The notes beneath the pieces were generated by a model. It searched no databases. It was not told where the DNA came from and was given only the letters and a program-made list of their open reading frames with translations. From Octopus sinensis (taxonomy: Eukaryota): a stretch of DNA of 64,000 nucleotides. The stretch spans positions 5,270,001 to 5,334,000 of the forward strand of contig NC_043026.1 in NCBI RefSeq assembly GCF_006345805.1. The letters run 5' to 3'. This document shows positions 1-64,000 of the stretch, piece after piece (position 1 is the first letter of the stretch; every line of letters starts with the position of its first letter). A program made the position numbers and the translations under genes.

Positions 1-906
1 ACTAGTATGTTCCTAATGCCATTCGGTAACAACTTCAGCTGTGTGAATTGGTGCATTATCATCCTGAAAGATTGCATTTCCCTCCAGAAACAGTTCTGCA
101 ACCATAGGATGAATTTGATCAGATAAAATGCTTAAATAATCTTGACAATTAATTCTACCATTAAGGGAAACCATTGGGCTGGCGGATCTCCAAGATATAG
201 CCCCCACCAGATCATCACAGATCCTCTTCCATATTTAACAGTTAGAAGAAGACGGTCTGGGTCAAATGCTTGTTTTGGCTCTCTCCACACATATACTTGG
301 CCAGTGGTCGTAAATAAGGTAAAGGATGACTCTTCCGAAAAAATAACATGCTTCCATTGATCTAGGGACGAATTCTGTAGGTTTTTACTTCACTCTAAAT
401 GCTTTGCAACGTTTGTTTTTGAAAGTAGTGGTTTTCTGATTGCAGCCTTCCCATTAAATCCAGCTTTGTGCAGCTCCTGGCAAACAGTTTTTGTGGAAAC
501 TGGGTTCTCGAGGAGGTCATTAAGCTCTGCAGTAATTTTGGGAGCTGTATATTTTGTGATCCTTTCTCATAATTCATGCACCTGAAGCTCCCTGGAAGTT
601 TTTCCCTCTTTCTCAAAGGCTGTCATTACTTTCTAGACACTACTTCATGATACACCACACATTGTGGCTGTTTCCATTATGCTAGCGCCTGTCATATAAG
701 CACCAACAATTTGACCTCTTTGAAAGTCCAATCAATCTGTCATTTTAATTACCTTTTTCTGATGATATCTGAAAAGAAAGAGCAATTTTAGCAAATCATA
801 TTAAGCAACACTCATAGTAAATCAAAAAACATAAAAATAAACAAGCTTTTGACAGTTTTATAGATATTTCAAAATTATGATGCTAGGTGTTTCCATTATC
901 CAAACC
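1..906 (-). mobile_element. Degenerate Tc1/mariner (Tc1-type) DNA transposon; transposase pseudogene from 743 to the window edge
   Basis: The minus strand from the ATG at 743 reads MTD*LDFQRGQIVGAYMTGAS (HTH), then VSTKTVCQELHKAGFNGKAAIRKPLL, WKHVIFSEESSF and FQDDNAPIHT (DDE core), with several stops. The end abuts (TA)n near 906. Confidence 0.9.
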
Positions 907-919
907 ATATATATATATG

Positions 920-953
<34 letters not shown>

Positions 954-1030
954 ATATATATAATATATAATATATTATATATGTATATATTAACTTAAAA
1001 TAATTTAAAATTGAATAGAAGATCTGAAAT

Positions 1031-1076
1031 CCACCTGATGAATGTCCTTTGAAGACACACGAAACAATTGTAGTGG
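1031..1076 (+). ncRNA. Minimal type-I hammerhead ribozyme motif (family 1)
   Basis: CCAC-CTGATGA-A-TGTC(ctttgaa)GACA-cac-GAAA-CAATTG-TA-GTGG: helix I CCAC/GTGG, intact core, palindromic helix III, GUA cleavage triplet. Confidence 0.7.
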
Positions 1077-1385
1077 CGAATTTAAGTTTATTTAATTTAT
1101 ATTAAATTTTTTTATGTATTGGATTAAGTCTTTCTTTGTTTGATTTGCAAAATAGTGGTTTTGTCTCTAATTAATATTATATATATATATAGTAAGCCAT
1201 TACCAATTTTTCTGGAGGTGAAGAGTTTTCTTTTTCTAATTTTATTTTATTGTTACCACTAGAAATTTTGAATCAATTATAGATTAATTATGGATTCTAC
1301 GATTCTATGTTTCTGAGATGAAGAATTTGTATTATGTATATTGCTTATGTTAGACAGTCAGGTGTCCTCATCTTGATTATTGCTT

Positions 1386-1430
1386 TCACTATGTTTTGGC
1401 TGTTGTATACTCCAGCCTTCTTCAGATGTC
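1386..1430 (-). ncRNA. Degenerate hammerhead motif (family 2)
   Basis: GACAT-CTGAAGA-A-GGCTG..CAGCC-AAAA-CATA-GTGAA; the G of GAAA is mutated. Homologous to 2301-2346. Confidence 0.45.
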
Positions 1431-1499
1431 TTCTGTTGAACTTGGTTATTGTATCAGAATCTGGAACCTATTATAGGTTCAAAATTCCAAACAACCAAC

Positions 1500-1608
1500 T
1501 CTCGCTCTCTTCCTCTCTCTCTCTCTTCCTCTCTCTCTCTCTTCCTCTCTCTCTCTTCTCTCTCTCTCTCCTCTTCCTCTCTCTCTCTCTTCCTCTCTCT
1601 CTCTCTTC

Positions 1609-1639
<31 letters not shown>

Positions 1640-1725
1640 TCCTCTCTCTCTCTCTTCCTCTCTCTCTCTTCCTCTCCTCTCTCTCTCTCTCCTCCTCTCT
1701 CTCTCTTCCTCTCTCTCTCTCTCTT
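1500..1725. repeat. (CT)n / CTCTTC compound microsatellite
   Basis: Seen directly; it generates the ORFs 1334-1816, 1449-1739 and 1454-1786. Confidence 0.95.
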
Positions 1726-1794
1726 TCACGGTTGGGTAATCATTACACCCTCTGCAGCAAGACATCTGTTTATGTCTCTTTATCACATTCTAAT

Positions 1795-1950
1795 CTTTCG
1801 GAGTGGTTGGCATTAGGAAGGGCATCCAGCTGTAGAAACTCTGCCAGATCAGATTGGAGCCTGGTGCAGCTATCTGGTTCGCCAGTCCTCAGTCAAATCA
1901 TCCAACCCATGCTGGCATGGAAAGCAGATGTTAAACGATGATGATGATGA
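1795..1950 (+). mobile_element. RTE-type 3' tail (GGAGTGGTTGGCATTAGGAAGGGCATCCAGCTGTAGAAA...(GAT)n)
   Basis: The same tail follows RTE ORF2 coding sequence at 29957-30790; further copies at ~4320, ~25990, ~50400 and ~51840. Confidence 0.8.
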
Positions 1951-1994
1951 TATAGTTAGTTAGGGTAAATCCCAGCTGTTTCCCCTTGATACAT

Positions 1995-2211
1995 GGAAAA
2001 GAGGCAGCACATATGCTAAGACACAACAACCTCCTAAGCAGACCCAGTGCAGATATGAGTAGCATATGGGAACCAGTGTTAAGGAAGGATAGGAAAATAT
2101 TAGATTTATATGCCCTAAAATTCACTCCATAATTTCCCCCCGGCATATGGCGTAGTGGGTAAGAGTGTGAGCTACTAACGCCAAGATTCTGAGTTGGATT
2201 CCAGGCAGTGA

Positions 2212-2252
<41 letters not shown>

Positions 2253-2395
2253 TCGGAAAAATACCTTAGGAATGAGAACCCAGGTTTGAAATTACCCCAA
2301 GACACCTGATGAAGGCTGGAGGGTATATCAGCTGAAATGTTGTGTTAATAACAAACAAGATGAGGACAAATATCCATCAAATGTAATTAATGTAA
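1995..2395 (+). mobile_element. Penelope-like 3' fragment: GIY-YIG C-terminus + tRNA-Asn-like segment + (AAT)n + hammerhead
   Basis: KEAAHMLRHNNLLSRPSADMSSIWEPVLRKDRKILDLY, then an A-box TGGCGTAGTGG and a B-box-like GAGTTGGATTCC, then a hammerhead at 2301-2346. Same order as the copy at 18540-19005. Confidence 0.7.
2301..2346 (+). ncRNA. Minimal type-I hammerhead ribozyme motif (family 2)
   Basis: GACAC-CTGATGA-A-GGCTG(gagggtatat)CAGCT-GAAA-TG-TT-GTGTT; helix III is probably ACGT before CpG decay. Confidence 0.65.
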
Positions 2396-2511
2396 AATTT
2401 CGTTTTGTTGTTTTTTTCCTGTTTTTTATTTACTTTTGATTTGCCTATATCAAGTAAATTCATTGGAATTGACTTGAATCTTAATTGCTTTTATTATATA
2501 TACATATATAT

Positions 2512-2773
2512 AAATTAGAAAGGGAAACACCTTTTATCGATTCAATAATGAAAAATTAAATTACACCATCTAGAAAATTACATATTATAGAAAGATTAAA
2601 TATAAGATAAGATTATAATTTAATTTTTCATTATTGAGTTGATGGGGGGTGTTTTTTTTTCTAATTTATATATATATAATATTTTGTGAAATTTGATTTA
2701 GTATTTCTAAATTGAATTTTTCCTTGTAAGTTTGGAATAATATTCCTTCATATTATTATTATTATTATTATTA

Positions 2774-2812
<39 letters not shown>

Positions 2813-3045
2813 AAATTGGAAGGGGAGCACCTTTTATCGGTTCAATAATGAAAAATTAAATTATACCATCTAGAAAATTACATATTATAGAAAGATTAAA
2901 TATAAGATAAGATTATAATTTAATTTTTCATTATTGAGTTGATGGGGGGTTTTTTTTTTTTTCGAATTATATACATATATATTATATTTTGTGAAATTTG
3001 ATTTAGTATTTCTAAATTGAATTTTTCATATTATTATTATTATTA

Positions 3046-3139
<94 letters not shown>

Positions 3140-3400
3140 TGGAAGGGAGACACCTTTTATCCATTCAATAATGAAAAATTAAATTATACCATCTAGAAAA
3201 TTACATATTATAGAAAGATTAAATATAGATAAGATTATATTTAATTTTTCATTATTGAATTGATGGGGGGTGGTTTTTTTCTAATTTATATATATATAAT
3301 ATTTTGTGAAATTTGATTTAGTATTTCTAAATTGAATTTTTCACTGTAAGTTTGGAATAATATTCCCTCATATTATTATTATTATTATTATTATTATTAT
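2512..3400. repeat. Three tandem ~300-bp units, each containing a ~155-bp TA-flanked MITE-like palindrome
   Basis: Units start at ~2512, ~2812 and ~3136. In each, AAATTAGAA..TCAATAATGAAAAATTAAATTA pairs with TAATTTAATTTTTCATTATTGA..CTAATTT. Confidence 0.85.
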
Positions 3401-3411
3401 CATTATATAAA

Positions 3412-4485
3412 TCAAACCAAATCAAAATAGATGAACATCAATGGAATTTGTATCTTTGTGGTTCCAGTACCAGTGGCACACAAGAAAACCATCCGATCAT
3501 GGCCGTTCGCCAGCCTCATCTGGCACCTGTGTCGGTGGCACATAAAAACACCATCCGAAGACCCGGCGACGTAGTCAGTCCACCTGTGCATACCTTCCTA
3601 CTTATGACACTTGTGAAGACCTGTTGAGGCAAGTGTGTGACACTTGTGTAGACCTGTTGAGGCAAGTGAAAATCAAATCAAATCAAATCAAACCAAATCA
3701 AATCAAACCAAATCAAAATAGATGAACATCAATGGAATTTGTATCTTTGTGGTACCAGTACCGGTGGCACACAAGAAAACCATCCGAACGTGGCCGTAGC
3801 CAGTACCGCATCGACTGGCCTCTGTGATGTGGGCACATAACAAACACCATCCGATCGTGGCCGTCCGCCAGCCTCATCTGGCACCTGTGTCGGTGGCACA
3901 TAAAAACACCAACCGAAGACCCGGCAAGACTAGTCAGGCCATAACCCGTGGCCCCTACTTGGGACGTAGTCAGTCCACCTGTGCATACCTTCCTTCTTGT
4001 GACACTTGTGAAGACCTGTTGAGGCAAGTGAAAATCAAATCAAAACAAATCAAAATAGATGAACATCAATGGAATTTGTATCTTTGTGGTACCAGTGCCG
4101 GTGGCACACAAGAAAATCATCCGAACGTGGCCGTAGCCGAGTACCGCAAAGACTGGCCTCCGTGCTGTGTCGGTGGCACATAAAAACAAACCATCCGAGC
4201 GTGGCCGTCTGCCATCCTCGTCTGGCACCTGTGTCGGTGGCACATAAAAACACCATCCGAGCGTGGCCGTTCGCCAGCCTCGTCTGGCACCTGTGTCGGT
4301 GGCACATAAAATCACCCACTACACTCTCGGAGTGGTTGGCGTTAGGAAGGGCATCCAGCTGTAGAAACACTGCCAGATCTGACTGGCCTGGTGCAGCCTT
4401 CGGGCTCCCCAGACCCCAGTTGAACCGTCCAACACATGCTAGCATGGAAAACGGACGCTAAATGATGATGATGATGATGATGATG
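3412..4485 (+). repeat. Higher-order tandem array (three ~300-340-bp units with ~58-bp subunits) ending in an RTE 3' tail
   Basis: AAATCAAAATAGATGAACATCAATGG recurs at ~3420, ~3712 and ~4048; subunit GTCGGTGGCACATAAAAACACCATCCGA; RTE tail and (GAT)n at 4320-4485. Confidence 0.85.
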
Positions 4486-4529
4486 ATATATATATATATA
4501 TATATATATGAATGTGTGTGTGCATATAC

Positions 4530-4726
4530 AAGAGAGTGTGCCTACGGTGGAGCCAACAGAGGGACCAGCAATTCGAATAGACAATACCATGGTAGATAAA
4601 GCCATGAGACATATGAAAATGAAGGAAGCCCCTGGCCCCTCAAGAATCACCACGGAAATGCTTAAAGTATCTGGTGGTGTGGCATATGGTAGCAGGGAAA
4701 GCAGCCGTTAAATGATGATGATGATA
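4530..4726 (+). mobile_element. Internally deleted RTE LINE fragment
   Basis: EGPAIRIDNTMVDKAMRHMKMKEAPGPSRITTEMLKVSG (KAPG..G.TAEMLK motif preceding RT) joined directly to CCGTTAAATGATGATG. Confidence 0.7.
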
Positions 4727-5404
4727 ATGCACACACACACATAATTATACATTCATATCTATGCAGAGAGGTATATATAGCCGACTGGAGAGGGTTTCTC
4801 ACAAGCATTTCCTGTAAGGAGAATTCCCTTCTGGAAAGAATTTATACAGCAAAGGTCTTTCCATGTCTGTGTACAGGAACCTATGAAATATACTATATCT
4901 TTAAACATAACTCCATAAATTTCAATCAACGCTGTTTAATCAGCATCAAGTTAACGAATTCCTGTAAAACTTTGCATCTGTCAGAAAATGTTTTCCGTTC
5001 GGTTGAAATAAATGTCTTGACATCACTCGGGTGCCATGAACTATGCACACGGATTCAACATCCTTCACAAAAACACTTCTATGTCTTTCATAGCTCCTTT
5101 TATACACAAACACACACACACACACACATATCTATTATCTCTTACTTGCTTCACTTGTTTGACTGTGGCCATGCTGGGGCACAGCCTTGAAGAATTTTTA
5201 GTCAAAGAAATCAACCACCACAATTTAATTTTTAAAGCCTACTCCTTATTCTATCAGCCTCTTTAGGTTTCGTGTTTCCCTTAATTGATGATCCCTTCGA
5301 GAACCCTCATCAAATTAGAATATTTTATTTTCAATTTACTTTAGGTTTTGTGTGTTCTTCCTATAACTTTTATACGACCAGCCTATATATATATATATAT
5401 ATAT

Positions 5405-5442
<38 letters not shown>

Positions 5443-5445
<3 letters not shown>

Positions 5446-5663
5446 GGAAGCTTTACGAAAATAAACAAAAGACGAAGGCAGGTGGAGTACAAACAAACAA
5501 TTGTATTAGTATGGCACTCAGGAATATAAATAAAACAAGTCTTTAACGTTTCGAGCCTACGCTCTTCAACAGAAAGATACACAGAAAACAAACACGGAGA
5601 GAAACAAAGAGAAGAAAAAAATGCATGCAGAAGCTGGCGAATCAACATGGCGATCTGATTCCG

Positions 5664-5667
<4 letters not shown>
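5443..5667 (-). mobile_element. ~225-bp non-coding element inserted in (TA)n, carrying a variant hammerhead (family 3, 5540-5577)
   Basis: Flanked by (TA)n on both sides. The minus strand reads TCTTT-CTGTTGA-A-GAGC(gtag)GCTC-GAAA-CG-TT-AAAGA. Confidence 0.65.
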
Positions 5668-5716
<49 letters not shown>

Positions 5717-6120
5717 GTAGATAGATAGACAGACAGGAAGAAAGATAGATTCATACATATGTTCATACATACATACATACATTCATACATATGTACATAG
5801 ACACAAACGTGTATATATATACATGTATATATATATATGTATATTTATATATATGTATGTATGTATATAAGTGTATATAATTGAGATTCATTTGAATTAG
5901 GTACTTCAGTTGATGCACAAGTCAGTGTGGTATTATCCATGCAGTATTTGAGTAAAATTATATTAATGTGTCTGATTGATTGAAAATTCTATTTATTTAT
6001 TTGTTCAGCTGAGGATAGCCCTGCATTGAAACTGATGTAATGATTGCATTGTTCAATGAAATGGAGCCACTTGAGACGGTCATACTGCAGCACCTCTTGA
6101 TATTCTGTTGCTTATTTTGA

Positions 6121-6202
<82 letters not shown>

Positions 6203-7393
6203 GTATGTATGTATATACACACATATACATACAGCTTATTTGTGTATAATGCTGGCTGAGGAATTAGAGAGAGAAGGTAATGCACTGCCCATAGCCTATT
6301 CAGTACCTCAAAACCTGTGAAATAGAGAATTTCATGAGAAGAATAGTAATGGTGGTATATTAGGGGTACTTAATATGTTTCGACCCTTGGTGAGATGCTG
6401 TGTAGTGTTACTCCGAACAGTATGTCACGGCTGGAGTGTCTTGGATTCTAGACTTGAGGGATCAAGTCTGAGTTGAGACTAAGCAATACGTCCCTGCCCC
6501 AGCAACAGGGACCACCATCATCATCAATATTATAATCCCCTTACGCATTCCTACCCTGACCACCTCTACGATTTATTCAAATGCTTTGTTTGGATCCTTA
6601 ATGGAATCTGTAGAATGCCGAAGTGAGGAAGGTGTATCTGCTACTTATTTATAGCCCTGAAATAATGAAAGGTAAATTTGATTTGAGCAGGATTTGATCA
6701 CAAAACACAGAACTGAAACAATTCCTACAAACATGCCAATTGGTTACCATGGTAACCAGATAGTAAAAATGGCTAAGCCTCCATTCAAATCACTCCTTAC
6801 TTTCATATCAGAGAATGACTATTGTAGATAATGTAATTTCAACATAACCCAAAAGATAGGGTGGTCATGGCTAGAATGTCTTTAATCAAATTCTTTTCAT
6901 GATCTAATATGACCTGGGAGGTAAGCAACAACAACTAGAATACCATGGAAACCCACGCATGAAATTGGTAGAGTATGGTGTCAGCTTGATGCGGTAGTAG
7001 TATATCTGAAACAGTGAAGCTGTGGCTGGCATCCAGTGATTTGATCAACAGAGATGAGATGACAGCAACAATGACAACATCAACAATAGCACACACACAC
7101 ACACACACGCAGCAAGGTAACAATCCTTAATTGCCTTGTTAAAATATGAGTCACCAGAAAATAAATGGAAAAACCTGAAGTAAACTGATACTATCAAATG
7201 ATACGACGACACCTGACAAGTAAACAATCCCATGGGTTAAACAATATTGTCAAATGATGCCAGCTCACTGTAGAGGCCAGTCACGCTGTCCATTGATGTT
7301 ATTCAAGATAATATTGGCTTACACACTCTGCTCTCATATTCAGTCTGAAACAATGAATTTCTAACCTGTTTCTTTATTTTGGGTTTGTTGCAA

Positions 7394-7579
7394 ATATTTC
7401 AAGAAATTTTATCCTCATTTGAAATGTCAGACAGAACGTTGTATAAGTAAATTTAAACCTGGTGGTGTGTGTGTGTGTACTTACATGTACACACACATAT
7501 ATATAAACATGCATATACATAGACATACGCACACACACATGCACGTATATATAATATATACATATATATACAGACAATA

Positions 7580-7611
<32 letters not shown>

Positions 7612-7880
7612 CTCACATTTAACAACTGACAACTATCTGCTGCTGTCTGCACCCCCCTCTCACCCTCACACCCCTCTCTCTCTCTCTCTCTCTTACACAC
7701 TCAGTATCTCTCTATCACTTCTTTTCTCTCTGTCGCACTCATTCAATCGCAATCACTCTTTTTCTCTATCTCTCTCCGTCTTTTCGCACACCACATTGAC
7801 AAGTGTTCATGTATACCTATGTACGTACAGATATATATATATAGATATATATATATGTATGTATGTATATATCCATATAT
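7394..7880 (+). repeat. Direct repeat copy 1 (copy 2 at 15227-15790)
   Basis: TGCAAATATTTCA.GAAATTTTATCCTCATTTGAAA through ACCACATTGAC..GTGTTCATGTATACC is shared by both copies. Confidence 0.9.
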
Positions 7881-7885
7881 CTATG

Positions 7886-8024
<139 letters not shown>

Positions 8025-8045
8025 ATATATAAATATATATATATG

Positions 8046-8154
<109 letters not shown>

Positions 8155-8870
8155 CAATATCAATTATACAGTGATTGTTTCTTGTCAGGAACAAAAAGAT
8201 TAATAGGACTGCTATAGAAGTGCTCTATTGAAAGAGACAAAAATATCAAAGTAAAGTTATTGAACAAATAAATGCAAGGTCATCCGCATATCATTTCATA
8301 ATTCAAACATTTAATCATAGAATATACATATAAACATCCCGCAAGATGGAACATAATTCTCTGTACAATCATACAAGCATATAATAATAATAAGGTGCGA
8401 GAAAAATTTTTTTTTTTTATCACAGTGTAGAGTTAATACAGTGATTCAGAAAAATACATTTTTTAAAGAAAAACCTAGAAAGTAATAATATATATAATAT
8501 AATGTAATATATAAAAATATATAGGTATATAAAAATATATAAAATACATATATATACATATAGGAGCATATAAAAAATATATAATATATACCATGTAAAT
8601 AAAATAAAAGTTCATCGTTTAGAAATCTTATTAAATAATTAATCAAGTAAAAGAAGCCTTATAGTTAAAAAGGAAACCATATTTACTTATCCCTATGGCC
8701 ATTTCAGGGGTGTATTATGTCTAAAGCACTAGGGTGCATCCAGATAATACCTCCTTCGTCAGGGCAAAAAAATATATATACATAAAGATAGACATGATCG
8801 CATAATAGGCCAGCACAATGTTGTTTGCTTTCCTATTGAGGCATTCATGCTCGGATAGCCCAAAAGAGAG

Positions 8871-10522
8871 AATATTTCTTTATTACCCACTAGGGGCGAC
8901 ATAGAGGGGACACTACAAGACATTGGGGACATATAACATTATAAAATAAAAGTATGTAAGATGAAATTTTGAAAATGATAATATGAAAGTGATGCTAACG
9001 GCCCCATCCGCCAGCACCACTTACCTGTCCTTCATAACCCATCGTCATTTATCGTCTCCAATCAAAAGCCCATATTTCTTTATCATTCTCTCAGCCTTCC
9101 TTTCATGTTCTTTCACTGTCTCATCTGTAAATGCTACCTTAATCACTTTCACACCCTCAGTTACACACCTCGCCATAATTGCTTCCATTTGTTCCCTAGG
9201 CACCACCGCATAACTCCCTTCTGCTCTCTTCATACCATGGATAATTATCTATAATGTCTTTAGAATCCTCAGTGTCCTCCCTTTTCACGAAGCATAAAAT
9301 ATGGGGCTTGGGATCTTGTTTACTTTGTGTGTCTGCATTATTTTTTGGTTTTCTTGTAGGCGGGGAATGGGTGGAATCACTGTTTGTAGGGGAAGGATGG
9401 GACTCAGAGGGTGCGGGTGGTGTTGGGGTGGGTTGGGGTTCACCATGGTTCAATTTTCTTCTCCTTTTTCTTTTCTTTCTTACATCTTCCCATTTAGTCT
9501 GAGCTTCCTCCTCCTCCTCAGTTTCTTCCCCCTCAACTTGTTTCTGCTCCACCTCCTCCTTTTCCTGGTTCACAGTTTCCTTTTGTGGGGGAGGGCAGTA
9601 AGCTCTTATGTGGCCCCTCAGGCCACACTTGTAGCATCTTGGTGCTCTGCCTTCCACCCATACTCTCATTACAATATTTCCCATGTTTACGTTGTCGGTC
9701 ATTCTTTCGAGTGTACCCTCCTCCGCTTGTACACTCGTTTCAAGCGTCTTACCTCGCCAGCCTTCACCCTTTACGGTAACCTGCAAGATGTCTACCTCCT
9801 CTTCGACTTCTTTTATTACCGCTGCAACAACCCATTTACCTTCTATGTGGTGGGGGGGGGGTATCCCCTCCACTCTTATTCTTGTGGTTCTCCTGTTCAT
9901 ATAAGTTGGTAATAAGATTACCTTTTCTGTTTTGATCGCCTTTGCTGCCATTTTTCTCGCCATATTCTTATTTCCAAACTGCACCATTATCGTTCCGTAC
10001 TCACTGCCTCTCGCCACAAATACAATTTCTTCTTCCACTCTCCTTAACGCCTCCTCAATATCTTCCATTTTTACCATCTCCACTCTCTTGTTATCGTTTA
10101 CGTATGTCCGGTATTTAATGACTCTTTTCTCAAACCATTCACCACGTTCTTCTGTTGGTAACAGTTCCACCTCTCCTCCTTCCTTCGTCATAAATGCCTG
10201 AAAGCCTGGCACCTTTTCCAGGTCCATCTCCTTTTCCTCTGTCTCCCTTGCTGCTCCAGCATACGTCTTACTGACCTTTATATCCATTTTATTGACGGCA
10301 CCAATTAGCTCGTCCTCGGAGGTCGATGCCTCCGATAGACTCTCCAATAGCCTTTCTTCTGCCATCTCTCCCATTAGGGAGGGGCGGTCCATCACTTTTT
10401 GTCTGTCTCAACGCAGACAGACAACGGCCAACAGACCGAAAACAGTGTAACAAAGTCGTATAACAAAAACCTTATAACAAAACGTTCAACTTACAGCAAA
10501 CACGTGTGGTTCGGACGAAAAA
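8871..10522 (-). mobile_element. ORF1-only Tx1/L1-type non-autonomous retroelement, copy A
   Basis: ORF 10395-9196 (399 aa) with CYKCGLRGHIRAYC (CX2CX4HX4C); its C-terminus continues after a frameshift (9233-9045). There is no ORF2, the 3' tail carries AATAAA, and both ends are bounded by CTCTCTTTTGGGCT. Confidence 0.85.
9196..10395 (-). CDS. Gag-like ORF1p (RRM-like N-terminal region + CCHC zinc knuckle) of element A
   Basis: GSEYGTIMVQF, RIRVEGIPP, VWVEGRAPRCYKCGLRGHIRAYC; homologous to the ORF1 at 22618-23935 that precedes an APE domain. Confidence 0.8.
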   Translation of the reverse strand: MMDRPSLMGEMAEERLLESLSEASTSEDELIGAVNKMDIKVSKTYAGAARETEEKEMDLEKVPGFQAFMTKEGGEVELLPTEERGEWFEKRVIKYRTYVNDNKRVEMVKMEDIEEALRRVEEEIVFVARGSEYGTIMVQFGNKNMARKMAAKAIKTEKVILLPTYMNRRTTRIRVEGIPPPHHIEGKWVVAAVIKEVEEEVDILQVTVKGEGWRGKTLETSVQAEEGTLERMTDNVNMGNIVMRVWVEGRAPRCYKCGLRGHIRAYCPPPQKETVNQEKEEVEQKQVEGEETEEEEEAQTKWEDVRKKRKRRRKLNHGEPQPTPTPPAPSESHPSPTNSDSTHSPPTRKPKNNADTQSKQDPKPHILCFVKREDTEDSKDIIDNYPWYEESRRELCGGA

Positions 10523-10536
10523 AGCCCAAAAGAGAG

Positions 10537-12093
10537 GATATTTCTTTATTACCCACTAGGGGCCACATAGAGGGGGACATTACAAACATTGGGGACATAG
10601 AACAATACGATTACAACGAATGAAAAATGAATTTTGAAAGTGATAATATGAAAGCGATGCTAACGGCCCCATCTGCTAGCATCACTTACCTGTCCTTTGG
10701 TTGTTACTCCCACACAAATATTCCTCGTTCAGTTCCAATAACAAAACCTTTCATCTCCATTCTTACTTTAAACGTTTCCTCCAAATCTCTCACGGTTTCT
10801 TCCATCATTCTCACCTCCTTCACTTCCCAATCCTTCCTTTCACACTTTATCATCAAATCGTCCATTCGTTCCTTTCCAATCACTGCATACCTGATCTGTC
10901 CTCTCTCACACCATTTATATTCCTCCATTGTCTTTTTAATTTTTCCCTTTCCTGTCATAAATACAAAGTTTGGCCTGGGTTCTTCTTTGGTGTCTTGTCT
11001 GTGTGCATCTTTTGTTTTTTGTTTTCTTGTTGGAGGGGAGCGGGTGGGTTCACTGTCTGCAGGGGAAGGATGGGACTCAGAGGGTGCGGGTGGTGTTGGG
11101 GAGGATTGGGGTTCAGTATTGTTCAACTTTCTCCTTCTCTTTCTTTTTTTTCTTTCCTCTACCCATTCGTTCTGGGCCTCTTCTTCAGTTGTTTCACACT
11201 CCACTGGATTCCGTTCTTCTTCTTTATTCTCTTCTTCTCTTTGTACCTCTATAACAATTTCCTTTGGTGGGGGAGGGCAGTTAGCTCTTATGTGGCCTCT
11301 CAGGCCACACTTGTAGCAGGGCGGGGCTCTGCCCTCCACCCACACTCTCATGATGATATTTCCCATTTTTATGTTTTCAGTTAGCCTTTCCAGTATTTCG
11401 GCCTCCGCTTGCACATTCATATCTAGAGTAGCACCCCTCCAGCCTTCATATTTTATGGTAGCATGGAGGATGTCCACCTCTTCTTCACATGTGGGTAGAA
11501 GGAATACCTTATCCGTCCTTACCGCCTTGGCTGCCATCTTTCTTGCTGCATTCTCGCTACTAAATTGCACCATCACCGTGCCAAATTCCATGCCTCTTGT
11601 TAAATAAACAATTTCCTCCTCTGTTCTTTTCAACGCCTCTTCAATGAATTCCATTCTGACTATTTCTACTTTTTTGTTTCCATTTGCATATTCTCTGTAT
11701 TTTATTGTCCTGCGATCGAACCACTCACCACGCTTCGTTGGTGGTGACAATTCAACCTCACCGCCTTCTTTTTCCATAAATTCTTGGAAGCCTGGCAACT
11801 TGACCAGGTCTACCTCTTTTTCTCCCGACTTCTTCGCCACTCCTGCATATGTATTGCCAAGTTTCTCGTCCATCCTCTTCACTGCCTCTTCGGAAGTTGA
11901 CAACTCCGATAAACTTTCAAAGATTCCTTGTCCGACCATCCCTCCCGTTAGGGAAGGGCAGTCCATCCTCTCCTTGTCTGTCTCAACACAGACAGACAAA
12001 AACCAAAAACCGTATAACAAAAACGTTCAACAATAATTCAACGATAAATATTCAGCAACTTACTTTAGCAAACACGTGTGGTTCGTACGAAAA
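10537..12093 (-). mobile_element. ORF1-only Tx1-type element, copy B
   Basis: ORF 10704-12020 in the track; the probable ATG is at ~11965 (MDCPSL). It has a CCHC knuckle and an in-frame 90-bp deletion at ~11488, with the same 5' start (TTTTCGT.CGAACCACACGTG) and 3' tail as A. Confidence 0.85.
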
Positions 12094-12187
12094 AGTCCAA
12101 AAAAGAGAAATAAAGCAGTAAAAGAATTTTCTTTTAAAGCAGTAGAGAAAGAAAAGGTGGTAAACCCCCCCCCCCCCCAAAAAAAAA

Positions 12188-12580
12188 TGGGTGTATTAAA
12201 TTAAATTAATTTCAATTAAATTAAATTGAATTAAATTGAGCCTCCGTGGTTTCAAATCCTGAAAAACCTAAATACTTTTATTTTCCAACTTATTTCATTC
12301 CTATAGACTCAAAAAGAATGGGTGTACTCAACTAAATTAAACTAAATTAAATTGAATTAAATTGAGCCTCCGTGGTTTCAAGTCCTGTAAAAGCTAAACC
12401 AATTATTTTCCACAACTTATTTTATTCCTATAGACTCAAGAGGAATGGGTGCATTAAATTAAATTAAGTTCAATTAACTTAAATTGAACTAAATTGAATT
12501 AAATTGAGCCTCTGTGGTTTCAATCCTGTAAAAGCTAAATCAATTACTTTCTACAACTAATTTAATTCCTGTAGATTTTT
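12188..12580 (+). repeat. Three ~130-bp tandem repeats in the palindrome centre
   Basis: ATGGGTG...AATTGAATTAAATTGAGCCTC.GTGGTTTCAA..CCTG units start at ~12188, ~12318 and ~12445. Confidence 0.9.
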
Positions 12581-12937
12581 AGGAATGTAGAAGAAAATTT
12601 ATGTATGCAAAAGGGAATCACGTCCCTAAATTTATTCAGAATGTGCGGTCCATAACACCTAAGGATGGTAAGTGATTTTACCTTATGCATAGCCTACACT
12701 TGTTGATATTTCTCTTGAAATTTGGGGTTTTAGAAATGATGGACCATTCTAGATGATAATTCTTATTATTTTCCCTCAGGTTGTGTATATGTGAGGCTCA
12801 ATTTAATTCAATTTAATTCAATTGAAATTAATTTAATTAAATACACCCATTTTTTTTTTTTTTTTTTTTACCGCCTTTTCTTTCTCTACTGCTTTAAAAG
12901 AAAATTCTTTTACTGCTTTATTTCTCTCTTTTGGGCT

Positions 12938-14088
12938 TTTTTCGTCCGAACCACACGTGTTTGCTAAAGTAAGTTGCTGAATATTTATCGTTGAATTATT
13001 GTTGAACGTTTTTGTTATACGGTTTTTGGTTTTTGTCTACCCACATATTTGAACAGGAAAACCACTGGAATTAGGGTGGAGGGAATACCCCCACATATAG
13101 AAGGTGAATGGATAGCGGCAGCGGTAATCAAAGGATGTGAAGAAGAGGTGGACATCCTCCATGCTACCATAAAATATGAAGGCTGGAGGGGTGCTACCCT
13201 AGATATGAATGTGCAAGCGGAGGCCGAAATACTGGAAAGGCTAACTGAAAACATAAAAATGGGAAATATCATCATGAGAGTGTGGGTGGAGGGCAGAGCC
13301 CCGCCCTGCTACAAGTGTGGCCTGAGAGGCCACATAAGAGCTAACTGCCCTCCCCCACCAAAGGAAATTGTTATAGAGGTACAAAGAGAAGAAGAGAATA
13401 AAGAAGAAGAACGGAATCCAGTGGAGTGTGAAACAACTGAAGAAGAGGCCCAGAACGAATGGGTAGAGGAAAGAAAAAAAAGAAAGAGAAGGAGAAAGTT
13501 GAACAATACTGAACCCCAATCCTCCCCAACACCACCCGCACCCTCTGAGTCCCATCCTTCCCCTGCAGACAGTGAACCCACCCGCTCCCCTCCAACAAGA
13601 AAACAAAAAACAAAAGATGCACACAGACAAGACACCAAAGAAGAACCCAGGCCAAACTTTGTATTTATGACAGGAAAGGGAAAAATTAAAAAGACAATGG
13701 AGGAATATAAATGGTGTGAGAGAGGACAGATCAGGTATGCAGTGATTGGAAAGGAACGAATGGACGATTTGATGACAAAGTGTGAAAGGAAGGATTGGGA
13801 AGTGAAGGAGGTGAGAATGATGGAAGAAACCGTGAGAGATTTGGAGGAAACGTTTAAAGTAAGAATGGAGATGAAAGGTTTTGTTATTGGAACTGAACGA
13901 GGAATATTTGTGTGGGAGTAACAACCAAAGGACAGGTAAGTGATGCTAGCGGATGGGGCCGTTAGCATCGCTTTCATATTATCACTTTCAAAATTCATTT
14001 TTCATTCGTTGTAATCGTATTGTTCTATGTCCCCAATGTCTTGTAGTGTCCCCTCTATGTCGCCCCTAGTGGGTAATAAAGAAATATC
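12938..14088 (+). mobile_element. ORF1-only Tx1-type element, copy B' (inverted duplicate of B with a ~497-bp 5' deletion that removes the ATG)
   Basis: ORF 13049-13921 is nearly identical to the C-terminal part of B; the 14-mer CTCTCTTTTGGGCT is at 12924-12937 and 14089-14102. Confidence 0.85.
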
Positions 14089-14720
14089 CTCTCTTTTGGG
14101 CTATCCGAGCATGAATGCCTCAATAGGAAAGCAAACAACATTGTGCTGGCCTATTACGCGATCATGTCTATCTTTATGTATATATATTTTTTTGCCCTGA
14201 CGAAGGAGGTATTATCTGGATGCACCCTAGTGCTTTAAACATAATACACCCCTGAAATGGCCATAGGGATAAGTAAATATGGTTCCCTTTTTAACTATAA
14301 GGCTTCTTTTACTTGATTAATTATTTAATAAGATTTCTAAACGATGAACTTTTATTTTATTTACATGGTATATATTATATATTTTTTATATGCTCCTATA
14401 TGTATATATATGTATTTTATATATTTTTATATACCTATATATTTTTATATATTACATTATATTATATATATTTTTACTTTCTAGGTTTTTCTTAAAAAAA
14501 TGTATTTTTCTGAATCACTGTATTAACTCTAAACTGTGATAAAAAAAAAAATTTTTCTCGCACCTTATTATTATTATATGCTTGTATGATTGTACAGAGA
14601 ATTATGTTCCATCTTGCGGGATGTTTATATGTATATTCTATGATTAAATGTTCGAATTATGAAATGATATGCGGATGACCTTGCATTTATTTGTTCAATA
14701 ACTTTAGTTTGATATACATA

Positions 14721-14756
<36 letters not shown>

Positions 14757-14775
14757 TGTGTATATTTGTATGTAC

Positions 14776-14822
<47 letters not shown>

Positions 14823-14829
14823 CATATAT

Positions 14830-15222
14830 CTCTCTTTTACTTCTTTCGGTCATTAGACTGTGGCCATGCTGGTGCACCGCCTTTAGTCGAAAAAATCGGC
14901 CCCACGGCTTATTCTTTGTAAGTCTGGTACTTATTTTATCGGTCTGTTTTGCCGATCCGCTAAGTTACGAGGACATGAACACACCAACATCGGTTGTCAA
15001 GCGATGTTGGGGGCGGGACAAACAAAGACACACACAAACACACACACACATATATACATATATACGATGGGGTTTCAGTTTCCATCTACTAAATCCACTC
15101 ACAAGGCTTTGGTCAGCCCGAGGCTATAGTTGAAGACATTTGAAAAGGTGCCACGCAGTAGGACTGAACCCAGAACCATGTGGTTGGTAAGCACGCTACT
15201 TACCACACAGCCACTCCTGCGC
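14830..15222 (-). mobile_element. tRNA-derived SINE of the most abundant family here (also ~15815-16190, 28250-28560, 29215-29580, 29690-29830, 32650-32810, 34280-34435, 50760-51090, 52010-52160, 54750-55050, 55430-55620)
   Basis: Head AGGCGCAGGAGTGGCTGTGTGGTAAG..GGGTTCAGTCC (A/B-box-like), recurring many times in the window. Confidence 0.85.
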
Positions 15223-16197
15223 CTATATTTTGCAAATATTTCAGGAAATTTTATCCTCATTTGAAACGTCAGAAAGAACGTTGTATAAGTAAATTTAAAG
15301 CTGGTGGTGTGTGTGTGTGTGTACTTACATGTACACACACATATATATAAACATGCATATACATAGACATACACGCACACACACACGTATATATAATATA
15401 TACATATATATACAGAGAATATGTGTGTGTGTGTGTGTGTTTATATATATATACACACATTTAACAACTGACAACTATCTTCTGCTGTCTGCACCCCCTG
15501 CCCCCTCTCTCTCTCTCTTACACGCTCAGTATCTCTCTATCTCTTCTTTTCTCTCTGTCGCACTCTTTCAATTGCAATCACTCTTTTCCTCTTTCTCTCT
15601 TCGTCTTTTCGCACACCACATTGACAGGTGTTCATGTATACCTATGTACGTACAGATATATATATATATACATATATATATGTATGTATGTATATATGCA
15701 TATATCTATGTATGTATTTATATTTAAATATATATATATTTATATATTTATGTATGTATATATTTGTATGTATGTGTGTATATATATATCTATATATGTA
15801 TGAACATATATCTCTCTTTTACTTGTTTCGGTCATTAGACTGTGGCCATGCTGGAGCTCTGCATTTAGTTGAGCAATTCGACCCCAGGGCTTATTCTTTG
15901 TAAGCGTAGTACTTATTCTATCAGTCTCTTTTGCTGAACCGCTAAGTTATGGGCATGTAAACACACCAGCAGCGGTAGTCAAACGATGTTAAAGGGACAA
16001 ATACAGACACACACACATATATATATATACACACATGCATATATACGACAGGCTTCTTTCAGTTTCCATCTACTCACGAGGCTTTGGTCAGCCCGAGGCT
16101 ATAGTAGAAGACACTTACCCAAGGTGCCACACAGTGGGACTGACCCCGGAAACATCCGGTTCGTAAGCAAGCTACTTACCACACAGCCACATGTATG

Positions 16198-16236
<39 letters not shown>

Positions 16237-16629
16237 TCTTGTTTTTTTATCATCTTTTAAATGTTAGGAATATCTTACAGATTTCATCGTTCTGGATATT
16301 GTGCTAGAATTAAAGCATTTCCTTCGTTCCCCAATACCCCCAGTTCAGCTATATTTCACTCCTAATTGGTTGGTACTTATGCTATTGCTCAAATAACAGA
16401 AGGGAGAAATTTATCCTGGGTACGGGATTTGCAAACACCTTATCAATCGTTGATAGACGTTTGCATTCTCTTGTACTTTTGTAGCCATATTGGTCACCAT
16501 AAGACTGTTGATTTCTATAACAGAACAGGTCGTTTCTTTTTGCTTGATTATAATATGTGTGCATGTATGTATGTTTGTATGTACTTACATATAAGAGTCG
16601 CAAGTGTATGTATGCCACTATATTTTTTT

Positions 16630-17470
16630 ATATATGAAAAATACAAAAATGGGACTAGAACCCTAAACTGCAGACAGTTAGGTGATATAAAAAAGGGACA
16701 ACAAAACATCCAGATGAAACGGGAATAAGGACAGGTCATTTGGAGTGTCTTTCCTCAGTTGAATTCCAGGTTATCTTTGCAATTTTGGCTGGTTATACTC
16801 CAGATTGCTCCAATCTGGCCAGCCCCAAGGAAAAGCTAAGCTAAGAGCATTAGATTCCTTGGAAGAAAGCAGTGAATGTATACAAAAACAAGGACAGAAA
16901 AAAATGGAGAAATGGTACAGAAATACAAATAACAAGACATTAACAAGAGGTGTCTTTCGACTAAGGACAAATTAAATTAAGCTGGCATGTGTGGAAGTAA
17001 AGCCTTACGGCAGGGCCATGAGGTTTGACAGGCACAGGGAGGAATATAGATGTTGCACGGATGGTAGTCGAACCAAGAAAGAAAGAGGAGTGCAGGTGAG
17101 CATGGAGAGAAGGCCAGGAAATGTGAGAGAGGGGAAATGAAAGAACGAAGAGTGGAATGAACGAAGTAAGTGTGAAGGGGCTGAGAGAAAGAAGGAAAGA
17201 ATAATAGAGTCATACAAAATTTAGATATATATATATATATATATATACATATCTACATACAAGAGACCAAAGTTTACGTACACCGCTTTATTTTATTTTT
17301 TTATATAAAAAATACAAAACTGGGACAAAAACGCAAAACATCCAGAAAGGTGATACAAGAAGGGGACAACAAAACAAGGATGGGTCATTGGGAGTTTTCT
17401 TTCCTCAGTTGAGTTCCAGATTATCTTTGCAATTTCGGCTGGTTATACTCCAGATTGTTCCAGACATTTG
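16630..17470. repeat. Repeat with a duplicated ~170-bp segment (16640-16810 and 17300-17465)
   Basis: TTTCCTCAGTTGA.TTCCAG.TTATCTTTGCAATTT.GGCTGGTTATACTCCAGATTG occurs twice; family not identified. Confidence 0.6.
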
Positions 17471-18147
17471 TATTTATGATGTAAATGCTGAGATGTTTGA
17501 AAAGAACCTATCCTCGCTGCTTTCTTGCTTTGTTTCTTTCCTTCCTGCTTTTGCTTCTCACATTCTCACCCTCTCTTCTTCTCTCTTACTCCCTCAATTT
17601 TTTGCACAGATCTTCGTCCTCCTGCTAAATTCCTCATCACCTACAGGGGCAGGAATTTCAGTTCCATCGAATGCTTTCCATTTTCTCAACAGACAAAGGC
17701 AGGAACAGCTGAAACTATTTCTTGTAAATATTTACCATCAATATTTCAGACATTTTTTAAAAGACTTGAATGTATGCCAGCAGTTGTTTTATGTGTGTGT
17801 GTGTGTGTGTGTGTGTATGTTTGTTGTTTTAGTGAGGGAAAGAGAGAGAGAGAGAAAGAAGAAAAGAAAGATAGAGAGAAAGGAGACAAAGGAAGAGAGA
17901 CAGAGAGGGAGAAAGAAAGAGGGAAATAGACAGATAGAGAAGAAAGAAAATCATAGTGATGGTGCCTGGTTATATTTTCAGTTTTTGGAAATAACAGAGA
18001 AATAGAATCTCTCTTATACATATATATATATATGGAGAGAAAATATTTTCCTCAGAGGGTTAAGATCAAGAAAAGTACCTTTATATATATATATATATAC
18101 ACACACACATATATATATATATGCATATATATATATATAAATATATA

Positions 18148-18198
<51 letters not shown>

Positions 18199-18372
18199 AT
18201 AAATATTAGGGAATAAATCCAAATTTACAGGGAAAAAAATCAGATTTAGGATTAAATCGATTTTATAGTAAAATATTATAAAATATTATTAGAGACAAAC
18301 CACTATTTTGCAAAACAAACAAGGAAAGACTTAATCAATACATAAAATTTTAATAAATAGTCAAAAAAACCG

Positions 18373-18415
18373 CCACTACAATCGTTTCTTGTCTTGATCG
18401 ATAATCTTCAGGTGG
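18373..18415 (-). ncRNA. Hammerhead motif (family 1, second copy)
   Basis: CCAC-CTGAAGA-TTATC(gatcaa)GACAA-GAAA-CGATTG-TA-GTGG; the downstream 18290-18370 is homologous to 1080-1180. Confidence 0.6.
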
Positions 18416-18539
18416 ACTTCCAATAATTTGACACTGAATTATATAAGAGATATCAGTAAGTAATAGTGAAATGAATTTACAAATGCTGGATGGGGTCAAG
18501 GTTTTCCTGAAATTCCGACGCTATTCTACAGGAATGCAG

Positions 18540-19005
18540 GGCAAGGCTTTGTGTGGTTGACTTTTTGTTGGTGTGTCATGTTTCGGCCGATATACTCTCC
18601 ACACTTGATCAGGTGTCTTGAGGAAATTTCAAATTGGGTTCTCATTTCTGATGTATTTTGTTATAATAATATTGTTATTATTATTATTGTTGTTATTCAT
18701 GTTACTGCCCAGAATCGAACTCTGAACCTTGAGGTTAGTAGCCTGCACTCTTAACCACTGGGCAATTAGAGAGTGAATTTCAGGTCTTATAAATCTAATA
18801 TTTTCCTATCCTTCCTTAATACCGGTTCCTATATGCTACTCATATCTGCACTCGGTCTGCTTAGGAGGTTGTTGTGTCCTTGCATATGGGCTCCTTTTTT
18901 TAGTTTTCGTATTTTCCAGTGGTGTTCTCTGTCTATTATTTTAACTTCGTCCCACAGGGGCAGATGGTCTCCCGCCATATATGTGGTGTGGTGGTTGTCC
19001 TTGTC
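18540..19005 (-). mobile_element. Penelope-like 3' fragment (GIY-YIG tail + tRNA-Asn-like segment + degenerate hammerhead)
   Basis: DHLPLWDEVKIIDREHHWKIRKLKKGAHMQGHNNLLSRPSADMSSI, then GGCTACTAACCTCAAGGTTCAGAGTTCGATTC, then GACAC-CTGATCA...GAAA. Confidence 0.75.
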
Positions 19006-19958
19006 TTGAACTCTGACCATTCTTGCCACAGGACAATTTCTGGTCAAATACAAAGACAGAAAGATAAACAAAGAGAGAGAGAGTGGGAATTGAAAGGTGT
19101 CAATTCTTTGACAATTTGGCCCTTTGGCTCTGGTCACACCACCATCATCATCATCATCATTAAAGCGTGAAAGTGGACAAAACACCAACGCTTATAAATG
19201 AAATGGTGTCTCAATTATGTTTTGTGGGACAAACAGACAGAATCTATCTTTTATATATTAAGATATATATCAATCTATCTAACAATGTTCTTCCTGTCAG
19301 AGGACAGAGAGAGAAAGAGGTGCTCTGCGATCATGCTAGAAATAGAGACCAAGCACTTCCATGGAGGGATGAATGGCAGGCTGGCTGGCTGCATGGATGG
19401 ATGGTTGGATGTATACATACATAAACGCCTGCTGTATGTATATATTGTATACAGTTGTTATTTCGTTCGTCTCTCCATCATTTCTTCTCCAATCCATTTT
19501 CCGTTTCGAAAATCTTAGCATTTTTCGCTTCCAGGTAAGATTACAATCAAAGGGAGAGAATTCTCCAAATGTAACAGTTTACGTTAAGAGTGATTTCCCT
19601 TGAGACTGAAAACTCTTCGCGTTTACAAAATTTTCTTTTCTCTTTCGGAGCAAAATTTCGTTCCATCTTTCTGTCCGTGTGTCGTTCTTTCTGCGTCTAT
19701 TTATCTGTATCCCTGATTGTGTGTATTTATATCTCTGTGTCTGTGCATGCATGCGTGCCTGTTTGTGTGTCTGTATTTATGTATGTATACATGTATGTGT
19801 GTACGTATGTATGTATGCGTATGTGTTTGTGTGTGTATGTACATGCATACGAATACTCTTTGGGTCAAAGTGAGAAAGTGGCGATGATGGTGGGGTTTGG
19901 ACCGCAGCTTCTGCTGCAAATACTAATACTACTGCAACTACTAATACTGCTACTGCTT

Positions 19959-19989
<31 letters not shown>

Positions 19990-20559
19990 CACTATACATG
20001 GAGGATATAAACTTGTTTTTCCCCTGATATCGATGTTATACATTCATGTGTGTGTGTGTGTGTGTGTTTTATTGCACATTACTCAAATGAAAAGCTGAGG
20101 ACCGCATCTATTTCATGCCAGTGGATGCGACCCTAGTCTGCCTCTTTCAGTTCAAACCAAGAGGGACCGACTGCTTCCACCTTCATCCTTCACGCACTCT
20201 TTTCACATCTTCTTTGCTGTTTCCATGAGAATTTGGTTTTCTGATTGAGGTTGTTAGCTGCAAGTCAGCCTCTTTAGGCTCGATGACAGGTGGATTACCA
20301 TCGGTCAATCTGGTACGGGTAACCCTGCCAAGAGCTTAAACTCTCACTAACATTTCCTTTTGGGTTATAGACTCATCCCAGCCCTCCTCTGTTGCGACAA
20401 GGTAGCGATCGTTCTGTGGAGCTGTGTCTATGGTAGTAAAAGATAGTGTTATTACAAGAGGTTCTTTTTTTTCTTTTAATGAAGAGAATCTATGGAAGAA
20501 AGAGGTTTTACTACCTGTAGATCCAGAGATCAGACACTCTAATTAGAAAGAGTATGGCA

Positions 20560-21446
20560 GAAGAACCTATTAATGACCTACAAGATAATTAGAAGCGGAT
20601 ATAACATTCTTCAAATTTATGACTAAACAAGGCATTGTTGTTAACAATCGTTGTTGTGACACGTCATTTTGCAACAGTGATGCTGAATAATTAAATTCGC
20701 TTTTCCACAAACTGATCATCTCAATCAATTCTGTGCAACAATCGATAAAATGAATTTATAGATTCATTTACAAATGGAATGTGTCAAACCATCTTAAAAA
20801 TTCGTGTATTGCGTTCTTTTACACAGATTAGGAAAAACAACAGAATATTTTTAAATAAAAGAATTTATAAAGATGAAGTAGATTTCTTCAGTATTGACTG
20901 TGAAGGACCAAGGTTTGTTGGAAGCCCCAGGAGGGGAAGATGGAATGAATTGTATGTTGAAGGGTTGTTTATGGTGAATCGAGACAGCTTCCCGGTTGCT
21001 CGTTTACAAACAGACGAATGTCCTGTTCAAGTAAAAGATTTTGATGTCTCTGAGGAAGGAAAGACAGTTGTGTGTGAAAAAGCCAATAATGGAAATGTTA
21101 AAATATTCGATGAAGACGGCCAGTTGCTACGTCACAGAAATGTTGCAAGTTTAGTTGGTGGTGTGTGTTTTACACAAGAATCACACATAATGGCCACGGT
21201 TCCTAAAAGGAAAGAAATATTTCAACTGAATGGAGAAGATTTGCAGACATCTCAAGTTTGGTCGAGTCTCATCCCTTATGGTGTAATATGGAGAAAAGTG
21301 GCGGGTATTTACTGGTGTGTACATAATGAATTGATTGAATGTCATTGCATAAAGATTGATGGGGACCAAGTGAACATTCTGGAATCTGTGTCGTCATTAA
21401 ATCTTGATTCTGGTCTTCGTTTCCCTTCCATTACATCTGAAACCAC
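20560..21446 (+). pseudogene. Fragmentary paralog of the 1815-aa beta-propeller gene
   Basis: 20843-21444 is homologous to the reverse complement of 43652-44250. 20560-20840 is only weakly similar and frameshifted, and the copy is cut off at ~21446 by a SINE fragment. Confidence 0.85.
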
Positions 21447-21495
21447 ATAATGTGGTTGGGAAGCAAACTTCTTAAAACACAGCCACTTCTGCGCC

Positions 21496-21900
<405 letters not shown>

Positions 21901-22204
21901 CACTTTAACAATAAAAATAATAATAACAATTGAATTATATGTAGTAAGTAATAATTAGAATCAAACTAAAGTATAATATAATCGTAACATAACAAAAGTA
22001 AAAATAGCAATTGGTATAAAATTGTATCAATGACTTGAACTTGAATAAGTGGTTTCACATGAATGGGAATAAATTAAAAATAAAATTAGCATGCAGAAAT
22101 GGAATAGTCCAGATGGATAATAAAAAATTAAATTAAAGAAAAGACTATTGTCTATAAAGTATACAATGTAGAGAAAAAAGAGGAGCTAACTATTCCATTT
22201 AATT

Positions 22205-22360
22205 GATCATTCCGCCGAGGTCGACTTTGCCTTTCATCCTTTCGGGGTCGATAAATTAAGTACCAGTAACGCACTGGGGTCGATGTAATCGATTTAATCC
22301 CTTTGTCTGTCCTTGTTTGTCCCCTCTACGTTTAGCCCCTTGTGGGTAGTAAACAAATAT
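22205..22360 (+). mobile_element. Core-SINE (Meta-like domain) with a Tx1-type 3' tail
   Basis: GAGGTCGACTTTGCCTTTCATCCTTTCGGGGTCGATAAATTAAGTACCAG core; tail GTCCCCTCTACGTTTAGCCCCTTGTGGGTAGTAAACAAATA. Confidence 0.7.
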
Positions 22361-22379
22361 ATTAAGGAGCTAACAACTG

Positions 22380-25085
22380 CAGTCTGTTTTACGCCAGTCT
22401 GTTTTTGTCATTTGCTGTTGATTACCGGTTTGTGAATTTAACTATTGTTACTTTGTGTCATATATATATTGTGTAATTTGTGTAAAAACTGTTATTAGCC
22501 TTCGCGCGAAGGCTACGTATTAAAATTCCACCCTACGGGGGAATTGTTTTGAAACAATTATTGTGAAACAATTTAAAATATACACAAAAGGCCTGCGAAG
22601 CCAAAATTTTTGAAGGCTTGTCAAAGCCAATTGAAAAGGCTTGTAAAAAGCCACATCCAGAGATGGAGACTCCTATCTCATACTCACCTGTATCAGGTGA
22701 AGAAAGTTCACCGGCGGTGACGCCAGAAAAAGAAGAGGCCCCAGCGAAGAAGTTCGCAGAAGTTGCAGGAAAAAGACAAAAGAAAATCAACACAGATAAG
22801 AGCAACTTAGAAAAGTATGAAGCACTTTTGAAAAAGGAAGGAAATGAAATAGCAGTGGAATCAGACGTCAGAAAGAAAGAAGAAGTAGAAAGAAAAAGGA
22901 TTATCTACAAGACATACAATACAACGATGAAAAGCATTCAAAGAGTGGAGGAAAAAAAATAGAGGATTGTCTGAAGACAATAAGGAAAGACATTACGTAT
23001 ATAAACCGAGGCAGAAAGTTTGGAACAGTTGAGGTGAGGTTTAGGACGGAGGAGATAGCCAAGAAGCTATCGACCGAACCTCAAAAAGCGGAGAATATAG
23101 TCCTTCTCCCCCCTGTACAGAGGCAGAAGGACCTCAAAAATATTAATGAAAAATATTCCGCCAGAGGCGGACGCCACGTGCCTGGTGGTGGCAGTGATGT
23201 TGGGCCTGGAGGACAAGATCACTATCCTCCAGGCTACAGTAGAGGAGGAGGGGTTTTGGCAAGGCCAATGTATCACAATGGTGATTCAGGCGGAGGTCCA
23301 AACGTTAGAAGAAATACCGGAGATATTGAGGCTCAGCGAGGAGGAGAGGGTGCTAGTGTTTGTGGAGGGCAGAAAGCCGAGGTGCTTCGGCTGCGGTAAA
23401 AAGGGGCACGTAAGAGCGGAGTGCCAACCTAAACCGCAGGAAGCAGCACCGCCGGAAAAAGAAAAAACAGAAGAGAAAACAGAAGAGAAAACACCAGAAA
23501 CTACAGAAACCAAAGAGGTAGAAGAAACAACAAGCGGGGAAGAAAAGGAAAAAGAGGAGGGGTGGTCAAAAATTACCAAAAAAAAAACGGAAAACAGAAA
23601 CCACCCCTCAGATAGAGAGCCAAAAAAAGAGGAAAGAAGCGACTAATACATTTATGGCCATTAAGGCTACCAACAACAGGCTAGTTAATGTTTTGGCAGC
23701 CATGGCCAAAGTGGAAAAAATTAAAAAAACAAAAGACTGTATTGTTTATAGAATAGGCCGGAAGGATTACGGACGGATAAAATCCGATTTCTTTCACGAC
23801 GTGGGCCCTCTGAGATTGGACATATCTCCATATCTATATGAGGGCCTGCGTCGGACTCCCCCACGAGCCCAGGAAAAAAATAAAAGTGAAGAAGATGACG
23901 AAAAACAAGTTGAACAAGTCGAACCACTGATATAAGGTAAGTTATGGATTGCATTTATGTTGGTTGTTTAAATGTGCGCGGCCTGGGATCAAGCTGGAAG
24001 CAAGGTCGCTTCCTTAATGATATCAGGTCGCGTAATTTGGATGTTATTGTCGCTACAGAAACCCGGTTAGAGGGGCCAAGAGGTCTACTCCCGCTGTTTG
24101 ATGGCTACGAGAGTTTTTACTCTCCGGCCAGTCCTACAGGCGGGGGTGGGGTGCTGGTCCTATTAAAAAGAAACCGGGTTTTTGAGAAAAAGTTAATTTT
24201 TTCAGACCCAGAAGGTAGGCTGGTCGTCATGGATTTGACGTTCAGTAACGGTAAAGTTATCAGACTGGTTGCAATTTACGCACCCAACCAAAAAGGGCAA
24301 AGTGATTATTTTCGAGAACTGGAAAACTTTCTTGGTACTTCGCATTCATTAGTTGTGCTAGGAGACTTTAACACAATTTGCAAAGCGGATGTAGATTGTG
24401 TTGGCTTGCGTCCAGATAGAAAAGGTAACATTGGCTTCTTGGAACTGCTAAGCCGCTTTGAGCTAGCAGATCCTTATAGGTTGGAATTTCCGAACGCGCC
24501 ATTGTGGACATGGTCAAACAGCGACGGATCTTCCAGGTCATATATAGATAGGATACTAATTAGAAAAGTAGACAGAAAAATAGCTAAGTGTCCACAGTTT
24601 TACCTGGTCAGCTACAGTGATCATAAAATGGTCACCTGTAAGCTTGACATAGATAAAGTTAAAAATAGAGGCTCCGGTTACTGGAAACTTAATACGTCCC
24701 TTTTGGCGATTAAGGAGTACAGAGACCGGATTAGGACTATAATTCAGAGGGCGCTATCTGGTGCCATCATTAATAACAAATGGTGGTATGCCCTAAAGCG
24801 AGCCATCAAATTCGAGACTATTAGATATAGCATAGGATTAGTGGCTAGAGAGGCTAGGAGGGAATCTACTCTAGTTAAGGAATTAGAGGAAGCCTTGAAA
24901 ACTGGCTCTGCGGTTCAGGTGGCGGCCAAGAGACTGGCATTAAACCAGCACCTCGAGGCCAAACACATGGGCTGCATTGTCAGGGCTAGGATCCGCGCAA
25001 TGGGTTGTGATGTTAGGCCTGGAGGACAAGATCACTATCCTCCCGGCTACAGTGGAGGAGGAGGAGTATTGGCAAGGCCAATGCA
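22380..25085 (+). mobile_element. Tx1-clade non-LTR retrotransposon: frameshifted ORF1 plus ORF2 APE domain, truncated before RT
   Basis: ORF1 pieces 22618-22962, ~22980-23140, 23146-23646 (CFGCGKKGHVRAEC) and 23654-23935; ORF2 starts at 23944. Confidence 0.92.
23944..25010 (+). CDS. L1/Tx1-type apurinic-like endonuclease (ORF2 N-terminus), truncated
   Basis: LNVRGL, ATETRL, GGGVLVLL, AIYAPN, LGDFNT, WTWSN..SYIDRILI, SDHKMV, GSGYWKLNTSLL. Confidence 0.9.
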
Positions 25086-26133
25086 TCTCCATTCTTTCAT
25101 TTATTTGTATATATCTATATATATGTATATATATACATATATATTTTTTATATACCTATATATACACATAAATATATACACATATATATTCATATATACA
25201 CATACATATATATACGACAGGCTTCTTTCAGTTTCCGCCTGCCAAATCCACTGAGAAGGCTTTGGTCGGCCTGAGGCTACAGTAGAAGACACTTGCTTAT
25301 GTATATATGTGTGTATGTGTGTATTATCATCTTGAGAGGAGCTTTTCACATGCCACCAACGTTGGCCTCTGTGGCACCCGACACCCGGATGCTGCTTCCG
25401 TGTGCCAGTTCCATCACATCCGCATCAGCCATGATTAGGATTTCATTTGTTCTGATGGCTCTTCTCAACAAAAAAAGTTCTGGATTCTTTTCAACTGACT
25501 AAAAATTCTCCAGGATTGTGCCCCAGCATGGCCGTACTCTAATGATTAAAACAGACAAAAGAGAACGAAAAAGATGTGTGTACATACACAGGCTTGCATA
25601 TATGTATGTGTGTGTGTGTATAAATATACTGACATGTATGCCTATTGTCATTGACCTCTTTTATAACCTCTCACCCCTTTAACACTCATGTCACCCCTTT
25701 CCCTCTCTGCCACTAATCTGTCCTAATCTCTCTTGCTCTTGCCATTACTTATCTCTCATCCACTCCTCCCTCCTAACAATCTCACCCTAATCTGCTGGGG
25801 GTGTCACTAAGGATGACAGTGGTTCTCTCTTTTCTGTTTGTCAGGCATTTCAATTACTTTGCCGTGTGGCACATTGCTGTACTTGAGAAGAGACCTGTCC
25901 ACCACACTTGAAATGATCTCCTAAAACCAAAGGGCCACATAAAAAGCATTGGTGATGGGGCCATGTAAAAGCACCCAGTACATTCTGTAAAGTGGTTGGT
26001 GTTCGGAAGGGCATTCAGCTGTAGAAACCAACCCCAAACAGGCCATGGAACCTGGTTCAGCCCCTGGCTTTACATCTGCTATTGGACTGTCCAACCCATT
26101 CCACAATGGAAAATGGAGGTTACATGATAATGG

Positions 26134-26182
<49 letters not shown>

Positions 26183-27332
26183 GGTGATTGCTTTTACTGT
26201 TGTTCTTGTTTACCATATAGCTGTATTCTGTCCCTCTGCCTATTGCTCATCTCTCATCCCCCCTGTCACTCAGTCCGCCTCTCAACCCATACTGTACCCA
26301 GCTTCAATGTGAACTGAAGATGGTAGCAGCCTTCCCTTTTGTTCGCTCAGCACTGGCATCCAGTAACTGCACCTGTTTGGACCTTCTGCTCCACCTCTCA
26401 TTCCCCTGGGCCACTTCCTGGTACCAAATCCGATTATTTTCCATCCACCATACCATCAGCCTTATTAGTCAACCCTCCAACCCATCTACCTGTCACCCCT
26501 TGTACCCAGTTCACTCTACCTTCACCTCCCTTTTTCTACTGCCCCCTCACCACTCCCTTCCACCTTGTCTACCCCTAAGCTCCTATTGCTTTTCTCCCTG
26601 GCCTCTGTCTTCCTTTGGTCTTCTTTTTACCCCTTGGGCCACATAGGCTTGCCCCACCTCCCTGCCAGCTCCCTCATATTACCTTCAATCTTTGTACCCA
26701 GCTTACGATACTATCTACTCCTGCCACTCCCTTAACTCGCATCCCGGGCATCACAATCACTCGAGCATCTCACTCTGTATAGAAGCAAATGAGTGCGGGG
26801 AGGGGAGGTGGTTGTGAGTTTGGTCATGGGTGTGGACAGGCGGTTGTGTTCGTGGAGGGGCAGTTGCGAGTACAGGCAGGGTCCTTAGTACCAGATTCAA
26901 TCACAAGGCTTCAGATCATTATAAAATTTATTTGAAATGTGGATAAGTAAATAATTGAAGCTGATTATGTATAACACCTGTGTGCTATCATCATCACCAT
27001 CATCATCATTGTCATCATTTTAATATCCTGTTTTCCGTTGTTTTGTGGGTTAGAATTTGTTCAGGTGGATTTTTCTACGGCCAAATACTGTTTCTGTTGC
27101 CGACGCTCACCTGTCTGGGCAAGGTAATAATACACTAGTTTGTCAGTCAACCGACAACTGAGACTGTTATGAAGTCTTCTTTGTTTACAATGATCGGGTA
27201 ACATGTGAAGACATGTCAAAAAGCCTGGACTGCAAGCATGCTTCACTGACCGTATTGGTAGCAAAGCTGTTTACAGTCAACAGAGACAGCAAGAAATACC
27301 AAATCACCCACACAAACACAAACACACATGTA

Positions 27333-27760
27333 CAGCTCATTGTTGACTTACGACCACAATTGTTTCCGACTGACCGGTCATAAGTCGGCCCATGGGCCTA
27401 CATAGCTTTGTTTTATATTTTTACATTCCTAAGGGACATTCGCAGGTAGAAGTCACACACAGCATTCTGTATTGTACTATTATACTGGCATTAGTCAAAA
27501 ATTTCAGTCTCAAGCAATCGTCTTATAAACAAACACGAGGTTGCCTCGATGTCTCCGCGACAGGATTTTCATTCAACACTTGGGATAACCACAGTAGCGA
27601 TCAATAACCAAACCTAGGAGAGGCATTTATTAGCTAACACCATCTGTAGACAGGTTATTTCTAAGAAATTAAACCCATTGGACTATTTATTATTGTTGGC
27701 GTACTAATTGTCATAAAGTCAATCTGTCGTAAGTCAGAAAGGTCATAAGTCGATGACCTG
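27333..27760. mobile_element. Pogo/Tigger-like MITE with TA target-site duplication
   Basis: TA|CAGCTCATTGTTGACTTACGACC ... GGTCATAAGTCGATGACCTG|TA imperfect TIRs, plus internal GTC(A/G)TAAGTC sub-repeats. Confidence 0.65.
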
Positions 27761-28884
27761 TATGCATGTTTTCTCTTTACCATTCTGGTACTGTCACGTT
27801 GTCAGGGATCACAAAGACTGTTGAGTGTTGTCGAGGCCATAACAACCTCATTAGTGTTGGTGCCATGATATAAAAATGAACCCAGGACCCTGTGTAAAGT
27901 AGCTAATGTTAGAAAGGGCACGTAGCCTTAGAAGCCATGCCAGATATAGAATGTATGAGAGAGGTGTGTTCCTCCATTAGGTGAAGAGGATAATTTGAAA
28001 TATTTTTGTAGAGTCTACTTCTGAGATGGCATCTGTGTCTGGTGTCTTTTCCATAACACTTAAGCTTTTAAACCGGCCATGTCCGGGCCCAGTTATTCTA
28101 CCTGCTTTTTGTTCAAACTGGTCAGACCTGGCTTCTTGCAACCACCTTGCAAAAACCTTCTAAAACCATACAATCACACCATCAGAATCCGAAAGCGAAG
28201 AGATAAGGTTTGATTAATTGGAAACAATCTTATAATAATTCTGCATAGGCACAGGAGTGGCTTTGTGGTAAGTAGCTTGCTTACCAACCACATGGTTCTG
28301 AGTTCAGTCCCATTGCATGGCACCTTGGGCAAGTGTCTTCTACTATAGCCTCAGGCTGACCAAGGCCTGAGTGGATTTGGTAGATGAAAGCTAAAAGAAA
28401 CTCATTGTATATATGTGTGTGTGTGTGTTTGGCCCCACCAAGATCACTTGACAACCAATAGTGGTGTGTTTAAGTACCCGTAACTTAGCAGTTCAGCAAA
28501 AGAGACTGATAGAATAAGTATTAGGCTTACTAGGAATAAGTCCTGGGGTTGATTTGTTCAACTAAAGGCAGTGCTCCAGCATGGCTGCAGCCAAATGGCT
28601 GAAACAAATAAAAGAATGTCACTCTGTTTCTCAGCCTGTCCATAACGCTTCCACGGGATTAGCTGAAGGGGATGAGAGGAGAGGAAGGAGAGATGGCGGG
28701 GAGTGAAGTGTGTAATTATTTTGTTTTTTTGAACTAACACACACACAACACAGGCTATGCTTTCCGACTTATTGGATAAAGCTTTCAGGAATAACCCAAT
28801 AAGTTCGCTGTTAATTCCAAGAAACATTCACAGGTTCCACTAGTGTGAATCAATAGGTATTATGCTAAATGGTTAATTGTGGCT

Positions 28885-28930
28885 TTCACTGCATTTCGCT
28901 TGTTATATGCTCCAGCCATCTTCAGGTGTC
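28885..28930 (-). ncRNA. Degenerate hammerhead motif (family 2)
   Basis: GACAC-CTGAAGA-T-GGCTG..CAAGC-GAAA-TGCA-GTGAA. Confidence 0.4.
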
Positions 28931-29956
28931 TTGTGTTGACCTCTGTTGTATTAGAATTTTGAACCTAATCCTTTATTTGATCCACAATGGTACACTTTTT
29001 TCATTCCACTCAGCTTTCATGGCATATGAATTCCCCCTCCTGTCGCAGGATTAACTCATTTTTGCCAGCTGAGTGGACTGGAGCAACATGGAATGAAGTG
29101 TCTTGCTCAAGGACACAATGCATTGCTCGGTCCAGGAACTGAAACCACAATTGGTCTTCAAAGACCAGATGTAGCTGGCCAACTTAGTCGCTTTTCTATA
29201 TATTCTTTTATTTGTTTTAGTCATTTGACTGCGGCCATGCTGGAGCACTACTTTTGGTAGAACAAATGGACCCCAGAACTTATTCTTTGTAAGCTGACTA
29301 CTTATTCTATCAGTCTCTTTTGCCAAACCGCTAAGTTACGGGTGCATAAACACCAACATTGGTTGTCAAGCAATGGTGGGGGGGGGGGCAAACACAGACA
29401 CACAAACATATTCATATATATGTATATACGATGAACTTCTTTCAGTTTCCATTTTTTAAATCTATTCACAAGGTTTTGGTCGATCCAAAGCTATAATGGA
29501 AGACTTGCCCAAGGTGCCTTGCAGTTGGACTGAGCCCGGAACCACATGGTTGGTAAGCAAGCTTCTTACCACACAGCCATGACTGTGCCAAATGTATGTG
29601 TATATACAGGAGACCTCTTTCAAGAATCCTAACTTTCTTCAAAATTGTTATTTTTTATTTTTGCCTCACTTTTAAGGTAAATAATGTAAGAAGCTTGCTT
29701 CCCAACCACACAGTTCCAAGTTCAGTCCCACTGCATGGCACCTTGGGCAAGTGTCTTCTTCTGTAGCCTCGAGCTGATCAAAGCCTTGTGAGTGGATTTG
29801 GTAGACGGAAACTGAAAGAAGCCCGTCGTGTATATCCGCTATATCAGAAATCTGCAATGGCTCCCTAACTACCGTCTCAGCTATAATCTTGGAGCCCTAG
29901 TAATCCATCACACCACTTACCTGGCGTACCTAATCGTTTAGATCACCTGTGAACTA

Positions 29957-30790
29957 AACTGTATGATGCATGTGTGCGAACTGCCATGCTACATGGCAAT
30001 GAAACATGGGCCATGGCTGCTGAGGACATGCGTAGGCTTGAAAGAAATGAAGCTAGTATGATCCGCTAGATGTGTAATGTCAGTGTGTCTACATGACAGA
30101 GTGTGAGTGCCCTGAGAGAAAAGTTGGACCTAAGAAGCATCAAATGTGGTGAGCAAGAGAGATGACTGCACTGGTGTGGTCATGTGCGACGTATGGATGA
30201 GGGCAGCTGTGTGAGGAAGCGCCACACCCTAACTGTGGAAGGAACCTGTGGAAGAGGTAGACCCAGGAAGACATGGGATGAGGTGGTGAAGGATGACCTT
30301 TGAGTTTTGGGGCTCACAGAGGCAGTGACAGGAGGCCGAGGCCTTTGGAGATATGCTGTGATTAAGAAGACCCAGCAACTAAAGTGAGATCGCAGCCATG
30401 GCCGATGCCAGTGTTGCATGTCTGGCCCATTTAAGAGTACCCCTGATGTGTCAGGTGATACGATATGCTTGAAAAGACCTGTTGAGTCAAGTAAAACCAA
30501 AATTGCAGCTGTGGTCAGTGCTTCCTGACTGGCTCCCATGTTGGTGGCACATAAAAAGCACTATCTGAATGTTTTGGTGCCAGGCCTGCCTGACTGGCTC
30601 CTGTGCCGGTGGCATGTAAAAAGCATCCACTACACTCTCAGAGTGGTTGGCATTAGGAAGGGTATGCAGCTGTAGAAACCCTGCCAGACTAGAATGGAGC
30701 CTGGTGCAGCTGCTGGCTCTCCAGACCTCAGTCAAACCGTCCAACCCATGCCAGCATGGAAAACAGACGTTAAACGATGATGATGATATA
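29957..30790 (+). mobile_element. 5'-truncated RTE LINE (ORF2 C-terminus + 3'UTR + (GAT)n)
   Basis: LYDACVRTAMLHGNETWAM..RRLERNEASMIR..LHWCGHVRRM..GRGRPRKTWDEVVKDDL with stops. Confidence 0.9.
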
Positions 30791-31218
30791 TTTGTGTGTG
30801 TCTGAGTTTGTCCCCACCCCCAACTACTGCTTGACAACCGGTGTTGGTGTGTTTGCATCAGGGCTGTGGAATCAAAACAAAAACCTTCGATTCCGACTCC
30901 TCTACCATTGGCACCTCTGACTCTGACTCTTCTTTATGTAATCAAGTGATTGTGGTCTACACATCTCATAAAGCACATGCATACGCTTGTACTTTGAGTC
31001 GGCCTATAGGTTACAACTGGTTTATATTAAGGAATAAAGACATTGTGAATCAGGATTGGAGTCAGTATAGTTTTACTGACTCCGACTCCACAGCCCTGGT
31101 GTTTACATCCCTGTAACTTAGCAGTTTGGCAAAAGAGAATGATAGAATAAGTCCTGGGGTCTTATTTTCTCAACTAAAACCCCATCGAGGTGGTGCTCTT
31201 TTTTTATTTTGTGAATTC

Positions 31219-31278
<60 letters not shown>

Positions 31279-32983
31279 CATGGAAAAGACATGAATTCTG
31301 TAGACAAGGGCATGACCGTACTGGAAGAGTATTTTTTATCAGGGACAAATGAACCTTGAAAGAGGGGCCTTGCAAGTCTACCAGATAGACAGAAGAGCTT
31401 TGTAGAAAATGAAGGAGAGTATATTTCAGATTAAAAAAGAACTTTGCCTCAATTTTGAAAAGTAAAAAAGTATAAAGAAACCCCATTATTTCTGGGACGA
31501 TCCAATATATAGCAGTTAGGCCTTAAAATGAGCTCTATGAAGAGAAAATATATGCAGTTGGAAGATGTACTAAAGAGGTGAATAGAGGTGGGAAGTGATG
31601 AAATTGAGGGGGTAAAAGGAGTACACTTAGGGCACACAGTGACTAGGGGCTGAGATATGGGAGCTGAAATTTCAAAAATTATGGGGTGGTGGTGCAGGAT
31701 GGAAGGTGTTTAACTCAATAACGAAGGATAAAACTCAATTAATTTAAATTCGTTTATATTAATTACTAGGTTAAAAGCTGCACTCCATGTGGACTTTTAA
31801 ACTAGCTCCTGCAGAGGGCTAATTGGACCCGCAGCCCTAAACTAACGAGAGCTTGGAAAAAAGGGTATAAAATGTCTATATAGAGCACATATAGACCAAG
31901 ATACAGGGGTCCCAGACGGACAGAATTTTCACTTTTATTAATATAGATTTATCTTAATTATATAATTTTAGAATTGTTATAGTTATTGCTGATAAAACAG
32001 CTGTTTCGTAATGATATATCTGTGAAATTTATGCCAGAATGCCTCACAGCGGGACTTGAACCCCAAATCACACAAACTTCTTAACCAAACATCCCTTCTG
32101 GCTTCTGTCTATATACCTGGAGGTGAAAGGCATGTGTGCCTCTGTATATAAGGATATATCTGAATCTCAACAGTGTGTGTGTATACATATATATATATAT
32201 GCACATGTATACATGTGTCTGTCTGAATGTGTAGGTGTGTGTATAAACAGGTGCATATATTTGTATGTGTGTAAACATGTATGTGTATAGAATCATGGAT
32301 ATGTGTGTGCATGTGTACATAAATGTGTATGTATATGTGTATAAGTGTGGGTGTGTGTGTTGTGTATATATAGGAGTGTGTGTGTATATATATATATAAG
32401 CATGTATGTATTTGTGTTTATGTATGAATATATGGAGAGTAGGAGGAAGAGGAGGAAAAAGTCCAGCTGAATTGTCATTACTACCCCCACGCCCCGCATA
32501 TGTGTATATGTGTGGTGTATATATATATGTGTGTGTATATGTGTGGTGTATATATGTACATTGTGTGCCTGTCATGTGAAATTTCATAGTCTGCTGAAAG
32601 TAGGTCAACTTGTATTTCTCGTCAGTGTGTGTGTATAGATATATATATCCAGGCGTAGCCGTGTGGTGAGAACTTTGCTCCCCAACCATGTAGTTCTAGG
32701 TTCAAACCCATGGCGCAGCATCTTGGCTAGGTGACTTCTACTATGGCCTTGGGCCGACCAGAGTCTTCTGAGTGCATTAGATTGGAAACTGAAAGAAGCC
32801 TGTCGTATATGTGTGTGTATGCATGCATGTGTGCTTTGGTTGACCTGAGGCTATAGTAGAAGACACCTACCAAAGGTGCCATGGACATACATATAAATAT
32901 ATGTATTTATATGTGTGTGTATATATATATATTTATGTGTGTGTATAGATATATATATATGTGTGTGTGTGTATATATATATG

Positions 32984-33034
<51 letters not shown>

Positions 33035-33119
33035 GTATTTATGTGTGTGTATATATATATATATATATATAAATATTCATATGCGTGTATATAGATATTT
33101 ATGTGTATATATATATATT

Positions 33120-33164
<45 letters not shown>

Positions 33165-33199
33165 GCATATATATAGATATTTATGTGTATATATATATG

Positions 33200-33265
<66 letters not shown>

Positions 33266-33424
33266 ATGTATGTATTTATGTATTTATGTGTATATATAAA
33301 TATGTATTTACATAGATATATATGATGGGCTTCTTACAGTCTCCATCTACCAAATCATCTCACAAGTCTTTGGCTGGTCCAATGTGCGGCGCAGCGGGAT
33401 TGAACCTGAAGCCATGGGGTTGGA

Positions 33425-33540
33425 AAGTATATGGCTCGGTGGTTAGGCTGCTGTATGCATGACATGAGATTGTGGGTTCGATCCTCGACTCAGGTGGCAT
33501 GTTCCTGAACAGAACCCTTCATTTCACATTGCTCTGGAGC
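33425..33540 (+). mobile_element. tRNA-derived SINE head
   Basis: A-box TGGCTCGGTGGTTAGG and B-box GGGTTCGATCCT. Confidence 0.6.
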
Positions 33541-35309
33541 CATGTGGGGACTGACATGTCAAAGCATAGACCCAGCATTTCCTCTGCTTATCATAAAAGC
33601 TGATTAATAGAGGATGAGGCTGGATTTGTACTCTGACTTTGTAAAACCCTCAACAGCAACAACTTCCCAAACAGACCCATGCGTTTGGAAGGTTGTCACC
33701 CGAGTGCTGCATGAGTTGTAAGGAATCACCAACAGATGGCAGGTGCAGTGAGACGCTGTCAGGGCACTGACCCCCATTTCTTAAACTAATACGACTATTG
33801 TTTATTCTTTTATTTGTTTTAGTTGTGAGACTGTGGCCATGCTGGGGCACTGCCTTGAAGTCTTTTAGTCAAACAAATTGGCACCAGGACTTACTCCTTA
33901 AAGCCTACTACTTATACTTTTGCCAAACTGTTAAGTGACAGGGACATAAATATGCCGACACCGGTTGTTAAGCTGTGTTGTTGGTGGGGGTGGGGTTGCA
34001 AGCACAGACGTAAACACATAGATATATACTTACATATACATACATACGCACTGGCGTATGGTGATTATTGTATTGGATGTGCTGCCACACCCAGTGCCAC
34101 CAAATTTCAAGCAGGAGCTTAACAAAAGTTTTCCATTAAGATTTGTGATTAAATTAACGAGTAAGGTCAATATTTTATAATGAATTTTCCACTGTCGACA
34201 GGTGTTCAGTGCACACCTGGCACACCTGCAATATACGTCCTTGATATACATACATACACACACACATATGTGCGTGACAGGCTTCTTTCAGTTTCCATCT
34301 ACCAAATCCACTCACAAGGCTTTGGTCAACCCAAGGCTATAGTAGAAGACACTTCCCCAAGGTGCCACACAGTGGGACTGAACCTGGTACCTTGTGGTTG
34401 GGAAGTAAGCTTTTTACCACACAGCCACACCTGCACCTATCAGCTTTATATCTCGTTTGTATTGTTGTGATGGCAGGCTTGGAAATTCCGACTCTTCATT
34501 CAGCTTCCCATTTCATTTCTGTTACTTTTTTTGTTTTTGTTTTTTCTCTACTCTGCCTTATTCTTTACCTCCCCCTCTCTACCTCCCTCCCTCCCTCTCT
34601 CCCCCTCTCCCTCTCTCTCCCTCCCTCTCTTCAAATATTCTTTTCAATCATTTCACTGTTGTTGCTTTTTCTTTTTCCTTCAAATTTCATTTTCACTTCC
34701 TTGTTTGTCTATTTATAAATATCTGTCTGTGTCAGCGGCTGTCATTTGCCAGGGAACAACACACTTCATTTCATGTAACTCTAAAACACACGAGAATCAA
34801 TTACCACCACCACCGCCACCACTACTGCTACTACTACTACTACTACTACTATTGATTTAGATTGTAGTGCAAGCCATCAAAGTGACACTGGGGTAAAATA
34901 TACAAAGCCCAGTATACCCATCATGACCACCCGTCTGATAGGGGTACATCAGGCACATGCATCACAACCATATGTGCGCGACATGGTGATCTCATATCAA
35001 GATAAACAGCACATGACCTTGCAGGTGGGTCCCAGTTAAAATTTTCTGCTGGTAGAGTAACCCATCCTACTCAAAAGGTCCCTGAATAAGGTTTGTTTCA
35101 AAGATGATGAGCAAAATACCCATGTTTCCACAGGTGAATTATTAAAACCCCAAAGAATCCCTCTCAACACATCCCCCCCCCATTACTTTTGCTCGTGATC
35201 AGAGATGCACATATCTTCAGCCACCAAGGGGCGTGCTCAACTAGATACAGTCAAGTAACTGACAAGCAAGTCTGTGGTATTGAGCAGAATATTATTATTA
35301 TTATTATTC

Positions 35310-35671
35310 TATGTTTGACTTTTGCTTTATGTTTGTACAAGTTGGCTCCAAGTCTCACCCAGAGACCTCAAGAGACAACAGGTTGGAAGTTCACACTGTT
35401 GTTATGCCTAGTGTGCCATATATTTGGGGCTTTTTTTTGGCGTTGTACTAGTGAATGTCTAATACATTAAAAAAAAATTTTTTTAATAAAATATAAAATA
35501 AACAATAAAACAATAAAAAAGTTTGTTTTAAACCTTGGGATTACATAGAGAGTATTTTGCGTAGGATATGAGCAGTTCCAATGAGCACTATCTTTTGAAT
35601 TTCTGCCATTTTGGGGTTTCCTGGTATCTGAGTTAGGTAGCAATCAGTCCCTTTCGCTATCATTCCCAGGG
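35310..35671 (-). mobile_element. 5'-truncated R4/Dong-type (RLE) non-LTR element in (AAT)n
   Basis: ALGMIAKGTDCYLTQIPGNPKMAEIQKIVLIGTAHILRKILSM* plus 3'UTR, with (AAT)n on both sides. Confidence 0.8.
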
Positions 35672-35720
<49 letters not shown>

Positions 35721-35724
35721 GTTA

Positions 35725-35941
35725 TACACTCAACAGCTTAGACTGTTGGAAAAGAAAAGAATCCTAACATCGTGCTCAACAAGTTGCCTGAAATGCCAAG
35801 AACCCCCCTAAAGTATTACAACAAGTAACCTTAGATGCCAAGAACCCTCCTAAGTATCCTAGCTGTCCCTGTCTTCTGCAGCTGTACGAAACTGGGTTTT
35901 ATGCCTATTTCCTCTATCCTTCTGTTCAGATCTTTAGGGAT
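35725..35941 (-). mobile_element. Second, different R4/Dong-type RLE 3' fragment
   Basis: IPKDLNRRIEEIGIKPSFVQLQKTGTARILRRVLGI* between (AAT)n(GAT)n and (AAT)n. Confidence 0.78.
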
Positions 35942-35964
35942 CATCATCATCATCATCATCATCA

Positions 35965-36002
<38 letters not shown>

Positions 36003-36104
36003 GTTATTTCTTTTTCCAGGATGCACCTCCTTCCAGACATTTGGAGATGTGAGTACCTGTTTCTCTTTATGACCAAATTTTGGTGCCATCCGGCATGTGT
36101 TGCT

Positions 36105-36147
<43 letters not shown>

Positions 36148-38169
36148 AATGTGCATTTGTACACCACTTTCTGTTTAAGATTATGGAAAAGAAAAAGAAA
36201 AAAACCCAACCAAAGCAGATCGATATCTTCGAATAAAGTGTAAGAAGCTGGCCTTTCATTCCTGTCAATCAGGTTCCCAGACTTGAGTGCAGCAGACATT
36301 GACATTGGCCCCATGAGGGGGCAGCCAGGGAGAATGGATGGGCTACTAGCATACCTGGAACAGGTCTGCTGCTGCACAATCACACACACACATAACACAC
36401 ACACACACACATAAACATACACACACAAACACACACACACACGCTAGGCCCCATTATGGAACTGTTTACATATTTGGGACACTTCTGGTGTCACACACAC
36501 ACACACACACACACACACATCCTAGATCATATTTAAACGTTGCTCACACAGTTGTGTGTGTGTGTGTGTGTGTGAGACAGCAGCCCCACCCCGGGTATGT
36601 GAGCAGTACTGCAATATGGTGTGCAATGCCTCTGTGTTTGTATGACATCAAATTTGTTAATTCTACCGTAATCCCTTAGTCATTCATGACCAAAGGGGCT
36701 CTTTACCCTTCTTTGCCCTATGGAGAGGAGGGGCTGGTATGCATAAAACCATCCTGCCTGGACTTTGTGCCCCAGAGGGTAACTTTCTAGGTGCAATACC
36801 AAAGGGGCTCTTTACCCTTCACCTTTATTAAAGATGGAGAGTGTGTTATTTGGTTTGTTGTTTGTAAAGGACTGCACAAAGTAAGGGAAGCAGTTGTATT
36901 AACCAAAATCACAAGATGCTATTCACTGTTGGATTAGTGAGGGGCAAAAGAAGAGCTGACCCAGCAGAAAGAGAACTCTGGCGGAGGAACTGGAACCCTG
37001 ATTTTATGAGAGGACATGTCAAACCAAGTTAAAGCATGGTTGTCCTTGGATAATTTTCTTTCTCCAGTGTTTCGCTTGACTTGATTCATTTAAACTTATT
37101 CAAATTTCAAAACTTCTTACAACTTATCGTTTTCTAAATTCTGTTTTCTGATTAAGAATAATCAAACTTTAAACCTCTTTAACATTTCTCTAAAATTTTT
37201 CTGGAACAAGTGAAATTCTTTTCTGGTTGGTTTTCACTTTTAAAACATTTTTAAATTGAGTGAAAATGTTTAAATTTGATATACTGATGTAATTTTTCTC
37301 ACTAAACCTGATGTTGTTATTCAGTTGTTCCAGAAAAATTTTAGAAAAATCTAGAAAAGAAATCTTGAATGCAGTGGAGAAGTGAAAACAGCTAAGATCG
37401 ATAAAATACTCTTAGAAAATGAAAACAGAAAACTTTATACCAAGCCACTACAGAGAAATCGTATCATTTAAAAAACAGTTAAGCATACTGTACCATTAAG
37501 CTACGTGAACTATTACATCTGATACTAACTTTAATAATGTTAAATATCTTAAAATGACCAAAATATTTTGATTTGTGTAAACAATCACCTTTTTTTTTGT
37601 CAGTTAAAGATACACCACTTTTTTGATGCTAATATTTTTTGATGATTCATTTGAACACAACTGTTGTATAATTTTCTTCAATATTAGTTGATATATTTTG
37701 ATTCAAAGTCAATCTTGGGTGTTACTTACCATATTTCATTACTTAAAGTCACAACTTTTCTCCTTGCTGATACTTTTTAACAAGGTTTTCACCAAAAGAT
37801 TCTCCTCAATGAACACAGTCTTTTAAACCCAATTAATTTATTCACCCACTGTCATGGGTGAATGATTCTGCTAGAGAGTGGACTTTAGGGTTATAACCTT
37901 TATGTGCTCCTCCACCATTGCCACCACTTTTGTCTGGTCCCTGTTGGGGCTGATACATTGCTAACTCCTATTTTGGTCACCAGTCTTCTCTATAAATAGT
38001 TAAGTCATAAGAGAACCTTGGGATGTGCAAGTAATAGTAGCCAGAGTTTTAGCTTCTGCTTTACTGTTACGAACAGCAATAACTATCCAGTGTCATTTAC
38101 CTCTTGTTATGAAGTCCATTTGTTCCTGCAAGAATTTTTTCAGTTGTGCTGCACTGGGACACTGTTGTT

Positions 38170-38580
38170 TTCTTTCATTTGTGTGAATGTATTTATAACT
38201 CTGAGCACCTTTTCAAACTCCACCTGTCTAACACCCGTGGACATGTTTACAAAGTCAGAAAACAGCACAGCTCCCATGACTTTCGGAAACATTTTTTCAC
38301 GCTAAGAGTTGCTGAAGCATGGAACAAACTGCCGACATCAGTTGTTAGTTGTCGGAGCACTGCATCCTTCAAAACTTCCATGCTTCCTGAGATTCGCCAA
38401 CACTACACCTGATCTTTCTCCCCTCCATACACACGCAAGCATGTATCTGACTCATATACTGTTCGCTTTCCAGACATTTGTACATTACTGCATATGCTTT
38501 GTATGCACTTTTGACAAGTTGTGCTGCACCTGAGCACTGTATACAATAATTTCATTATTTTTTTTATAAATAATGTGTTT
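38170..38580 (+). mobile_element. CR1/L2-group LINE 3' fragment
   Basis: NTRGHVYKVRKQHSSHDFRKHFFTLRVAEAWNKLPTSVV...SFK. Confidence 0.85.
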
Positions 38581-39674
38581 TTTCTTCTTGTTTTATTTAT
38601 TTTCTGGTGCACGTATCACAACGACTGGAAGCTTCATGAATCCTGGGATATAATATCACATTTATATTCTTTTTACTTCTTGCCTTTCTGCTGCATCCGT
38701 GGCAATGCAACACAAGATCAGTAGCATAACCTGACCGGGTCCTCAACAACAGAAAACGACAAAACCGGAGCAGTGAGCATATATGGAAGTGGTGAGGTGT
38801 TGACAATGGTCTCTGGTGGTGCCCAGCATGGAGGGGATGTTGAGTCAAGGTCGAGGGTCAGTGAGGAGGAAGGAAAGAGAAGCAGGTGGTTGATCATAGA
38901 GCGCATAAGCATGAGCAACAGTGTCCCCAGTACGAAATCAGCCAGAAGGGCAGCAACAGATTGCAAGCTTCCATAGCATGCCAACTGATGGAGGTGGTCA
39001 TGGGAATGCATTGGGGGACACAATGATGATATTGTTGGTCTAGATGCAAGGCAGAGGTGTAGTCTTCACAGCTGTGGCAGCGGATGAGGTCATAGCCATG
39101 ACATCAAGGCGAAGGTGAGGAGTCTGAATGTGAAAAATGATGAATGACCAGAGATGCTGTCAGCGGTGCATATGATGGTGAGGAGCAGGCAAGCATGAAT
39201 GAGTGTATGAGCAAGCGTGGTGGCTGCCTGGGTGCAAGGCGGAGTGCAACAATGACAGCGAAGGTGAGGGCACTCATGTGCCGATGTATGAGGTAGTGGC
39301 AGCACACTGAGGACTTGCTGACCTTGTAAGGTCAAGAGGCATGTATCGATTTATCAGAAAAGACGAGGACTGTAAATGTTTGAAATAATCAGCAAATATT
39401 TTGAGAATTGTGAAATGAAAAATTGCACTTAGAAATTTTCCTCACTCACACTTATCAGATTGAGAAATTATGGGTTAATACACATTTACTAATAGCTGTG
39501 AAGATTATATTTACCCTGCATTTCACTGTAGTGTAAATCTTTGTCAAGAAAACATGAGAAACGAAAATGTTGGAAATCAGTCAAACCTTTTGAAAAATTG
39601 TATTTCATTCGGTTATTATCTGAAATAGAATACCCGCATATCGATTAATCCCATTAAATTGAATTAATATTTGT

Positions 39675-39743
<69 letters not shown>

Positions 39744-39849
39744 TACATACATACATGCATATTCTTTCTTTTTGTAGTTTCAGCTCAGAGTTGTGACCAT
39801 GCTGGAGCACTGCCATTTGCTACTCTGTTATTACTGAGAGTCTCCTCTA

Positions 39850-40520
39850 ATATGTGGCACTTGGTGAAGAATGGAGTTTGATGTTGCTTATCCTCATTTG
39901 CACCTCTTGCCGTGAGGTAGGCTCATCTGGGACTCTCGACAGGAAGAGGTCCAGCTTTGATTTTAAAACCTCTACATGCACTTTGTGCAGGCTCCTCAGG
40001 CTCTTTGGGAGAATATTAAAAAGCTGTGGGTCCCTGAAGCCCAGGCTATTGCAGTAGCTGGTCCTGAAGCATGATGGCATTGCTGGGATCTTTGGCACTA
40101 CGTAGTGTCGGCTTCTTCTGGCATGGTGTAGCTTACAATGCCAAAATTTGGCACAATTCCTTCCAGGATCTTCCAGATATATATTACTGCATACTTCTCC
40201 CGTCTTCTCTCCAGGGAGTAGAGTCTTAGCTGTCCCAACCTTTCCCAGTTGCTGAGCTGTTGCAAAGAGATGATCCTCTTTGTGAATCTTCTCTGGATTG
40301 CTTCAAGACCCGCTGTTAATTTCACACTGGTGGGTAACCATAGCTGTGAGCAGTAATCCAGGCGGCTGAGGACGAATGTCCGCCAGAGGACCATCATGGT
40401 TTCCTTATCTCTGGTTCTGAATGTTCTTAGGATCCATCCAGCCAGTCGTCTGCACTTTGTCGCCATCCTGGTAATGTGCACTTGGAAAGAGGTATCCTCA
40501 CTCATGTCGATACCCAGGGT
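39850..40520 (-). mobile_element. CR1-group LINE ORF2 C-terminal fragment (frameshifted)
   Basis: LGIDMS..GWILRTFRTRD..LWRTFVLSRLDYCSQLW..LEAIQRRFTKRI..LYSLERRRE, then QLFNILPKSLR..KSKLDLFLSRVPDEP. Confidence 0.9.
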
Positions 40521-41289
40521 GCTAGAAACAACAGCCAAATCTCCCTTAAATCACACACATTTTCCCTCGACCTCTTACAAAACATTTTGCCAACAAATTT
40601 CTTTTTAATCGTAATCTACATCGTTTGAAAGTTATTTCTATAAAATTTCATTCAAAAATACCCATTTCCTGAAATTTATGAGGAGGGAAAATGTCTGGTT
40701 GTGTGAATTTTGCGAAACTCCTTTCAGCAACCCTTCAGAAAATGTTTTTCCAACAAATCCTTACAAAAACTCAATCTATAGGATCTAAGCGATTATTTGT
40801 TGAAAGTTTCCTTCAAAAAATATCTATTTTTCTGCAAGTTACGAGGAAACAAAGTCGGTGGGGGTATATATCTGTAGTTATGCCGAATTTGCTTCCTCAC
40901 AACTTTCACAAAATTAAATATTTTTTAATGAAATTTTCTACAAATATTCTTCAGATGGTTTAGATTCCGATTAAATCGGAATTCATTGTGAAAATCGTTT
41001 GTCCCTGGGTGGGAAAAGCAGTTTCAGAAAATTCACAAGATTCGCCTTTGTTATGAAAGACAAAAAAGTTTTCCCAATAAATCCCCATAGAATCGGAATC
41101 TACACCATCTGAAGCATATTTGTAGGAAATTCCATGAAAAATATCCATTTCTCTGCAAGTTATTAGAGAAGAAGCATATACATCATAAAGGAACCTTTAT
41201 ACACATGTATATTTATATATATCTACATATACACACATGTCTTTGCTATGTTTTTTAAACACATAAAACTCATAGATGCATACTTTTAT

Positions 41290-41670
41290 AATATTTTACA
41301 CTTAAACCGCCACAGGACAATATTTTTAGAGTTGCTTCTTAAAGTGTCCTTCACGTTTTTTATGAAAAACGATACAAATTTCAGAGTATTTGGCTGTTAT
41401 TTCTAGCATGATGTTAGGCCATCTATAGGACAATATTTGACATGGATGCTTTGCAAATTGTCCTTCGATTTTTATTTGTGATGAAACAAAAATGTGAAGG
41501 TTTAGGTGGCTCTTTCTAGCATGAAATGAGACCATATACAGGTCAATTTTATTTATGAATGCTTCTTATCTGTCCTTCAAATTTTATATGAAAAATAAAG
41601 TGGTTTCTATTTCTAGCGTGAAAAATGACCAGCTATGGGAAAGCTTTTACTGAATGCTTCTTAAAATGTC
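41290..41670 (+). repeat. Diverged ~115-120-bp minisatellite, about 3.5 units
   Basis: TTTCTAGC.TGA at ~41400, ~41513 and ~41610, each followed by GCTT..AA.TGTCCTTC. Confidence 0.65.
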
Positions 41671-41692
41671 CTTCTCTTTTTTTATGAATCCC

Positions 41693-41860
41693 CAACAGCA
41701 ACAACAACAACAACAACCCTACGAGGACGAAAGGCAATGTTTTTGCGTGTGTGCAGTTGGAATGTCACTGCAACAACAACAACAACAACCCTACGAGGAC
41801 GAAAGGCAATGTTTGTGTGTGTGTGCAGTTGGAATGTCACTGCAACAACAACAACAACAA
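41693..41860 (+). repeat. ~75-bp tandem duplication anchored on (CAA)n
   Basis: CCCTACGAGGACGAAAGGCAATGTTT...GCAGTTGGAATGTCACTG occurs twice. Confidence 0.9.
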
Positions 41861-42131
41861 TCTATTCTTATTAAACGTTAAAAACTATCAGATGCAGACT
41901 GCACACACGCACACACAACGCTGATGACGACGATGATGGTGGTGGTGATGTTGATGATGATGATGGTGATGACGATGGTGATGATGACGATGATGATGGA
42001 GGCGGAGGTGGTGGTTGTCGTCTGCTGTTGTTGTTGTTGTTGTTGGTCGTCTGCCTTTTAATGGAGAATCAATGATTATGAAAGTCTCTGGTTTCGGACC
42101 AGACATTCCTATACATACATGCATGCATATA

Positions 42132-42185
<54 letters not shown>

Positions 42186-42324
42186 AACATATATACTTAT
42201 AGCCTTATTTGTATACATACATTCCTAAATATGTGTGTATATATATATAAACACATGTACACATACTGTATATAAATATACACACACACACAAAGAGAGA
42301 GTCTTGAGGAATGTTACAACAATA

Positions 42325-42382
42325 AGTGTTAGTGTGTAGAATGTAATGTATGCGATGCAGGTTCGATTCCCGGGCGAAGCCA
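42325..42382 (+). other. Degenerate tRNA-like sequence (tRNA pseudogene or SINE head) just downstream of the large gene, antisense to it
   Basis: AGTGTGTAGAAT (A-box-like) and GGTTCGATTCCCGG..GCCA (perfect B-box); no foldable anticodon arm. Confidence 0.45.
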
Positions 42383-42438
42383 TTTACAACAACAACAATA
42401 ATAAGAAGAAGATTGAAGTTTAATATTTCTGGAAATAT

Positions 42439-45400
42439 TTATTTGTCAAAATAAAAGAAAGCAAAAGATTGACGTCCAGGAATAATTCCAAAAACCATCA
42501 AAGAATTGTCTGAAACATCCAAACCAAGAACTGCAAAGACTTCATTATCATCCCGTCTGAGGAGTAAATATTTTGGATTATCTTTTAATCCCAGGATTTC
42601 ATCATCTTCAGATGTTTCCTCTTCAATATGTCCAGGTATTTCGTAAATATTGTTTATTAAATCTGTTATATAAACACATTCACCAATTATGGTCAGACGA
42701 AGTCTTGCAATATAATATCTCAGACCATAAAATATTTCTCCTTCTATTCTTATCCTCCTCACCAAAGACTTTTCCCTGAACCATTCCACGAAACAAAAAA
42801 CTTCCCATCTTCTAAACACCTCCTCCCCTATCTCCCTCCTCAAAACTAAAACATCACCAAAAGATGTGACTCCCACATCATCCACACCTTCATCTCCCTC
42901 CAACCTTCCTGATCTCCCCATCTTCCCATGACACACTTCATCTTTACATTTCCCATCTTTGATATCAACCACATCCACATAATAACGGTCAAAGATGTCA
43001 GGGTCATCGCAATAATAGTAATCCTTGTTGTTTCTCCATTCTTTTTTGTATTTCTTGTGTCTCTCTTCTTGAGTTATGTCTCTAATATAATGACCACCAC
43101 ACACGAGTTGATTGTCGTTGTATTTATAAATCCTGTTGTAGTATTTCTCAGTTCTGATGGTTTTTAAACAACGGAGATCCCTGTTGAAGACCCTCATTTC
43201 TCTCCCAAAGGCGAGAATGAAACATTCCTCTGTCCACCGACATATGTCCAGTGCTGGTCGTTGTTGTTGTTCATGTTGAAGTATGTCAACTGTTGTTGTT
43301 GTTGTTCTGATTAATGTGACACTTTCTCGAAACATCAACACACTCACATTCTCATCTAACTTAATTAGTTTACTGTTCACGTCCCTAATGTCCATCAAAT
43401 CATAATCAACAGGTTCCTCGAATGCAGGAATGGAAAAAGGGACCATTGCTGTCCTATATGGAAGTCCCCTCACTGATATTTCATCAATTCCTGAATTATT
43501 AATCTCCGCTATGTAATTACCACATCTCACCTTTAATCTACCTTTACCAATTATTTCACCTGATTTACCTCTTCTTCTTCCTCCTCCATCTCCATCTCCT
43601 CCTCTGTATTCCAATTTATTAAGTAATTCATTACTGAATATTTCCTTGTTCGTTTCAGATGTAATGGAAGGGAAATGAAGACCAGAATCAAGATTTAATA
43701 ACGGCACAGATTCCAGAATGTTCACTTGGTTCCCATCAATCTTTATGCAATGACATTCAATCAATTCATTATGTACACACCAGTAAATACCTGCCACTTT
43801 TCTCCATATTACACCATAAGGGATGAGACTCGACCAAACTTGAGATGTCTGCAAATCTTCTCCATTCAGTTGAAATATTTCTTTCCTTTTAGGAACCGTG
43901 GCCATTATGTGTGATTCTTGTGTAAAACACACACCACCAACTAAACTTGCAACATTTCTGTGACATAGCAACTGGCCGTCTTCATCGAATATTTTAATAT
44001 TTCCATTATTGGCTTTTTCACACACAACTGTCTTTCCTTCCTCAGAGACATCAAAATCTTTTACTTGAACAGGACATTCGTCTGTTTGTAAACGAGCAAC
44101 CGGGAAGCTGTCTCGATTCACCATAAACAACCCTTCAACATACAATTCATTCCTTTCTCCCCTCCTGGGGTTTCCAACAAACCTTGGTCCTTTACAGTCT
44201 ATACTGGAGAAAAGTACTGTATGTTTATAAATTCTTTTATTTAAAAATATCCTCTTGTATTCCCCATTCTGGGTCAAACACAAAATATTTTTATATTCAT
44301 GTAAACCTGAATATTTCTCCCACTGACCATAAATGTACAAAAAACTGTCATCAATTGTCATCCTGTCATCATTATCAAAATAATACTTCATGAAGTGTTT
44401 GACTGAATGTAAATATTGACCACCACTGTTGAAGAAAATGATGAATCTCCTGTTTAAGACAATGATGACATCTTCATCAGTAACTTTAATATCCCGGATT
44501 GTATCAGAATTATATCCACATTCTATTCTCCATATTAATGGTTCAGGTATGTCTATTTTTTTTATTTTCCACACACTCGAATGTATTTCATCAAGATCAA
44601 CAAAATGCAAATGTCTTACATCTCTCCATTTACTAAAAACCAGTTGATTGTTTGATAAAGAAGCCACACATTCATAATTCTTTCTCATTTGGTAAATTAC
44701 CAACGACAGTGGAAATTCCACTTTTAATGTCAACAGTTGGGGTTTATCATCATCATAAGGATCCCAATTCGTAATGACCAGTGTGTTTGACTGCCATCGA
44801 CACATTTTAATATCACTATAAACATTCACTTTGATTGAATCCATAAGGTGACCATCCAATGTGAATATCTTAATGTTTCCATTGTTCTTGTCCCATCCTG
44901 CAATCAGATTATTTTCAGTAAGAACCAAACGATTAATCTCCGCTGGTCCTTTGTCTCCCAAATGTTTTGGGAGAAGAATATGTCTACCTTTATCAGAAGC
45001 TGTCAGGTCCTGTAGATATAAAGTGGAAGACAACATTTCACTGATGGAAATGTTTCTGGAAAATACATCCACCAGGTCGATATAATAATTAAGTTGATTA
45101 TTAGTAACGAGATCATTAACCAACAAATTCTGATCATTTATGGCAAACATACGGCTTCTGTCTATCAGATAAACAGATGTTGGGTCAATAGTTCCACCTT
45201 GGAGACTGAGGGGACGTTTCACTTGGGACATTAAAACACTGGGGACCATCTTAATTCTACTAACATAACCATATCTAGTTTTACCACCACGAAGACGATG
45301 ACGACGATGACCACCACCACCTATTCTAGTGTTGTACTGAAAAGCTTTTCCCCTAGTAACGATTAATAGCTTTTCTGTTTTCTTGTCTATTGATAATGAT

Positions 45401-47886
45401 TTCACAAACACAGGGATATTAATTGTCTTAATTACTTCAACTTGATTATAATAATTGATGGCTAAAATGTCTAAATGTGATGGTTTATCACAATAACAAA
45501 CAATTTCACATTCACCCATCTTACACACCCGTACATAAGGCTGCCTTAATGATACACTTCTCACTCTCTTTGATAGGTTTCCAATGACCCTTAATTGTTT
45601 CTGTAGGGGTAATGTGACCCCTATATGATTAGAATCCCATCGACATATATCTGTGGCTGTAGACGGCAGAGATAATCTGGACACAATGTCTCCTTCCTCA
45701 GAAATGTACAACAAGCTATCATGCTTGATGTCGGACACCATCAACTGTCCATTGGACAGATTACATATTTCGCCAATGACAAGTTTTTGGTCATTCTCCT
45801 TTTCTTTGAGTCGTAGATTTAGATTTCTGATGTAAGGATTTTTCGTGGGTAAAAGACAGCCAGACGACCGATCATGATTCTTGTAAAGAAGAACCCTGTT
45901 GAGTTGAGTTGCCGGGACATAAAGAGTTCCTTGGAAAACAGCAATGTGAGGGTGAACAGGGAAAGGCAGTTCCCACTGCCATTTCATTTCTCCATATAGA
46001 TCGTAACATCTCAGAATAGAGTGTCTCCTGAAGAGGACATAGAAATAAACATTATCAGAGTAGATGTGATGAGGGTGGCCATAGAATGGAAGGTATTTTT
46101 GAAAAAGTTCTTCACCACATGTGGAATAAAATACCATTTTATTTTCGTTTCCATCTACGACTACAAAATTAATTGGAGTTGCAGCAATGCTGACATTATG
46201 ATGTTCCAGAGAAATTCTTTCTGCAATGTCAACTTTATCTTTGTGGATCAAGAGGATTTGGACCTCGATTTTGTTTTCAGTGGTGGTCACAGCTAGACAC
46301 TTATTTGATACAACATGACATAGTTTAATGTAATCAGTGTGGACTTTCATTAAAGGGCCTTTCATTAGCCCAGGGCATGTGATACACTGAAATTCTTTGT
46401 TTTCATGGTAAGACACCAGAAATCCTTTAGAATTCATTCTACAAAAGCAAGAAGGAATCTCAGGGAAAGTTGAATTATTTTGGTTAATTATTTCTCCAGT
46501 CTCAGTGATTAATATAGCTTTATTATTCCTGTAGAATATTAATATAGAAGATGTAGACATAGGTAGAATATTAGTAATGTTGTAGCAATCCTCAATATGA
46601 ATATAGTTGTTCAATGTTGGGGTCCATAGCTGGGGGTTATATGATTGCCTGGGCCAAAAGTCTTCATTTGTTCCAATGATATGAAGGACATCAAAATAAT
46701 CAGTTACAAAAATGTTTTCTTTGCCAACAGAAATATGGTGGCATTTCATGCCAATTTCTCTTGTTGTCACAGCACCTGTACCTGATATCCGATAAATAAT
46801 ATGTCCCTGGAGGACATAAAAATGGTTTTGGTACACAGTGATGTGGCTTGGAATGTCCAGGGAATTGGTATCCACCTCAAATAACTGCTGACCATCCACA
46901 TTGTAACAGGTAACCCTGTTAATATTGGAAAAGGATACTAAGAGTTTGTTTTGTGCTCCTACAGCAATATCTGAAGGGGTTTCTTTCGTTATGAATTCAT
47001 ATTTTATTCTATTCTCTTCCCAGTCAATGACGTATATGGTCCGACCAAACATTTCTACACCTATAAGCGTAGAATGTTCCAAATAAGAAACCAAGATTAA
47101 TCCTAGCTGAATTCTTTTGATTCTCGAACTTAAAGGGTTGATAATAAGAATCATTTTTCTGAAGGGCAGGGTGGCGAGGACTGTGTCTTCACTGATTCTG
47201 GTAAAATCCGTGACAGAAGATGAGCAACGAACATCATTTCTGTTGCCGTCTCTTGTTATACAACATATTGTCATACAGTGGCGGGAATATGTTACAATAC
47301 CCCCTTGCATGACAACAATATTGGATATTGGGTTGCTTAAGTCTTCACCAGATTCCTCAATCTCTACTTCTCTGGTCACAACTGGCCGAAGAGGACGAAA
47401 TTTTGTGGTTACTTTTGGTGGTTCAATGGTCTTGTGGTTGTATGGGTTACAGGTGACATAAATGTCAAAGAGTCTTTGTTGAAACCAATCAAGGTTTTGG
47501 TGAACAAAATCATTATTTTGTTTTGCAAATTCCAGAAATCTTGGCATTTTACGTTTGATATTACGTAAAATTCGAGATCCATTTAAACCCAGAGAGTCCA
47601 TGCGCTTACAATCATCCTTTACATAATCTATAAACGTATTGATGTGGTCTGTTTTGATTAGTGTTCGGTAACATGTCACAATATGAAGGAAACTTGGTAA
47701 CATGGACTTTTCCTGTTCTTCAGATTTCTTTCTGTCTTTTCTTTCCTGTTCTTCTGTTTTCTTTGTGTTTTGTGTATGTAATATTTGGGTAAGATTTGGT
47801 GTAGTTTCCTTATAAATTGCTGTTGTATCACAGACTGTGGTGGGAATGAGAGCCAACATTTTGTTTTCTTCATTAATCTTCTCCAT
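42439..47886 (-). CDS. Uncharacterised 1815-aa protein with six tandem NHL-like beta-propeller modules and a ~90-aa helical N-terminal domain; single coding exon
   Basis: 5.4-kb uninterrupted ORF in repeat-riddled DNA; AAAATGG start context with an in-frame upstream stop; NHL-like blades (PSDIAVGAQNKLLVS, PSHITVYQNHFYV, PHIAVFQGTLYVP); ATTAAA ~15 nt after the stop. Confidence 0.85.
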   Translation of the reverse strand: MEKINEENKMLALIPTTVCDTTAIYKETTPNLTQILHTQNTKKTEEQERKDRKKSEEQEKSMLPSFLHIVTCYRTLIKTDHINTFIDYVKDDCKRMDSLGLNGSRILRNIKRKMPRFLEFAKQNNDFVHQNLDWFQQRLFDIYVTCNPYNHKTIEPPKVTTKFRPLRPVVTREVEIEESGEDLSNPISNIVVMQGGIVTYSRHCMTICCITRDGNRNDVRCSSSVTDFTRISEDTVLATLPFRKMILIINPLSSRIKRIQLGLILVSYLEHSTLIGVEMFGRTIYVIDWEENRIKYEFITKETPSDIAVGAQNKLLVSFSNINRVTCYNVDGQQLFEVDTNSLDIPSHITVYQNHFYVLQGHIIYRISGTGAVTTREIGMKCHHISVGKENIFVTDYFDVLHIIGTNEDFWPRQSYNPQLWTPTLNNYIHIEDCYNITNILPMSTSSILIFYRNNKAILITETGEIINQNNSTFPEIPSCFCRMNSKGFLVSYHENKEFQCITCPGLMKGPLMKVHTDYIKLCHVVSNKCLAVTTTENKIEVQILLIHKDKVDIAERISLEHHNVSIAATPINFVVVDGNENKMVFYSTCGEELFQKYLPFYGHPHHIYSDNVYFYVLFRRHSILRCYDLYGEMKWQWELPFPVHPHIAVFQGTLYVPATQLNRVLLYKNHDRSSGCLLPTKNPYIRNLNLRLKEKENDQKLVIGEICNLSNGQLMVSDIKHDSLLYISEEGDIVSRLSLPSTATDICRWDSNHIGVTLPLQKQLRVIGNLSKRVRSVSLRQPYVRVCKMGECEIVCYCDKPSHLDILAINYYNQVEVIKTINIPVFVKSLSIDKKTEKLLIVTRGKAFQYNTRIGGGGHRRHRLRGGKTRYGYVSRIKMVPSVLMSQVKRPLSLQGGTIDPTSVYLIDRSRMFAINDQNLLVNDLVTNNQLNYYIDLVDVFSRNISISEMLSSTLYLQDLTASDKGRHILLPKHLGDKGPAEINRLVLTENNLIAGWDKNNGNIKIFTLDGHLMDSIKVNVYSDIKMCRWQSNTLVITNWDPYDDDKPQLLTLKVEFPLSLVIYQMRKNYECVASLSNNQLVFSKWRDVRHLHFVDLDEIHSSVWKIKKIDIPEPLIWRIECGYNSDTIRDIKVTDEDVIIVLNRRFIIFFNSGGQYLHSVKHFMKYYFDNDDRMTIDDSFLYIYGQWEKYSGLHEYKNILCLTQNGEYKRIFLNKRIYKHTVLFSSIDCKGPRFVGNPRRGERNELYVEGLFMVNRDSFPVARLQTDECPVQVKDFDVSEEGKTVVCEKANNGNIKIFDEDGQLLCHRNVASLVGGVCFTQESHIMATVPKRKEIFQLNGEDLQTSQVWSSLIPYGVIWRKVAGIYWCVHNELIECHCIKIDGNQVNILESVPLLNLDSGLHFPSITSETNKEIFSNELLNKLEYRGGDGDGGGRRRGKSGEIIGKGRLKVRCGNYIAEINNSGIDEISVRGLPYRTAMVPFSIPAFEEPVDYDLMDIRDVNSKLIKLDENVSVLMFRESVTLIRTTTTTVDILQHEQQQRPALDICRWTEECFILAFGREMRVFNRDLRCLKTIRTEKYYNRIYKYNDNQLVCGGHYIRDITQEERHKKYKKEWRNNKDYYYCDDPDIFDRYYVDVVDIKDGKCKDEVCHGKMGRSGRLEGDEGVDDVGVTSFGDVLVLRREIGEEVFRRWEVFCFVEWFREKSLVRRIRIEGEIFYGLRYYIARLRLTIIGECVYITDLINNIYEIPGHIEEETSEDDEILGLKDNPKYLLLRRDDNEVFAVLGLDVSDNSLMVFGIIPGRQSFAFFYFDK

Positions 47887-48003
47887 TTTATGAATATAGA
47901 ATTATTATCTTTTTCTGTTAAATATATTCTTTTCTGTGGATTTTGTTTTCTTCCTTTGGAATACAATTTATCTCTTCAAAATTCACTAATTTTTACATGA
48001 AAG

Positions 48004-48030
48004 CTGAAATAAAATGAAAGCTTTATTAGT
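48004..48030 (-). promoter_or_regulatory. 3' splice acceptor of the coding exon
   Basis: The minus strand reads ACTAATAAAGCTTTCATTTTATTTCAG|CTTTC: branch-like CTAAT, a pyrimidine tract and CAG, 117 nt before the ATG. Confidence 0.65.
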
Positions 48031-48353
48031 TTTGTGAAAAGCTTTTGATAAAATGATATTTACTTGATTCATTCAAAGAATTTCAAGGAAAACACACATT
48101 TCATTAAATATATTAAACAAATTGTTTATTTGACAGTGAAGTTAAACATTTAAACTGTTTACAATGGAATAATCATTAGAAATAAAACTTGAAGATATAA
48201 ATACACCATTATCTTTATTGACTGAATATAAGTGATCGTGAAAAGTTTTGTAGTAAGAAGGAATATAAATATTTTGTTGAGGTTATTTCTACAGATATTA
48301 TCGGTAGAAATTATAGCCAGGACTGATTTCCTGCTACAACATTTCATATCGAA

Positions 48354-48444
48354 ATGTCAGACGGAAACAAACAATGAGATCAAAGAGAAAAACATCTGTT
48401 GTTTGTTCTCATTGTTTATCTCATTGTTTGTTTACATCTGACAT
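48354..48444. other. ~90-nt hairpin
   Basis: ATGTCAGACGGAAACAAACAATGAGAT pairs with ATCTCATTGTTTGTTTACATCTGACAT (27 bp, 2 mismatches). Confidence 0.8.
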
Positions 48445-48660
48445 CTCCATAGGAAAGGTTTTAGCAAAAAATCAGAGCCAACTATAATTTCTATGGAATA
48501 TCAATAGAATAATGTGAAAAACACTGCTAACAAAGTAGAATGTGGTGTTGACTTCTAAAACAATTTAATATATTTTACAGGAATTTATGGTTGCATAATG
48601 AAATGCCACGTCCCTAACCTTACAGCCATGCCCCCATCTTTTTTTGGTGATATTTTAAAG

Positions 48661-48698
<38 letters not shown>

Positions 48699-48774
48699 CC
48701 TTTCTACTATAGGCACAAGGCCTGAAATTTTGGGTGTGGGGTCTAGTCGATTACATCAACCCCAGCACCTAACT

Positions 48775-49135
48775 GTAGTGGGTGCTTTTACATGCCACTG
48801 GCACGGGGCCAGTCAGGCAGTACTGGCAATGACCTCTCTCGAATCTTTTACACATGCCACTGGTATAGGTGCCAGTAAGGCAATGCTGTAACGATCACAC
48901 TCGAATGGTGTGTTTTATGTGCCATCGGCATGGAGGCCAGATAGCTGCTCTGGCAACGATCATGCTCGGATGGTGCCCTTAACAACCTACTAGCACGGGG
49001 TCGAGTGCCAGTAAGCCGACGCTGGTAACGATCACACTTGAATGGTGCCTTTTATGTGCCACTGGCAAAGAACCCGGTTAACTGCTCTGTCAGTGACCAC
49101 ACTCGTATGGTGCTCTTTGCACCCCGCTAGCACAG
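48775..49135 (-). repeat. ~60-bp subunit array of the RTE-3'UTR family (also 50560-50730 and 51530-51960)
   Basis: GGTG..TTT.A.GTGCCACTGGCA...CTGGCAACGA.CAC.CTCGAAT units, reverse-complementary to those at 3412-4320. Confidence 0.7.
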
Positions 49136-49295
49136 TAATTTAATTAATTAATTAATCAATTAATTAACAATTTTACCAAGTAGATCGGTACGTTAAAATT
49201 ACCTTTATAGGTAAAATTATCCATATAATTATAATTAGGCTCGATTGTGTACATATTCAGTCATAGTACTTTGAAATTTTATAAAAATTGGAAAT

Positions 49296-49358
49296 ATTAT
49301 ACTGAAGAGAGAAGTAAGTAAAATTCAAATTACTTTAATCTCGAAACACGAATATAAT
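49296..49358 (+). ncRNA. Hammerhead-like motif (family 4), cleavage triplet mutated
   Basis: ATTATA-CTGAAGA-GAGA(26 nt)TCTC-GAAA-CACG-AA-TATAAT: perfect 6-bp helix I and 4-bp helix II, but GAA instead of GUH. Confidence 0.5.
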
Positions 49359-49949
49359 TAATTCTGGTCATGTTGATTCATTGTCTTTCTCTTTGCCTTC
49401 GTAAAAAAAGTATGTGTACCGACATGGAGATTCTCATAGTAGTAGAAAAGGAATTTTTAACTCCCATTTCTAATTTCGGGATGTGGTGAAGCAGTTAGCT
49501 GAACCCTAATTATCTCTCTCTATATAAAGCTGAAGTTGTCTGTGTATGGCAGATTTGTTAGCCTTCAACTAACACTGTCTCCTCAAAGACCCTGCGGCGC
49601 AAGTTGACCAAAATTGAGAGTATGATAGAAGAAGGTTTGCTCTTCCTTCCGTAGAAGAAAAAATTCAAATTGGACCATGTTAACACCAAAAGTTATTTAC
49701 ATCAAAAAGGTGCTTTTTTTCTATGAAAATCCCTATTTTTTATGATATTCCTATTATAATAAAACTGATTTTAAATTTTTGCACAAAGCCAGAAATTTCA
49801 AGGAAGGGGGCCCCAGTACTCAGCTAGAACTTAATTTATCAATCCCAAAAGGATAAAAGGCGAAGTCAACCTTGGTGGAATTTGAACTCAGAATGTAAAG
49901 ACGGTCAAAATTCTGCTTTGCATCCACATAATTCTGCCAGCTCGTCACA

Positions 49950-49986
<37 letters not shown>

Positions 49987-50340
49987 TCCTTTCTTACTAT
50001 AGGAAGAAGGCCTGAAATTTCGGGTGAGGGGACTAGTTGATTACATCAGACCCAGCCCCTAACTGGTTCTTATTTTATCAATCAGAAAAAGGATGAGAGG
50101 CAAAGTCGACCTTGTGGAATTTGGTGGAATAAGTACCAGTTGCACAACTCCAGTGTGTAACTGGTACTTATTGAATTGACCCCAAAAGGAAGAAAGGCAA
50201 AGTCGACCTTGGTGGAATTTGAACTCTCTCTCTCTCATTCACTGTCTCCTTTTAAATATCAACTTCAACATTTCATTTCCCTTCTTTTACATAAACATAT
50301 ATATATTACGTGTGTATATGTGTATATATCTATATATATT

Positions 50341-50371
<31 letters not shown>

Positions 50372-51232
50372 ATATATATATAATATATATATATTATGTA
50401 TCATCATCATCATCATCGTTTAACGTCTGCCTTCCATGCTAGCATGGGTTGGATGATTTTGACTGAGGGCTGGCAAACCAGATGGCTGCACCAGGCTCCA
50501 ATCTTGATCTGGCAGAGTTTCTACAGCTGGATGCCCTTCCTAACGGCAACCACTCCGAGAGTGTAGTGGGTGCATTTTACGTGCCAGTCAGGCGGTACTG
50601 GCAACGACCTCGCTCGAATGGTGTCTTTTACGTTCCACTGACACGGAAGCCAGTTAACCACTCTGGCAACGATCACGCTTGGATGATGCTCTTAGCACCC
50701 TACTAGCCCGGGCACAAGTGCCAGTAAGGCAACGTGTATATATATGTATTCTTTTATTCTTGTACTTGCTTCAGTCATTTGAGTGTGGCCATGCTGGAGC
50801 ACTGCCTTTAGTCAAACAAATCAGCCTCAGGACTTATTCTTTCTAAGACCAATACTTATTCTATCGGTCTCTTTAGCCAAATTGTTAAGTTACAGGGATG
50901 TAAACATACCAATATTGGTTGTCAAGCTCTGTTGGTGGGACAAACAGAGACACATAAATATATATGACAGGCTTCTTTCAGTTTCCGTCTAACAGATCCA
51001 CGCACAAGGTTTTGATTTGCCCAATGTGCCATGCAATGGGACTGAACCCAGAGCCATGTGGTTGGCAAGCATGCTTCTTACCACACAGCCACTCTTGTGC
51101 CCCTGCCCCACTGCTTCTAATTCTTGTCACCTCCTGCATTACCACTCCCCCTTTACGTTGTCTCTCTCTTAATATATACATATGTTATGTATGTATGTAT
51201 ATATATATATATATATATATACATACATATAT

Positions 51233-51284
<52 letters not shown>

Positions 51285-54200
51285 GGTATTCCTTTATTTG
51301 TTTCAGTCAATTGACTGCAGCCATGCTGGAGCACCGCCTGTAGTCAAATATAAATGGACCCCAGTTCTTATTCTTTGTTTTGCCCAATACTTATTCTATC
51401 AGTCTCTTTTGCCAAATCGCAAAGATACAGGGACGCAAACCCACCAAAATCGGTTGTCAAGCAAAGCTGGGGGACAAACATAAACACAAACATATACACA
51501 CACACATATATATATATAATCGAAATTGAACCAAATTCGATGACTGGCACCCGTGCCAGTGGAGCGCTAACAGCACCATCCAAGTGTGATCATTGCCAGA
51601 GCAGCTGTCTGGCTCCCATGCTGGTGGCACATGAAAAGCACCATTTGAGCGTGATCGCTACCAGCATTGCCTCATCGGCCCTTGTGCTGGTGGCACAAAA
51701 AATGATTCTAGCGAGGTCGTAGCCAGTGCCGCTGGACTGGCTCCTGTGCAGGTGGCACGTAAAAGGCACCATTTGAGTGTGGTCGTTGCCAGTATCACCT
51801 GACTGGCCCTTGTGCTGGTGTAACGTAAAAGCAGCCAGTACACTCTCAGAATGGTTGGCATTAGGAAGGGCATCCAGCTATAGAAACTCTGCCAGATGAG
51901 ATTGGAGCCTGGTCCAACCATCTGGTTCGCCAGTCCTCACTCAAATTGTTCAACCCATGACAGCATGGAAAGCGGACGTTAAACAATGATGATGATGATG
52001 ATGATATCGGGCTTCTTTCATTTCCGTCTACCAAATCCTCTCACAAGTCTTTGGTTGGCCTGAGGCTATAATAGTAAACACTTGCTCAAAGTATCACGCA
52101 GTGGAACTGAACCCAGAACTATGTGGTTGGGAAGTAAGCTTCTTACCACTCAGCCACTCCTGTGTGTGTGTGTATATATATATATACACCACAGATTCAC
52201 AAACCAAAAGATCCTGACTCCATACGGATTTATAGTGGCAGAGCTTATGCTGGGAATGGCCAATGAGCTGGTGTTGACAACAACAACAACAACAGAAGCA
52301 CAGCGGCAGTGACCGGATGGGTGTCTTTGAGACCAGAGCCTTAAACGGCTGAAAAAAGTGGAAGGGTCAACTACAACAGTTGTTGCAGACTTGATAATAT
52401 AAACAAAGAGAAGAACGATGAAAGAGGAAGGAAATGGATGAAGAGGAGGCATGTAAATTAACTCTGGGTCTACATTGATGGAAAATAAGTTGAAAAACAG
52501 CATCAGAAGATCTGACCTCTCTGGCTGTATTTAAAATCAAAAGTGGTCAACCAGATGACATAAGATATAGAATGACTTGAAGAGATTTGAAATCTGGAGG
52601 AGCCTTTCTCTCTACTTGTGTAACCCCTGGCAATGTCTTGCACATAGAAAGAAAGAAGTGGTTGAAGAGGATGAAGAACAACAATGATGACAAATCTACT
52701 CCAGTACTTGACTGGTTCTTTATCAATCATAATATAAAGTAAAGCTGACCTCACTAGGTATTGAACTCAGGGCACCAGAGCAGACACTTGAAACAGTCTT
52801 TTAGTAAAATGTGTGAATGCCTTTGCCAACTGACCCCTTTTTACATGAATAAGTTCACTTGTTTAACTGTTTGATTTCTATGAATATATTATTGCTTGAG
52901 AGAGCATCATTAGAGAAACATAACCAGGTCGTACCTTGGCCAGGTAATAACAAATGATTAATTACATTATTTACAGGTGCATGTTCGTTGGTATATCTGA
53001 TGTTACCTTGGAATTGTTTAATTTTTAGACAATTCTCTTGGTTAACTTGAAGAAATATACAAATTTATAACATAGATTATTATTATTAAAAATACAATAT
53101 TTAAATGTAATTTATAAAAATATATTAAAAATATAATCTTTTAAAATTTAATAGGACGCTTAACTTTTATAATTCCGAAATACAATTTATAAAGTTGAAA
53201 TATTGAAACATTAAAATTATTTTTATAAACAGTAAATATATCTAAAATAAAAGAAATACATTTGTTTAAAATATATTAAAACTATGATTTCCATTTTTGA
53301 TTTTTAACTGAAAGTTAATTCTTGTCTAGCAATGCTATAGTCAAAAACTCTCTAACCATGACCCTCCCATAAGTTGTCATGATTGAATATGTTTTTAGGG
53401 GCATTTTAGGGACTTTGTTGTTAGTTTGTAATAGAGTTTATAATAAATGCAGACAATGTGAAGTAATTTTCAGAAGCCATCCATCTGATAAATAATATCG
53501 AAGATGGTGAGAAAACATATTTAATGCATTGCACATTAAAATGTTGATGTAGGATAAAGATGTGCTGAGAGAGAAAATATATGTTGTCACCAAATTGTTT
53601 AACATTTAAACAATTCTTCTTGTTTGCTTCAAGATATAAAATAGAAATGAAATCACCAGAACAATTCCATTTATATACAAAGTTTAATATTAAAATAAAA
53701 AATCAGTTTAAAACATTTCAATTAGTAGAGTCGTTAGAATGGTATTAGTACTGACACTTTGTGTTCTGGGTTCAAATTCTAGCAAGGTCAACTTTGACTT
53801 TTATTATGCAGGAGTCAATAATTTAAATACTAGTTTGAGGTGGTAGAATTAAATATTGGACACGATGCCTTCCAATAGGTAATGTGGTTCTTTATGAACT
53901 GAGTTCAAATCCCATCGTGGCCACCCTATGTTGCAGACTAAATCTATCACCAAATTTCACACCAAAGCTGGCCCCTGAGCTGCTTTTAGCAGAGGATTTC
54001 TCTTTTGTCTGCATTCACATTTGGCCCCTTGTTTTGAGAATGTCTTTCTCCCACTCACCACTGTCGAAGACCCTAGAAAAAGAAAGGGTTATATGCAGGG
54101 CCGTTCTTGACTAAGCTTTTAAAAAATTAAGTTTATGAAAAACAGCCAATTAATTTATCTGCCATGAAATTAATTTGCAAATTTTAAATTTCACTTGAGA

Positions 54201-54497
54201 CTTAGAAATCCACTTTAAACTACGTAAAATGATGTATCCTTAGATGAACATTTCCATCAAATAGTTCTGACATAGTTATAACACAACCATACTTTATATT
54301 ATATTCTGGAAATGAAAGGTTTTACTTGTGATGTGACACTGTAAAATATTTAAACAATGTCTGGTCTATAAAATGGTGTGTGCAAATAAAACAATATCTA
54401 TATAACAGTATATTTATGTTTGAAATAAGTCTAATGAATGTTTAGCAATGTTAATGTGGTGGTAAATTGTGTGTTAAATAAATAGAAGAAGAATATT

Positions 54498-54627
54498 ATT
54501 TACCAGGGTTGGTTATTGGGTTTTGATACTGGCTTGAAGTCTTTCTGTCTCAGAAATATTCTGTGAGTCTGCTTCGCTCGAACAGCAATGAAGATATGGC
54601 AACAGTTAAGAGGATACTTATAATATA
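54498..54627 (-). promoter_or_regulatory. Candidate TATA/Inr promoter plus ~86-nt non-coding exon 1b
   Basis: TATAAGTA at 54622-54615, TCATT Inr (A at 54589) and donor CTG|GTAAAT at 54503; paralogous to the 56.4-kb cassette. Confidence 0.45.
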
Positions 54628-55614
54628 TCCGGGAGTAGTAGGCATTGCCTCCTCATGTGTGTATACATCTTTACGTATGTATGTATATATAGATGGATAT
54701 ACACATACATACATGTCTGTGTGTATATACATTTCTATGTGTGTATTGGTGTGGGAGTGGCTGTGTAGTAAGTAGATTGCTTACCAACCACATGGCTCTG
54801 GGTTCAGTCCCACTGTGTGGCACCTTGCACAAGTGACTTCTACTAAAGCCTGGGGCCAACCAAAGCCTTGTGAGTAGATTTGGTAGATGGAAACTGAAAG
54901 AAGCCCATTGTATATATATGTGTGTCTGTGTGTATATGTCCCCCATAGCTTAGCAGTTTAGCAAAAGAGACTGATAGAATAAGTACTAGGCTTACAAAGA
55001 AAAAATCCTGGGGTCGATTTGCTCAATTAAAAGCAGTGCTCCAGCATAGCCATAGTCTTGTTAGAAATAATAAAGAAATTTTCCTGAAATAACATACAAC
55101 CTTCTCATAAATACACACACATATATATAGATATACTTATTTTTATATAATTATGTATATATATATATGTGTGTATATATATATACACATACACACACAC
55201 TCACATGTTTATATATACACATGTATGTATATATATACATGTTTGTGTCTGATAGTAACATAACTATGGTGTTACTGTTGTTAAACCGGCATTTCTTATG
55301 CTTGAAGAATTTTGGTATTGGTCTGGAATCCAACAGCCCAGAGCTCAGGTTGGGTTTCTCTGCAAATAATCTACCAGGAACTAACAAATATGTATGTGTG
55401 CACATATGTATATGTATTCTCTTATTCCTTTACTTGTTTCAGTAATTTGAATGTGGTCATGCTGGAGCACCACCTTTAGTAGAAGAAATCGATCCGAGGA
55501 CTTACTCTTTGTAAGCTTAGTAGTTTTTCTATTGGTCATTTTTGCTGAACTGCTAAGTTATAGGGGTGTAAACACAGCAACACTGGTTCTCAAACGATGG
55601 TGAGGGTGGACAGT

Positions 55615-55657
<43 letters not shown>

Positions 55658-55777
55658 GAATGTGTATTTTTCCTTGTTAACAATTAACACAGAAAAAATA
55701 CATAAACAAGTACCAGGAAGTAAAAGAATTTGAACAAAACCTGCATTTAACTCCATATCTATCTATCTATCTATCTA

Positions 55778-55857
<80 letters not shown>

Positions 55858-55939
55858 TACATACATACACACACACACACAAACACACATGCACTAGAAC
55901 AGATTAAACACCTTCATAATTGCACTCATATATTTATCA

Positions 55940-55972
<33 letters not shown>

Positions 55973-56333
55973 CATATATACACAAACACACTCTCATACA
56001 AGTTTTAAATTTCACTTGAGAATTAGAAATCTACTGGAAACAACTTAAAATGCTGTATCCTTAGATGAACTTTTCCATTTCCTTAATTTCCATCAAATAG
56101 TTTTGACCTTGTCATAACCAAACTATCCTTTATATTATATTCTGGAAATGAAATGTTTTGCTTATAATGTAACTCTGTGAAATGTTTGAACAGTTTCTAG
56201 TATGAAAAATACTGCCTGAAAATAAAACAATTTTCAACATAACAGCATAATTATGTTTGAAATAGTTGTAAGGAATATTTCACACTGTAAATGTGTTAAT
56301 GAAGTTGTTAATGAAGATAATTATCATAAAAGT

Positions 56334-56448
56334 ACTTACTTGAGTCAATAATTGCGTTTGAATTTCAGCCTGAAGTCTTTCTGTCTGTGAGTTCAGTTGA
56401 AAGAACTGGCAAAAATGTGATAATCCCTACTGATGACGCTTATTTATA
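56334..56448 (-). promoter_or_regulatory. Candidate TATA/Inr promoter plus 79-nt non-coding exon 1a
   Basis: TATAAATA at 56448-56441, a TCA Inr with A at 56418 (30 nt downstream), and the consensus donor CAA|GTAAGT at 56339. Confidence 0.55.
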
Positions 56449-57664
56449 AATAGCAGGAAGAAGTGGGCGTTAACGCCTCGTGTGTGTGGGTGTGTAGTGT
56501 GAAATTTGCACACAAGCTGTTATGTATTTGATCACGTAGACAAATGATAAAGCCTAGACATGTCCTACATGTGTGTCTCTATATTATGTCTATATATATA
56601 TATATATATATGTACTCGTATATATGGATGTGTGTGTGTGCTAGGTTCCCACTACAGGGAAAAAGGGATAAATACTTGCAAACACACACACACACGCACA
56701 TACACATATGTAAATGTACATACAATTATTTCTGTGTGCATAGATAGATGCGTATTTACATATATATATATAAATATAATACATACACATATATATATAA
56801 TATATTTAGTGTGTGTGTGTGTATTGTATCTGCCTCCAGTCTAGTGATTAAGCAACTGCTATAATTAACAGTATTACTAATTGCGACAGACAAAGCAAAT
56901 ACACTGAGAAACTATTTATATATATATATACAAAACTATACATGCAGACGTGTGTGTGTGTGTGTGTGTGTGCATACTTACATATACATAGATAGTCACA
57001 CACACATGTACTGAAGAGCCTTGTGGTTTGCTAGAAGCCTTGTCATTGGAGACTGACAGCTTCTTACAATGTAGAAAGGCAAAAGTCATCTTTTTATATT
57101 TCGGGAAATATGTAAATGTTACTTAACTGACCCTTTCCACATTGGAAGGGGCTCTTCATCATTTTATTAGTTTCATATGTGTGCGTGTGTTTTCAGCTTC
57201 ATTTATATATCATCACTGTACATATTTATTTTGTATATATATTTGTTTATATATATATATATATGTATATATATATACCCCGTATAGACTCCTGTGAAAG
57301 TCAAAGTGTTTAGACCATTTTTAAGGTCAAATTTATGGGGTTGACTGTTCTACACTTGCTTTATCATTTTGTATTTTAATCTCTGTCCATCTGTCCAGAG
57401 AGGAACTACATCTAACCATCTTAGATGGACAGACTCAATACCAGATTTTTCAGATGCATTTGAAGCCAGAGTAGTAAGCCAAACTGACCACTCTTACAAC
57501 ATACCTATAACATTATGTCAGTGGCCGAAAACTGCTTGTTTAGCAGTGTATATGTATATATATATATGTATGTATGGCTGGCATGGGTTGGACAGTCTGA
57601 GTGAGAGCTTGCAAGCCAGAAGGCTGCATCAGGCACCAATCTGATCTGGCATTTTCAATTAGTT

Positions 57665-58945
57665 ATAACAATTGGAGGTCAACGACTGGACGCTTATTCT
57701 CTCAACATTCCAAACTGAATTGAAGGCACCTGTCCCAATCACTTCATTCTCAGAGAAACATCCTACAACATCGACAAACTCAGACATTATATTGCTGAAA
57801 ACAGGTCCCTTCAGAATTCCGATCAAGCTCACGTATACAATTTCGTCCTCGGAAACATCTCCACACACACTGGTGGAACCATCGTAACACGCACCCGGTG
57901 GAATTGGGAAAACATTCCTCTTGAATCTTCTTCTTACAAAGTTGTGGCATAATGGTGACCTTGCAATTGCTGGTGCTTCCTCAGAAATAGCCTCGACTCT
58001 TCTCCACGGTGGACGCACAGCAGACTCTGCCTTCAAATTGCCTTTCAATGAGGCACATCAAAGAACCCAATGTGCCACACAATACATTACTCGGACAAAT
58101 CAGCAGTTTTGATGAAGTGCAAACTCGTTGTTTGGGATGAAGCAACGAAGTCCCCTAAATGTTCCCTACATACACTTTATATCACAATGAGGGATCTTAG
58201 ATCAAAATCAACATCCTTAGAGGTGCGACTCTGCTTCTTGCAGGAGATTTTTCATAAACTCTGCCTATTATACCCAAGGGAACACTCACTGATGACCTTA
58301 ATACCTGCCTTAAAAAGTCCCTCCTTTGGTCGCATGTCCAATCGAAACAACTCACCAACAACATGAGATCACTCCTACAGACTGGTCAGCCTAGAGCCCA
58401 GGTTTTGCAAATGCTCTTTACAATCGTCAATGGACAAATTATGTTCGACGGCAATGGATACATTGACACTACCATCATTGGCCACACTGAATCCAGCCCT
58501 GATGACTTATGTTCTGCCATTTACCCAAATCTTACAACGGAATACATAAAACCAGATTGGCTTCATGTCAGGCCTGTTCTTACACCTACAAATGCAGCTG
58601 TCAACACTCTTAACTATGACTTACTCAGTCAGCTACCTTCTCAAGAATCTTGTTACAGATCGGTTGACACCGTGACCGACCTCAATCAGGTTACACACTT
58701 TCCAACAGAATTTCCCAACACCCAACATCCTCCAGGTCTCCAAGAAGCCCAAATTATCATGAATCACAGCCAAATGATAGAGTTTTCATTCCGTTAACCC
58801 CAACAGACTGCCACCCCTCTACCCTAAGCAGAAATATCAGTTCCCTCTAAAACCCAGATTCGCTATGAAAAATTAACAAAGCACAAGGTCAGTTGCTGAA
58901 AGTTGTTGGATTGAACCTTCGAACATTGTGCTTTTCATATGGACA
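57665..58945 (+). mobile_element. Helitron Pif1-helicase pseudogene
   Basis: RETSYNIDKL..NSDQAHVYN..HAPGGIGKTFLLN (Walker A), AIAGASSEIASTLLHGGRTADSAFKLP, VVWDEAT, LTPTNAAVNTLN, HFPTEF, INKAQGQLLKVVGLNL; frameshifted. Confidence 0.9.
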
Positions 58946-58989
58946 GTTCCCTACCTGTTGAAACGACTGAAACAAATACACGAATAATC

Positions 58990-59330
58990 CATCTGTCCAG
59001 GGAGGAAATATTCAACAACTGCACCAAGCCACCATTTCTTGGTGCACCGTGCAACATGTGCAGCTCATCTCTGTTTGTTCAGACGGTGTTCTGCGATAGT
59101 GTCCTTCACTCCAGTTCTTTGCCTGACCTGCTTGTTTCAGATGAGATCTCTGAGGGAGGTTCCCAGCATCACCCACATTTCACCTGCATGGAGTATTGCA
59201 TGTAGAACCATGCTTTTGAAGAGGTGGGGATCTGGCTTCTCGTTATTTTCTCCCTACCTGTCTGAAATCATTACATTGCATGTATGGCGTCGTTATTTTG
59301 TGCTGTTGCCTCCTCTTCAGGAATGAAGAT
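58990..59330 (-). mobile_element. Old RTE ORF2 C-terminal fragment
   Basis: HLFKSMVLHAILHAGEMW..SLRDLI*NKQVRQRTGVKD..*AAHVAR. Confidence 0.55.
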
Positions 59331-60111
59331 TGGTCAGCATGGTTGTTGTTGTTGTTGTTGGTGAAGCTGAGAGTTTGAAACATTGTCAGGAGACAGGTAC
59401 CATTTTTCCCAATACATTTCTACTCAGCTTTTGGTAATTAAGACTGTTAATGAAATAACTGGATAATTTTTGTGGTTTAATAATTAATATTCTTTTCTCT
59501 GTTGGAATCCAACTCAATTCTCTTCCCACATTAATGTCTAATTTGATAATTTTGAAGTTTCAAAAACTGATGTCTAAAATGGTGTAAAATGAGTAATTCA
59601 ATAATTTCTTCTCTTTAATTGTATTGTGTTTAAATATATCAGGAAGAGGACATCCCAGAAAATTCTGAAGAAGCTATAGAGAATGTTTTCGGTGAGGTTT
59701 TCCTTATTTCGTTGAGGTTCATTAATTTCATATTGTGTGCAATTTTCCTTTTGATCCTCTTTCATTTGACCGAGATATTATTTAAATTTCTCTTTTGTTT
59801 TGCATTTCAATTCTTTCTCATGTCTAACGATGGATATTAATGTGTCTGAGTTTGTTTTCTGGAGAAATAAAGCAGCAAATTCACTTTATCTCAGCTTACT
59901 CATTTTGCCCCAGTCAAGTTTGTCTTTTATATCCTCAAAGAGAATGGCGATAATTTTCTGAAATTATGATCAGATTATGTGATAATATTTTCAATGCCAT
60001 TTGGGAAGGCCATTTGCTCAGCTGATGTAGTTCTTGTAAGGTAGTGAACATGTGTAAGAAATATATTTTGCTCCAAAGTCAAAAATGCAGTAAAAACACC
60101 TCATTTCCACC

Positions 60112-60183
<72 letters not shown>

Positions 60184-61629
60184 CAGTGTTTATGCATAAG
60201 CAAACATTATCGTCATCATCATCATCATCGACGTTTAACGTCGGTTTTCCATGCTAGCATGGGTTGGATGGTTCAACTGGGGTAAAATAGGTTTGTGGCA
60301 TATTTTCATATATTAAATGGGAAGCACATTTCTTACTATACAGCCACAGCTGGAAGCAGGTCAACATTGATCGAGCAGACATGATAGCATTCATCTCAAC
60401 CATGACCATCACGTTGGCACATATATATTTTGAACTACACTATCTAATAAGCTATATGATAAGTGTGATTAAGGGAAAATTCGTTGCTATTTCTTATAGA
60501 CCATGCAAACTTGTACACACACCCTTGCTTTGCATGTGTGTGTGTGTGTCCTGTTCTGCTGATAAGAATAGTCTTTGGTGAACATCTTAAGTTTAATATG
60601 CTGAAAGAGAGAGAGAGCGAGAGTGTGAGAGTTAATGGTATTTTATCTAATATATTGTGTACGTGACATTTCTGTTGTGTTGCAGGGTTGCTGAGTGGGT
60701 GAGTGAGCCAAGAGAAGGAGTGCTGGTGCCATTTCACTACTTACAAATCTAATAATAGAAATAAAGTCCAGTAGAAAGAAGATGTTTCAACATTTGAAGT
60801 GGTATTAAAATTGGGTGTGTAACATGAAAGTCGAATTGTACTAGAGCCATTAGAAATAGCAGCCAAATGCCCCTAAATGCTAGTGGAGCAGCTAACTGAT
60901 TACATTGACCATAATACTTGACTAGTACTTAATTTATGAACCCCAGAACGATGAAAGGCAAACTCACCCTCTGCAGGAATTGAACACACAACATGATGAA
61001 GGATGAAATAGTGTTAAAATATATTCTCCGACACATCAACGAATTTGCTTCATCAGCGACTTATACACACACATACACACATACTATAAGAACAACAAGA
61101 AAATATATTGTATATAGTTGTATGAATACATATTCTAGAAATAGCAGTCAAATCCCCTAAACCCATACATCAAACTCTGTTCTGTCCGAAGTAAAGACCT
61201 GCATTATAGGCTAGTGTCTTATGTGTGTATGAGGCAATAAATGGTAGGTAGAGGTGCCTGAAATAGCAGCCAAAGGTTCCTCTGATTTGCTAAACTTCTG
61301 AAATTAACTTCTGTTTGCAAGCCTTGTGTCAGCCTGTCACGAAAAACTAATGAACTGCCACAGATCAATTAAACTGTGACATCTGATATGCTAGAAAGAG
61401 CAGCAAGATCTTGGTGTGATTCCGTGGGATGGTAGAGAGAGAGAGAGAAACAGAGAGAAATTATAGAGTGAAGCAAAAAGAAGGAGATCTGATGTATAAA
61501 TGATTGATATATTTCTAGACCTACAGTCAGAAATAGCAACCAGATCTCCCAGGGTCACAAATCTATCTATCACTCTGTCCATCCGTCCATCTGTCCCTCC
61601 ATCCTATCTATCTATCTGTCAAGCATGAA

Positions 61630-63120
61630 GGGTGCGTTATCAGGCTAGGGTGCATGCTCTAAGAAACAAATGTACTGGAGCTGTGTTAGAGGCCCAGCTG
61701 GTGGAGGCGCAACAGCGCAACAAATCCACCATTTGGTCTCAGATGGTTGAAGAGGGCCGCGAATTACTGGAACCTAGTAAAATGTGTGAGGCCTTTCAGC
61801 AGCACTTTACCTGACTTTTCAGGAGAGTGGTGAGTGAGAATGCAGGGTGGACTTTAGTGCCTCTCTGCATAGCCTACCACGACTCTCGGCAAGAGAGGCA
61901 GAGTGTTGCGAAGGTGTCATGACAGTAGTGGATGTGCAGGACACGAAGGCAGATTGGGTGAGGGACAAATCGCCAGGTTTGGATCATCTGCACTACGATC
62001 TTTACAATTGTATGCCAGACTTGTTTGGAGGTGTCTTGGCAACAGTGTTCTGCAACTGGCAGCAAAACGGGAGCATAACCCAGTTTTGTGAGCCAAAGAG
62101 TTGTAATGTTGCTAAAGAAAGATCCCAACAAGAAGCACAGTGTAGATAACATTAGGCAGTTAGCCTGGCAGTGCTATCGAGAGGCACTCCCCATTCGAGA
62201 TAGGCTCTACAGGCATGGCTCAAGAGACACAGGGCCAAGATGTGGACATCGTGACGAAACCTTTCTCCATGCACTCGTACAGTGTCCACCAATTTCCGAC
62301 TTGTGGGCCTATGTCGAACGACTGCTATCACATGTGGGACAAGTCAGATTATCAGCTGAGTCTATCATCAATATTCTATTCTACTCTAGGTACAAGGTCC
62401 GAAATTTTGTTGGAGGGAGCCAGTTGATTACATTGACCCCAGTACACAATAGGTACTTAATTTATTGACCCCGAAAGGATGAATGGCAAAGTCAACCTTG
62501 GCTAAATTTAAACTCAGAACATAGAGACAGATGAAATACTGCTAAGCATTTTGCCCGGTGTGCTAATGTTTCTGCCAGCTAGCCGTCTTAGAGTCTATTG
62601 TTGTGCCTCCTTCCTTCAAATGGGAAGGAAGAGCCATTTTCATTTTGGGGCATCTGAAAGGTCTGGAGACAAACACTTTCCTCTCTGGTCAATCTCTCAT
62701 CAACCTCTTCAAGTATCACTTGAAGAGGAAGGTGAGCATAGAGAGGGAAGTTTTGTCTAGTGAATACTTCAAACAAAGATGGGTGAATGTAGCAAGGATG
62801 GCACGTGTGAATGACGGATCCACGTTCAGCATAACCCTACAAACCAGAAAAACAAAGGAGTAAAAGAGAGCCACTTACTGTAATGCGTTTTTGTTTTTGC
62901 ATGACGTAATTGCCCGAGGTAACCGTGGTCTTTTCTGTAAGCTTTTCTTTCCACAGATAAAATTAATCTGTTTTCCTTTTTACATTTATGACATTTCTGT
63001 GATACACGATCGCTATTGATTGGAATCTTATTTCCCCCCCCCCACTTCTTCCCCAAGAAGAAAAGCTCTGCATTGTATTTTGTCTCCTCTGTGTTCAGCC
63101 CTGTGTGGCTAATTAAGAAA
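61630..63120 (+). mobile_element. Internally deleted Tx1-clade ORF2 3' part with 3' tail, interrupted by a SINE at ~62400-62580
   Basis: KSPGLDHLHYDLY, VVMLLKKDPNK..DNIR jumping to LAWQCYREALPIRDRLYRHG..RCG..DETFLHALVQCP (C-terminal zinc-binding motif); tail GTCTCCTCTGTGTTCAGCCCTGTGTGGCTAATTAAGAAAC. Confidence 0.8.
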
Positions 63121-64000
63121 CATATCTGTCTGTCTGTCTGTTTGTTTATTACCTGCTTTTTGGCTTAGAAGTTGGCATCCCAGTCATATGTACGCCTGTA
63201 TGTATGCATGTCTCAGAATATGACGTCAAGAAATGCAGCATTCCTGTGCACCAGTTTCGTATGGTGTGCATACAATGATTATAATTTAACTGTTATCAAA
63301 TTTCTGGCTGCTTATTCAAAATGATGAAATGAAGAACAACTTTCAAAAGAAACATATTTATTGCTTTAAAATAAATTCAAAGAAACAATATTGAAAATGT
63401 AAAAGAAAAACAGGAAAAAATTTAACTTCAAATCACTCTCCATGGGGATGGAATATATTCTGAAAGTTTAGACACTGCCACTCCTTTTCTCTTTCACACA
63501 CACACACACACACACATGGTGCTGGCATGGCTGTTTTCCTTACCAACCACCACCACCACCACCACCACCACCACCACCACCACCACTACCACCACCACAA
63601 TTGTCAACAAGCTGCCAAATAAAGGCCTACTTCTTAATCTGAATAATTTCCTGTAATAAGAGTGAATAGAATTCTCAGAAAAACCGCTTTTATCGTTGGC
63701 CTAGATTTAAAACCCAATTCTTGGAAGTAAACAACAACCCGGATGAAATTCATGATTGTAGCTTGACCTGCACAAAACAGCAAGTAAATCACCCTCAAAT
63801 CAAACACTACTCCTTATGTATAATTAATATATACATATATATAAACCAACAAGTGAATGCTCTACATAGTAGCTAGACGTCCCTCAAGTTGTAAACTCTT
63901 ATGTATGTATATATGAGCCAATAATGGAGTCCCGTATACGGTTGCTAGACCTTTTGGAAACAACAGCCAAATCTCTCAAATCAAACACTACTGTCTAATG

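What the first reader, a model, noticed from the sequence alone, without database searches (positions are those of the whole stretch)
42439..47886. Single-exon 1815-aa protein built from six tandem NHL-like beta-propellers
Seen: a motif series (start strand, then a D-I-C-R-W-like blade, then a Y-x-x-(L/V) blade) recurs six times: DFTRIS (~47200), CFCRMN (~46440), DICRWD (~45645), KMCRWQ (~44800), GVCFTQ (~43930) and DICRWT (~43240), a period of ~230-290 aa. The third motif recurs as DYIKLC, PYVRVC, NYECVA, PYGVIW and YYNRIY. Knowledge: NHL-type six-bladed propellers of this style normally occur as one C-terminal domain in B-box/TRIM-like proteins, a family much expanded in molluscs. Here there is no RING or B-box and no evident signal peptide or TM helix. 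Inference: a cytosolic multivalent binding protein (lectin-, RNA- or pathogen-sensor-like). An intact 5.4-kb ORF amid decayed repeats implies selection. This is the best candidate for an undescribed host system in the window.
Basis: partly seen in the sequence, partly recalled or inferred. Interest (0 to 1): 0.75.

Follow-up and report, generated by a model that had tools for sequence, protein, structure and literature searches.

The report
Octopus six-propeller hypervariable protein family
This intact 1,815-residue octopus gene encodes six NHL-type beta-propellers in a row; it belongs to an undescribed octopod family with at least 100 copies in this genome, in which one face of the fourth propeller evolves like the binding site of an immune-type receptor.

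Summary
The ORF (42439..47886, minus strand) and its six-fold repeat are real. AlphaFold2 models give tandem all-beta propellers with about 24 strands per module. A profile of the modules matches the C-terminal propeller of molluscan RING-B-box-NHL proteins (hhalign 99.7%, E 8.5e-26) and the solved NHL domains of Brat, TRIM2/3, Mei-P26 and TRIM71. No RING, B-box, signal peptide or TM helix is present. The genome is Octopus sinensis. The gene is one of at least 100 loci, about 30 with open frames of 1,700 aa or more, clustered on one 15-Mb scaffold. Six-propeller relatives occur only in Octopus species and Argonauta, all labelled "uncharacterized". The copies spread by segmental duplication, not transposition. 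Propellers 1-3 are under purifying selection (omega 0.3-0.5). The middle of propeller 6 has omega 1.65. In propeller 4, nonsynonymous change is concentrated about 10-fold in the B-C/D-A loops of one face (omega 1.5-2.1). Copies are recombinant mosaics. Best reading: a cytosolic, RING-less, multivalent recognition family with hypervariable binding faces. Ligand, expression and function are untested, and this copy has lost its distal upstream sequence.

The parts
42439..47886 (-). Complete single-exon ORF, 1815 aa plus stop
47335..47886 (-). N-terminal region, aa 1-184: K/E-rich start, then predicted helices at aa 64-145 (low confidence). The most divergent part of the family, occurring in two classes
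   Evidence: AF2; conservation; classes; no match to the TRIM coiled-coil, PDB or Pfam
46651..47334 (-). Propeller 1, aa 185-412; purifying selection (omega 0.33)
   Evidence: AF2 pLDDT 70-86
45871..46608 (-). Propeller 2, aa 427-672; 24 predicted strands; omega 0.52 overall; BC/DA loops 1.38 against 0.41 for the opposite-face loops
44989..45789 (-). Propeller 3, aa 700-966; the first half is the best conserved part of the family (omega 0.44); the second half holds a G/R-rich loop and is poorly modelled
44122..44949 (-). Propeller 4, aa 980-1255; the hypervariable module. Nonsynonymous changes are concentrated in the B-C and D-A loops (omega 1.5-2.1)
   Evidence: aligns to the whole NHL propeller of P0070
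43447..44103 (-). Propeller 5, aa 1262-1480; conserved first half (omega about 0.6); low AF2 confidence
42442..43389 (-). Propeller 6 and C-terminus, aa 1500-1815; the highest AF2 confidence (pLDDT 80-95)
42577..43086 (-). Hypervariable stretch of module 6, aa 1601-1770; omega 1.65 (p 7e-4), replicated in O. vulgaris alone (1.89, p 0.011)
47887..48616 (-). Conserved 730-bp upstream block, a likely proximal promoter or 5' UTR. 97-98% identical in three of four close paralogs against 93-94% for the CDS. Found in at least 40 copies, always next to a family ORF. In this copy homology breaks at 48616
40519..42438 (-). Shared 3' flank of the duplication unit, with a 72-bp tandem repeat, (TGA)n, and a MITE-like indel at 40668-41192

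Best explanation
The ORF is an intact member of an octopod-specific family of about 1,800-residue proteins with no evident signal peptide or TM helix, so probably cytosolic. Each protein has a short helical N-terminal region followed by six six-bladed NHL-type beta-propellers. The propellers descend from the single C-terminal propeller of molluscan RING-B-box-NHL (TRIM-like) proteins by six-fold internal duplication, with loss of the RING and B-box. A slowly evolving lineage is kept as 1:1 orthologues on large chromosomes. A second lineage, to which this gene belongs, was amplified by segmental duplication to at least 100 loci, mostly on one small chromosome, and evolves by birth-and-death and recombination. 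Proposed mechanism (inferred): the protein is a multivalent intracellular recognition molecule. Conserved propellers (1, 3, 5) would form the scaffold or contact invariant partners. One face of propeller 4, more weakly propeller 2, and an insert in propeller 6 would be the variable ligand-binding surfaces, so that the paralogue set forms a repertoire. Lacking a RING, it cannot itself be an E3 ligase, so it would act by binding, sequestering or bridging. The ligands are unknown. By analogy with Brat and LIN-41, whose NHL top face binds RNA, and with diversified TRIM sensors, fast-evolving viral or transposon RNAs or proteins are the leading candidates. Shown: ORF, repeat, fold, homology, copy number, duplication mode, selection pattern. 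Inferred: cytosolic location, binding role, ligand class, expression.
For: Fold. Homology to NHL propellers: hhalign 99.7%, E 8.5e-26 over 223 columns; profile against 1.84 billion proteins, where the first non-family hits are RING-B-box-NHL proteins of Acanthosepion, Argonauta and Haliotis; PDB hits Brat 1e-5, TRIM3 2e-5, TRIM2 2e-4, Mei-P26 3.5e-4; BLASTP of module 4 to P0070, E 4e-7, with shared motifs. No RING, B-box or TM helix. Family size and clustering: at least 160 module matches, about 30 open frames of 1,700 aa or more, about 50 loci on C30. Six-module proteins only in Octopus and Argonauta. Conserved lineage at 91% identity between O. vulgaris and O. bimaculoides. Segmental duplication with variable extents. 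Frame maintained: P(no stop) about 0.001 at 3% substitutions. Selection: M1 0.33, M2 0.52, M3a 0.44 against M6b 1.65 (p 7e-4). M4 BC/DA loops omega 2.08 (p 2e-5) in O. sinensis and 1.46 (p 1e-3) combined. Top-versus-bottom Fisher p 0.008, 0.003 and 5.5e-6. Nonsynonymous changes per site 5.0 and 3.6 against 0.33 and 0.55. Mosaic copies.
Against: No expression, localisation or binding data exist. The window ORF is not in any public protein set, and its shared distal upstream sequence is missing beyond -730, so this particular copy may be silent. Module-wide omega for propeller 4 is above 1 only among close O. sinensis copies (1.56); it is 1.01 in the combined set and 0.75 in O. vulgaris alone, where synonymous sites are saturated. 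Counts use parsimony on FastTree trees, in a family with clear recombination, from 7-23 sequences. The strand and loop classes come from AF2 DSSP at moderate confidence, and calling the BC/DA face 'top' is by convention. Pfam NHL is sub-threshold. Propeller 5 and the second half of propeller 3 are poorly modelled. Absence of a signal peptide was judged from hydropathy only.
Confidence: 0.6

Rival explanations
1. Selfish or conflict-driven ampliconic family, for example meiotic drive and suppressor or a germline or reproductive function. In this reading copy number and rapid change reflect intragenomic conflict on one small chromosome rather than recognition of pathogens.
For: Amplification is largely confined to one scaffold or chromosome in both O. 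sinensis and O. vulgaris. omega is high in parts. Turnover is fast: no partner above 94% identity in the sister species, and the closest O. vulgaris locus is not syntenic. The proximal upstream block is homogenised.
Against: Nothing links the scaffold to sex or drive. The face-specific pattern on a binding-type fold fits ligand recognition in either scenario. Conserved 1:1 members on autosome-sized chromosomes argue for an ordinary cellular role at the origin.
Confidence: 0.15
2. This particular copy is a young, not yet decayed, non-functional duplicate. The family overall is drifting under relaxed constraint, and the apparent hypervariability comes from old cassettes shuffled by gene conversion.
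For: Whole-gene dN/dS is 0.7-1.0 among recent copies. Many copies are truncated or carry stops. The window copy has lost the shared sequence beyond -730 and is not annotated. dS is 2-4 times higher in modules 4 and 6b than in neighbouring modules, consistent with mosaic ancestry.
Against: All nine G000 ORFs examined in full are intact (1,792-1,867 aa), and all seven O. vulgaris main exons are open for 1,795-1,889 aa. Neutral simulation gives about 0.1%. Purifying selection on modules 1-3 is strong (p from 3.1e-7 to 3.6e-26). Relaxed constraint cannot give omega of 1.5-2 in one set of loops and 0.4-0.6 in the opposite loops of the same module.
Confidence: 0.15
3. A conserved structural or scaffold protein, like multi-WD40 ciliary, ribosome-biogenesis or DDB1-type adaptors, whose copies merely raise dosage.
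For: The top Foldseek hits are IFT-A, axonemal, UTP and DDB1 tandem propellers. A slowly evolving lineage exists.
Against: Those hits reflect the generic multi-propeller shape (TM 0.1-0.25, identity 6-12%). Sequence homology is to NHL, not WD40. Dosage amplification does not predict localised omega above 1 or module mosaics. The family is restricted to octopods.
Confidence: 0.07
4. An ORF carried by, or derived from, a transposable element.
For: High copy number. The ORF is a single exon. The neighbourhood is rich in LINE, SINE and MITE fragments.
Against: No transposase, integrase, RT, endonuclease or helicase domain. No fixed termini: the 48616 edge is private to this copy, and other copies share 1.2 to more than 4.3 kb more at about 94%, with differing 3' extents. 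Copies cluster on one scaffold rather than being dispersed. There is clear descent from a host TRIM-like propeller.
Confidence: 0.03

Closest known systems
Molluscan RING-B-box-NHL (TRIM-like) proteins, e.g. Acanthosepion pharaonis CAE1315789.1 (P0070) and Haliotis rubra XP_046584772.1 (P0088)
   Same: The propeller is homologous over its full length (hhalign 99.7%, E 8.5e-26; BLASTP E 4e-7), including the G/D-I-C-x-W...V-T-L-P-x-x-K and K-x-Y-x-x-V-A blades. These families are also lineage-expanded.
   Different: They have one propeller at the C-terminus behind a RING, two B-boxes and a coiled coil. The octopus protein has six propellers, no RING or B-box, and an unrelated N-terminal region.
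Canonical TRIM-NHL proteins (Brat, TRIM71/LIN-41, Mei-P26, TRIM2/3, Thin)
   Same: Six-bladed NHL propeller, detected by a profile search of PDB sequences (E 1e-5 to 0.017). In Brat and LIN-41 the propeller's top face is the RNA-binding surface (established knowledge). This is the same class of face that is hypervariable here.
   Different: They are single-copy, strongly conserved developmental regulators with E3 ligase modules. Here there is no ligase module, there are six propellers and at least 100 copies, and selection is diversifying.
Diversified TRIM sensors (primate TRIM5alpha, teleost finTRIM/bloodthirsty B30.2 domains)
   Same: Works alike in principle (own knowledge): an intracellular, multi-copy family in which positive selection concentrates in the surface loops of the C-terminal recognition domain.
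   Different: Their recognition domain is a B30.2/SPRY, not an NHL propeller. They keep the RING-B-box-coiled-coil effector part. They have one recognition domain per chain.
Tandem six-bladed YWTD propeller receptors (LRP4, LRP5/6, LRP2)
   Same: Several six-bladed propellers in a row in one chain. They are among the Foldseek hits.
   Different: They are extracellular, with EGF spacers and a signal peptide and TM helix. They have the YWTD sequence class, and they are conserved rather than amplified.

Membership tests
NHL-repeat six-bladed beta-propeller (Pfam PF01436, clan CL0186) | A closed propeller of six four-stranded blades in about 240-290 residues | tested here: met
   AF2 DSSP gives 23-24 strands in modules 2 and 4 and about 21 in module 1 at pLDDT 70-90; module 6 has pLDDT 80-95. 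Foldseek returns only propeller proteins. Module 5 and the second half of module 3 are below pLDDT 50, so not all six are individually confirmed.
NHL-repeat six-bladed beta-propeller (Pfam PF01436, clan CL0186) | Match to the Pfam NHL repeat model at its gathering score | tested here: not met
   No NHL hit for the whole protein at E up to 10. Only 4 of 46 modules match, best E 0.021, below the 20-bit cutoff. A family member, P0055, reaches 18.5 bits.
NHL-repeat six-bladed beta-propeller (Pfam PF01436, clan CL0186) | Demonstrable homology to bona fide NHL propellers | tested here: met
   hhalign 99.7%, E 8.5e-26, against proteins that themselves pass Pfam NHL. hmmsearch against PDB: Brat 1e-5, TRIM3 2e-5, TRIM2 2e-4, Mei-P26 3.5e-4.
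TRIM / RBCC (TRIM-NHL subfamily) | N-terminal RING finger | tested here: not met
   No RING model hit. None in the conserved relatives P0052, P0053, P0055 or P0222.
TRIM / RBCC (TRIM-NHL subfamily) | One or two B-box zinc fingers | tested here: not met
   No B-box hit. The N-terminal profile does not align to the B-box region of A5.
TRIM / RBCC (TRIM-NHL subfamily) | Coiled coil between the B-box and the C-terminal domain | tested here: inconclusive
   Helices are predicted at aa 64-145 but at pLDDT of about 50. There is no profile similarity to the TRIM coiled coil (probability 0.6%). No coiled-coil predictor was run.
Transposable-element ORF | Mobility enzyme domain, fixed element termini or TSDs, and dispersed copies | tested here: not met
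   No such domain. Duplication extents vary. Copies cluster on C30.
WD40 propellers | WD40 repeat signature, typically seven blades | tested here: not met
   No WD40 repeat-model hit; only isolated sub-threshold hits to WD-type propeller-domain models in 1-2 of 46 modules. The Foldseek similarity is generic (TM 0.25 or less). The sequence profile points to NHL and PQQ-like blades.

The most novel reading that the evidence does not exclude
Octopods possess a germline-encoded, intracellular hypervariable receptor repertoire built on NHL propellers. It comprises dozens of intact six-propeller genes whose propeller-4 (and 2, 6) faces are diversified by positive selection and cassette-like recombination. 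The proteins would recognise fast-evolving viral or transposon RNAs or proteins, as an NHL-based counterpart of TRIM5/finTRIM, NLR or VLR-type diversity in an animal without adaptive immunity.
Probability: 0.3. Interest if true: 0.85.

Novelty: new variant of a known kind. Interest (0 to 1): 0.7.

Why it matters
Cephalopod immunity and genome defence are poorly understood, and the known octopus gene expansions (protocadherins, C2H2 zinc fingers, GPCRs) do not include this family. It is a large, lineage-restricted family with an unusual architecture: six NHL propellers and no ligase module. It has a conserved scaffold, face-specific diversifying selection, recombinant mosaics, and near-confinement to one small chromosome. 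That makes it a concrete, testable candidate for a new recognition repertoire. It would also show how a TRIM-type recognition domain can be detached from its E3 module and multiplied. Even if the ligand is not immune-related, the family is a natural experiment in the evolution of propeller binding surfaces.

Tried and rejected
- Plain self-BLASTP showed no repeats. Shuffle-calibrated Smith-Waterman and HMMs were needed.
- phmmer of the whole protein against PDB found nothing.
- Pfam on the whole protein gave only sub-threshold DUF5711 and tRNA_Me_trans hits.
- Foldseek on multi-module models could not tell the propeller class, because tandem WD40, YWTD and DDB1 proteins dominate the hits.
- I first read the sharp homology edge at 48616 as a possible element or transcript terminus. 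That was rejected: it is private to this copy, and there is no poly(A) at the 3' edge.
- The N-terminal region against the TRIM coiled coil and against PDB gave nothing.
- Module-wide omega above 1 for propeller 4 did not survive the addition of deeper O. vulgaris cassettes. I kept only the face-specific contrast, which replicates.
- Literature searches for the family, for LOC identifiers and for NHL/TRIM expansions in cephalopods returned nothing relevant.
- The look-up of encoding contigs does not serve the window's own genome.
- No transcript-level evidence could be obtained.
Full report
**1. Observation**

The window holds one long ATG-to-stop ORF at 42439..47886 on the minus strand, 1815 aa.

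The repeat is too old for self-BLASTP to see, but it is statistically real:
- Eight module pairs score 3.7-7.4 SD above shuffles (0 of 200 shuffles reach the score), at the offsets predicted by the motif anchors.
- HMMs built from each module across paralogues detect the other modules in register.

In a six-module alignment, the first three blades of each module align well. These include the D-I-C-R-W blade and the Y-x-x-V-C blade. The rest has diverged.

**2. Fold**

Two AlphaFold2 jobs with 22-sequence family alignments covered aa 1-966 and 967-1815.
- They give a low-confidence helical N-terminus (aa 64-145), then all-beta modules.
- Modules 1, 2, 4 and 6 are modelled at pLDDT 70-95. Modules 2 and 4 have 23-24 strands each, that is six four-stranded blades, and module 1 about 21.
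- The second half of module 3 and all of module 5 are below 50.
- Foldseek against PDB returns only tandem beta-propeller proteins (IFT-A, UTP21, axonemal WD proteins, LRP4/LRP2, DDB1), with E 1e-22 to 1e-11 but TM of 0.25 or less.

This confirms the fold but not the propeller class.

**3. Class and ancestry of the modules**

Pfam finds no domain in the whole protein. Its NHL model reaches only sub-threshold scores in 4 of 46 modules.

A profile of 46 modules from 8 family members (A3) gives a clearer picture:
- Against PDB sequences it hits the NHL domains of Brat (1e-5), TRIM3 (2e-5), TRIM2 (2e-4), Mei-P26 (3.5e-4), TRIM71 and Thin. It also hits PQQ-like and designer propellers for the later blades.
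- Against 1.84 billion representative proteins it finds about 20 family representatives. The next tier is 550-770 aa proteins carrying a single, full-module match at their C-terminus.
- These second-tier proteins are RING-B-box-NHL proteins of the cuttlefish Acanthosepion pharaonis (P0070, E 3.6e-23), Argonauta hians and the gastropod Haliotis rubra.
- BLASTP aligns module 4 (aa 979-1218) with the whole propeller of P0070 (E 4e-7). The alignment shows the shared landmarks GICLW...VVVTLPENKQ and KSYESVAS.
- Profile-profile comparison of A3 with 13 such proteins gives 99.7% probability and E 8.5e-26 over 223 columns.

The N-terminal 184 residues show no relation to the TRIM coiled coil, to PDB or to Pfam. 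No 19-residue window reaches TM-like hydropathy, and there is no evident signal peptide.

So each module is a divergent NHL propeller of the molluscan TRIM-like lineage. The RING and B-box are absent.

**4. The family**

Contig lengths identify the genome as Octopus sinensis. The window is at C30:5.27-5.33 Mb of a 15.1-Mb scaffold.

One 300-aa module finds at least 160 matches in this genome:
- About 50 loci lie on C30 between 1.5 and 15.1 Mb.
- Many more lie on small unplaced contigs.
- A few divergent copies lie on C1, C2, C9, C10, C25, C27, C28 and C29.
- Thirty loci have open frames of 1,700 aa or more. Others are truncated or carry stops.

In O. vulgaris most relatives sit on one 29.2-Mb chromosome. 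Six-module proteins are found only in Octopus vulgaris, sinensis and bimaculoides and in Argonauta hians. All are named "uncharacterized" or "hypothetical".

Two lineages (P0052, P0055) fall in clusters of 90% identity or more across the three Octopus species, on large chromosomes. P0052 is 91% identical between O. vulgaris and O. bimaculoides, and 41% identical to the window protein.

The window protein itself is in no public protein set. It has no partner above 94% identity even in the sister species O. vulgaris. No paper on the family was found.

**5. Host gene or transposon?**

Close C30 paralogues share the ORF, 730 bp upstream and 1.2-1.9 kb downstream with the window. The apparent sharp edge at 48616 is private to this copy:
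- All other copies continue to share 1.2 to more than 4.3 kb further upstream with one another, at about 94% and with TE indels.
- That sequence is absent from the window.

On the 3' side some copies share sequence to 40519 and others to at least 38760. There is no poly(A) at the edge. Beyond it lies a LINE RT tail.

Four things exclude a TE-borne ORF and indicate segmental duplication:
- the variable duplication extents;
- the clustering on one scaffold;
- the absence of any mobility domain;
- the descent from a host propeller.

The 730-bp upstream block occurs in at least 40 copies, always beside a family ORF. It is 97-98% identical in three of four close paralogues, against 93-94% for the CDS and 84-88% for the immediate 3' flank. 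It is therefore constrained or homogenised, and is probably the proximal promoter or 5' UTR. In several O. vulgaris relatives the gene model spans 11-23 kb, with upstream exons that encode a second class of N-terminus.

**6. Selection**

Whole-gene pairwise dN/dS is 0.7-1.0 among recent copies and about 0.5 for older pairs. All nine G000 ORFs examined are nevertheless intact, and all seven O. vulgaris main exons are open for about 1,800 aa. Substitutions alone at 3% per site would leave this frame open in about 0.1% of simulations.

The average hides strong heterogeneity. Tree-based codon counts used FastTree per region and Fitch parsimony, with up to 23 sequences from two species:

| Region | omega | p |
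|---|---|---|
| Module 1 | 0.33 | 4e-26 (deficit) |
| Module 2 | 0.52 | 4e-7 (deficit) |
| Module 3a | 0.44 | 3e-7 (deficit) |
| Module 5 | 0.57 | 6e-3 (deficit) |
| Module 6, aa 1601-1770 | 1.65 | 7e-4 (excess) |

The module 6 result also holds in O. vulgaris alone (1.89, p 0.011).

Module 4 as a whole has omega 1.56 (p 3e-5) among the O. sinensis copies. It falls to 1.01 once deeply divergent O. vulgaris cassettes are added, where synonymous sites are saturated. I therefore do not rely on the module-wide value.

The robust result for module 4 is spatial. It uses the AF2 strands to classify the loops:
- Nonsynonymous changes per site are 5.0 in the B-C loops and 3.6 in the D-A loops. They are 0.33 in the A-B loops and 0.55 in the C-D loops.
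- omega for the BC/DA loops is 2.08 (p 2e-5) in O. sinensis and 1.46 (p 1e-3) in the combined set. The opposite-face loops have omega 0.4-0.6.
- The two faces differ in each species separately (Fisher p 0.008 and 0.003) and in the combined set (5.5e-6).
- Module 2 shows a weaker version of the same contrast (1.38 against 0.41, p 0.004). Modules 1 and 3a show none.

By the usual propeller convention the BC/DA face is the "top" face, which is the ligand-binding face of NHL and WD40 propellers (established knowledge).

Copies are also mosaics. The N-terminus and module 1 occur in two deeply divergent classes joined to near-identical modules 3 and 5. In some O. vulgaris copies modules 1, 3a and 5 are 0.90-0.96 identical to the window protein, while module 4 is 0.57-0.64 and mid-module 6 is 0.36-0.43. 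This indicates recombination or gene conversion that homogenises the scaffold modules while divergent variable cassettes persist.

**7. Interpretation**

The following are shown: an intact gene for six NHL-type propellers, its membership of an octopod-specific amplified family, its descent from TRIM-like NHL proteins, segmental duplication, a maintained frame, a conserved scaffold, and hypervariable faces.

The following are inferred. The protein is a cytosolic multivalent recognition molecule, and the paralogues form a repertoire. The variable faces of propellers 4, 2 and 6 bind the ligand. Without a RING the protein would act by binding or bridging rather than by ubiquitin ligation. Candidate ligands are fast-evolving viral or transposon RNAs or proteins. 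This is by analogy with the RNA-binding top faces of Brat and LIN-41 and with diversified TRIM sensors (own knowledge).

The rivals are a conflict-driven ampliconic family, a silent young duplicate in a drifting family, a dosage-amplified scaffold protein, and a TE ORF. They are weighed in the Rival explanations section.

The main caveats:
- There are no expression data.
- This copy is not annotated and has lost its distal upstream sequence.
- The selection counts are parsimony-based, on recombining sequences.
- The structural classes come from moderate-confidence models.

**8. Verdict**

This is a new variant of a known kind: NHL propellers of TRIM-like origin in a RING-less six-propeller chain, massively amplified, with face-specific diversification. 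It is apparently undescribed and is of considerable interest for cephalopod immunity and genome defence.

Noticed in passing
window 40668-41192: A palindromic, MITE-like insert of about 525 bp in the shared 3' flank. It is present in this copy and some paralogues and cleanly absent from others.
   Followed up: partly
window 48287-48509: An inverted repeat of about 220 bp (hairpin-forming) inside the highly conserved 730-bp upstream block, present in all copies found. It could be an old MITE or a regulatory hairpin.
   Followed up: no
window 48617-48900: A SINE-like sequence with (ATT)n and an A-run directly abuts the point where this copy loses homology with all other copies. The insertion or rearrangement may have cut the gene off from its distal promoter or 5' exon.
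   Followed up: partly
window 45277-45321 (aa 856-870) and 43558-43605 (aa 1428-1443): G/R-rich (RGG-like) loops in modules 3 and 5. In paralogues the same loops carry K/R-rich, poly-T or poly-S runs. Loops of modules 4 and 6 in some paralogues carry long acidic D/N runs or SEDQI-type repeats. The loops tolerate large low-complexity inserts, and basic loops might contact RNA.
   Followed up: no
window 23941-25254 (+), 10704-12026 (-), 12995-13921 (+), and left of 40519: Retroelement remains: an ORF with an endonuclease/exonuclease/phosphatase domain (LINE), two zinc-knuckle ORFs in opposite orientation, and a LINE reverse-transcriptase tail abutting the 3' edge of the duplication unit.
   Followed up: partly
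G000 contig C30 (15.1 Mb) and O. vulgaris OX597841.1 (29.2 Mb): The amplified subfamily is largely confined to one small scaffold or chromosome in both species (about 50 loci on C30). Conserved members sit singly on large chromosomes. Why this chromosome is involved is unexplained.
   Followed up: partly
L040-L043 (O. vulgaris OX597841.1, 9.80, 21.88-21.92 and 22.03 Mb): Gene models of the second N-terminal class span 11-23 kb, although their main exon is open for about 1,800 aa. The family therefore has two alternative 5' ends, one single-exon and one spliced.
   Followed up: no
window 47887-48616 against 42439-47886: The non-coding upstream block is more conserved among paralogues (97-98%) than the coding sequence (93-94%), and far more than the immediate 3' flank (84-88%). 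This could be selection on a promoter or 5' UTR, or local gene conversion; I could not distinguish the two.
   Followed up: partly
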